Part shown: positions 1 to 64,000 of the stretch, one piece after another
How positions within the stretch are numbered: the first letter of the stretch is position 1
Layout: each line of letters starts with the position of its first letter
From: Ranitomeya imitator
Lineage: Eukaryota
Reading direction: 5' to 3'
DNA: 64,000 nt
NCBI RefSeq assembly: GCF_032444005.1
Contig: NC_091287.1
Coordinates: 25,172,001 to 25,236,000 of the forward strand
Made by a program: the position numbers and the translations under genes
Notes under the pieces: generated by a model
Seen by the model: the letters and a program-made list of their open reading frames with translations, nothing else
Told to the model about the DNA's origin: nothing
The model's database searches: none

Positions 1-485
1 ACCATAAGAGCTTACACTCTACAGGAGAGAGGACCCCGCTGACCATAAGAGCTTACACTCTACAGGAGAGAGAGGACCCCACTGACCATAAGAGCTTACA
101 CTCTACAGGAGAGAGAGGACCCCGCTGACGATAAGAGCTTACAATCTACAGGAGAGAGAGGACTCCGCTGACCATAAGAGCTTACATTCTACAGGAGAGA
201 GAGGACCCCACTGACCATAAGAGCTTACACTCTACAGGAGAGGGAGGACCCCGCTGACCATAAGAGCTTACACTCTACAGGAGAGAGAGGACCCAACTGA
301 CCATAAGAGCTTACATTCTACAGGAGAGAGAAGACCCAACTGACCATAAGAGCTTACACTCTACAGGAGAGGGAGGACCCCGCTGACCATAAGAGCTTAC
401 ACACTACAGGAGAGAGAAGACCCAACTGACCATAAGAGCTTACATTCTACAGGAGAGCGAGTACCCCATTGATCATAAGAGCTTA
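1..485. repeat. ~43-bp minisatellite, left part (runs off window start)
   Basis: Tandem units GACCATAAGAGCTTACACTCTACAGGAGAGAGAGGACCCCACT with variable (GA)n length. Confidence 0.97.
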
Positions 486-1624
486 TGAGTCACCGCCTGG
501 GCAGTGGGGTACTCGGTACTGGGTCCGGTCGCACTTAAAAGGGATGACACGGTGGCTGCGTCCCGGTACATGGCCCTGGGCGCTCACTTAAAGGGGAAAG
601 GTCTTTAAAGGGAATTTGGTAATAAAGTCTATGTTCGTGACGCCACCTGTGGTTTTTGGTTAGTAGGGACCGACGCTGCTTAAAGGGGTCCTGTGGGGTG
701 ATGTTATGCAGCAAGATGGTGATGCTTCCCACAGGTGAAGCGGGTTCCCCAGGGCTCCCTAAGTGTATGGCACAGATGGTGTGGTGGATGGTATAGTAAA
801 GAACCAGGACACAGGTTTGCAGTCTTTACCTGGTTTACTGACGGTAGCAGTCAGCCTCAGTCCAGGGTACCAGGCACAGGTGTTGCGGTTGTCCGGCCAG
901 CCTGAAGGCAATAGATGAATCCCTTTTCCAGTTGAGATTTGTGAGCCTTTCCTGCTAATGCTGGTGTGCGAGGTCCCTGCTGCCTGAAGCTTGCTGGCAA
1001 GGTACCCCTCCTTTCCCCTGTCCTGGGACAGGTATCTGTATGGTGGGCATCTTGAGCCGTTTTACAGGGTCTCTATCATTACCCGGGCCCTTCAGATGCT
1101 GCTGCGTCTTCAAGTGTGGTGTGGGCAAATCACATACAATTCTTAGCCCTCCGGTTCTGTCATGCGTCCTGGAGAGCGACATGACCTCGGGCTCCCGGTG
1201 TCCAGTTTTTGCGTTCTGGCTCTGAGGGTGCCCGGTCACAGTTCCCCTCTGAGCCCTTTATCTCTCCTCTACTCCTTCCCTCAATGACTCCACCACATTC
1301 AACCCCCTGGGTTTGCCTTCCTTCCTGGAGCTGCAGCTCAAAATCCTGGCTGCACGGCTCCCCTGTCTGCTCAGTATCAGACTTCCTCCTCTGTCCACTG
1401 TCTTTCACCAACTGCCTAACTCCTCCTCCAGACCAGAACACATAAAGCTGGGGAAGCTCCCCTGAATCTGGGTCCTGAGCTTCCCCTTCTGGCCTGGATT
1501 TGGAATGTGTTGTGTGTGGGTGCCTTACCTGGTGAAGGGGATCCACCTTTCCTCTAAGCATGATATTACCCTCCCCGAAAGGAAGGCAATATCACTGTAA
1601 CAACCGGTCACCTGGGGTGTTACA
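486..1624 (-). mobile_element. Solo LTR (Gypsy-like) inserted in the minisatellite
   Basis: TG...CA termini (tgagtcacc...ggggtgttaca) with 4-bp TSD CTTA (482-485, 1625-1628) splitting one repeat unit; orientation inferred only. Confidence 0.75.
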
Positions 1625-4290
1625 CTTACACTCTACAGGAGAAAGAGGACCCCGCTGACCATAAGATCTTACACTTTACAGGAGAGAGATGACCCCAGTG
1701 ACCATAAGAGCTTACACTCTACAGGAGAGAGAGAGGACCTCACTGACCATAAGAGTTTACACTCTACAGGAGAGAGAGGACCCCACTGACCATAAGAGCT
1801 TACACTCTACAGGAGAGAGAGGACCCAACTGACCACAAGAGCTTACACTCTACAGGAGAGAGGGAACCCCACTGACCATAAGAGCTTACACTCTACAGGA
1901 GAGAGAGGACCCCACTGACCATAAGAGCTTACACTCTACAGGAGAGAGAGGACCCCACTGATCATAAGAGCTTACACTCTACAGGAGAGCGAGGACCCCA
2001 CTGACCATAAGAGCTTACACTCTACATGAGAGAGAGGACCCCACTGACCATAAGAGCTTACACTCTACAGGAGAGAGAGGACCCCACTGACCATAAGTGC
2101 TTATACTCTACAGGAGAGAGAGGACCCCACTGACCATAAGAGCTTATACTCTACAGGAGAGAAAGAGAGGACGCCAATGACCATAATAGCTTACACTGTA
2201 CAGAAGAGAGAAGACCCCACTGACCATAAGAGCTTACACTCTACAGGAAAGAGAGAGGACCCCACTGACCATAAGAGCTTACACTCTACAGGAGAGAGAG
2301 AGGACCCCACTAATCATAAGATCTTACACTCTACAGGAGAAAGATGACCCCACTGACCATAAGAGCTTACACTCTACAGGAGAGAGAGGATCCCACTGAC
2401 CATAAGAGCTTACACTCTACAGGAGAGAGAGGACCCCACTGACCATAAGTGCTTATACTCTACAGGAGAGAGAGGACCCCACTGATCATAAGCGCTTACA
2501 CTCTACAGGAGAGAGAGGACCTCACTGACCATAAGAGCTTACACTCTACAGGAGAGAGAGGACCCCACTGACCATAAGAGCTTATACTCTACAGGAGAGA
2601 GAGGACCCTGCTGACCATATCAGCTTACACTCTACAGGAGAGAGAGGACCCCACTGACCATAAGAGCTTATACTCTACAGGAGAGAGGACCCTGCTGACC
2701 ATATGAGCTTACACTCTACAGGAGAGAGAGGACCCCACTGATCATAAGCGCTTACACTCTACAGGAGAGAGAGGACCTCACTGACCATAAGAGCTTACAC
2801 TCTACAGGAGAGAGAGGATCCCACTGAACATAAGAGCTTATACTCTACAGGAGAGAGAGGACCCTGCTGACCATATCAGCTTACACTCTACAGGAGAGAG
2901 AGGACCCCACTGACCATAAGAGCTTATACTCTACAGGAGAGAGGACCCTGCTGACCATATGAGCTTACACTCTACAGGAGAGAGAGGACCCCACTGACCA
3001 TAAGAGCTTACACTCTACAGGAGAGAGAGGACCTCGCTGACCATAAGAGCTTAAACTCTACAGGAGAGAGAGGACCTCACTGACCATAAGAGCTTACACT
3101 CTACAGGAGAGAGAGGACCTCGCTGACCATAAGAGCTTACACTCTACAGGAGAAAGAGGATCCCACTGACCATAAGAGCTTACACTCTACAGGAGAGAGA
3201 GGATCCCACTGACCATAAGAGCTTATACTCTACAGGAGAGAGAGGATCCCACTGACCATAAGAGCTTATACTCTACAGGAGAGAGAGGATCCCACTGACC
3301 ATAAGAGCTTACACTCTACAGGAGAGAGAGGATCCCACTGACCATAAGAGCTTACACTCTACAGGAGAGAGAGGATCCCACTGACCATAAGAGCTTACAC
3401 TCTACACTAGAGAGAGGATCCCACTGACCATAAGAGCTTACACTCTACAGGAGAGAGAGGACCCCACTGACCATAAGAGCTTACACTCTACAGGAGAGAG
3501 AGGACCCCACTGACCATAAGAGCTTACACTCTACAGGAGAGAGAGAGGACCTCACTGACCATAAGAGCTTACACTCTACAGGAGAGAGAGAGGACCTCAC
3601 TGACCATAAGAGCTTACACTCTACAGGAGAGAGAGGACCCCACTGACCATAAGAGCTTATACTCTACAGGAGAGAGGACCCTGCTGTCCATATGAGCTTA
3701 CACTCTACAGGAGAGAGAGGACCTCACTGACCATAAGAGCTTACACTCTACAGGAGAGAGAGGACCTCGCTGACCATAAGAGCTTACACTCTACAGGAGA
3801 GAGAGGACCCCGCTGACCATAAGAGCTTACACTCTACAGGAGAGAGAGAGGACCCCACTGACCATAAGAGCTTACACTCTACAGGAGAGAGAGGACCCCA
3901 CTGACCATAAGAGCTTACACTCTACAGGAGAGAGAGGACCCCACTGACCATAAGAGCTTACACTCTACAGGAGAGAGTGGACCCCACTGACCATAAGAGC
4001 TTACACTCTACAGGAGAGAGAGGACCCCACTGACCATAAGAGCTTACACTCTACAGGAGAGAGAGGACCCCGCTGACCATAAGAGCTTACACTCTACAGG
4101 AGAGAGTGGACCCCACTGACCATAAGAGCTTACACTCTACAGGAGAGAGTGGACCCCACTGACCATAAGAGCTTACACTCTACAGGAGAGAGAGGACCCC
4201 ACTGACCATAAGAGCTTACACTCTACAGGAGAGAGTGGACCCCGCTGACCATAAGAGCTTATACTCTACAAGAGAGAGAGAACACTGCTG
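1625..4290. repeat. ~43-bp minisatellite, right part (~60 units)
   Basis: Same unit as 1-485. Confidence 0.97.
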
Positions 4291-4842
4291 ACCCCTTTCA
4301 CACATCAGGTTTTCGCTATCAGGCTAAATCCGGCTTCTTTTGAAAAAAAACGGATCAAGCGAAAGCTGTCCCTGGATCCGTTTTTGTCTCATAGACTTGT
4401 ATTAGTACCGGATTGCGCCGGATGGCCTCATGTTTCGTCCGTCTTTCGCCGGATCGGACGAAAAGGGGTTTTCCGGCACCTGAAAAAAATGTACAAAGTT
4501 ACGTTTTTTGAAGACACAAAAGAGCATAGTAGAACCAAAAACACTCAGTTTAAAAAAATCACAGTAATCCGCAAAAAAAATCGGACAGCGCTGTATACGG
4601 AGCGTCCAGCTTTTTGCTAGAATGGAAGCCTATGGGATCTATCAAATTTTGGCGCCGGATTCCGTTTTTTTCAACTGCGCATGCTCAGATTTTTTTAGTA
4701 TCCAATTAGCTGAATCAGCTAGTCAGATCCATCGAAAAAACGGATCCGTCGCATCAGTTTTTCAAAATCTGCGCCGGATCCATTTTTTTCAACATTCGCC
4801 AGATTCAGCCTGACGGCGAAAACCTGATGTGTGAAACAGGCC
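4290..4842. mobile_element. PIF/Harbinger-type MITE
   Basis: TIR tttcacacatcaggttttcgc / gcgaaaacctgatgtgtgaaa; right end ...ggcc|TTA; left end degraded; same family as 25222-25758. Confidence 0.8.
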
Positions 4843-5135
4843 TTAGCCAGTGAGTCTGGAGAGGGAAAATTAATGTGTAGTACAATCTGTGTTCCGCTGG
4901 GAGCCACTGATCTGTGATGGCCCCAGTACTGGCCACCACTGTATAAGGAGTGATAATCCTCTAGATGTCATAGCTACAGGGAATTATGGGGAGGCCACAC
5001 GGTATTGTAAAAAGTCATTCGCTCTCTGGTGCTTCAGCAGTGTGTGAAATAGCGTCCGAGCAAAGTATTTTTTGTGAACCACGAATTGAATCTTAATAAT
5101 ATTATTCAAGATTATTCAAACTAATATTCAAATTA

Positions 5136-5463
5136 GGCTACGTTCACATTAGCGTTAAGCTAATGTGCGTCGGGTTTGCGTCGGCGACGCATCGGCGACG
5201 CATGCGTCATGCGCCCCTATACTTAACATGGGGGACGCATGCGTTTTTGTTTGTTGCGTTGTGCGACGCATGCGTCTTTTTTGCCGCAAGCGTCGGACCA
5301 AGAAAACGCAACAAGTTGCATTTTTCCTGCATCCGATTTTCGGCAAAAAACGACGCATACGTCGCAAAACGCAGCGTTTTTGCATGCGTTTTGCTGCGTT
5401 TTTGCGTGCGTTGTGCGTTGCGTCGCCGACGCAGTGGCGCACAACGCTAGTGTGAACGTAGCC
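5136..5463. mobile_element. PIF/Harbinger-type MITE
   Basis: TTA|ggctacgttcacattagcg ... cgctagtgtgaacgtagcc|TTA; internally palindromic, GACGCA-rich. Confidence 0.9.
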
Positions 5464-6487
5464 TTAGAGTGAAACAATAGATATCAGGGCATTTTATTTA
5501 AACTCAGTCCTCCATGGATCGATCCGCTCATCTCTAAAATATATATATATATTTCATCCTATACTTACAGTATCTATATCCTATCCGTCTATGATCTCCT
5601 ATCCATCTCATCTATTCTCATTGTGGACATATCATTTCACGTCTCCTGTAGCTTCTGGTTCTGCAATATTTTCTAATGAAACCATTCACCCGTGACTGAG
5701 GAAGGTTGGATATAATCAAAGGTAAGGTATATATTTGCTGACGAAAGTCTAATTAACAAGGCTATATCTGGCCTAAATATAAACCTGACGTTAATAGCAC
5801 TGACGGTGGAGCTTTGGCTGAACACTTCATTACTTTCCCTTTTTTGCAGGATTTCTACGTTTCCAGTGAATTGAACAAGTCATATCGCCTGAGCTGTTTC
5901 ACAATGCACATTGATGATAATTTTTTCGATTATATTAATTTAAATGAATTACATCGTTTCCTAATCCTTTATGTAAAATATCAGAAACTACTTTATGTAT
6001 AACTGTCCCACTACTGTGTTTAAAGAAATGTGAAAATCTTTTTCTTATATCACATTTCTCAGCTGATCTATGATCACATGAAGTTTCAAGCCCAAAATAT
6101 GGGTCTACATTGCATGACATAATGTCCTCTTCGAATATTATCTGGCGCATTATTATCAGTCTTTATGAAAATCTACACTTGCCAATGGACCTGATTCTGA
6201 TGGCAAAATTCTGTGGGGCTTATATATACCCCTCTCCAAAGTGGGATATTTGGGGTGGTCCTTGATTTTCTTGGTTATTCGTAGGGACAGGGCTGAAATA
6301 TCCTTGTTTTGATCTTCCTAATCATGACCAATGACTCCTCTATCTATTATCTATAGCTGTGAACAATTATGTATTTAGTAATCCCATGGAGATTATAGTA
6401 CAGAAAAATACTATTTTTTTTGTATTTACCAACAGTCCCCATTTTGCTGGATAGTGTTGGGCTCACCTCATGAGGTAGATCCTTCAA

Positions 6488-7969
6488 GCCCATGACCCGG
6501 GTGGGCACAAGGGCCGCGAGCGTCAGGGCAGCAAACAGGTAGGGCACACAGAACATGGATAGCTGAGGGACTGGAGACAGTAAACAGACAAGAAACCATT
6601 AGCAGAGGTACTGGAACCCACAGGCAGGAGATGTCCTGGAGACCGCAGACAGGTAGCTAAGATACTGGAAGCGGCAGGCAGAAGATGTCCAGGAGACCGC
6701 AGACAGGTAGCTAAGATACTGGAAGCTGCAGGCAGAAGATGTCCTGGAGACCGCAGACAGGTAGCTAAGATACTGGAACCCCCAGGCAGAAGATGTCCTG
6801 GAGATCACAGATAGGTAGCTGTGATAATGGAAACCACAGCGAGGCAGGAGACATCCTTGAGACCACAGACAGGTAACTGAGATACTGGAAACCACAGGCA
6901 GGCTGGATACATCCTTGAGACCACAGACAGGTAGCTGAGATACTGGAAACCACAAGCAGGCTGGAGACATCCTTGAAACCACAGACAGGTAGCTGAGATA
7001 CTGGAAACCACAGGCAGGCTGGAGACATCCTTGAGACCACAGATAGGTAGCTGAGATACTGGAAACCACAAGCAGGCTGGAGACATCCTTGAGACCACAG
7101 ACAGGTAGCTGAGATACTGGAAACCGCAAGCAGGCTGGAGACATCCTTGAAACCACAGACAGGTAGCTGAGATACTGGAAACCACAGGCAGGCTGGAGAC
7201 ATCCTTGCGACCACAGACAGGTAGCTGAGATACTGGAAACCACAGGCAGGCTGGATATATCCTTGAGACCACAGACAGGTAGCTGAGATACTGGAACCCC
7301 CAGGCAGAAGATGTCCTGGAGATCACACATAGGTAGCTGTGATAATGGAAATCACAGCGAGGCAGGAGACATCCTTGAGACCACAGACAGGTAGCTGTGA
7401 TAATGGAAACCACAGCGAGGCAGGAGACATCCTTGAGACCACAGACAGGTAACTGAGATACTGGAAACCACAGGCAGGCTGGATACATCCTTGAGACCAC
7501 AGACAGGTAGCTGAGATACTGGAAACCACAGGCAGGCTGGAGACATCCTTGAGACCACAGACAGGTAGCTGAGATACTGGAAACCACAAGCAGGCTGGAG
7601 ACATCCTTGAGACCACAGAAAGGTAGCTGAGCAGGTCGAGGTGCACAGAGAAACTAAGAGTCTTAGGCATACTGAAGTCCTAATGCTAAGATATAGGTGT
7701 GTGTCTTGGTGAGCCTTATATATACCCGGCCAGATTATCACATGAGGTCACGCCGAGCCATCTTCAAAGCCCAACATGGAGAACAACAGAGTTTAGCAGA
7801 CTGGGGTGAGGGAAGTAAAGCACGGATCCAGGACAGGTGTGCAACAGTCATTGAACCAGACAGCAGTGTGGCGATGTGTAATAAAACCACACCCAAAAGG
7901 GAACTATAGGGCCAATGATGGCAGTTCCTAGGTGTTCCTGGACATTACGGGGCAGGACTTAATGTTACA
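6488..7969 (-). mobile_element. Degraded LTR-like element carrying a tandem array
   Basis: Right end tgttaca, TATA-like tatatata at ~7717, left end resembles (tgt)catgacccggg; no TSD found. Confidence 0.4.
6605..7630. repeat. 58-bp minisatellite (~18 units)
   Basis: Unit GAGACATCCTTGAGACCACAGACAGGTAGCTGAGATACTGGAAACCACAGGCAGGCTG; explains the minus-strand ORFs at 6599-7670. Confidence 0.93.
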
Positions 7970-8770
7970 TATTTTGCAGTAGATCTTTAAGCAGGTAGTT
8001 CCATACATTGGGGAATTTCCATCGTTATTTCTAGTTGACTTGCGAAGGTTGTAATTTTTGGGTGATATAAGTTGACACTAGTGACTCCTCTTGTGATCTG
8101 TGGCTTTGCCTAGGCTTCCATTAATGAGACTCAGATCTGTTATTTAACATAAAAAAGCCTTTCCAACTACACCATCTTTTATGACCAAAACAATCTAAAA
8201 ATGTAAAAAAGCAGACAAGATTGTCACAGATACTTGTGCTTCAGGCCAGTACCTGGGGCAGCATACAGCTGGCAGTGTTGCAGGCTCCTGAGAAAATCAA
8301 AAACAGCGCTATTTTCATTGACAGACAGTGACAGTTTTTACTTTCTAAATACTGGAAGGTGCAAAGGAGCCATTTGATCCACCAGGATCAGGAGAAGGCT
8401 GACACCATCAAAGCTATTGGTAGACACTGCAGGGTGCCTGGGCTGCAGATAAAAGGACATTATCTATATTGCAATATGCAGGCCAATAATTACAGTGGCA
8501 CTTGAAAGTTTTTGAACCCTTCAACATTCCTCATGTTTCTGCATAAATTGGATTGTGCTCGCATGAAAATTGCTTGCCTCTTGCATGACACTCGACCGAG
8601 CTAGTGTGTCTCCGGCCTTACGAGGGCACCGTTACTGGTCGCCTGCTATTTATAAAGGGACAACTACGGTTATACTTTGCTCTGGCTATTCTGACTATCT
8701 GGTCTCAGGGGAGCCATAGCCTTTACCTTTTAACCCCACACAGAGCAGCAATACTGAACTACAACACAGG

Positions 8771-9154
8771 TGTCACAGGTAATGAAAGAGAAGTCAGGCA
8801 AGCCAAGATCATACACAGAGATAAGCGCAGTACACAGGGGGAGTCAGAAGAATGGTCGGGGACAAACAAAAAGTCAGAGCCTACCGGGAACGTGGTAACC
8901 AAAACGTGAGACGCAAGACAAAGTCAGGATACAAGCCAGAGGTCAGAACAGTCAGAGGCAAAAAGGAACACTAGTATAAGTGAACAGGTCAGGTGCTCAA
9001 GTCGTGCAGCATGAACTATAGCTGACACTGGCCCACAGGTTGCAGAGGACTTAAATAGCTCAGCCAGCTTCAAAGTGAGGCAGAGGGGATTAACTCCCAC
9101 ATGACCAGTCCAGAAACAAGACAGCTGAACATAAACTCAGAACTTTTCATGACA
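8771..9154 (-). mobile_element. Solo LTR (384 bp) nested in older LTR-like sequence
   Basis: tgtca...tgaca termini, 5-bp TSD ACAGG; ttaaatag (rc CTATTTAA, TATA-like) at ~9051. Confidence 0.7.
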
Positions 9155-9388
9155 ACAGGGATGTGGAATCGCACAGGGACCCTGAGCTAAGTCCTTTTAG
9201 TAGCCACTGGCTGGTAGTGCAGGCTGACAAGAAGAATGGCCAGGTCAGAAACAAGAAGTACAGAGAGGTTCAAATTCGTCAAGACAGGAGAATTGTCAGT
9301 AAGGGAGCTGAAGTCTGAATCAGCTACACCCACTAGAAGCACAAGAGCTAAGACACACAGGAGTTCATCAGACCTAGTATAACTATAA

Positions 9389-9584
9389 GGCCGGGATCAC
9401 ACATGCGAGAAATACGTCCGAGTCTGGCATGGTAATCCCCGGCCCTGCCGCCTGCACTCTGGAGAGGAGTGTGCGGCCGCATAGCAATACATGGAGCCGC
9501 ACGCTCCGCTCCTCAGTGTCGGGTGCAGGGCCGGGGATTACCATGCGAGACTCGAACGTATTTCTCGCATGTGTGATCCCGGCT
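9389..9584. mobile_element. PIF/Harbinger-type palindromic MITE
   Basis: TAA|ggccgggatcacacatgcgagaaatacgt...; ~55-bp near-perfect arms; right flank TCA. Confidence 0.85.
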
Positions 9585-10243
9585 TCACTGGCAGTGAATA
9601 GCAGGATTTCAGGAGCTTAAATAGCTTGCAGCCTCGCCCAGGCAAAACAGCAGGGAGTTAACACTAACTAAAGTGAACTCCCAAGTTCACAGCCTGGACC
9701 ACAAGTCATATTGAACACATCACTATCACCTGGTAACAGAAGCAGAAAAAGGATGACCGACACCGACGCAGATATCACACCCAATGGCTAGTGTGAAAAT
9801 TACACAATTTTATATTTCAAAAGAGAACCTGTCATCAGATTCATGCTGTGCAAACCACGGTCGGCATGAATCAGACACTGCGTGACTGCAGCCAGTTTTA
9901 TTTGAAGGTGTTTCGCCCCACTCCAGTTGACTGACAGGTCTCACCCTACGTGTGTAAAGCGCAGCAGTGAAAAACAGCTGTCATCCATTTACCCATAAAC
10001 AAATATGCAAAGGTCACTGATATTAATAAGCTGTGCATGTGTTACAGAGCTTGAAGAGTGTTGGATACAGCCCTGGGAGACCTCAAAGTGTTACACATGT
10101 TTTCAGGGCTTTTGAAGGTTTTGCTGTAATATCAATTTGCGGAAAATCAAACGTTTTGAAAAATTTGCGAAAAATTGCGAATTTGAATTTTTGATTTTTA
10201 GAAGATGTGTTCATCTCTAGTTGTATGTGTTCTATGTGTTCAT

Positions 10244-10360
10244 CTATAATACAATTAGGTTCTGTAGAAGGACATAGATCTGGGGATTTATTATGATGGA
10301 ATATAGGCTGAACTGGATGGACAAATGTCTTTTTTCGGCCTTACTAACTATGTTACTATG
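10244..10360 (+). mobile_element. CR1 LINE 3' end fragment
   Basis: Near-identical to the CR1 3' UTR at 39625-39740, including the ACTATGTT tail. Confidence 0.9.
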
Positions 10361-10811
10361 TAGCTCTAGTAACTGTATACTGGGGTTGTAGGCACTGTCA
10401 TGACATAGAGCATCTATTCTAACATAGCCCAATTTAGCATAGGGAGACATTAGGGTTTTTATGAGCACCATAATATGGCTGTGTGTCAGGCTGTGTTTTG
10501 GGTACAATATTATATTCCTTGAAAAGAGGGGTCAAATTCAGAAGGTGCCAACCACTATTCCTATAGTGCCAATGATGCCCTGGCCAGACATACTGTACCT
10601 CCGCCAACATTTGAGGCTTTACGGCGGCAAACTTGGTCTCTACAAATTTTACACCATTTAGTCAAAGACCCTTTGTGCGCTGCCGCACGATGCAACAACA
10701 TGGCCGTATATACAACATCCAGTCCAGAGCCGGTCACACCGGAGTACTCTAGAAGGCAAGTTAGACCCTGAAGATGACACATCCTTCAGATCTACTTTCT
10801 AGTTTGTCTAA

Positions 10812-11165
10812 AAGAGGGGGTTCCAGTGGTATGACCCCCAAACCCTGTACGGTTGGGTCATACTATCGGGGAGAGGACATATTTTCAGAAATTGCTGGAA
10901 TTGAGTTTTAAATGCCCTCCTCACTGAGCCCTTTCACATTATTTGGTCCCCCACCGGTCTCTATTTCAGGGTCCATCAATCAGTTTTTGCCCCAGGGACC
11001 GATCAAGTGGTAGAAAGTCACCGTCAGCTGGAAGTAGAAACCAGTAAGGGGCCCGGACTCCTTCAGAATCAGGATTGGTGAGTTTTGGGTTTCTTTTTGG
11101 TTCGTTTTTTTTTAAACACATTCCCAACATTTTTTTTAAAAAGTATCACACCCCAGACCATCCCT
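10812..11165. mobile_element. Degraded TTAA-type (Kolobok/T2-like) MITE
   Basis: Ends aagagggggttcca ... gaccatccct|TTAA, resembling the AGGGGTTGTCC-type termini at 12723-13122. Confidence 0.35.
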
Positions 11166-11247
11166 TTAATAAATCCAAAGTCCCTATAAAGTTCTTTAAA
11201 AAAAATCCTCAGATCTTGCGGTATTACTCTTATAAATGATTATGTTA

Positions 11248-11656
11248 GGCTTCTTTCACACTAGCGTCGGAATCTCCCCGTCGCAATGCGTCGGGGAGAG
11301 ATTCCGACGCTAGCGTTTGCTGCATTGCACAATGGGTGCAGCGGATGCATTTTTCCGGCGCATCCGCTGCCCCATTGTAAGGTGCGGGGAGGTGGGGGCG
11401 GAGTTCCAGCCGCGCATGCGCGGTCGGAAAAAGCGGTCTGTCGGGAGAAAAAAACGTTACATGTAGGGTTTTTTTCTCCCGACGGTCCGCCAAAGCACGA
11501 TGCATTCGTCGCAAGACGGATGCGAAGTGTGCAAATCCGTCGTCAATAGAAGTGTATGGGGAAAAACGCATCCTGCAAGCACTTTTGCAGGATGCGTTTT
11601 TTCTGCAAAACGACGCATTGTCACGGATTTAAAAAAACGCTAGTGTGAAAGTAACC
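11248..11656. mobile_element. PIF/Harbinger-type MITE
   Basis: TTA|ggcttctttcacactagcgt ... acgctagtgtgaaagtaacc|TAA. Confidence 0.88.
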
Positions 11657-12722
11657 TAAGGAACCCATACAAAAAAAACTTAACGTGTAATGTGTGAGTG
11701 GATTTGAATTTTTTTTTTACTTGTCAAAAATATCCACAAATCACCTAAAGAATTGATAGCGCCTCTTTAAAGTCAGGTATTGAATTGAATGTTAAAAAAA
11801 AAAGTCTCTTATGTTGAGCATAGAAGGGGAAAAAAAAAAAATCAAACACTTTCTGAATTGGACCCAAATATCCAAGGTTAATTTTCTGAGAAAGCTGCAG
11901 TAGCTAGATAAGGCCGTCCCCTGCAAATTAGTTTTGCTTGCCTGGATTACAGCTAAATTTATGCAGCCTTCCTTATCCTTTCAGAAGCGCCTCTGAAGTG
12001 TCGTAATTAACTGGCATACATAAAGTGTGCAAATTTTCTGCTTGGTGGCAGCCATTTCTCATTTCATCTAAGTTCTAACCCATATGGAAAGGTGTTTTTT
12101 TTTTTTTTTTCTTTTTGAAAAAAAAAAAAAAAATTAAACTTCCCCATATCAAAAAAAAAAAAAAAAAAAAAATCCCCTTCGACACTTTGCTGCCTGCTTC
12201 TGAGAAGAGACACATAAAGCGGCTTCCAACATACGTCTGCTTTATTATTTCAAAGGAACATACTGGATTCTGTTAGAGCAATTAGAACCTCCAGTGTTAA
12301 AAACACATAAATGAAGAAAAAGACCAAAACCCTCATAGAGCGACTCAACGGAAATTGGATCTTTCATCTTTCTTTTTTTTTTTTTCTTTTTTCTTATCTC
12401 AGTCCTTGGCATGTCTGCCAGCACAGGAGGCAGAACAATAAGTGGAGAAACCATCTTTCATGAAGCCGTTTCTTTATAGGGAGAACTTAGTTATGGGCTT
12501 GTGATCTCAATTTTTTTTTTTTTTTTTACTTTTTAGATTAAGGCAAATATTTTTTTTTTTTTCGTTTTTGTTTTTTTCCCTTTAATTCTTATTGGAGATG
12601 ACAGGAGCCAGATCTGTAAATGGGCTGCATTTCAAATAAATGAAAGATAAGAAATGATGAGAGTGAGAGTCGTCTGTTTCAGCTCCAAGTTGGAAAAACT
12701 AAAACGAGTTATCTAACATTAA

Positions 12723-13122
12723 AGGGGCTCTTTTTAAAGGGTTGGATTTTTTTTAACAACTTTATACATGCAATTCTATACTACGGTACTTTCTTCTATT
12801 ACCAAAAGTTCATCTTCTATCTGTGTGCTTGACAAAGGACAGCATTTGCTGGGTAACAACATCATCTAAGCTGTCTATGAAGGGGGCTGGCTAACAGCTA
12901 AGTCGGCCAGCCCCCTTCACAAGTGGCTCTGATAATAGGCCAGAAGAGGAAACTCCCCCCACAGAGATGGAAGTGGAGCTGCTACGACCTAGCGCCGAGG
13001 GTGAAATCGGGACATCGCTGGAGCTTTGGTATCAGAAGTACATTAGTAAGCTATATAGACTTTAATCAAGAACGTCTCTGACCACAAAACATATATATAT
13101 ACTTTTTAAATGGACAACCCCT
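12723..13122. mobile_element. Kolobok/T2-like MITE
   Basis: TTAA|AGGGG ... ggacaaCCCCT|TTAA. Confidence 0.6.
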
Positions 13123-13713
13123 TTAATTAGGTAGGTCATCAATTGTAGATGAAGAGGGTGTGCTGTGCTCCCTTGTGTGCCGCAGACTCTTCAATCAGCT
13201 AATTGTTGGGGATGAATACATTAAAATTGATGATGTATTCAAAAATAATCAATATTAAGCTCATAAAACCCCTTTAAGTAGGCCTCGTTAATCAATGAAG
13301 GGGTTAAGTTCACTGACACAAAGTGTCTCTCACTTCTAGCTCAAAGAGTTCATAGTAAGTTGTCCCCCTTCCCTGAACTTCATCTACCCTTATAGGACAA
13401 TCCATTTAATGGGACGTTCCATCTTTCCCAAACACGGGCGACACAATAGGCAAATGTACACTGCAATTTTTTTTTTAACTTTAGTTTTTATCATATCCAA
13501 AAAGTTCTTTCTTTTTTTTTTTTCAAAATAATTCAAATATGTTGCTATTTAGAAACCATCAGCAAGCAGGCTATATTTATTGTACTTAATGTGCTTATGT
13601 AAAAAAAATATAATAAATATAAAGACAAAAATGAATTAGAAAATATATAAAATTACTAAAAAAAATAAATAAAGTAAAAACAAATCACTCTGTACAAAGC
13701 TGTAATATGCGAT

Positions 13714-13884
13714 AAGGGGCATAACTACAATAGATGCAACGGTTGCAATTGCACCCGAGCCCGAGGGGCCCAAAAAGTCCATTTAGTGTATATGAAAAGA
13801 CCACTACTACTAAAGGCTTGCAATAATTGGGGGCCCAGATGAAGCTTTTGAATTGGGGCCCATGAGATTCAAGCTACACCACTG
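13714..13884. mobile_element. Small hAT-like MITE (degraded)
   Basis: aggggcataactac ... agctacaccactg imperfect termini; no TSD. Confidence 0.35.
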
Positions 13885-14436
13885 CACCCAAGGAGTTTTT
13901 CAAGTTCCTCATAGGACTGTATTTGAGGGGAAAAATATGTGACACGCTCCACCAGTTGGTGAGTATACGGAGGTATGGTGACGTATTGCTTCTACAGAAG
14001 AATAATTCCATTATACGGCGCCATGCAGAGTATCTCCAATTCTTACAAATGTGGCAGCCATGAAATTGTCAGGAACAGCGCTACCACCATCACCAATTTA
14101 CCACGAACCATGACACATGTTCCTCGCTCATGACACATGTTCCTCAGTTGTTACCGTACAGGGGGCCTCTGCTTCCCACACACACTCGTCCACTCACCTA
14201 TTGCAATAGTCTGACAAAGTTTCTCCTCCTAACAACTGTCAGCTACTTATAATTACTCTTTATACACACTCCGTGTCTGCTCTCCATCGGATAACCTGCT
14301 TCAATTACCTGTTGTGATCCAATGATCCCAGCTCAGAACAGGGCAAAGTGCGGCCCGCGGGACACATTCTGCCCTCTGTCTGTTCCAGTCCAGCCGGTGG
14401 ACCGAGACATCAAAGGGGCTGAAAACAGTGGCCCAT

Positions 14437-15233
14437 TGTTATGAATAGGTAATTCAGAACCACAATGGACCTTGAAGTTCAGAGCACACAAAGTGACCTG
14501 ACAATAACCAAACGTGGGAACTCTGCTGACCGCAATCCCTAATCCTATCACACCACACTAGAGGTAGCCGTGGATTGCGCCTAACGCTCCCTATGCAACT
14601 CGGCACAGCCTGAGAAACTAGCTAGACCTGAAGAGAGAAAAATAAGCCTACCTTGCCTCAGAGAAATTCCCCAAAGGAAAAGGCAGCCCCCCACATATAA
14701 TGACTGTGAGTTAAGATGAAAATACAAACACAGAGATGAAATAGATTTAGCAAAGTGAGGCCCGACTTACTGAATAGACCGAGGATAGGAAAGATAGCTT
14801 TGCGGTCAACACAAAAACCTACAAACAACCACGCAGAGGGGCAAAAAGACCCTCCGCACCGACTAACGGTACGGAGGTGCTCCCTCTGCGTCTCAGAGCT
14901 TCCAGCAAGCAAAAAAAACCAATATAGCAAGCTGGACAGAAAATAAAGCAAACAAAAGTAACACAAGCAGAACTTAGCTTATGCTGAGCAGACAGGCCAC
15001 AGGAACGATCCAGGAGGAAGCAAGAACAATACTAGAACATTGACTGGAGGCCAGGATCAAAGCACTAGGTGGAGTTAAATAGAGCAGCACCTAACGACTT
15101 AACCTCATTACCTGAGGAAGGAAACTCAGAAGCCGCAGTACCACTCACATCCACCAACGGAAGCCCATAGACAGAATAAGCCGAAGTACCACTTGTGACC
15201 ACAGGAGGGAGCTCGACCACAGAATTCACAACA
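14437..15233 (-). mobile_element. Solo LTR of the chromovirus family at 49929-54718 (divergent subfamily)
   Basis: Reverse complement aligns along the 49929 LTR; TG...CA termini; 5-bp TSD CCCAT. Confidence 0.95.
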
Positions 15234-15489
15234 CCCATGGGCCGCACCGTGACTGCCCATCCGCCCGCTCTGTCTCTGCAGTCACTCTCCATCCACACTT
15301 GCTGCATTGGTGGAGGATCCTTCCTCCACCAATCAACGTAACAGCTGACGCGATGACATCATGTACTGTACTGCGGCAAGTCAGTTCACCGGAGACAGGA
15401 GCAGAGCGCCGTGGGAATGGAAGAAAGGTGGTGAGTGTGTGGTGTTTTTTTTTTTTTTCATTTATTTATGTGTATGGGATGTTTGGCTG

Positions 15490-16004
15490 AACATGGGGAG
15501 ACTATATGGGTCTCATCATGGACATGGGGAGGCTATAAGGGTCTCATCATGGACATAGGGAGGCTATAAGGGTCTCATCATGGACATAGGGAGGCTATAA
15601 GGGTCTCATCATGGACATGGAGAGGCTGTAAGGGTCTCATCATGGACATGGGGAGGCTATAAGGATCTCATCATGGACATGGAGAGGCTGTAAGGGTCTC
15701 ATCATGGACATGGGGAGGCTATAAGGATCTCATCATGGACATGGAGAGGCTGTAAGGGTCTCATCATGGACATGGGGAGGCTGTAAGGATCTCATCATGG
15801 ACATGGAGAGGCTGTAAGGGTCTCATCATGGACATGGGGAGGCTATAAGTATCTCATCATGGACATGGGGAGGCTATAAGGGTCTCATCATCGACATATG
15901 AAGGCTATAGGTGTCTCATCATGGACATTGATAGGCTCTATTTTGGTTCTCATCATGGACATGGGGAGGCTATATGAGGGTCACATCATGGACATGGGGA
16001 TGCT
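15490..16004. repeat. 31-bp minisatellite
   Basis: Unit GGGTCTCATCATGGACATGGGGAGGCTATAA; resumes at 20333 after the L2. Confidence 0.93.
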
Positions 16005-16180
16005 CAGTCTGCTGCAAATCATCTTTTAACTTCCATCTTTTAACTTCCATCTTTTAAATTACATCTTTTTAATTATGATTTTGAATTAGACTGAATTCTA
16101 GAATGCATTTGGCTACTCATCACTACTACAATATTATCATCATCTGCACCATCTAATCGAGCTGTTCTCCTCTTCCCACA

Positions 16181-16506
16181 GGTATGCACTGACTTTACCC
16201 AGCTCTCCCTGGCTTCTGAATGTCTCTGTATACTGCATTGATTTTCCATGGTATGCACTGACTTTACCCAGTTCTCCCTGGCTTCTGAATGTCTCTGTAT
16301 ACTGCATTGATTTTCCATGGTATGCACTGACTTTACCCAGCTCTCCCTGGCTTCTGAATGTCTCTGTATACTGCATTGATTTTCCATGGTATGCACTGAC
16401 TTTACCCAGCTCTCCCTGGCTTCTGAATGTCTCTGTATACTGCATTGATTTTCCATGGTATGCACTGACTTTACCCAGCTCTCCCTGGCTTCTGAATGTC
16501 TCTGTA
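16181..16506. repeat. 69-bp tandem repeat (~4.7 copies) in the L2 5' region
   Basis: Units start at 16181, 16250, 16319, 16388, 16457. Confidence 0.95.
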
Positions 16507-16916
16507 GATTGCACTGGCTTTTCTATGCTTCCCCTGGATCTGAGTGTCTTGGTGCTGCACATATAATCCTTTTAGTATGCTTTCTTACCTATCAGCTTGT
16601 TTTCCATGACCTGTTTTCATGTCTCTCATTGTGTGATCCTGGCATCTCTTTGAGTGGTCAGTCTTACCCCTCCCTCACTTTATGACCTTTGCTTAACTCT
16701 CTACATCTGGTCTCCCATACCCAGCCACCTCCTCATTCACACCTGATTGCCCTTAACTGGGGATATATTCACATATAGGAGTCTGCTATAGACTCAGTCT
16801 GCTGCAAATCATCTTTTAACTTCCATCTTTTCAATTACATCTTTTTAATTATGATTCTGAATTAGACTGAATTGGACTGGAATTGACTGGAAGGTAACAG
16901 AACACCAACCACTACA

Positions 16917-19900
16917 ATGTTTCGGTTTCTTTTCTCTTTCACCCCCATACTACTTTCCTTCTTACAATCTCCTGCAATCCCTCCTCCTAGTAAGGAACTA
17001 GTCATTTCTTCCTCCATACTCCCCAGCCATCTCACCTTCTCCTCAGAACTGTTCCTCCACATACAATCCTTTTCATCCAGACACACACGGCCACATCATG
17101 TTCTATCCTGCTCCCACCTTCTAATGATCTGTCTGTTACTCCTCATTGCTGGTGACATATCCCCAAATCCCGGCCCTCCCCAATTCATCCCCACACTCGT
17201 TTCTAACCCCCTGCCACGATCCTCCGCACGTTTTCCCAACCACGACAACCTCATACCCATTCATCCAGCCCCCACTCCCCAGCTCCCCCTACTTGGAGCA
17301 CTATGGAACGCACGCTCCATCTGCAACAAACTGCCATTTATCCATGACCTCTTCATCACCAACAAACTCTCCTTCCTCGGCCTCACTGAAACCTGGCTCA
17401 CCCCCTCTGACTCGGCCTCTCCAGCTGCGCTCTCCTATGGCGGATTCCACCTCTCTCACACCCCTCGCCCCAGCAACAAACGATGTGGAGGAGTTGGCTT
17501 GCTTCTGTCCGACACCTGCTCCTTCACTCCAATCCCGCTACCACCCTCCGCTACTCTTCCCTCGTTTGAGGTGCACTCTGTCCGCATCTATTCCCCCTCC
17601 AACCTCCAGCTGGCTGTCATCTACCGCCCCCAGAACTAGCCATCTCCACCTTTCTCGACCACTTCACCACCTGGCTACTTCATTTCCTCTCTGTTGACAT
17701 CCCCACTATCATCATGGGTGATTTCAATGTCCCCATTGACACTTTCACCTCAGCTACCTCTAAACTTTTATCACTGACTGCCTCCTTTGGCCTCACTCAA
17801 TGGTCCTCTGAGGCCACTCACAAAGATGGCCACACGCTGGACCTCATCTTCACCCGCCTCTGCTCCCTTACTAACCTCACTAACACACCCCTCCCCCTGT
17901 CTGACCACAACCTACTGACATTCTCGTCCCTCTCCTCTCCTAGTGTGCAACCCCCACTCCACAAACTCACTCACCCTCGCAGAAATCTCAAACATCTCAA
18001 CTTACAATCACTCTCTGAGTCCCTTCTCCCTCTCACAGACATAGCTTCCCTTCATGACACAGATGCTGCTGCCACTTTTTATAACACCACAATAACAACA
18101 ACACTCGATTCGGCCGCCCCACTCATGCATAGTAAAACTCGTACAATTAACAGGCAGCCCTGGCTGACCAGCCTGACCAAAGAATTGAGACGGGCTTCCA
18201 GGATTGCTGAGCGGAGATGGAAGCGATCCCACTCTGCCGACCACTTCACTGCATACAAGCAGTCCCTCGCCAGCTTCAAGTCTGCGCTCACTGCCGCAAA
18301 ACAAACTTACTTCTCATCTCTCATATCCTCCCTGTCTCACAACCCTAAACAGCTTTTCAACACTTTCAATTCTCTACTCCGTCCCCCCGCACCTCCTCCC
18401 TCCCCCCTCATTTCTGCTGATGACTTCGCCTCTTTCTTTAAACAGAAGATCGATACGATCAGAGAAAGCTTTGGCCCACAGCGCCCACTGCCCCTCTTAG
18501 CTGCTCAACCCTGCTCCTCCAAAACCAGCTTCTCCACCATGACAGAAGATCAGCTCTCCACCCTCCTGTCAAGATCACACCTCACCACCTGCACGCTTGA
18601 CCCGCTCCCATCCCACCTCATCCCTAACCTTTCCACGGTCTTCATCCCAACCCTAACGCACCTCTTCAACCTCTCACTCACAACAGGTGTCTTTCCCTCA
18701 TCCTTCAAGCATGCCAAGATCACACCCATCCTCAAAAAGCCCTCCCTCGACCCATCCTCTGTGTCTAGCTATCGCCCAATATCTCTTCTCCCTTATGCCT
18801 CCAAATTGCTGGAGCAACACGTCCATCTTGAACTGTCCTCCCACTTCTCCTCCTGCTCCCTCTTTGATCGGTTACAATCAGGCTTCCATTCCCATCACTC
18901 AACTGAAACTGCCCTAACTAAGTCACCAATGACCTACTAACTGCCAGGAGCAAGCGACACTACTCTGTCCTCCTTCTCCTGGACTTGTCTTCTGCCTTTG
19001 ACACTGTTGACCACTCCCTTTTGCTACAAATCCTCTCATCCCTTGGCATCACAGACTTGGCCCTTTCCTGGATCTCGTCATATCTAACAGACCGAACATT
19101 CAGTGTCTCCCTCCCCCACACCACCTCCTCACTTCGCCCCTTGTCAGTCGGTGTTCCTCAAGGCTCTGTTCTAGGACCCCTACTCTTCTCCATCTACACT
19201 TTCGGCCTGGGACAGCTCATAGAATCCCACGGTATGCAGTACCATCTCTACGCTGACCACACGCAGATCTACCTCTCCGGACCTGACCTCTCCTCCTTGC
19301 TTACCAAAATCCCGCACTGTCTGTCTGCCATTTCAGCCTTCTTTTCTGCTCGCTTTCTACAACTGAACATGGACAAAACAGAATTCATCATCTTTCCCCC
19401 ATCTCACTCTACCCCTCCACCAGACCTATCCATCAATGTCAATGGCTGCTCACTATCCCCAGTCCCACTCGCCCGGTGCCTCGGGGTGATCCTCGACTCT
19501 GCCCTCTCTTTCAAGCCACATATCCAAGCCCTTGCCTCCTCCTGTCGTCTCAAACTCAAAAATATTTCCCGGATCCATGCTTTCCTTGACCGCAACACTG
19601 CAAAAACAATAGTGCATGCCCTTATCATCTCCCGCCTCGACTACTGCAACCTCCTACTCTTTGGACTCCCCTCTAGCACTCTGGCACCACTCCAATCCAT
19701 CCTACACTCTGCTGCCCGACTAATCCACCTGTCCCCCCGCTATTCCCCAACCTCTCCCCTGTGTCAAGCCCTTCACTGGCTTCCTATCGCCCAGAGACTC
19801 CAGTTCAAAACCCTCACACTGACATACAAAGCCATCCACAACCTGTCTCCTCCATACATCTGTGACATGGTCTCCCGGTACCTACCTACACGCGACCTCC

Positions 19901-20091
19901 GATCCTCCCAAGACCTCCTTCTCTACTCCCCTCTCATCTCTTCTTCCCATAACCGCATCCAAGACTTCTCCCGTGCTTCCCCCATACTCTGGAACTCTCT
20001 ACCCCAACACATCAGACTTGCGCCTACCATAGAAACCTTCAAAAAGAACCTGAAGACTCATCTCTTCCGACAAGCCTACAGCCTGCAGTGA
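16917..20091 (+). pseudogene. L2 ORF2 (leader + 2A-like peptide + AP endonuclease + reverse transcriptase), frameshifted
   Basis: GDISPNPGP; APE motifs WNARS, LTETWL, GDFN, GHTLDL, SDH; [10 protein letters not shown]; catalytic YADD reads YADH; frameshifts near 17630 and 18920. Confidence 0.93.
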
Positions 20092-20301
20092 TCCTCAACC
20101 TACTGAACAGCCGCACAGCCAGCTCTTCCCTCTCCTAGTGTATCCTCACCCACCCCCTGCAGACTGTGAGCCCTCGCGGGCAGGGTCCTCCCTCCTTATG
20201 TACTCGTGTGCCTTGTTATCTGCTCATGTTTAATGTATTTGTCTATATTTGCCCCGTATTCACATGTAAAGCGCCATGGAATAAATGGCGCTATAAAAAT
20301 G

Positions 20302-20332
<31 letters not shown>

Positions 20333-20335
<3 letters not shown>

Positions 20336-21270
20336 CTATATGGGGGTCTCATCATGGACATGGGGATGCTATATGGAGGTTTTATCATGGACATTGATAG
20401 GCTCTATTTTGGTTCTCATCATGGACAGGGGAGGCTATATGGGGGTTTCATCATGGACATGGGAAGGCTATATGGGGGTCTCATCATGGATATAGAAGGC
20501 TATGGGGGTCTTATGGACATGGGGAGGCTATATGTGGGTCTCAACATGGCCATGGGGAGGCTGTGCGGGCCACAGATGCTGTCCATAAGAAGGCTGTGCG
20601 GGCCACAGATGCTGTCCATAAGGAGGCTGTGCAGGTCTCAGATGCTGGCCATGGGGAGGCTGTGCGGGTCTCAGATGCTTGCCATGGGGAGGTTGTGTGG
20701 GCCTCAGATGCTGTCCATAAGGAGGCTGTGCATGTCTCAGATGCTGGCCATGGGGAGGCTGTGCGGGCCTCAGATGCTGGCCATGGGGAGGCTGTGCGGG
20801 TCTCAGATACTGGCCATGGGGAGGATGTGCAGGTCTCAGATGCTGGCCATGGGGAGGCTGTGCAGGTCTCAGATGCTGGCCATGGGGAGGCTGTGCGGGT
20901 CTCAGATGCTGGCCATGGAGAGGCTGTGCAAGATTCAGATGCTGGCTATGGAGAGGCTGGGTGAGCCTCAGATGCTGGCCAGGGGGAGGCTGTGCAGGTC
21001 TCAGATGCTGGCCATGGGGAGGTTGTGTGGGTCTCAGATGCTGGCTATGGGGAGGCTGTGCAGGCCTCAGATGCTGGCCATGGGGAGGCTGTGCAGGCCT
21101 CATATAGTGGCCATGGGGAGGCTGTGTGGGCCTCATACAGTGGCCATGGGGAGGCTGTGCGGGCCTCATATAGTGGCCATGGGGAGGCTGTGCGGGCCTC
21201 ATACAGTGGCCATGGGGAGGCTGTGCGGGCCTCATATAGTGGCCATGGGGAGGCTGTGTTGGCCTCATGA
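20333..21270. repeat. Minisatellite grading from the 31-bp unit to a 33-bp unit
   Basis: 33-bp unit GGCCATGGGGAGGCTGTGCGGGTCTCAGATGCT; source of the 11-aa-periodic ORFs. Confidence 0.93.
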
Positions 21271-21343
21271 GATATATTAAAGGGACTGTATTCGGGTTCA
21301 AAAACTATATAGGGGGAAGTCAGCATACTTAATTCTGCTCAAT

Positions 21344-22013
21344 TGTCACGCCATAAACGGTGATAAAGGGGCAGGACGGCGTACTGGGACCCGCACCTGT
21401 CCCTACCGCTTAAATGGGGCCCTGGCTTTCCCTTATCTCGGGGGTACCTATGATGGTTAGGAGGCCCGTGCCGCCAGCATATCCCTGTCTCCTGTGCAGG
21501 CCCTATCAGGGGTCCCCTCTCCCCCCAAAGGAGGTGGACTGCACCAGTGTAATAATACAACAAATAACAGGGTATACAGACAAGGTAACTAAAAGTCTCA
21601 AACTCAGCAAATGCTCACACAACCACAGAGGAAACACAGAGAAGGGAAGAGAAGGAATAAACTTAGGAAGAAAAACAGGTTTAACATGCAAACAAAACAG
21701 CAGACACCAATCTCTGTAAATAAACCTCCAACACAAACACTACGCTCCTTCAACCTCCAAGCCAGGCAGTAGAACTGATCACTGACACTAGCTGAAGTCA
21801 GGACTGGGTCTATATAGAGGATCAGATTACAAAATCCACTTCAGCTGAGAGAGACCCAGCTCTCAGCAACTCAGCAATAAGGTTAACTCCTGCACTGCTG
21901 GCACAAAGCAGCCAGGTCAGAATACAGGTGAAGAGCTTCTGTTCACTGTGTGTGAACGAGGCCCAGAGCGCTGCGGTTCTCTGGAACCTCTCTGTCGCGG
22001 TAGCCCCGTGACA
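21344..22013 (-). mobile_element. Solo LTR (670 bp)
   Basis: tgtcacg...cgtgaca termini, 5-bp TSD TCAAT; TATA-like tatataga at ~21811. Confidence 0.85.
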
Positions 22014-24049
22014 TCAATATTAAGTGATATAATTAATATCAATATTAATATTACAATTATAATTAATATGTTGATATTAATATTGTGCCTAATTAATTTG
22101 AGCCTATTGGTTTGGTCCTCCACAACAGTCACGGTCTCTCATGCGGCCCCTTGGGAAAATGAATTGCCCACCCGTGCCCCAGCCTATAGCTCGATTTATA
22201 ACACATGACTTTCCATAAAACATTGTGACCAAGCTTTCTCACTGTTTTTGTACTTTAGGCACACTCTGCTAGTACTGTAGCGCCTACAGGTGCCAAGTTG
22301 CTGGCTGCTACATTGGTATGAAGAGATACAATCCCCCAGTCAATACCTTCAACAGGGAACACAAGGGGACAACCCAGGACTCGTACTGATTGAATTTTGA
22401 TATTTTTCTGGTCTTTCAATAATTTTGTATTCCTTCCCAGCACAGTGATGAAACTCCAAGTACTTGTGGATTGACATGCAGCCCCATCCGCTGCCAACAC
22501 TGGAAATTTGTCATTTGGAAAGATTATTTTTTCTCAATCCAGGATTCTGATGCCTCCAAAATAACAGGATTACTGGCAGCGGACTCCAATTGTTTTACTG
22601 AAATTGGCATCTTAACATTGGATGTCAAAAGGATGTCACAATTTTGCTTTTCAGAGATGAGAGTCCTTAGAGTTTTCAGTAGAGAATTGATGTATCAGCA
22701 CAGTGGTGTCTACCGGAGATAAAATTAATTCAGTTCCAACAGTTTCACCTTAAAATTAATATTTACTCTTCTTTTTTATTGATCTAATGTTTTGCTTTTT
22801 CCTTTTAAAATCCAGAAAATTGTAAGTTACGTGATAACCATTAATTTGCTTGCATAAACCACTGCCATTTTATTAATCTTCCATAGTTCCCCATTTTTAT
22901 TGCAATATTGAGAATTCCTTCTCATTCTAAGCGGATAGTACTAGCAGATTAATACATCTTTTACAGCTTTTAAAGGGAATCTGACACCATAATTAGGCTG
23001 CGAGAGGATGGATGTCTTTACGCACCAGTACTCACACAAGGTGATTTTATCAGACAGCTTGACTCGACTGCAGAGGCGTGTATGAAGATTCCAGAAGAAG
23101 GTTCATTTTCCAATGGAACTTTTGCATCATGCACAATGGCCGTAGCTGCACTAGCAGTTGGTAAAATGACAATTCTGAACCAGAGATGAATCTCAGACAA
23201 ATATGGCTGACACACACTGGAAGAAGGGAGGGGTCAGTAATATCAGAGCTGGCTACAGGGAGAGAGACAGGACAAACTTCTGAAAGGCAAACCTCTTTCC
23301 ATAGCAATGTAATAGGAACAATACAACGATAACACAATACTGTGTGATTCCAGAGTTGTGAGGAATGATACTGTTACCAGGTATTTGCAACTTAGTCTGA
23401 AAGCAGCGATGTGTCACTTATTGGGCTGCTTTCTGTAGTTTCGATAAAATTTCTAACCCGTCCCCCACCACTAATTGGCAGCTTTCTGCCTATGCACATT
23501 GTAAACAGAAAGCTGCCAATCAGTGGTGTGGGCGGGGTTATACAGAGCTCAGTATTCAGAGCTCTGATAGATCTGCAGCAAGCAGTCCTGCAAGTAATGA
23601 ATCACTGGAATTATGGTCTCTGTCCCTACATTATGCTGATCTCAGATGGAAGAGCAAAAACCTAGTGACAGTTTTACGCAACAGTGAATGTGTTATCAGA
23701 AAATTACTATTGTTTCAATTTTTTTTTGTGTTAAATGTACTTTTGAAAATTTTTTGCCAATGTTTTTTTTCCCATTTCTCAATCTTTATTAAAAATTAAA
23801 ATAGGATTACTACTGAAGATTTTCTAGACTCTAACTTCCTGTTGTTTCAAGAAACAACAAATGTACATTGCGAGAGGAACGAAGAGCCTCAGAACCTAAG
23901 TTTTTTATTCAGGCATCTAATGAGCCTGTGTAAAATTCATTTTAAAGGGAGGAGGAGTAGAGGTAGCTGTGACGTAAGTGATTGTGATTCATGGATCCTG
24001 TGTTATTAGCTGTGTATAAAGATGTTATCAGTAATTTTACAATAGGTGG

Positions 24050-24840
24050 AGGAGGTGAGCTGTGACACCACTTATTGTAAATGGTGGATCCTGTGTTATC
24101 TACTGTATATAGAGGTGTTATCAGTCATTGTACAGGAGGAGGAGGTGAGCTGTGACATCACCTATTGTGAATGGTGGATCCTATGTTATCTACTGTATGT
24201 AGAGGTGTTATCAGTCATTGTACAGGAGGACGACGAGGTGAGCTGTGACATCACCTATTGTGAATACTGGATCCTGTGTTATCTACTGTATGTAGAGGTG
24301 TTATCAGTCATTGTACAGGAGGAGGAGGTGAGCTGTGACATCACCTATAGTGAATGGTGGATCCTGTCTTATCTACTGTATATAGAGGTGTTATCAGTCA
24401 TTGTACAGGAGGGGGAGGTGAGCTGTGATATCACCTATTGTGAATGGTGGATCCTGTGTTATCTACTGTATATAGAGGTGTTATCAGTCATTGTACAGGA
24501 GGAGGAGGTGAGCTGTAACATCACCTATTGTGAATGGTGGATCCTGTGTTATCTACTGTATATAGAGGTGTTATTAGTCATTGTACAGGAGGAGGAGGTG
24601 AGCTGTGACATCACCTATTATGAATGGTGGATCCTGTGTTATCTGCTGTATATAGAGGTGTTATCAGTCATTGTACAGGAGGAGGAGGTGAGCTGTGACA
24701 TCACCTGTTGTGAATGGTGGATCCTGTGTTATCTGCTGTATATAGAGGTGTTATCAGTCATTGTACAGGAGGAGGAGGTGAGCTGTGATATCACCTATTG
24801 TGAATGGTGGATCCTGTGTTATCTACTGTATATAGAGGTG
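24050..24840. repeat. 90-bp minisatellite (~9 units)
   Basis: 30-aa periodicity of ORF 24046-24891; unit GGAGGTGAGCTGTGACATCACCTATTGTGAATGG...TGTACAGGAGGA. Confidence 0.93.
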
Positions 24841-25221
24841 AAATTTTCTATAAGAGGCTGTATAATTAAAAGGAAGCACAGGTCTCATTAATAGTATGAG
24901 GAGGCACAGAGGGGTCAATATTATTGATTTGGATACAGAGGGACATTATTACTGTCTAGGGCACTAGTTATAGCATTATATGATTTGTGTAGAGGTGGGA
25001 GAATGTGAGTAGGGGGCTGGAAAAGTAGTAAGCCAAAGATGTCTGTGTGCTACATTCTGCAGAGATGAGCCATGGAGGGAAGAAGTCATAGCGGTCTGGG
25101 TATAATGGAAAAGAAAAGGGAAATGACTACAATCAGCAAGAATGTCACTGGTGATTATCTGTACAGTACACACATACAGTCTGTGGTCTGCAGACACCGG
25201 TGTCAACTGACATCACCATTA

Positions 25222-25758
25222 GGCTACTTTCACACTTCAGGTTTTCGCTGTCTGGCTGAATCCGGCTACTTTTTAAAAAAATGGATCCGTTGCAAATTGT
25301 GAAAATCTCATGTAACGGATCCGTTTTTTTCCAGATCCGAATAGCTGATATCCGGACACCATCTGGTCCGGGGAGGAGAGAGAGAGCAAGAGAGAGAGAC
25401 TCCAGAACAGAAAATGCTGCTACAGAGCATGCTCAATTGAAAAAAACCTTGAATCCGTTGCCGGATTCATCATTTCACGGATCCGGCACCATAGACTTTC
25501 ATTATAGCAAACTCCAGACGCCGTCGGAGTCGTCGCTGTCCGTTTTTTAGCCGGACAAAAAAAAGTTACTATGTCCGTTTTCTCCGGCCGCCGGAAAACA
25601 CATTTTCGACGGATCTGGTCAGGCCATCCGTCACAATCTGGCGCTAATACAAGTCTATGAGAAAAAAACGGATCTGGCGGCAACTTTTGCCAGATCCGTT
25701 TTTTTCAAAATTCTCCGGATTAAGCCCGATGGCAAAAACCTGATGTGTTAAAGTAGCC
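25222..25758. mobile_element. PIF/Harbinger-type MITE
   Basis: TTA|ggctactttcacacttcagg ... cctgatgtgttaaagtagcc|TTA. Confidence 0.88.
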
Positions 25759-26114
25759 TTACATAGTTACTGTATGGTGGTAATATTTGGTTATGGTCTG
25801 GCGGTATTATTGGTCTGTTATATTGCAATATTGATGGTGATATTGATCATGGCACAGTTGTGTTTGGTAAAGATCAGTATGGAGGCATTATTGCTCAAAT
25901 ATTTAGTGGTATTATGTGGTCATAATGAGGCGGGATTACTTTATCTTTTATAGCGGTATCATTATTAATACCGGTCTTGCATGAAATTTTGAATTTCTCC
26001 AATGTCATGCGGGGTCACATTTGTAATAGAATAAATAAATAAGGCAGCACACTGCGGCACTAAAACATGCAAACATGAAACAAGTTGGTGACTATAGGTT
26101 CAGCACCTGTTCAC

Positions 26115-27813
26115 ACTTAGTCTATCCCATCTTACCCGCTATCTCTCAGATAACTCTCTTCTCGACCCTCTTCAGTCTGGCTTCCGCTCTTTACACTCTA
26201 CTGAAACTGCCCTCATTAAAGTCTCTAATGACCTACTAACAGCTAAATCTAATGGTCACTACTCTATGCTAATTCTCTTGGATCTCTCCGCAGCATTCGA
26301 CACTGTGGATCATCAGCTCCTCCTCACTATGCTCCGCTCCATCGGCCTCAAGGACACCGTTCTCTCCTGGTTCTCCTCCTATCTCTCTGACCGATCCTTC
26401 ACTGTATGTTTTGCTGGTTCCTCCTCCTCTCACCTTCCCCTTACTGTTGGGGTTCCTCAAGGATCAGTCCTAGGTCCCCTCCTCTTCTCGTTGTATACTG
26501 CCCCTATTGGACAAACAATCAGTAGATTTGGTTTCCAGTACCATCTCTATGCTGACGACACCCAATTATACACCTCTTCTCCTGTTATCACGCCGACCTT
26601 TTTAGTAAACACCAGTGATTGTCTTACCGCTGTCTCTAACATCATGTCCTCCCTCTATCTGAAACTGAACCTGTCAAAAACTGAACTCCTCATGTTCTCT
26701 CCCTCTACTAACCTACCTTTGCCTGACATTGCCATCTCTGTGTGTGTTTTTCCACCATTTCTCCCCAGCAACATGCTGGCTGCCTTGGGGTCATCCTTGA
26801 TTCTGACCTTTCATTCACCCCCTACATCCGATCACTGGCTCGCTCTTCTTACCTGCATCTCAAAAACATTTCTAGAATTCGCCCTTTTCTTACTTTCGAT
26901 TCTGCAAAAACTCTGACTGTTTCACTTATTCATTCTCGTCTGGACTATTGTAACTCTCTACTAATCGGCCTCCCTCTTACCAAACTTTCCCCGCTCCAAT
27001 CTGTCCTGAATGCTGCTGCCAGGATCATATTCCTCACCAACCGTTACACCGATGCCTCTACCTTGTGCCAGTCATTACACTGGCTACCCATCCACTCCAG
27101 AATCCAGTACAAAACTACTACCCTCATCCACAAAGCACTCCATGGCTCAGCACCACCCTACATCTCCTCTCTGGTCTCTGTCTACCACCCTACCCGTGCC
27201 CTCCGCTCCGCTAATGACCTCAGGTTAGCATCCTCAGTAATCAGAACCTCCCACTCCCGTCTCCAAGACTTTACACGTGCTGCGCCAATTCTTTGGAATG
27301 CACTACCCAGGTTAATACGATTAATCCCTAATCCACACAGTTTTAAGCGTGCCCTAAAAACTCATTTGTTCAGACTGGCCTACCGCCTCAACGCATTAAC
27401 CTAACTATCCCTGTGTGGCCCATTCAGAAAAAAAAACAAAAAACAAAACTATAATCAGGTTCCTCGCATCATGTTCTCATACACTTTATGCAGTTAATAG
27501 CCCTCCGTGTCTGTACTGCTACATACTTAGGCAGTTAACTGGTTCATGCAGCTTTACATGAACACCCGAGCCTTACACTATGGCTCGTCCGAATAACTAA
27601 AGCAATTGTTATCATCCACCTCTCGTGTCTCCCCTTTTCCTCATAGTTTGTAGCTTGCGAGCAGCAGGGCCCTCATTCCTCCTGGTATCTGTTTTGAACT
27701 GTATTTCTGTTATGCTGTAATGTCTATTGTCTGTACAAGTCCCCTCTATAATTTGCAAAGCGCTGCGGAATATGTTGGCGCTATATAAATAAAATTATTA
27801 TTATTATTATTAT
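26115..27813 (+). mobile_element. 5'-truncated L2 LINE (RT C-terminal half, frameshifted)
   Basis: [31 protein letters not shown]; ORFs 26266-26916 and 26742-27404; L2 stem-loop and (ATT)n tail. Confidence 0.93.
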
Positions 27814-27912
27814 GTTTGGATGTGACGGTCAGTTTTTTGACATTTGTAATAGAGACCCCCACCTGGGTAATTGTGAAGAAACCGGATTATATCTTAATTA
27901 CCTAGCCTGTAA

Positions 27913-28250
27913 GGCTGGGTTCACATCGTGTTGAACCCGCCTGTCTAACGGACTACGTTACACGGACATAACGTGGTGTAAATGTAGACCGTTAATGCCG
28001 CCATTGAATTCAATGTCAGACGCATCGCTAGCGCACGCCCACAATGGGCGTGCGCTACCGATGTGCCGTCATTGAGTGATGGACCCCGAGATGCGGGCTG
28101 CAGTGTTTCCGGGTCCGTCACCACTAGCGCAGATAGAGCTAGCAGATGCTCTATCTGCGCTAGCGTGCTGCCATACCGGCACTTGCGTTTACAGCAGCCC
28201 GTTACCGTATGTGTTGAACGGGCTGCTGTAAACGCAATGTGAACCCAGCC
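27913..28250. mobile_element. PIF/Harbinger-type MITE
   Basis: TAA|ggctgggttcacat ... atgtgaacccagcc|TAA. Confidence 0.9.
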
Positions 28251-28489
28251 TAATCGTGACTTGTAAGCTGATATTTTATATATAACATAGTGTGCGCTTA
28301 TCTTTCTTGACTAGTGATGTTTGCTGATATGCTAATTATACATTGTATTATGGAGCCAGTTTGCTGACTTCACAGAGAGGGAAAAACTATGGAAATAGAT
28401 TAAATAATCAAGTAATGCTACTTCATCTCATCACCATTGTTCCCTTTATCTTGATGCTGGACTGAAAGACACTGGGTAATCTAAAAATA

Positions 28490-29191
28490 TGTCACATGCC
28501 TCTGTATAAAGAGACTCAGGGACAGAGAGATGGGGAGAGACAGCCAGAGATTCTGCCAAGACATATACATCCAAAAGACCAGAGACAGGACAGCAGCCAA
28601 TATCAGGGCACCATCACGAGGGACACGGATCTATCATTCTACAGGAAACAACCTAGGGGTTTTTGGCTCTGGTTGGAAGGACACAGATCTGTTCCATTGA
28701 CCATCGCTGGACCATGGATACATTTGGAGACAGCCAGGATTGGGACCCGCTTATCGCCTGGCTCCATGGAGATGTTCGGATAAGCCAGGTTGTGATTCTC
28801 GTGTCAGCTGACCTTTTGCCTTGGATGGACTCAATGGACTGTCATCTTCCTGCGCTTGTCGTTACCTCCTCAATGTGTCTGTACCACAGGTGGGGTAGCT
28901 GACCCTGGGAGCTCTGACATAACATCTGTCTTTATCCTGGCTGGTCAGCGGAAGGGTGAGACTCTGTAATATGCACCAGCTTGGGGAATTTTGCTGGGAC
29001 TGTTCTATGTGTTATCTGCCTTTTTTTTGGTTCAATAAAGTATTGCTACACTGTTTTACTCTCATCCTCTGTTGTCTGAGTAGCGTTTGCCCACATTAAA
29101 GGGAGAGCGGGCATTCGGCGGAACGATCCCTCGTCTATACGATTCTGGCTAGCCTGGGACCTGGACGCTCACCGATCCCCGTGTCTCGATA
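28490..29191 (+). mobile_element. Degraded LTR-like sequence
   Basis: Starts tgtcaca; AATAAA at ~29034; U5-like end; no TSD found. Confidence 0.35.
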
Positions 29192-29376
29192 GTAATGGAT
29201 TCCATTGATCTCTATGGAAAATGGCTAAAAAGGTGTGGCCAACTCTTGCATTGCCAGCAATCTCTCCTTATCACTTATGCCGAATAGTTAACCCCATCTA
29301 TGGGACTCATAAAGAACTTTAAAATGGGGAGGTAAAAAAATTCCGCCAAGTTTTCAAAAATTATGTGCCTAATTTA

Positions 29377-29912
29377 GGCTAGGTTCACATTAGCGTTTCT
29401 GTGCACAACGTTTCATCTGCATGTGCAAACGCTTGCCAAAACGCATGCCAAAGCATGCGTACGCCTGCACATAATCTTGCGCATGACGCAAACAAAAACG
29501 CTGTGTGTGCATGCGTTTAATGCATTTTGGCATGTGCTTGCGTTTTTTATGCACATGGTGGAGGCGGTGTCATCATTTTCCGGACATGCGCAGTCTAAAG
29601 TACGCATGCGTATCGAACGCATGTGTACGTATGTCCTTGCGTATCAATGTGTTTCCATAGACAGTAATACGTTTTTTTACGCAATCATCCCCATGCGGAC
29701 GATTGAGCAATACTTGGCACCTCAAAAATGCAACATGTTGCGTTCGCAGGACAACGCCGCACATAGCGAAACGACGCATGCGTACGCATCGGCATGCGAA
29801 CGCATGCGAAAACATGTCCCTGTGTACACAATGTTAAAGATATGTACGCATGGCGCATGCAGATGTATGCGGATCATACGCTGCACACAGACACGCTAAT
29901 GTGAACCGGGCC
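29377..29912. mobile_element. PIF/Harbinger-type MITE
   Basis: TTA|ggctaggttcacattagcgt ... acgctaatgtgaaccgggcc; GCATGCG-rich interior. Confidence 0.85.
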
Positions 29913-30739
29913 AAAGAATATAAAAAAAAATACCCTGATTCTTGACTGGATGCCAACATCCAGCGTATAACATAAATGCCCCCCTTTGCTCTGATCTGTG
30001 AAATTTAGTTGTGTAAAAGTTTTAATCTTTTCAGTTTCAACATTTTTATCGTGCAATAAATCTTGCGTAGTTTTACAATTTGAGGAAACCCTTGACTTCA
30101 TTAGTGATAATCTGAATAACCTTTAAATTTGCATTGCTTTTCGTATTGTTAAGCTGTTTTCCCATCCCTGAGAATGAAATGTTCATAAAGTAAATGTCAG
30201 AAAGAAAATTAATATGTTTAGAAATTAAAAAGTGCTGACATTGAGGAGGTATGGCTGCTCAATAAAAACCCGACATAACTTTTTATAGGACTGAGCGGAG
30301 GGAGATGTTTCATGCGGCCAAATTTTAAAATAGATCTAGATGATTTAGAAATTGTATCCATGGCGCTAAATATATGGCTGGGGATAAAAATATAGATATT
30401 TTTGGGTTAAGCAGGTGAGATTTTAAAGGGGTTGTCCCCAGACAGAAGTATAATTTTTTCAGTTAGATATTAAAAATTAACAATATTTTCCCTTTGCATG
30501 ACATTAAAATAATGATAGAGTGAAGAGTTATAAGCTTATGACATTTTTTTGTTGGAAGTTATCACTTTTATTTGCATAGTATGCCGCCACCTGGTGTTCA
30601 CCATGTATAGCAGTGTGCACATCCACCTGCTGGGCTGAACGCTCTTGGTCATACTTGCTCAGTCACAGTGATCACAGCCAGTTCTCTGCACAGGGACCTG
30701 TTCACTGCACATCAGACAATTGAAATACAAACACACTTC

Positions 30740-31355
30740 CGAAAAGTTTTTGGAGACATTCATTTTGAGAATGATGGCAGCAACACATCTCCAAAAATTG
30801 CTGTAGGGTCAACAAAAGGCTGGAAAAGTAAATGGCACTAATGAAAAACAGCTGGAGGGTCAATTTTCAACAAAAGTCACATGATTATACATATATAAAA
30901 AGAACATATTAGAGAGGCAGAGTCTCTCAGTAGCAAAGATGGTCAGAGGTCACCAATCTGTGAACAACTGCGTCTAAAAATTGTGGAACAGTTTCAGAAA
31001 AAATGTCAATGTCAAACTGCAAATACTTTGAATATTCCACCATCTTTAGTAAATAATATGATGAAAAGATTCAGAGATTCTAGAGAAATCCATGTGAACA
31101 GTTACAAGATCGACAGTCAATATTAGATTATATCTGGGCCCTCAGGTGGCATTGCATTAAATACAGGCATGATTTCGTCATGCAAATCACCGTTGGGGCT
31201 CAGGAAAACTACCAGAATTTATTGTTGGTGAACACAGTTCTCAGTGCAATAAACAAATGCAAAATAAAGCTCGATGATGTAGAGAAGAGGCCATGTATCC
31301 GCACGATCCAGAAACGTTGGCATCTTCTCTGGGCCAAAGCTCATTTACAGAGGTG
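30740..31355 (+). pseudogene. Degraded Tc1 transposon fragment (transposase N-terminus)
   Basis: From ~30939 reads MVRGxPICEQLRLKIVEQFQK...KRFRDS...WAQENYQ...LLWAKAHL with frameshifts; Tc1 paired-like HTH region. Confidence 0.7.
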
Positions 31356-32101
31356 TAAGAAGATGGAAGTTTTGCCTATGTTTCCCTTTGAAGATGTGTA
31401 TTAATGGGATGAGATGTCAGGAAGTCAGATAGGGCCCAGCATGCGGTAGGAGCAGACCTATGGACTGACTAGCTAGTAGAACCACATGAAGTGGGTGTCC
31501 CTGAGGTGGGAGGAGACAGAAGCAACAGATAGCGAGATCCAGAGTAGAGACGAGGAAAAGCGACAGGGGAAGTGAACCATTAATCAGAGACGGAATCTGA
31601 TGCGGGAGGACTAGCGGGACGGTCCAGAGTTCACAAGTCAAACAGGAAATGGGAAGCATTAGAGCAGGGAACACGTGACGAAGAGATTGCTCTAGGTACA
31701 GTTTGCTTTTAATGTGGTCTTTCTTTTTATACTCTTAATACATTCAGGAGGCCATAATGGCACAACATGAATAAAATAAGTAGAGTAGGACTGCCCCATT
31801 ATGAGAATGTCGTGAAGTGGCGGGGTAGCTCAAAGAATTGATCAATTGTTTGCTAAATGTCTCATATTTGAAATACAGTTAGAATGTATTATGTGCATGT
31901 GCACTTCAGTTATTGCGTTCTGACCATAAGCAGTGCTGGCTTCTCCCCTTTTTTTTATTAGAGCAGGGAACACGAGACGAAGTGATTGCCCCAGGCAGTA
32001 GTTTCAAGTTGTTAGCAAGCAAAGAAACTAAGTAAAGGCCATATTGGCAAAGTAGCTCCCCTAAGGCAAAAAAGGATGTGGAAATACAGGACTCTCACTT
32101 A

Positions 32102-32346
32102 GGCTAAGTTCACACTTGCATGTGGCTGGACTGCGTACTTCCTCCCTTAAGCTCTGCCTAAGATCCGCCTACTTCCGCAGGCATCCTGCGTACCTATCTT
32201 TAACATTGGGTACGCAGGGACATGCGTTGTATGCAGATGTATCCGCATGCATCGTTTTGACGTGCCCTCCGACCGCATGGGAATGCTTTAAGGGAGGAAT
32301 AATGCAGCCATACGCAGACCAGCCACACGCAAGTGTGAAACCAGCC
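32102..32346. mobile_element. PIF/Harbinger-type MITE
   Basis: TTA|ggctaagttcacacttgc ... gcaagtgtgaaaccagcc|TTA. Confidence 0.87.
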
Positions 32347-32769
32347 TTACTGAACTGGACCTCCATTTTCATGCAGTGTGCTGGAGCATGAAACACGAGT
32401 ACACCGCCCACAGCTACTGCCCCCCACCGTGCTATAGAGGCAAAATGGAAAACTGTTCTGTGGTTTGCGGAATCAAAAGTTGAAATTCTTTATGGAAACC
32501 ATGGATGCTGTGTCCTGTGTACTCAAGAAGAGAGGGACCAAAGATCTTGTTATCAGCACACAGTTCCTGTATCTCTGATGGTTGGGACTGCATTAGTCCC
32601 TATGGCAGAGACAGTTTACACATGAAAGGCACCACCAGTGCTGAGCATTATTCTCCCATCCCATTTCAGGGAAGACCTTGCATATTTCCTCAAGACAATG
32701 GTAACCACATACCGCCTCCATCACAAGCAGTAACTGTGAAAAGTGGACTATAGTTTATAGCCCAGGGCT

Positions 32770-33680
32770 AATATAATAATAATAATCTTTATTTATATAG
32801 CGCCAACATATTCCGCAGCGCTTTACAGTTTCAAACACAACAGTCATAAGTAACAACATTAACAATACAATAATTAAAGCACAATAAGCCGCCCCTGCTC
32901 GTGAGAGCTTACAATCTACAATGAGGTGGGGGAGATACAAAGTACAGGTGTGTATTTACAATGATGTATTTACAATGGTGGTCCAGCCATCTTCAGGGGG
33001 TGGGGGATAGATGGAGATAGTGAATGGGCTACAAAACACACACAAACATAGAATGACTTTGATTAGTTAACATGGTAGGCCGCTCTGAACAAATGTGTTT
33101 TGAGCAAGCGCCATAAACTATGCAAATTGTGGATGGTCCTAATATCTTGGGGTAGAGCATTCCAGAGGATTGGCGCAGCACGGGAGAAGTCTTGGAGTCG
33201 GGAGTGGGAGGTACGGATTAGTGCAGAGGTTATTTGAACGTAATTTGCAGAGCGCGGCGGTCGGTTAGGCCGATAGACTGAAATGAGGGAGGAGATGTAA
33301 GGGGGGCCGCACTGTGAAGAGCATTGTGGGTGAGAACAAGTACTTTGAATTGTATCCTGTAATAAATAGGCAACCAGTGTAATGACTGGCAAAGAGCGGA
33401 CGCATTTGAGTAACGATTAGTTAGATGGACGACCCTGGCTGCTGCATTAAGGATGGACTGGAAAGGGGAAAGTTGAGTGAGGGGGAGGCCAATTAATAGA
33501 GCAGTAGTCCAGGCGGGAGTGGATCAGGGCGACAGTGAGCGTTTTTGTTGTTTCCATGGTGAGAAAAGGGCAGATTCTAGAGATGTTCTTTAGGTGTAAG
33601 CGGCACGAGCGGGCAAGAGATTGTATATGGGAGGTGAAGGACAGATTGGAGTCAAACAGAACACCGCATCAAACAGCGCG
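32770..33680 (-). mobile_element. L2 LINE 3' fragment
   Basis: Minus-strand SHSRLQDFSRAAPILWNALP...LKTHLF; L2 3' UTR and (ATT)n tail at 32770. Confidence 0.9.
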
Positions 33681-33880
33681 CCAGTTAATATAATATCTTA
33701 AGGGGATTTTTCAGACTTAGGATGGTGATGACCAATCCTAAGCTGAAGGTCATGATAAGCAACATATCAGAGATTGATTTGTTACTTGGAAAAGCTAAGA
33801 ACAGTAGAGCTGGATATGCAGGACGGCAAGTTGATCAGTAGAGGGGAAGTACTTGGCACAGCATGTGTGGAAAGAACAGG

Positions 33881-34139
33881 AATAATAATAATCTAATATA
33901 ATAAATAATATAATTTATTATAGCGCTAACATATTCCGCAGCGCTTTACACACATTATCATCGCTGTCCCCGATGGGGCACAATCTAAATTCCCTATCAG
34001 TATGTCTTTGAAATGTGTGAGGAAACCGGAGTACCCCCACGCAAACATGGAGAGAACATACAAACTCTTTGCAGATGTTGTTCTTGGTGGGGTTTGAACC
34101 CAGGACTCCAGCGCTGCAAGGCTGACCACTGCGCCACCG
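33881..34139 (-). mobile_element. tRNA-derived V-SINE-like element with L2-type tail
   Basis: Minus strand: A-box-like GGTGGCGCAGTGG, B-box-like GGTTCAAACC, V-domain-like GAGTTTGTATGTTCTC...GGTACTCCGGTTTCCTC, tail AAAGCGCTGCGGAATATGTTAGCGCTATA. Confidence 0.8.
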
Positions 34140-34591
34140 AATAGCAGACTTATGTCAGCAATCTGGCACCTAGTTGCAGGAGCTCAGAAGCACACAGGAA
34201 TAGCAGAGATGAGTAGGTGGTAAGGGAACTCCTTGATAGCAGATTTGAGAGTGTAGACAGCACCAGGAATAGCGGACCTGAGCTGGCACGAGAAGTTGAT
34301 GCAGGTGCATGAGCTGCTCTTAAAAAGCCTTGGATGATGACATCAGAGGTGTATGCTGGATTACCACAGCACAGAGGAAGGCAGACATATAGGAAGGAGG
34401 CAAAGCCTGGAGCTGAATAAAAAGTAGTCATTTCATTATATATAGCTTTAAATGGTAACAAAAAAAAGTACAAAAAAAAGAAGCCATTACCTGGCTATAT
34501 CAACGGAGAAACAAAACAGTTACATCTCTTGGAATGTGTTGAGGTAAAATATGAAAAAAAAATCTTGTTCGTCAACAACAAAAGCAGAATA

Positions 34592-36221
<1,630 letters not shown>

Positions 36222-36372
36222 TAGTCCTTGGGATTAAAGGATGATTCCCATTTTAAAAAATCTGTGATTGATTCACAAAATAAGTGATCTTGCTGATCAC
36301 TTGGATGGAGAACAGGGTTTTGAAATTCTTAATTTTAAGGGAGCGCTCCAATACTCCACAGATAGTCTACAG

Positions 36373-36555
36373 CAGAGGTGTCAAACTGCATTCCTCGAGG
36401 GCTGCAAACAGGTCATGTTTTCAGGATTTCCTTGGGTTGCACAGGTGATAGTTTAATCACCTGCACAGAATGATTCCATCACCTGTGCAATACTAAGGAA
36501 ATCCTAAAAACATGACCTGTTTGCAGCCCTCGAGGAATGCAGTTTGACACCTCTG
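36373..36555. mobile_element. hAT-type palindromic MITE
   Basis: ~55-bp TIR cagaggtgtcaaactgcattcctcgaggg...; perfect 8-bp TSD GTCTACAG. Confidence 0.93.
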
Positions 36556-37452
36556 GTCTACAGGACCGCCGGAGGTTGCTGAGAAATGTCTTCTGCTCCA
36601 TTCCAGTGGAGCATTTTTGGAACCCTGTTTGAGAATTGATAGGACAACCAACTATCTACAGATTATCACCTAAATTTCGAGGATGGGAATAACTCTTTAA
36701 GGTCACTGTATATTGGACTTCGAAAAACCAAAAATAGATTCCACCAATTTGTTAGTGATTCGTGATTAATCTGTTTTTTTTTCCAGCTTTGCCTCCAGAT
36801 AAAGACATTGTCAATAGTCAATCTACGTTTTTGCCTTTTCTTTCCCCTCCCTCCGCCACTTTGTGCTTCCCGTAACAAGACGATAATCTGCCCACCGCTT
36901 TCTTCTCCGCAAACAAATTCTTTATTATTCGAGAAGTCAAGGTAGCGATATTTAATTGAAGAAGTTAATGCACGATTATATTTGCTCTTTTGTTTGGATA
37001 CCTTGGTGCACTATTAATCTTCAAAAAGCATAATTATGGAAATTTTTAAGACCAATTAGTTTCCTGTAGGCCCCTTCTTTATTATCAGCATGGGATTGTG
37101 CCGTAAATTACATGTCCACTATTTTCCTTCATTCTTTTCAGATAAGAATGGAAATGACATTTTCGCGGTGAGCTTGTCAGGAATAAAGTGGAACATTGTT
37201 TAAAAGCCGCTTTGTTTCCTGTTTTGTTTCGCGACTTGTTATTATGTTTTTTTTTTTACGGAAGAGATTATATTTATTATGTTCATTTTCCTAATTGATG
37301 CGATTCATTCGTGAACTTAAACACCTGAAATAAACCTTTCTCTGGAATCGTATTTTCCCACCCTCGATGCATAATTTTATACAAGGTGCCGGTATAAATA
37401 TAGCATTAGGAACGATGAAAAAAAAAAATTAAAAAGTAAAGAAATTATTTAA

Positions 37453-38494
37453 CCCGTTCGTTTTCTTTGTGCGCTTTAATTATTCATCCAGTTTCTTTTT
37501 TTTAATTAATTCATCGATTTAGCCATAGGAGAGCTTGTTTTTTTGCAAGTTGTAATTTTTGTTTTTATTCATTTTATCATATAATATACTCAAAAATGGG
37601 GAAAAAAATTCAGTGTGGGGTGAAATGGTGAAAAAAAACCACGATTATTTTTACAGCACTCATTATTGCAGTAAAAATGAGTCGCCGTTGTGATTTTTCT
37701 GATCAGCGTGATTGGGGTAGTGCCAAACTTGCATTTTGTTTTTAAGTGTAAAATAAAATTTGCAAAAAATAATTGTTTTATGTCGCTATTATTTTTTTTA
37801 TTTTTCCATTTCGACTTTTTTTTATTTTTCCCCTATGATCGCTTGTTTTTTTTTGCGTGGCCAGTTGACGTACATATAACATTTTCATTGATTATTATTG
37901 GATTTTTTTTAGGAGTAGTGCAGTCACTACAAATCTGGCGTTTTGATTCGTTTTTCATTTGGTGTTTAACATATGTTTTAAATATTGTAATGTTTTGATA
38001 GATAGGAAAAATATCAAATATGCTAATTTTTTTTTTCTCTTTATTTGTAAACCTGTAAAATGTGTGTGATTCAAACATTTATATATTTGAAATTTTTTTT
38101 TTACGTTTTTTTTTTACTATATCTTCATTTCCCCCTTTTGGGGACTTGAACCTGTGATATTGTTTGGAATATATAGTTAAAGTGATTAAGTCCATGAACA
38201 GTCTAGGCTTCAGAGGGGGATCATCATGACAGTAATAGGGACCCGAGTCCAGCCCCGGCTACTATAGTATATCAATACTATGGGGTGATGGGAGATGGTG
38301 CACAAGAATACCAGCAATTAAAATCAAGTAAATGGTTAATCAGCAGTGACTAGCGCTAGCTCCAGTCGCTGCTGTTATAGGCACATGCTTGCTGTGTAAC
38401 ACAGACGACATCTGCCCGTCATGGGGCTTCTGAGTCTGCTCAATATTCCTGCACCCAGACTGTGACGTACAGGTATGTTAGGGTGCTAGAAGGG
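37453..38494 (-). mobile_element. Degraded piggyBac-like non-autonomous element
   Basis: TTAA|CCC ... GGG|TTAA; interior similar to the reverse complement of 46176-47213. Confidence 0.65.
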
Positions 38495-38882
38495 TTAATG
38501 AAGTAGCTGCCAAAATTTGAACCACTTTTGCTCTTGACAAAGGAGTATGCGCATAGGTTCTGCTTTTAACGTCTGTCGTGAGAAAAGAGCCGAGCACAAA
38601 CTCTATGTAACCTATCGTATGGACTACCGCCTTTAATGGAAGCCCTTAAAGTTGACCATTTAGTCCAATCTATGGGTAAATCATGTAACAGAACAGGAGG
38701 TGGAGGTTGAAGCCCCTGCATAATCAGGATCAGTGTCTGACCACCGGTAATCATTGAGTACTGTCATGTCCTAGTGATACGCAATTGCTTATGGAGATGT
38801 GAATTAGACGGGTGGAACAGTACCTCCAGGTGTGACCCAACTTTGTGGAGTTTTCTAAAAATAAATAAATAAATTTTAGATT

Positions 38883-39754
38883 GGATCTGGATAAGTTGGA
38901 AACTTGGGCTGAAAGGTGGCAGATGAGGTTTAACAATGATAAATGTAAGGTTATACACATGGAAAGAAGGAACCAATATCACCATTACACACTGAACGGG
39001 AAACCACTGGGTAAATCTGACAGGGAGAAGGACTTGGGGATCCTAGTTAATGATAAACTTACCTGGAGCAGCCAGTGCCAGGCAGCAGCTGCCAAGGCAA
39101 ACAGGATCATAGGGTGCATTAAAAGAGGTCTGGATACACATGATGAGAGCATTATACTGCCTCTGTACAAATCCCTAGTTAGACCGCACATGGAGTACTG
39201 TGTCCAGTTTTGGGCACCGGTGCTCAGGAAGGATATAATGAAACTAGAGAGAGTACAAAGGAGGGCAACAAAAATAATAAAGGGGATGGGAGAACTACAG
39301 TACCCAGATAGATTAGCGAAATTAGGATTATTTAGTCTAGAAAAAAGACGACTGAGGGGCGATCTAATATCCATGTATAAGTATTTAAGGGGACAATACA
39401 AATATCTCGCTGAGGATCTGTTTATACCAAGGAAGGTGACGGGCACAAGGGGGCATTCTTTGCGTCTGGAGGAGAGAAGGTTTTTCCACCAACATAGAAG
39501 AGGATTCTTTACTGTTAGGGCAGTGAGAATCTGGAATTGCTTGCCTGAGGAGGTGGTGATGGCGAACTCAGTCGAGGGGTTCAAGAGAGGCCTGGATGTC
39601 TTCCTGGAGCAGAACAATATTGTATCATACAATTAGGTTCTGTAGAAGGACGTAGATCTGGGGATTTATTAGGATGGAATATAGGCTGAACTGGATGGAC
39701 AAATGTCTTTTTTCGGCCTTACTAACTATGTTACTATGTTACTATGTTACTATG
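38883..39754 (+). mobile_element. 5'-truncated CR1 LINE (RT C-terminus)
   Basis: ORF 38881-39636 WQMRFNNDKCKV...LEKRRLRGDLI; (ACTATGTT)n tail; TSD TTAGATT. Confidence 0.95.
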
Positions 39755-40645
39755 TTAGATTAGGGATTTATACTGTCCTCCCCTCTCAACTATTCAAGAC
39801 ACTCATCTATTTGCCAGAATACAAAACACATCTATCTCTGGAGGACCCAAACACAATGGACAAGGCGTAATGCCACTTTTCTCCTGCGGAAGTGCTGCAG
39901 GGGATATTTACATTTGCTGTTAGATTGAATAAAAGGTTTCAGCTGAACAATAGAAAATAGGGAATCCTGCAATCAATTTATCACTAAAAGATCCCCTTCA
40001 TACATAAAGTCCAAACCCTTTAAATGGTCTTGAAAAGAAAACTTGACTTTTGTTGCAGCCTGCTTCATCTCAGTTGTTACTGCCTAAAATCACACAGAAA
40101 GCCGTAATTGTGTGTTGTTGGTAAAGAGCTTTCTATGTTCAGGTATGGATCAAAGGCTCTGAGTACGGAGCATTTATCTTACCGTTTTATCAAACATTCA
40201 TTGAGATTAATTCCTAGCATTTACATTTGGGCTCGTGGGGGAGAAGCGTTATTTTTATTATACTGGCACAATGTCGGTTTGATTGCTCCAAATTCCCATC
40301 AGCTGTGCAGCTATTATAGGACTTGAGGGGTTTTTTTTTGCTTGTTTTGCTCTTTTGTACTTCTCATTTTTTGTTCATTTTTGATATTCTCTCATTTTGA
40401 ATGTAAATGATTTTTTACATTACTATATTTTTCTTTACAAACAAATAGGTAAACTGTTTATTTATAATATGATTAAGGTGCTGGTACCTTCATTGTGAGT
40501 ATGAATGCTGACTAACACAGCCGAGTGTATTAACTTTTATTCACCGAGGGATTGGGAATTTGGATCATGTTATTGTGCTAGTTTCATACATCTAAATGTT
40601 ATAGCTTGCAAAAAACTTTGTGTTCTTATGACAGCACTCTTTTTA

Positions 40646-41007
40646 GGCTATGTGCACACTTTGCAGATTCCACTGCGGATTTTTCCGCAGCGGAATTGCA
40701 AAATCCGCAGTGAAAACCCATCGCGGTTTTTACTGCGGATTTATCGCGGTTTTTACTGCGTTTTCTTCTGCGGATTTTCAACTGCAGTTTTCTATTGGAG
40801 CAGCTGAAAATCCGCAGAAAAGAAGTGACATGCTGCGGAATGTAATCCGCAGCGTTTCCGCGCGGATTTTTCTGCAGCATGTGCACAGCGTTTTTTGTTT
40901 CCCATAGGTTTACATTGAAATGTAAACTCATGGGAAACTGCTGCGGATCCGCAGCGGTCAAATCCGCTGCGGATCCGCAGCAAAATCCGCAAAGTGTGAA
41001 TATAGCC
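40646..41007. mobile_element. PIF/Harbinger-type MITE
   Basis: TTA|ggctatgtgcacactttgc ... gcaaagtgtgaatatagcc|TTA. Confidence 0.88.
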
Positions 41008-41039
41008 TTACTGTTCACTGCCTCTGTACAAGAATATGC

Positions 41040-42290
41040 AGTATCTACTATAACACTGCCCCTATGTACAAGAATATACCTACTATAATACTGCCCCTAT
41101 GTACAAGAATATAACTACTATAATACTGCCCCTATGTACAAGAATATAACTACTATAATACTGCTCTTATATACAAGAATATAACTACTATAATACTGCC
41201 CCTATGTACAGGAATATAACTACTATAATACTGCTCCTATGTACAAGAATATAACTACTATAATACTGCCCCCTATGTACAAGAATATAACTACTATAAT
41301 ACTGCTCCTATGTACAAGAATATAACTACTATAATACTGCTCCTATGTACAAGAATATAACTACTATAATACTGCTCCTATGTACAAGAATATAACTACT
41401 ATAATACTGCTCCTATGTACAAGAATATAACTACTATAATACTGCTCCTATGTACAAGAATATAACTACTATAATACTGCCCCTATGTACAAGAATATAA
41501 CTACTATAATACTGCTCCTATGTATAAGAATATATCTACTATAATACTGCCCCCATGTACAAGAATATAACTACTATAATACTGCTCCTATGTACAAGAA
41601 TATAACTACTATAATACTGCTCCTATGTATAAGAATATAACTACTATAATACTGCTCCTATGTACAAGAATATAACTACTATAATACTGCCCCTATGTAC
41701 AACAATATAACTACTTTAATACTGCTCCTATGTACAAGAATATAACTACTATAATACTGCTCCTATGTACAAGAATATAACTACTATAATACTGCCCCCA
41801 TATACAAGAATATAACTACTATAATACTGCTCCTATGTACAAGAATATAACTACTATAATACTGCTCCTATGTATAAGAATATAACTACTATAATACTGC
41901 TCCTATGTACAAGAATATAACTACTATAATACTGCCCCTATGTACAACAATATAACTACTTTAATACTGCTCCTATGTACAAGAATATAACTACTATAAT
42001 ACTGCTCCTATGTACAAGAATATAACTACTATAATACTGCTCCTATGCACAAGAATATAACTACTATAATACTGCCCCTATGTACAACAATATAACTACT
42101 TTAATACTGCTCCTATATACAAAAATATAACTACTATAATACTGCCCCTATATACAACAATATAACTACTTTAATACTGCTCCTATGTACAGTACAAGAA
42201 TATAACTACTATAATACTGCCCCTATATACAAGAATATAACTACTATAATACTGCCTGTATATACAAGAATTTACCTATTATAATGCTGC
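41040..42290. repeat. 35-bp minisatellite
   Basis: Unit TATGTACAAGAATATAACTACTATAATACTGCTCC. Confidence 0.96.
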
Positions 42291-42303
42291 TACTATATGA
42301 TAA

Positions 42304-44447
42304 TAACATAGTTACATAGTTACATAGTTATTAAGGTTGAAGGAAGACTATATGTCCATCTAGTTCAACCCATAGCCTAACCTAACATGCCCTAACATGT
42401 TGATCCAGAGGAAGGCAAAAAAACCCCATGTGCAAAGAGTAAGCTCCACATTGGGGAAAAAAATTCCTTCCCGACTCCACATACGGCAATCAGACTAGTT
42501 CCCTGGATCAACGCCCTATCAAGGAATCTAGTGCATATACCCTGTAACATTATACTTTTCCAGAAAGGTATCCAGTCCCCTCTTAAATTTAAGTAATGAA
42601 TCACTCATTACAACATCATACGGCAGAGAGTTCCATAGTCTCACTGCTCTTACAGTAAAGAATCCGTGTCTGTTATTATGCTTAAACCTTTTTTCCTCCA
42701 ACCGCAGAGGATGCCCCCTTGTCCCTGTTTCAGGTCTATGATTAAAAAGATCATCAGAAAGGTCTTTGTACTGTCCCCTCATATATTTATACATTAAAAT
42801 AAGATCACCCCTTAGTCTTCGTTTTTCCAAACTAAATAGCCCCTAGTGTAATAACCTATCTTGGCATTGCAGACCCCCCAGTCCTCTAATAACCTTGGTC
42901 GCTCTTCTCTGCACCCGCTCTAGTTCAGCTATGTCTTTCTTATACACCGGAGACCAGAACTGTGCACAGTATTCTAAGTGTGGTCGAACTAGTGACTTGT
43001 ATAGAGGTAAAATTATATTCTCCTCATGAGCATCTATGCCTCTTTTAATGCATCCCATTATTTTATTTGCCTTTGTAGCAGCTGCCTGACACTGGCCACT
43101 GAATTTAAGTTTGTCATCCACCCATACACCCAGGTCTTTTTCATTGACGGTTTTGCCCAGAGTTTTAGAATTAAGCACATAAGTATACATCTTATTACTT
43201 CTACCCAAGTGCATGACCTTACATTTATCCCCATTAAAGCTCATTTGCCATTTATCAGCCCAAGCTTCTAGTTTACATAAATCATCCTGTAATATAAAAT
43301 TGTCCTCCTCTGTATTGATTACCCTGCAGAGTTTAGTGTCATCTGCAAATATTGAAATTCTACTCTGAATGCCCCCTACAAGGTCATTAATAAATATGTT
43401 AAAAAGAAGAGGGCCCAATACTGACCCCTGTGGTACCCCACTGCTAACCGCTACCCAGTCCGAGTGTGCTCCATTAATAACCACCCTTTGTTTCCTATCC
43501 CTGAGCCAGCTCTCAACCCACTTGCACATATTTTCCCCTATCCCCATTATTCTCATTTTATGTATCAACCTTTTGTGTGGCACCGTATCAAAAGCTTTTG
43601 AAAAGTCCATATACACTACATCCACTGGGTTCCCTTGGTCCAATCCGGAACTTACCTCTTCATAGAAACTGATCAAATTAGTCTGACATGAACGGTCCCT
43701 AGTAAACCCGTGCTGATACTGGGTCATGAGGTTATTCCTCATCAGATACTCCAGTATAGCATCCCTTAGAATGCCCTCCAGGATTTTACCCAAAGTAGAG
43801 GTTAAGCTTACTGGCCTATAATTTCCGAGTTCAGTTTTTGTTCCCTTTTTGAATATTGGCACCACATTTGCTATACGCCAGTCCTGTGGCACAGACCCTG
43901 TTATTATGGAGTCTTTAAATATTAAAAATAATGGTCTATCAATGACTGTACTTAATTCCTGCAGTACTCGAGGGTGTATCCCATCCGGGCCCGGAGATTT
44001 GTCAATTTTAGTGATTTTTAGACGCCGCCGCACTTCCTGCTGGGTTAAGCAGGTGACATTTAATTGGGAATTTTTATCACTAGACATTTTGTCTGCCATG
44101 GGATTTTCTTGTGTAAATACTGATGAAAAAAAGTCATTTAGCATATTGGCTTTTTCCTCATCCTCATCCACCATCTCACCCAGACTATTTTTAAGGGGGC
44201 CAACACTATCATTTTTTAGTTTCTTACTATTTATGTAGTTAAAGAATATTTTAGGATTATTTTTACTCTCTCTGGCAATGAGTCTCTCTGTCTCAATCTT
44301 TGCTGCCTTGATTTGCTTTTTACAGAATTTATTTAATTTTCTGTATTTATTTAATGCCTCCTCACTACCTACTTCCTTTAATTCTCTAAATGCTTTCTTT
44401 TTGTCCCTTATTGCGCCCCTTACAGCTCTATTTAGCCATATTGGTTC
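42304..44447 (-). mobile_element. 5'-truncated CR1 LINE with RT domain (premature stop at ~42843)
   Basis: ORF 42843-44174 [28 protein letters not shown]; 42528-42830 continues in frame; (AACTATGT)n tail; near-TSD ATGATAA/ATGAAAA. Confidence 0.95.
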
Positions 44448-45116
44448 ATGAAAAGTTTCTTTTTCAATAAATGAATTATATAGATGTAATAAATGATAAT
44501 GTCTCCCTATAATTAGAAATATAATAATATACTATTTGGGACATTGCAACTGGGCCGTAATCATGTTTCGTACACCAGTTGTTTTGATTCTTACATCTAA
44601 CTCTTTTCTCACTTGAGAATTGGAGGATATGTGCTAAACTCTTCGTCCTTCACATTCAAAGAAAAAAATAACATATAAAGAATAAAAAAGGGATTTGAGA
44701 AGATACATAAATCTTACGACACTTGAAATCTCCAAAGTGGTTGTTATTGTTCAGTAAATGTCACCAAAATCAGTGAGGAGTGAGAAGTTTCTATTATGAC
44801 TCCTCAGAAGGCACGAGGAACTCAGCATTAAACATAATGTCTCCTCAGATCTATAAATGTTACTATCAAAAGCAGCTCTGTACCGGGGGATGGAGCAGAG
44901 AGAATCCTCCCAATAACACGTAATGTCTTATTATTCTCATATAAGTCTTCAGGATCAGAAGATTGACAAGTTATATGAGCACTCGCTTTGTGAAGATGAC
45001 ATTTGATTCATGACCTGCCCACCATGGATATGATAATCCTGAAGCTGAAGGACAAGGTGACATATAATAAAGGATGCAGAATGTCATGAAAATTCTGATA
45101 ATAACGTGCTTACTAT

Positions 45117-46171
45117 TAGAGATGAGTGAACCTTTCAAGGTTCGATTCGCCGAACATTTACACGTTCGCCGAACGGATCGACGAACGTACCCAAACCCTA
45201 TTAAATTCATTGGGAGGCAAAAGCAAACGCATAGACAACACCTTCAGTGGGGCCACAAAGCTGTCAAAACAACTCAAATTATGGGCAGACACCAGGAAAA
45301 GCGGCATGAATTGACCCACGGTAGAAATTTGATAATGGCACAGCAGCCGTCAGCCATGGACCATGCATGAGGTATCAGGGTCTGGGCCACCTTTAACAGT
45401 TTTTAATTAGAGTTTAAATTAAGATGAGGCTCATGAGGGATCGGTGTAGGCCTGCTGTGCTGGGAGCTCTGATACCTCATGCAACAGCTCAAACTGCTTT
45501 TTAGCTAAGCCACACTCAGGTGGCACAAATATTAACAAAGGTAGTTGACGGATCAATTCACCAACAGTAGAAATTTGATAATGGCACAGCAGCAGTCAGC
45601 CATGGACATGCATGAGGTATCAGGGTCTAGGCCACCTTTAACAGTTTTCAATTGAAGTTTAAATTAAACTGAGGTGGGTGAGGTATTGGTGTAGGCCTGC
45701 TGTGCTGCGAGCTTTGATACCTCATGCAACAACTCAAACTGCTTTTTTGCTAAGACACACTTAGGTGGCACAAATATTAACAAAGGTAGTTGATGGATCA
45801 ATTCACCAACAGTAGAAATTTGATAATGGCACAGAAGCAGTCAGCCATGAGCCATGCATGAGGTATCAGGGTCTGGGACAGCATTTCGACCTTTTAATTG
45901 AAGTTTCAATTACCACATAGTGGGAAAGGGAGTGGTGTAAGACTTCTTTGCTGGGAGCCCTGATACCTCATTCAACAGCTCAATTATTTTTTTCACCGCC
46001 ACACTCAGGTGGCACAAACATCAGTTTCATACAGTACTATTGGTGGAAAAATGGAAGGAAAGTAACACAGGTAGCTGACTGATAAATTGACCCACAGGAT
46101 AACCTTTAATAATGGCACACAAGCAGTCAGCCATGGGCCATGCATGAGGTATCAGGATCTGGCACCGGGAT
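45117..46171 (+). mobile_element. Left part of an Ac-like hAT element with internal ~245-bp tandem repeats
   Basis: Starts TAGAGATGAG (Ac-like terminus; matching right-end relics ctcatctcta at ~5527 and ttcatctcta at ~10210); repeat units near 45317, 45562, 45806, 46092. Confidence 0.5.
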
Positions 46172-46175
46172 TTAA

Positions 46176-47213
46176 CCCCTTACCAAATTCCGCCGTATTA
46201 TTACTGCAGAGGTCGGGTCCCCTGCTTTGATGTGGGCTCCGGCGGTGAGCCCACATCAAAGCCGGGACATGTCAGCTGTTTTGAACAGCTGACATGTGCC
46301 CGCAATAGCGGCGGGTGAAATCGCAATTCACCCACCGGTATTAACTAGTTAAATGCCACTGTCAAATGCTGGCAGCTGCATTTAACCGGCGCTTCCGGCC
46401 ATCGGGACGGAAATTAGCGCAACGCCGACCCCCCGTCACATGATCGATCAGGCTATGCCAGCTTCTAACCTCCCATGGAGGCTATTGAAGCATGGCAAAA
46501 GTAAAAAAAAGTAAAAAAATATGGAAAAAGTAAAAAAAAAATAAAAGTTTAAATCACCTCCCTTTCGCCCCATTCAAAATAAAACAATAAAAAAAACAAA
46601 CCTACACATATTTGTTATCGCCGTGTTCAGAATCGCCCGATCTATCAATAAAAAAAGCATTAACCTGATAGCTAAACAACGTAACCCAAGAATTACATTT
46701 TTTTGGTCGCTGCGACATTGCATTAAAATGCAATAACGGGTGATCAAAAGAATGTATCTGCACAAAAATGGTATCATTAAAAATGTCAACTCAGCTCGCA
46801 AAAAATAAGCCCTCACCTGAGTTTGGAATTTTTTTTACCACTTAGATAAAACGTAACCTACACATGTTAGGTGTCTATGGACTTGTAATGACCTGGAGAA
46901 TCATAATATCAGCTCAGTTTTAACATTTATTGAACCTAGCAAAAAAGCCAAACAAACAACAAACAACAAACAACAAACAACAAGTGTGGGATTGCACTTT
47001 TTTGCAATTTCACCGCATTTGAAATTTTTTTCCCGTTTTCTAGTACATGACATGCTAAAACCAATGATGTCTTTCAAAAGTGCAACTTGTCCCGCAAAAA
47101 ACAAGCCCTCACATGGCCATATTGATGGAAAAATAAAAAAGTTACGGCTCTGGGAAGGAAGGGAGCGAAAAAACGAGAACGCAAAAATGGAAAAGGGCAA
47201 GGTCTTGAAGGGG
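46176..47213 (+). mobile_element. piggyBac-like non-autonomous element
   Basis: TTAA|CCCCTT ... AAGGGG|TTAA. Confidence 0.8.
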
Positions 47214-47220
47214 TTAATGA

Positions 47221-47800
47221 GGACCTGGGGGTCTGTATGTTGGGGAGACAGGGCTATAACTGAGAACAAGGATAAACTTGCACCGCCACAAAATATGAGA
47301 AAAAAGAATGGATCTGCCTGTGGCCAAACATTTTTGTGTGCCTGATCATAGCATCGCGGACCTGAAATTACTTGTATTGAAAGGTAACTTCAAATCTCAG
47401 AGAGACAGAAGAATCTGGGAGCATAAACTTATGACAACCTTTGACACACTTAGTGCAGGAATGAATGTGTTGCATGGATTTATGTATTTTTACATTAACT
47501 AAGGAATTTGCACTTCAGACCTTATGGGGGCATTATAACACAGAACCAGACCCCAATCAGAGGACAATAAAACATTAACTCCTTATCTAGGAACTGTTTC
47601 AATATTTATGGACACAACTGTTTATCACTCTCCCATAATGACAGTTCTGTGCTGTGTTGTGTATAAATATGTGATTCTTCAGATGTTGTATTAGTCTATG
47701 ACTGATGAAGAGACCTGTGTAGTCTCGAAAGCTTGCAATTTGTGACCATCTTTTCAATTAATCATTAAAAGGTATCAACCACTGAGGACTCTCAATTCCA
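47221..47800 (+). mobile_element. Penelope-like retroelement 3' remnant (GIY-YIG endonuclease + terminal region)
   Basis: In frame LYVGETG-L*-LRTRINLHRHKI*EKRMDLPVAKHF...RRIWEHKLMTTFDTLSAGMN, the PLE GIY-YIG C-terminal signature, with two stops. Confidence 0.88.
47698..47738 (+). ncRNA. Minimal type I hammerhead ribozyme motif (Penelope-associated)
   Basis: CTGATGA-A-GAGAC(ctgtgta)GTCTC-GAAA-GCT-T; palindromic AGCT helix III; helix I partly mismatched. Confidence 0.65.
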
Positions 47801-47811
47801 AATATTATATT

Positions 47812-47975
47812 CAATGTAGCTAGTGTCTCTTCTAGACTTTGCAACTTTTCCTCCAACTGGGACACAAGCTCACATTTCTGGCAGGTGAAGTTTGGATTTT
47901 TCTCTGGTAAGTCTGTGAACATTAGATTAGCAAAAAAGTGTCTATAGGTGCAACAGGGCACTTCATGTACATTGA
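47812..47975 (-). pseudogene. CR1 ORF1-like fragment (zinc finger/leucine zipper)
   Basis: MFTDLPEKNPNFTCQKCELVSQLEEKLQSLEETLATL: CxxC followed by heptad leucines. Confidence 0.6.
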
Positions 47976-48244
47976 AACAACAAAATCCCATATGATATTC
48001 AATACTGGAAAAGGAAGAGATCCCAAAAACAATTGCAATTAAAATAATACATTTTATTACACAATTTGGGATGCCGAGCACAAATGCAGTGTAGGGGACA
48101 CCTAGCAGGCATCCCTATATGGAATTCCTTCTTTTTTAATTATGGTTTTGAAAATTGCGTAATAAAATTTATTCTTATAATTGCAATATTTTTGGGGACC
48201 TCTTCCTTTTCCCGTATTGAATATCATTTTAATTTTGTTGTTTT
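47975..48244. repeat. Imperfect inverted repeat (MITE-like)
   Basis: ~90-bp arms (47975-48066 vs 48153-48244) are reverse complements. Confidence 0.75.
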
Positions 48245-48329
48245 TTAGTTGTGAACATGTAACATTCAATGCAGCTCACCAAAAGTCTACTGGCCTCTTC
48301 CATTTTCTTAATGTTTTTATGATGTCAAA

Positions 48330-48950
48330 GTGGTAAAGATTGTGCCAAAATTCACACGATGACACTTTACTGATCTTTAGAGTTTTCATCTTTCCAAAAA
48401 ACTCAACATGGGCAAAATCAGATTCATTATCTTTTCCTATCTCACTTCACCAGAACTATTAACCCAAATTTATATCTATTCTCTACTCGCTACCCAGTCT
48501 CCTGCCCCCGGAAATCACCAAACCTGTCTTTCAGATGAGACAACACTACCTCAAAACATTTTTCGTATCTGCTCTCTTTTCAACTATGAGTCACCTGTAA
48601 AGCTTATACATGCAGCTATGATTTCCCACCTAGACTACTGCAAAATCATGTGTGCAACCTATTAAACTCTTGCACCTAATCCTTTCTCAACAGTGCCTGG
48701 ATAATTAATCTCTCCCCTTGATGTTCCTCTGGATCTCCATTCTTGCTAATCCCTTCACTGGCTACCCATAACCCAATACGTAAGTTTTATAATCTCTGGT
48801 CAATGTCCCCCCAACATTCAAGTCTGTCCAAATCTCCATTCCTTTTAGCTTCCCAGAATTGTTTTCTAGTTTTTTGCAAGACCAGTTTCTCTGCTCCGCT
48901 TCTGCTCCTCACACAACCATCTGTAAGATTTCTCTTGTGCTTCCCCCATA
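48330..48950 (+). pseudogene. Old L2 RT C-terminal fragment
   Basis: KLIHAAMISHLDYC, LNMGKIRFIIF; many disruptions. Confidence 0.65.
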
Positions 48951-48959
48951 TTTCAGAAA

Positions 48960-49895
<936 letters not shown>

Positions 49896-49928
49896 TCTTT
49901 CCCACCTCTTGTCTATTCCTTGCTTATC

Positions 49929-50739
49929 TGTTGTGAATTCTGTGGCAGAGCTCCCTCCTGTGGTCACAAGTGGTACTTCGGCTGATTCTCTCTGTGAGCT
50001 TCTGTTGGTGGAGGAAAGTGGTACTGCGGCTACTGAGTTTCCTTCCTCAGGTGATGTGGTGAAGTCGTTAGGTGCTGCTCTATTTAACTCCACCTAGTGC
50101 TTTGATCCTGGCCTCCAGTCAATGTTCTAGTATTGGACCTGTTTCCTCCTGGATCGTTCCTGTGGCCTGCTGCTCTGCATAGCTAAGTTCTGCTTTGCTA
50201 TTTTGTTTGCTGTTTTTTCTGTCCAGCTTGTCTATTTGTTTTTTCCTGCTTGCTGGAAGCTCTGGGACGCAGAGGGTGTACCTCCGTGCCGTTAGTTCGG
50301 TACGGAGGGTCTTTTTGCCCCCTTTGCGTGGTTTTTGTAGGGTTTTGTGTTGACCGCAAAGTTACCTTTCCTATCCTCGCTCTGTTCAGAAAGTCGGGCC
50401 TCACTTTGCTAAATCTATTTCATCTCTATGTTTGTCTTTTCATCTTTACTCACAGTCATTGTGTGTGGGGGCTGCCTTTTCCTTTGGGGTATTTCTCTGA
50501 GGCAAGGTAGGCTTATTTTCTATCTTCAGGCTAGCTAGTTTCTCAGGCTGTGCCGAGTTGCATAGGGAGCGTTAGGCGCAATCCACGGCTGCCTCTAGTG
50601 TGTTGGAGAGGATTAGGGATTGCGGTCAGCAGAGTTCCCACGTCTCAGAGCTCGTTCTATGTTTTTGGGTTATTGTCAGGTCACTGTATGTGCTCTGACC
50701 TCTATGTCCATTGTGGTACTGAATTATCTTATCACAACA
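49929..50739 (+). repeat. 5' LTR (811 bp)
   Basis: tgttgtga...tcacaaca; TATA-like TATTTAA at 50081. Confidence 0.97.
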
Positions 50740-50741
50740 GT

Positions 50742-50752
50742 ACTGGAGGCCA
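50742..50752 (+). promoter_or_regulatory. Self-priming primer-binding site
   Basis: ACTGGAGGCCA is the exact reverse complement of TGGCCTCCAGT (50109-50119), 28 nt downstream of the TATA-like box. Confidence 0.85.
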
Positions 50753-50875
50753 AAAGTACTAATGATTCTCAATAGAGGGAAAAAAGAAGTTCTGACACCA
50801 TTTTTTTTTCTCTGCACTGTGTTTTGCCTTTTTTTTCCCCTAGACATTTGGGTGGTTCAGGACACAGGTGTAGCG

Positions 50876-52753
50876 ATGGACATTAAAGGTCTGTCTTCAT
50901 GTGTGGATCAGCTCACGGCAAGAGTACAAAATATTCAAGACTTTGTGGTTCAGAATTCTATGTTAGAACCGAGAATTCCTATTCCTGATTTGTTTTTTGG
51001 AGATAGAACTAAATTTCTGAGTTTCAAAAATAATTGTAAACTATTTCTGGCTTTGAAACCTCGCTCCTCTGGTGACCCAGTTCAACAAGTTAGGATCATT
51101 ATTTCTTTTTTACGTGGCGACCCTCAGGACTGGGCATTTTCTCTTGCGTCAGGAGATCCTGCATTAAGTAATATCGATGCGTGTTTCCTGGCGCTCGGAT
51201 TGCTGTACGATGAACCTAATTCAGTGGATCAGGCAGACAAAAATTTGCTGGCTCTGTGTCAGGGTCAGGATGAGATAGAGGTATATTGTCAGAAATTTAG
51301 AAAGTGGTCCGTAATGACTCAATGGAATGAAGGTGCGCTTGCAGCTATTTTCAGAAAAGGTCTCTCTGAAGCCCTTAAGGATGTCAAGGTGGGATTTCCT
51401 ATGCCTGCTGGTCTGAATGAGTCTATGTCTTTGGCCATTCAGATCGGTCGACGCTTGCGTGAGCGTAAATCATTGCACCATTTGGCGGTATTACCTGAGC
51501 TTAAACCTGAGCCTATGCAGTGCGATAGGACTTTGACCAGAGTTGAACGGCAAGAACACAGACGTCTGAATGGGCTGTGTTTCTACTGTGGTGATTCCAC
51601 TCATGCTATCTCTGATTGTCCTAAGCGCACTAAGCGGTTCGCTAGGTCTGCCACCATTGGTACGGTACAGTCAAAATTTCTTCTGTCCGTTACCTTGATC
51701 TGCTCTTTGTCATCATATTCTGTCATGGCATTTGTGGATTCAGGCGCTGCCCTGAATTTGATGGACTTGGAGTATGCTAGGCGTTGTGGGTTTTTCTTGG
51801 AGCCCTTACAGTGTCCTATTCCATTGAGAGGAGTTGATGCTACGCCTTTGGCCAAGAATAAGCCTCAGTACTGGACCCAGCTGACCATGTGCATGGCTCC
51901 TGCACATCAGGAGGTTATTCGCTTTCTGGTGTTGCATAATCTGCATGATGTGGTCATGTTGGGGTTGCCATGGCTACAAGTCCATAATCCAGTATTAGAT
52001 TGGAAATCCATGTCTGTGTCCAGCTGGGGTTGTCAGGGGGTACATGGTGATGTCCCATTTCTGACTATTTCGTCATCCACCCCTTCTGAGGTTCCAGAGT
52101 TCTTGTCTGATTACCGGGATGTATTTGATGAGCCCAAGTCCGATACCCTACCTCCGCATAGGGATTGTGCTATCGATTTGATTCCTGGTAGTAAATTCCC
52201 AAAAGGTCGACTGTTTAATTTATCTGTGCCTGAGCACGCCGCTATGCGGAGTTATGTGAAGGAGTCCTTGGAGAAGGGGCATATTCGCCCGTCATCGTCG
52301 CCATTAGGAGCAGGGTTCTTTTTTGTAGCCAAGAAGGATGGTTCACTGAGACCTTGTATAGATTACCGCCTTCTAAATAAGATCACGGTTAAATTTCAGT
52401 ACCCCTTGCCGTTGTTATCGGATTTGTTTGCTCGGATTAAGGGGGCTAGTTGGTTCACCAAGATAGATCTTCGTGGTGCGTATAATCTTGGGCGTATTAA
52501 GCGAGGCGATGAATGGAAAACTGCATTTAACACGCCCGAGGGCCATTTTGAGTATCTAGTAATGCCATTCGGACTTGCCAATGCTCCATCAGTGTTTCAG
52601 TCCTTTATGCATGACATCTTCCGAGAGTACCTGGATAAATTCCTGATTGTGTACTTGGATGACATTTTGATCTTCTCGGATGATTGGGAGTCTCATGTGA
52701 AGCAGGTCAGAACGGTGTTTCAGGTCCTGCGTGCTAATTCTTTGTTTGTGTAG
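50876..52753 (+). pseudogene. Gag-protease-RT polyprotein (single frame), premature TAG in RT
   Basis: Gag; CCHC knuckle CFYCGDSTHAISDC; protease FVDSGA; RT YLDD; TAG at 52751-52753, frame resumes in ORF 52793. Confidence 0.93.
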
Positions 52754-53398
52754 GGATCAAAGTGTCTCTTTGGTGTTCAGAAGGTTTCATTTTTGGGGTT
52801 CATCTTTTCCCCTTCTACTATCGAGATGGACCCTGTTAAGGTCCAAGCCATCCATGATTGGACTCAGCCGATATCTCTGAAAAGTCTGCAAAAGTTCCTG
52901 GGCTTTGCTAATTTTTATCGTCGCTTCATCTGCAATTTTTCTAGTATTGCTAAACCATTGACCGATTTGACCAAGAAGGGTGCTGATGTGGTCAATTGGT
53001 CTTCTGCTGCTGTGGAAGCTTTTCAAGAGTTGAAGCGTCGTTTTTCTTCTGCCCCTGTGTTGTGTCAACCAGATGTTTCGCTTCCGTTCCAGGTCGAGGT
53101 TGATGCTTCTGAGATTGGAGCAGGGGCTGTTTTGTCGCAGAGAAGTTCTGATTGCTCGGTGATGAAACCATGCGCCTTCTTCTCCAGGAAGTTTTCGCCT
53201 GCTGAGCGAAATTATGATGTTGGCAATCGAGAGTTGCTGGCCATGAAGTGGGCATTCGAGGAGTGGCGTCATTGGCTTGAAGGAGCTAAGCATCGCGTGG
53301 TGGTCTTGACTGATCATAAGAACTTGACTTATCTCGAGTCTGCCAAGCGGTTGAATCCTAGACAGGCTCGTTGGTCGCTGTTTTTTGCCCGTTTTGAC
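52754..53398 (+). pseudogene. RT thumb/RNase H
   Basis: [44 protein letters not shown]. Confidence 0.93.
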
Positions 53399-53910
53399 CT
53401 TGTCCCAGGAGAAGGCTCAACGTTTCGCTAATCGCAGACGCTGTGTGGGTCCCCGACTTCGTGTTGGGGATTTGGTTTGGTTATCTTCTCGTCATATTCC
53501 TATGAAGGTTTCCTCTCCTAAGTTTAAACCTCGTTTCATTGGTCCGTATAGGATTTCTGAGGTTCTTAATCCTGTGTCTTTTCGTCTGACCCTTCCAGAT
53601 TCTTTTTCCATACATAACGTATTCCATAGGTCATTGTTGCGGAGATACGTGGCACCTATGGTTCCATCTGTTGATCCTCCTGCCCCGGTTTTGGTGGAGG
53701 GGGAGTTGGAGTATATTGTGGAGAAGATTTTGGATTCTCGTGTTTCAAGACGGAAACTCCAGTATCTGGTTAAGTGGAAGGGTTATGCTCAGGAAGATAA
53801 TTCCTGGGTCTTTGCCTCTGATGTCCATGCTCCCGATCTTGTTCGTGCCTTTCATATGGCTCATCCTGGTCGTCCTGGGGGCTCTGGTGAGGGTTCGGTG
53901 ACCCCTCCTC
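53399..53910 (+). pseudogene. Integrase C-terminus (GPY/F) and chromodomain
   Basis: KFKPRFIGPY; EYIVEKILDSR...QYLVKWKGY...NSW. Confidence 0.92.
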
Positions 53911-53926
53911 AAGGGGGGGGGGGTAC
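53911..53926 (+). promoter_or_regulatory. Polypurine tract
   Basis: AAGGGGGGGGGGG-TAC immediately before the 3' LTR. Confidence 0.9.
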
Positions 53927-54718
53927 TGTTGTGAATTCTGTGGCAGAGCTCCCTCCTGTGGTCACAAGTGGTACTTCGGCTGATTCTCTCTGTGAGCTTC
54001 CGTTGGTGGAGGAAAGTGGTACTGCGGCTTCTGAGTTTCCTTCCTCAGGTGATGTGGTGAAGTCGTTAGGTGCTGCTCTATTTAACTCCACCTAGTGCTT
54101 TGATCCTGGCCTCCAGTCAATGTTCTAGTATTGGACCTGTTTCCTCCTGGATCGTCCCTGTAGCCTGCTGCTCTGCATAGCTAAGTTCTGCTTTGCTATT
54201 TTGTTCGCTGTTTTTTCTGTCCAGCTTGTCTATTTGTTTTTTCCTGCTTGCTGGAAGCTCTGGGACGCAGAGGGTGTACCTCCGTGCCGTTAGTTCGGTA
54301 CGGAGGGTCTTTTTGATAGGGTTTTGTGTTGACCGCAAAGTTACCTTTCCTATCCTCGCTCTGTTCAGAAAGTCGGGCCTCACTTTGCTAAATCTATTTC
54401 ATCTCTACGTTTGTCTTTTCATCTTAACTCACAGTCATTATATGTGGGGGCTGCCTTTTCCTTTGGGGTATTTCTCTGAGGCAAGGTAGGCTTATTTTCT
54501 ATCTTCAGGCTAGCTAGTTTCTCAGGCTGTGCCGAGTTGCATAGGGAGCGTTAGGCGCAATCCACGGCTGCCTCTAGTGTGTTGGAGAGGATTAGGGATT
54601 GCGGTCAGCAGAGTTCCCACGTCTCAGAGCTCGTTCTATGTTTTTGGGTTATTGTCAGGTCACTGTATGTGCTCTGACCTCTATGTCCATTGTGGTACTG
54701 AATTATCTTATCACAACA
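53927..54718 (+). repeat. 3' LTR (792 bp)
   Basis: About 10 substitutions and one 19-bp deletion relative to the 5' LTR (manual comparison). Confidence 0.97.
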
Positions 54719-55299
54719 CTTATCTTCCTGGATTTTAAAGCCATTGTGGGTATACCTCACTCTTTCCTCAGGACCTGTGAGTTTTATTATTTTTTCATGT
54801 TATGTATTTATTTTGTCCCCCAAAATTTTACATGTAGATATAATGGTGATAGAAAATAATAATCATCAATTAGGATGACTTATGCTGTTTTATGGGAGTG
54901 CAGTGCAAACAAAAGGCTGCTATAAATGGCTTGTTTGAATTCTAGCGTTAATCCCTATGGCACCTTACACCTACAGGAATTTTAGATATTGACTTGACAC
55001 ATCCAAAATATATGTATTTAGCACTATGTCTTCACCGTAGCTTTTCAGATGTATTTGGTATCAATTATGAATCCCTTCTAGACCCCCAGGAGTAAATCAG
55101 AAATGCTGTTCTATAGAAAAACAATATAAACTGGGGTGTTTTGGTGCTTCCGTTGTGAGCAGCAAGACAGTTGGAACTCCCCATCCTGCAATTACCCCTG
55201 TTAGTGCTTGGTACCATCCCACCAATGGCCCCATAGTAGGTGCATGGTCTTCTTGTAGGCACAACACTGCCAGAAGTATAGTCCCATTTTAGATCCTGA

Positions 55300-55965
55300 T
55301 GTCAGAGGTTTACTGCAATAGAGAGGAGCCAGAAGACTGCAGCGTCTGATTTCTCATACTCCTGCGCTGATTAGAAGCACTTCACCTTCATATAAAATGG
55401 TGTAAATTTCATTAGGTAGTGCAGCGGTTAATCTTCTCTTTTGAGAGCTCCTTGAGCTAAGGCTCTCAGCTGTGCACTGTTAGCCACTCCCATCTCCTAT
55501 ATAATCTGGTCCCTGGCTAGCACTCATTGTCAGAGTTAGCTTATGTTGCATGGCTGGAGGTTGTTGGTGGTTATTTGAGAAGGTGTTTGGTGGATTTATC
55601 TGTGACTGTTGCTTGGTTTTGAGTGAGTGATAATTGCCTTTCTTCTCCTACTTTGGTTTAACCCCATCCTCCACTCCCCGGGGCATACCTCTGTTATATG
55701 TGTGTATATTTGTATGTTTGGTATTTTCCATTACCCCTATTCGTATTACCTTGTTAAGTCTGGTTGGTGTATGGCGGTACACTACTACTCCCATCATTCC
55801 TGGGTGGAGGAATGGTACAGACGGAGGGCAGATTCAGGAGTTAAGGCCCTGGCGTCTTCATCATCAGAAGTAATCTGGGGAGCAGGGTGAGCTAGGGCGC
55901 CCCCTATCGTTCGGGACAGGGAAGGAGATCCTGGTCCCGAGATACCCAACAACAGAGTTGTGACA
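55300..55965 (+). mobile_element. Solo LTR (666 bp)
   Basis: tgtca...tgaca termini, 5-bp TSD CCTGA, TATATAA at ~55498. Confidence 0.85.
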
Positions 55966-56620
55966 CCTGACAATTTATGCATTGCATCTAATTAGATGAG
56001 TTATGACAGACGTGTTGTTTTTGCCTATTTTTGATAGCAGCATCTATTTTCCAATCTCCGGCCATCATGTTCTGCACAGCGTCCATACAGTATAAGCGAT
56101 GCTTTTGCCTTTGAGAATAATTTCTCAAAAACTTGACATTTCAACTTTGCGTTCAGGAATTGTGTAAGTCTCAGAATGGATGCTGTGTCAGGAGAACGAG
56201 TGCCAGTTCATTCATTACTCGGATTTTTTTTGCTGATACGTAGCCTTTGTTGTGATGTGACATGAATTAGAAAATCCTCGCAGGGAACTGGTTTAATCCA
56301 TTATATTCAGAGGGAAATGAAGTGTTGACAGATTATCATCTGCTTCTACTGATTGTCGCTTTGGCGATATCCTTATCAGTTGACCAATCAAGAAACAAGA
56401 TAATCAATAATGATACATATTATATAAAGATATGGTAATAACAGAAACATAACATAAAAGAACACAAAAGTAACAAACCAATGAATACAATAGGGAAACA
56501 ATGCGAATACAAAACAGACGTCAATGAGAATGATCCGAGGAAGGTCCGGGAGATGCTAGAGACATTTTAGAAGTTATATCAAATTCAGAAGTCAATTAGG
56601 TATTCTTTCCATGTGTTTAA

Positions 56621-56929
56621 CCCCAGGGCGATTTTCCATTTTCGTTTTTTTCCTCCACTTCTTCCAAGAGCTAAAACTTTTTTATTTTTCCATGCACATA
56701 ACCATATCAAGGCTTGCTTGTTGCGGCACAAGTTGTACTTTTGAATGACATTATCCATTTCATCATGTGTCGCACTGGAAAGTAGGAAAAAATTCCAGGT
56801 GCGTTGAAATTCCCCCCCAAAAAAGTGTCATTCCCCAATTGCTTATTGTTTTTTTAATTATGATATTCACTATACGGTAAAACTTAACTGGAAATATGAT
56901 TCTCCAGATCAGCATGACTACACAGATAC

Positions 56930-56935
<6 letters not shown>
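56621..56935 (-). mobile_element. piggyBac-like element fragment
   Basis: TTAA|CCCC end; similar to the reverse complement of the right part of 46176-47213; truncated at (TA)n. Confidence 0.65.

Positions 56936-56970
<35 letters not shown>
56935..56970. repeat. (TA)n microsatellite
   Basis: Direct observation. Confidence 0.95.
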
Positions 56971-56976
<6 letters not shown>

Positions 56977-56986
56977 TTTTTATTTA

Positions 56987-59065
56987 CACTGGATACAGAA
57001 AGTATTCAGACCACTTTCAATTTTTCCTCCATGAGATGGTTCTACTCCTTCATTGGAGTCCAGGTGTGTAATTAAACTGATAGGACTTGATTTGGAGCGG
57101 CGCACACCTGTCTATATAAGACCTCACAGCTCACAGTGCATGTCAGACCAAATGAGAATCATGAGGTCAAAGGAACTGGCCAAATGAGCTCAGAGACAGA
57201 ATTGTGGCAAGGCACAGATCTGGCCAACCAAGGTTACAACAGAATTTCTGCAGTACTCAAGGTTCCTAAGAGCACAGTGGCCTCCATAATCCTTAAATGA
57301 AAGAAGTTTGGGACCAGCAGAAGTCTTCCTAGACCTGGCCGTCCAGCCAAACTGAGCAATCGTGGGAGAAGAGCCTTGGTGAGAGGTGAAGAAGATCCCC
57401 AAGATCACTGTGGCTGAGCTCCAGAGATGCAGTAGGGAGATGGGAGAAAGTTCCACAAAGTCAACTGCAGCCCTCCACCAGTCGGGCCTTTATGGCAGAG
57501 TGGCCCAACGGAAGCCTCTCCTCAGTGCAAGACATATGAAAGTTTACTAAAAAACACATGAAGGACTCCCAGACTATGAGAAATACGATTCTCTGGTCTG
57601 ATGAGACGAAGATAGACCTTTTTGGTGATAATTCTAAGCGCATGTGTGGAGAAAACCAGGCACTGCTCATCACCTGCCCAATACAATCCCAACAGTGAAA
57701 CATGGTGGTGGCAGCATCATGTTAAGGGGGTATTTTTCAGCTGCAGGGACAGAACGACTGGTTGCCATTGAACAAAACATGAATGCGGCCAAGTACAGAG
57801 ATCTCCTGGATGAAAACCTCTTCCAGAGTGCTCTGGACCTCAGACTTGGCCGAAGGTTCACCTTCCAACAAGACAATGACCCTAAGCACACAGCTAAAAT
57901 AACAAAGGAGTGGCTTCAGAACAACTCTGTGGCCATTCTTGACCGGCCCAGCCAGAGCCCTGACCTAAACCCAATGGAGCATCTCTGGAGAGACCTGAAA
58001 ATGGCGTCCACCAATGTTCACCATCCAATCTGACGGAACTGGAGAGGATCTGCAAGGAAGAATGGCCGAGGATCCCCAAATCCAGGGGTGAAAAACTTGT
58101 TGCATCATTCCCAAGAAGACTCATGGCTGTACTATCTCAAAAGGGGCTTCTACTCAATACTGAGCAAAGGGACTGAATACTTATGACCATGTGATATGAC
58201 CAATTGTCACGGATCCCTTCTCTGTGGTGTCACTTATTCGTCACGTGCCTGCTCTCACACGTGAATTGGGGTTGTGCCTGCAAGGGTTAATCTATCTCCC
58301 CACTCTCAGTCCCGCATTCAACCTCTGTCCTATGCTGTAATGGGAGCATAAATCACACACCGACCCAGGCCAGACACCTGCTCATACTTGCTGCCACCAC
58401 TCATTGAATACACGGGCGATGAGTCCCGGACTAATAATAATACTAATAAAAATATGTCTATCACTCATAAGCCTCACACACCTTTAGGCTATGGATTCTT
58501 TAGAACATTCAAGGTTCAACTTGTTAAAGTTTTATACTTTAATTGCAAAAAGTTCAATGCTTACAATAAGAAAAAGGTATACAAATATGATAATAAAAAG
58601 ACATACAACTTATGCAAAACAGTGTCAAAATAAACAGGAGAAAACTTACAGAAAATCATCTAACTGGTAGTTGCTTCTGCTCCCTGGGGTAGGACGAATG
58701 TAGATTGGAACACATCAGCTTCTCAGGCTCTCCCCTCTGTACCAGTCTGTCACTGTAAACTTGTTTACTGTAAACGATATCTATAACTCTGTATGTAACC
58801 CCTTTCTCATGTACAGCACCATGGAATTAATGGTGCTATATAAATAAATAAATAATAATAATAACAATAATAAAAATAATAATATTTCAGTTTTTATTTT
58901 TTAATAAATTTGCAAAAATTTTTACATTTCTGCTTTTTTCAGTCAAGATGGGGTGCAGAGTGTACATTTATGAAAAAAAATTAACTTTTTTGAATTTACC
59001 AAATGGCTGCAATGAAACAAATAGTGAAAAATTTAAAGGGGTCTGAATGCTTTCCTTAACCACTG
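56987..59065 (+). mobile_element. Tc1 transposon (Sleeping Beauty-like), degraded, interrupted at 58198-58881
   Basis: TA|cactggatacagaaagtattcagacc ... ggtctgaatgctttccttaaccactg|TA; ATG 57161 MRSKEL; [27 protein letters not shown]. Confidence 0.9.
58198..58881. mobile_element. Composite insert: LTR-like 5' part + L2 3' tail
   Basis: tgtcacgg at 58205; L2 tail ~58728-58881 with AGCACCAT-GGAATTA-ATGGTGCT stem-loop and (AAT)n; ATAT on both sides. Confidence 0.65.
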
Positions 59066-60516
59066 TAGGTCCATGCCACAGCTTCCTATGCTGAGCGCAG
59101 CAGTTAAAGATCAGTTTGTCATCAGCTGCTGATCTCTGCATACGCAGCGACCAACGTATGAAAGCTTTCAGCATGATAAATTGAGCTTTGTCATCTCAAT
59201 CGCTGCCTATACAGAGTGCAGCAGACAATGACCATCTGGGCCTGACCGCTGCGCTCTGCATAGGCAGTAACTGAGATGACAACGGCTGCACTACACTCTC
59301 CCATAGCTCCTTTTTTTTCTCTTACGTGTAATTTTATGAGAAAGGAGACATGTTGAGGGAGCTATCCCAATTTTTTTTTTTTTTTTAAAGTGTCCCATGT
59401 AAAAAAAAAACAAAAAATCCACTAATTGATATGAACTATAACTTTTTAAATGAGCTTTCTAACTAGGATTTGGGCTAAGGTCAAGGATAGGACTAGGCTT
59501 TGAACTTAGGTAAAGGTTACTACTAGGTGGTTTAGTGGAGGTGATAACTTTGGGGTAGGTTCAGGACTAAGGAAATAACACAGATACATAAAAAACGCAA
59601 AAATCAAAATAAATAAATAAATAAATAAAAAGTAAAAAAAAAAATAAGGATGTAATTTTTTTTTTTTTTTTAGTTTTTATGTGTAACGGGTGTAATATAC
59701 TCGTATTGCCCAGGGTGCTGCCGTCACACGTTGCTCCATTGCTGGTAACATACGATCACAGTAGTGCCACCATTGCAGCTTTTTATACCTACGCCACCTC
59801 CTCCATCCTTTGAACAAGCGTGTACGGATAAGGTTAAGTTTTTGTAAACAGCGCTCCGGCATTCACTTTCCTTGTTGATTGAAAATGTATCCGTACAGCA
59901 AGGAAAACTCATCTTTGAATTGAATAGATGCTATCTGCTTGTGCCGAACAATGAGAAACAGATAAATCACTTCCCAGAACTGCATGTGAGGGATAATGTC
60001 AATATGAGTTATGTCTTCCTATAACTTCAAATGAAGTCTGCTGCTGACTGTCACAAGATGAACAATTTCCATTACTCCATCAGCGTTCCACAGCTTGTTC
60101 ACTTAGAAAACTGCTATATGTTTCTTCTCTGCTGTCACTAACACAGATAAGTCACACACTGACTGTCAGAGGAGAACATCAGGAAATCTCAAAGAAAGAC
60201 CGTTCTCTGTGTCTTGTTGTATACCGCTATAATACCGCAGCCATGAATTAACATTAATATCAAAGTAACGTCACAGGAACGTACAAATTGTAATCATTGT
60301 CCCATCAAGACTCAACGCAACACAGAAGGTCGAAATATTTCCCTGTGCTCATTGTCGCTCCCTTGAGAATAAAATCCTCAGTTTGGTTCATGTTTTGGAT
60401 TGCATAAAACAGACACAGTGAGTGAAAGATCTGCACTAAAGAGTCATAAACTATTATTTTATTATAATATTATAATGCTGTCACCTACTGAACTTCAGTC
60501 CTACATGTAAAAGATA

Positions 60517-61710
60517 ATGCTCCTATGTACAGGAATATAACTACTATAATACTGCTCCTATGTACAAGAATATAACTACTATAATACTGCTCCTATGTAC
60601 AAGAATATAACTACTATAATACTGCCCCTATGTACAAGAATATAACTACTATAATACTGCCCCTATGTACAAGAATATAACTACTATAATACTGCTCCTA
60701 TGTACAAGATTATAACTACTATAATACTGCTCCTATGTACAAGAATATAACTACTATAATACTGCTCCTATATACAAGAATATAACTACTATAATACTGC
60801 TCCTATGTACAAGAATATAGCTACTATAATACTGCTCCTATGTATAAGAATATAACTACTATAATACTGCTCCTATATATAAGAATATAACTACTATAAT
60901 ACTGCTCCTATGTACAAGAATATAACTACTATAATACTGCTCCTACGTACAAGAATATAACTACTATAATACTGCCCCTATGTACATGTACAAGAATATA
61001 ACTACTATAATACTGCTCCTATGTACAAGAATATAACTACTATAATACTGCCCCTACGTACAAGAATATAACTACTATAATACTGCCCCTATGTACAAGA
61101 ATATAACTACTGTAATACTGCTCCTTTGTACAAGAATATAACAACTATAATACTGCCCCTATGTACAAGAATATAACTACTATAATACTGCCCCTATGTA
61201 CAAGAATATAACTACTATAATACTGCTCCTATGTACAAGATTATAACTACTATAATACTGCTCCTATGTACAAGAATATAACTACTATAATACTGCTCCT
61301 ATATACAAGAATATAACTACTATAATACTGCTCCTATGTACAAGAATATAGCTACTATAATACTGCTCCTATGTATAAGAATATAACTACTATAATACTG
61401 CTCCTATATATAAGAATATAACTACTATAATACTGCTCCTATGTACAAGAATATAACTACTATAATACTGCTCCTACGTACAAGAATATAACTACTATAA
61501 TACTGCCCCTATGTACATGTACAAGAATATAACTACTATAATACTGCTCCTATGTACAAGAATATAACTACTATAATACTGCCCCTACGTACAAGAATAT
61601 AACTACTATAATACTGCCCCTATGTACAAGAATATAACTACTGTAATACTGCTCCTTTGTACAAGAATATAACAACTATAATACTGCCCCTATGTACAAG
61701 ATTATAACTT
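60517..61710. repeat. 35-bp minisatellite (same family and orientation as 41040-42290)
   Basis: Same unit. Confidence 0.96.
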
Positions 61711-61713
61711 ATA

Positions 61714-62067
61714 CTAGATTGTGGCCCGATTCTAACGCATCGGGTATTCTAGAATATGCATGTCCCCGTAGTATATGGACAATGATGATTCCAGAATTCG
61801 CGGCAGACTGTGCCCGTCGCTGATTGGTCGAGGCAACCTTTATGACATCATCGTTGCCATGGCAACCATTATGACATCATCGTCGCTGTGCCCGTTGGCC
61901 TGGCGGCCTCGACCAATCAGAGACGCGGGATTTCTACGTCGATGCTGTGCCGATCTCTGATTGGTCGAGGCCTGGCGGCCTCGACCAATCAGAGAGCCGG
62001 GATTTCCAGGACAGACAGACAGACAGACAGACAGACGGAAAAACCCTTAGGCAATTATATATATAGA
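61714..62067 (-). mobile_element. Non-autonomous Helitron (354 bp)
   Basis: Minus strand: 5' TCTATATATATAA ... hairpin CCCGAT-8nt-ATCGGG ... CTAG|T 3'; internal (GACA)n. Confidence 0.78.
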
Positions 62068-64000
62068 CTAGATGGTGGCCCGATTCTAACGCATCGGGTA
62101 TTCTAGAATATGTATGTAGTTTATTTATGAAGTTTTCAGAATAATGCAGTTTATACACAGGATTCGGCTGGCCGTGACTAATTAGCGAAGCGTGGTTCAA
62201 ATTCCGCACCAATTCGCGGGGAGAGTGCGACTGTCGCTGATTGTTCGCAGCCCGGGCAAAAGACTCTCAGTGGGCCCCCCTCTTTAACACATACCACGAT
62301 TCATGATGCACAGATACAGCATAGAAATATAGCACAGGCAAGTAGCGTATAACACAGCCCACGTAGTATATAACACAGCCACGTAGTATATAGCACATCC
62401 CATGTAGTATATAACAGCCACATAGTATATTGCCCAGCCACGTAGTATTTAGCACAGCCCACGTAGTAAATAGCACAGCCCACGTAGTATATTGCCCAGC
62501 CATGTAGTATATAGCACAGCCCACGTAGTATACAACACAGCCACGCAGTATATTGCCCAGCCACATAGTATATAGCACAGCCCATGTAGTATATAGCACA
62601 GCCACGTAGTATATAACACAGCCCATGTAGTATATAGCACAGCCACGTAGTATATAGCACAGCCATGTAGTATATAGCACAGCCATGAAGTATATAGCAC
62701 AGCCCACATAGTATATAGCTTAGCCCACGTAGTATATAGCACAGGCCACATAGTAAATAGCACAGACACGTAGTATGTTGCCCAGCAACGTAGTATATTG
62801 CCCAGCCATGTAGTATATTGCCCAGCCATGTAGTAAATAGCACAGTCACATAGTATATAGCACAGTCACGAAGTATTTTTACACAACCCACATAGTAAAT
62901 AGCACAGCCCATGTAGTATATTGCCCAGCCACGTAGTATATAGCACAGTCACGCAGTATATAGCACAGCCTCGTAGTATATAACACAGCCCATGTAGTAT
63001 ATAGCACAGCCACATATTATATAGCACAGCCACGTAGTATATAGCACAGCCCATGTAGTATATAGCACAGCCCACGTAATATATAGCACAGGCCACATAG
63101 TAAATAGCACAGACACGTAGTATATAGCACAGCCACATAGTATATAACACAGCCAATGTAGTATATAGAACAGCCACATAGTATATAGCACAGTTACATA
63201 GTATATAGCACAGCCACATAGTATATAGCACAGCCCATGTAGTATATAGCACAGCCCACGTAATATATAGCACAGGCCACGTAGTAAATAGCAGACACGT
63301 AGTATATTGCCCAGCCATGTAGTATTTTGCCCAGCGATGTAGTATATTGCCTAGCGACGTAGTATATTGCCCAGCCACATAGTATATTCCCCAGCCACAT
63401 AGTATATAGCACAGCCCACATACTATATAGCACAGCCACGTAGTATATAACACAGCCCATGTAGTATATAGCACAGCCACATAGTATATAGCACAGCCTA
63501 TGTAGTATATAGCACAGCCCACGTAGTATATAGCACAGGCCATGTAATAAATAGCACAGACACGTAGTATATTGCCCAACCACATAGTATTTTGCCCAGC
63601 GACATAGTATATTGCCCAGCGACGTAGTATATTGCCCAGCCATGTGGTATATTGCCCAGTCACATAATATATAGCACAGCCACGTAGTATATAGCACAGC
63701 CATGTAGTATATAACACAGCCCATGTAGTATATAGCACAGCCACGTAGTATATAGGACAGCCACGTAGTATATAGCACAGCCCACGTAGTGTATAGAACA
63801 ACCCACATAGTATATAGCACAGGCCACGTAGTAAATAGCACAGACACGTAGTATATTGCCCAGCCATGTAGTTTATTGCCCAGCGACGTAGTATATTGGT
63901 GAGCGACGTAGTTTATTGCCAGCCACGTAGTATATTGCCCAGCCACGTAGTATATTGCCCAGCCATGTAGTATATTGCTCAGCCACGTAGTATATTTCAC
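62068..64000 (-). mobile_element. Second Helitron (3' end), carrying a minisatellite; runs off window
   Basis: Near-identical 3' terminus (hairpin + CTAG at 62068-62071). Confidence 0.72.
62325..64000. repeat. 20-21-bp minisatellite
   Basis: Units (C)CACGTAGTATATAGCACAGC and variant CACGTAGTATATTGCCCAGC. Confidence 0.95.

What the first reader, a model, noticed from the sequence alone, without database searches (positions are those of the whole stretch)
50507..50843. Putative leader intron that would excise the self-priming PBS: spliced mRNA versus unspliced genomic RNA switch
Seen: donor-like AAG|GTAGGC at 50506/50507 in U5, also present in the 3' LTR and the divergent solo LTR at 14437. 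A branch-like CTGAC lies at 50792, followed by a ~45-nt AG-free polypyrimidine tract ending CCCCTAG at 50843, 33 nt upstream of the gag ATG (50876). Established: in Tf1-type self-priming the first 11 nt of the RNA pair with the PBS and are cut off to serve as primer. Inference: splicing out this 337-nt intron removes the PBS and U5 end. That would give an mRNA that cannot self-prime or lose its capped 5' end, and would reserve the unspliced RNA for reverse transcription. I do not know of this being described for vertebrate chromoviruses, but I cannot search the literature.
Basis: partly seen in the sequence, partly recalled or inferred. Interest (0 to 1): 0.75.

Follow-up and report, generated by a model that had tools for sequence, protein, structure and literature searches.

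The report
Possible leader intron in frog retrotransposon
A poison-frog gypsy-type retrotransposon that primes its own reverse transcription carries conserved, intron-like splice signals between its promoter and its gag gene that would cut out the priming site, but no spliced RNA was seen, so the intron remains a reasonable, untested idea.

Summary
The host element is a Ranitomeya Tf1/sushi-type chromovirus with an internal deletion. Its self-priming is well supported: an 11-nt 5' end/PBS pairing that covaries in four variants.

By a rough weight matrix, AAG|GTAGGC (50506/7) is the best donor and CCCCTAG| (50843) the best acceptor in the 766-nt leader.

Across 23 LTR copies and 10 leader copies, both sites are kept or replaced nearby:
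- One clade lost the donor GT. Its L005/L018 branch gained a consensus GAG|GTAAGT 5 nt upstream (chance about 0.001).
- Subfamily B lost the acceptor AG but has CATCAG|G 7 nt downstream.
- The genome's gene models start an exon at this AG in 15 of 19 cases, but these models look frame-chained and not RNA-proven.

Against the intron:
- Four public runs (Logan contigs, RNA only guessed) show no 50506-50844 joint, and unspliced contigs cross both sites.
- One equally young lineage (L019) has no good donor.
- Two divergent self-priming families lack either the donor or the acceptor.
- The invariant CCCC pairs with an upstream GGG tract, which suggests an RNA stem.

Verdict: observation confirmed, interpretation plausible (about 0.4) but unproven. 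The scan had already found the self-priming on other DNA of this genome, but not the intron.

The parts
49929..50739 (+). 5' LTR (TGTTGTGA...TCACAACA), flanked by target-site duplication CTTATC at 49923-49928 and 54719-54724
   Evidence: 98.7% identical to the 3' LTR over aligned bases, plus a 19-nt indel
50082..50088 (+). TATA-like box TATTTAA, about 27 nt before the predicted RNA start
   Evidence: conserved in most copies
50109..50119 (+). Predicted first 11 nt of the RNA (self-primer TGGCCTCCAGT)
   Evidence: Complementary to 50742-50752. Four covarying variants occur in other copies, plus further 9-nt pairings in L004 and Pristimantis L021
50281..50308 (+). Stable conserved hairpin (11-bp stem) followed by TCTTTTT. 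It contains the weak GT (TCG|GTACGG, intron start 50300) that some gene models use as a donor
   Evidence: z-scores -4.6 to -7.2 in four copies, stem kept through wobble and compensatory changes
50504..50512 (+). Putative 5' splice site AAG|GTAGGC (exon 1 would end at 50506)
   Evidence: Best donor of the leader. Kept in 18 of 23 LTR copies; consensus GAG|GTAAGT 5 nt upstream in L005/L018 after loss of the GT
50507..50843 (+). Putative 337-nt leader intron (end of LTR, PBS, purine tract, pyrimidine tract)
   Evidence: Motifs only; no spliced junction
50742..50752 (+). Self-priming PBS ACTGGAGGCCA
50762..50764 (+). Conserved upstream ATG in weak context, 114 nt before and in frame with the gag ATG
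   Evidence: the ATG is in all 10 copies, the 114-nt spacing in 7 of 10, and the frame is open in 6 of 10
50777..50787 (+). Purine tract GGGAAAAAAGA, 5' arm of a possible leader stem
   Evidence: pairs with 50829-50839 in 99% of cells, with one AU-to-GC compensatory pair in 4 copies
50792..50796 (+). Branch-point-like CTGAC
   Evidence: CTGAC in only 4 of 10 copies, CTGAG in most others
50800..50843 (+). Pyrimidine tract ending CCCCTAG; putative 3' splice site (AG 50842-50843). 50829-50839 is also the 3' arm of the possible stem
   Evidence: Best acceptor of the leader. Kept in 8 of 10 copies and shifted 7 nt downstream in L002/L007. Exon boundary of 15 of 19 gene models, with 2 more at the shifted AG
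50876..52753 (+). gag-protease-RT reading frame (ATG in strong context GCGATGG)
   Evidence: Retrotrans_gag, RVT_1
52793..53431 (+). RNase H part of pol, in another frame
53385..54095 (+). Integrase C-terminal SH3 plus chromodomain, reading into the 3' LTR. The integrase core is deleted, so this copy is not autonomous
53911..53923 (+). Polypurine tract AAGGGGGGGGGGG, 3 nt before the 3' LTR
53927..54718 (+). 3' LTR (carries the same donor 9-mer)
14437..15233 (-). Solo LTR of a sister subfamily (88.6% identical), donor 9-mer intact

Best explanation
The stretch is the 5' leader of a Tf1/sushi-type, self-priming chromovirus of a Ranitomeya poison frog. RNA most likely starts at about 50109. The leader carries a selectively maintained U2-type 5' splice site about 400 nt into the RNA (50506/7) and a strong 3' splice site 33 nt before the gag ATG (50843/4). 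Part of the transcripts would therefore be spliced into a gag-pol mRNA that lacks the U5 end, the PBS and four upstream ATGs. The unspliced RNA would keep the PBS and serve as the template for self-primed reverse transcription. What is shown: the motifs, their rank among leader sites, their conservation and turnover, and the self-priming pairing. What is inferred: that the spliceosome uses the pair, and that the two RNAs have different fates. Any splicing is probably facultative and minor in the tissues sampled.
For: (1) The donor and acceptor are the top-scoring sites of the leader in the window and sit at the same aligned places in 9 of 10 other copies. An acceptor this strong occurs only 8 times in 64 kb. 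(2) Donor turnover: the clade L019+(L005,L018), supported 100/100 in the LTR tree, lost the GT (AAGTCAGGC). Its L005/L018 branch has GAG|GTAAGT 5 nt upstream. A donor of that score is expected 0.0008 times per 21 nt. (3) Acceptor turnover: L002 and L007 read CCCCTTT in place of CCCCTAG but have CATCAG|G 7 nt downstream. (4) A 70%-diverged sister family (L004) keeps a T-run followed by CCCCTCAG upstream of gag. (5) 15 of 19 MAKER gene models of R. imitator that include the gag start begin an exon exactly at this AG, 2 more use the shifted AG, and one (P0017) uses the 50506/7 donor. (6) The intron would remove upstream ATGs at 50659, 50688, 50704 and 50762.
Against: No 50506-50844 joint appears in four runs from four studies, and contigs cross the donor (X10 record 9) and the acceptor (X2 record 18; X10 records 10 and 11) unspliced. 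Depth in 50733-50866 is no lower than in gag. These are Logan contigs whose RNA nature is only guessed, and contigs drop rare forms. L019 has no good donor at this place yet has LTRs as similar (98.9%) as the others. L004 has only a weak donor, and the Pristimantis relative has no AG between PBS and ATG. The gene models look frame-chained and not transcript-proven: P0003 has an 'intron' inside gag, and donor choice follows reading frame. CCCC is invariant although C and T are equivalent in a pyrimidine tract, and it pairs with GGG upstream.
Confidence: 0.42

Rival explanations
1. There is no intron. The conserved blocks are cis-acting elements of the unspliced genomic RNA. The purine tract (50777-50787) pairs with the T/C tract (50829-50839) to form a leader stem used for packaging, dimerisation, the self-priming fold or translation control. 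The pyrimidine tract might also act as a Yn-Xm-AUG-type ribosome entry aid. On this view the splice-like letters are a by-product.
For: The 11-bp helix is paired in 99% of cells across 9 copies, is specific to its register, and has one AU-to-GC compensatory pair in 4 copies. CCCC and GGG are invariant in all copies, and the same pairing can be drawn in the 70%-diverged L004. The whole PBS-to-ATG leader is conserved, not only the splice letters. No junction was seen.
Against: The minimum-free-energy fold of the leader is no better than shuffled sequence (z -0.10) and pairs the purine tract with the other T-run. The single compensatory pair is probably one event. This reading does not explain why a lost donor was replaced by a perfect U1 match 5 nt away, nor the new AG in subfamily B.
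Confidence: 0.33
2. The sites work as splice sites but not as a pair that serves the element. The strong acceptor (and at times the donor) is used when copies lie inside host introns or read-through transcripts, giving chimeric host-element RNAs. In that case the 5' donor may act mainly as a U1-binding site.
For: Many annotated models join host exons to this AG (P0018, P0019, P0038, P0041, P0057, P0130, P0003). P0017 joins the 50506/7 donor to an acceptor inside gag.
Against: Exonisation in host genes gives no selective reason for the element lineage to restore lost sites. The models may be ab initio artefacts.
Confidence: 0.13
3. Chance: a T-rich leader naturally holds acceptor-like tracts and a moderate GT, and conservation among copies only reflects recent common descent.
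For: A donor of this score occurs about 0.5 times per kb. The LTR holds several other acceptor-like sites scoring 7-9. Copies differ by only 10-20%.
Against: Both sites rank top in the leader, the acceptor is rare (8 per 64 kb), and both show replacement after loss.
Confidence: 0.12

Closest known systems
Tf1/Tf2 of fission yeast and vertebrate Tf1/sushi elements (self-priming); Tf2 alternative start sites (Persson et al. 2016, PMC5341516)
   Same: The same priming logic: the first 11 nt of the RNA pair with the PBS. In Tf2 the cell makes a second RNA that cannot be reverse transcribed, so two RNA species of one element have different fates.
   Different: In Tf2 the dead-end RNA arises from a downstream start site that omits the primer. 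Here it would arise by splicing that omits the PBS. No splicing is described for Tf1/Tf2 or sushi elements in the papers searched.
Retroviruses whose major splice donor lies upstream of the PBS (foamy viruses, with mSD in R; also HTLV/BLV from my own knowledge)
   Same: The donor lies in the LTR-derived leader before the PBS, so every spliced mRNA lacks the PBS (the figure legend of PMC7828637 lists mSD and PBS on the genome map; the position in R is from memory).
   Different: There the donor serves downstream genes (pol, env, accessory) and Gag comes from unspliced RNA. Here the only downstream gene is gag-pol itself.
Spliced short-gag mRNAs of copia-type elements (Arabidopsis EVADE, barley BARE1, Drosophila copia) and the Ogre intron
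   Same: LTR retrotransposons that use splicing to make a separately translated mRNA. The EVADE short-gag RNA is preferentially on polysomes (review PMC12786077).
   Different: Those introns lie in the coding region and change the protein made. This one would lie in the 5' leader and leave gag-pol intact.
Spliced L1 5' UTR copies (SpIREs; PMC5860796) and the Cer1 spliced CERV mRNA (PMC10309623)
   Same: Functional splice sites inside retroelement leaders or bodies.
   Different: L1 leader splicing is harmful to the element. Cer1 splicing encodes an extra protein. Neither touches a primer site.

Membership tests
U2-type GT-AG spliceosomal intron | 5' splice site matching MAG|GTRAGT | tested here: met
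   AAG|GTAGGC matches 7 of 9 positions and is the best of 65 GTs in the leader. A GAG|GTAAGT variant occurs in L005/L018.
U2-type GT-AG spliceosomal intron | Pyrimidine tract followed by YAG, with no AG just upstream | tested here: met
   50797-50841 is AG-free and 86% pyrimidine over 50800-50841, followed by TAG|A. It is the best of 47 AGs in the leader.
U2-type GT-AG spliceosomal intron | Branch point yUnAy 18-50 nt upstream of the AG | tested here: inconclusive
   CTGAC lies 48 nt upstream in the window but is CTGAG in most copies. Vertebrate branch sites are degenerate.
U2-type GT-AG spliceosomal intron | Exon-exon junction present in RNA | tested here: not met
   No 50506-50844 joint in X1, X2, X4 or X10. 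Unspliced contigs cross both sites. This is a weak test, because it uses contigs and the RNA status is only guessed.
U2-type GT-AG spliceosomal intron | Sites maintained in evolution | tested here: met
   Donor kept in 18 of 23 LTR copies plus shifted in 3. Acceptor kept in 8 of 10 plus shifted in 2. L019 is the exception.
Tf1/sushi self-priming chromovirus | PBS complementary to the first about 11 nt of the element's own RNA, with no tRNA match needed | tested here: met
   50109-50119 against 50742-50752. Four covarying variants occur in the family, plus two more in L004 and the Pristimantis element.
Tf1/sushi self-priming chromovirus | Ty3/gypsy gag-pol with a chromodomain integrase | tested here: met
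   Retrotrans_gag, RVT_1, RT_RNaseH, SH3_Tf2-1 and Chromo all match. The integrase core is deleted in this copy.
Tf1/sushi self-priming chromovirus | RNase H cut after nt 11 releases the primer | not testable with these tools
   This needs biochemistry.
Short-gag splicing (EVADE/BARE1/copia type) | Intron inside the coding region that truncates the polyprotein after gag | tested here: not met
   The candidate intron ends 33 nt before the gag ATG.

The most novel reading that the evidence does not exclude
Splicing sets the fate of a self-priming retrotransposon's RNA. The spliced form lacks the PBS and four upstream ATGs and is the efficient Gag-Pol messenger. The unspliced form keeps the PBS, is the template for reverse transcription, and can also start at the conserved in-frame ATG 50762 to give a Gag with a 38-residue hydrophobic N-terminal extension. 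A strong acceptor just upstream of gag would also explain how sushi-type gag genes are so easily captured behind host exons, which is the layout of PEG10/RTL-type domesticated genes (non-coding first exon, then a single coding exon).
Probability: 0.2. Interest if true: 0.7.

Novelty: new variant of a known kind. Interest (0 to 1): 0.5.

Why it matters
If real, this would be the first leader intron described for a vertebrate chromovirus, as far as the papers searched show. It would also be a new way for a retroelement without env to separate the RNA it translates from the RNA it copies, by removing the self-priming site. Vertebrate cells export and translate spliced RNA better than unspliced RNA, so this bears on how gag-pol-only elements get expressed. 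It also bears on why sushi-type gag genes have been recruited so often as host genes. If it is not real, the conserved purine/pyrimidine module is still an uncharacterised leader element of a young, abundant frog retrotransposon family.

Tried and rejected
(1) Read laying on 49929-53926 with four runs gave no junction. The contigs are only 100-300 nt long because the family is repeated. A contig that starts exactly at 50844 (X4 record 26) is not evidence, because a spliced and an unspliced form share the AG, so the assembly graph would branch at 50842 and not at 50844.

(2) I looked for transcript contigs through proteins. A gag-only search found no Logan contigs of this family. The one Logan family found (P0126, 46% identical) gave ten collinear contigs with no isoform difference.

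(3) The MAKER gene models were at first read as RNA evidence, because the preprint states est2genome=1. I downgraded them. They chain frames, put an intron inside gag (P0003), re-use LTR mini-exons, and choose a donor buried in a hairpin.

(4) I considered an N-terminal Gag extension from ATG 50762. The spacing is kept in 7 of 10 copies, but the frame is broken in 4, the amino-acid divergence is about neutral, and the start context is weak. It is recorded only in passing.

(5) Rfam gave no match in 49900-51000.

(6) RNAalifold on the leader gave no covariation for its own consensus structure.

(7) MaxEntScan and SpliceAI were not available.

(8) Under the operators' rule, no search was made with the joined exon 1 plus exon 2 sequence or its translation. 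The exons were handled separately and by reference only.

Full report
**What is there.**
The window holds an LTR retrotransposon.
- The 5' LTR is 49929-50739 and the 3' LTR is 53927-54718, with ends TGTTGTGA...TCACAACA.
- It has a target-site duplication CTTATC and a polypurine tract AAGGGGGGGGGGG.
- The LTRs are 98.7% identical over aligned bases.
- The inner part is only 3.2 kb. It holds gag-PR-RT (50876-52753), RNase H (52793-53431), and an integrase C-terminal SH3 plus chromodomain that reads into the 3' LTR. The integrase core is missing, so this copy is not autonomous.
- Protein hits are 90-97% identical to many 'unnamed protein products' of Ranitomeya imitator. The genome is therefore a Ranitomeya poison frog.

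**The premise: self-priming.**
- TATTTAA lies at 50082.
- About 27 nt later, TGGCCTCCAGT (50109-50119) is the exact complement of ACTGGAGGCCA (50742-50752), which begins 2 nt after the LTR end.
- In other copies both partners change together: GCTTCCTGT with ACAGGAAGC, GCCAGCTGT with ACAGCTGGC, and GCTCCTTGT with ACAAGGAGC.
- A 70%-diverged sister family (L004) and a Pristimantis relative have their own matching pairs.
- This agrees with earlier notes of this scan on the same genome and with the Tf1/sushi literature.

**The observation.**
- AAG|GTAGGC scores 4.4, against 0.7 for the next GT in the 766-nt leader.
- CCCCTAG| scores 10.3, against 7.8 for the next AG.
- Donors this good occur about 0.5 times per kb. 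Acceptors this good occur 8 times in 64 kb.
- So the acceptor is unusual, the donor alone is not, and the pair in the right order is moderately unlikely by chance.
- Whether the donor lies in U5 or in R is open, because I found no AATAAA-type signal in the LTR.

**Comparison of copies.**
From the R. imitator assembly I fetched ten loci through annotated proteins. I then aligned 23 LTR copies and 10 leaders.

Donor:
- The donor 9-mer is identical in 18 LTR copies.
- An old solo LTR has lost it.
- The clade L019+(L005,L018), supported 100/100 in an LTR tree, reads AAGTCAGGC, so the GT is gone.
- Within that clade, L005 and L018 are two separate insertions. Both have GAG|GTAAGT, a full U1 match, 5 nt upstream.
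- A donor of that score is expected 0.0008 times per 21 nt, although the ancestral GAGGCAAG was only one change away.
- L019 has no good donor at this place, and its LTRs are as similar to each other as those of the other elements. The donor is therefore not indispensable for transposition.

Acceptor:
- CCCCTAG|A is kept in 8 of 10 leaders.
- L002 and L007 read CCCCTTT there but have CATCAG|G 7 nt downstream.
- L004 has a 44-nt T-run followed by CCCCTCAG, 85 nt before its ATG, but only weak donors.
- The Pristimantis element has just 35 nt between PBS and ATG, with no AG.
- The module is therefore specific to the Ranitomeya families.

**Gene models.**
The R. imitator annotation was made with MAKER using transcript evidence (est2genome=1).
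- Nineteen models include the gag start. Of these, 15 begin an exon exactly at this AG, and 2 begin at the shifted AG of subfamily B.
- One model (P0017) ends an exon exactly at the 50506/7 donor and joins an acceptor inside gag.
- Other models use a weak GT (TCG|GTACGG, intron start 50300). That GT lies in the 3' arm of a very stable hairpin.
- The models chain reading frames across host exons, LTR mini-exons and element ORFs, and one places an intron inside gag.
- I therefore read them as showing that a trained splice model also picks these sites, not as RNA proof.

**RNA data.**
One search and one lay were allowed.
- The holders are Logan contigs of 33-145 million letters from four studies. 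By size and by study pattern they look like RNA-seq, but the tool only guesses this.
- No joint 50506-50844 appears in X1, X2, X4 or X10.
- Contigs run unspliced across the donor (X10 record 9) and across the acceptor (X2 record 18; X10 records 10 and 11).
- Depth in 50733-50866 is not lower than in gag.
- Contigs of a repeated family are short and drop rare paths, and most element reads in somatic tissue probably come from host introns. This counts against abundant splicing there but does not exclude a minor or germline isoform.

**A competing signal.**
- The purine tract GGGAAAAAAGA (50777-50787) can pair with TTTTTTTTCCC (50829-50839).
- On nine copies, 99% of cells pair, the register is specific, and one pair changes from AU to GC in four copies.
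- CCCC and GGG never vary, even in L004. A pyrimidine tract alone would not require that.
- However, the free-energy fold of the leader is no better than shuffled sequence and prefers another register.
- The stem and the acceptor are not exclusive: a stem could mask the acceptor.

**Mechanism and odds.**
My best reading, at about 0.42, is a facultative leader intron. U1 binds at 50506/7 and the strong 3' site at 50843 is used in part of the transcripts. The product is a gag-pol mRNA without the PBS and without the upstream ATGs at 50659, 50688, 50704 and 50762. The unspliced RNA is the self-priming template.

| Reading | Odds |
|---|---|
| Facultative leader intron | 0.42 |
| Purely structural or translational leader element | 0.33 |
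| Splice sites used only in host-element chimeras | 0.13 |
| Chance | 0.12 |

I rate the whole model, with the extensions listed under the novel case, at about 0.2.

**Comparison with what is known.**
- Making a second RNA that cannot be reverse transcribed is known for the self-priming Tf2 element, through a downstream start site (PMC5341516).
- Donors upstream of the PBS are known in foamy viruses (PMC7828637, with the position in R from memory).
- Spliced, preferentially translated gag mRNAs are known for EVADE, BARE1 and copia (PMC12786077).
- Leader splicing of L1 is known as a defect (PMC5860796).
- A leader intron that removes a self-priming PBS was not found in the papers searched.
- If true, it is a new variant of a known kind.

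Noticed in passing
window 50281-50316: Very stable 11-bp hairpin followed by TCTTTTT, about 170 nt into the predicted RNA. It is conserved, with wobble and compensatory changes, in four subfamilies (z -4.6 to -7.2). The LTR has no AATAAA-type signal, so this might mark 3' end formation or an R-region structure. The 3' LTR has a 19-nt deletion just after it.
   Followed up: partly
window 50762-50875: A conserved upstream ATG in weak context lies exactly 114 nt before the gag ATG in 7 of 10 copies, with paired -1/+1 indels in two of those. The frame is open in 6 of 10. It would add a 38-residue extension with a basic start and a Phe/Leu-rich core, which could be a by-product of T-rich DNA.
   Followed up: partly
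window 50777-50787 with 50829-50839: Possible leader stem between a purine tract and the distal pyrimidine tract: 99% paired in 9 copies, with one AU-to-GC compensatory pair.
   Followed up: yes
window 50500-50512; L004 11456-11475; L021 8385-8402: The motif GGCAAG followed within 0-4 nt by AG|GT recurs in the LTR part upstream of the PBS in three self-priming families that are otherwise 44-70% alike. This could be a shared U5 element or a shared donor.
   Followed up: no
L021 7744-23278 (Pristimantis euphronides): Three self-priming chromovirus units lie in a head-to-tail array that shares LTRs (period 4947 nt, 99.4-99.6% identical).
   Followed up: no
window 50658-50758: One contig of run X4 (depth 499) skips 99 nt (ends AT..GT) and so removes the LTR end and the PBS. 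This is most likely a deletion variant copy and not a splice.
   Followed up: no
window 60374-61700 and 62357-63965: Long tandem arrays with 35-nt (sometimes 41-nt) and about 20-nt periods lie downstream of the element.
   Followed up: no
window 57644-58033 and 49758-49985: Tc1/mariner-type transposase remnants (the ...HLWRDL... motif) flank the element. The retrotransposon is inserted in or next to one.
   Followed up: no
R. imitator assembly GCA_958301615.1, loci L001-L007 and L018-L020: Dozens of annotated proteins are chimeras of host domains with this element's gag-pol. These models should be treated as annotation artefacts until RNA supports them.
   Followed up: partly
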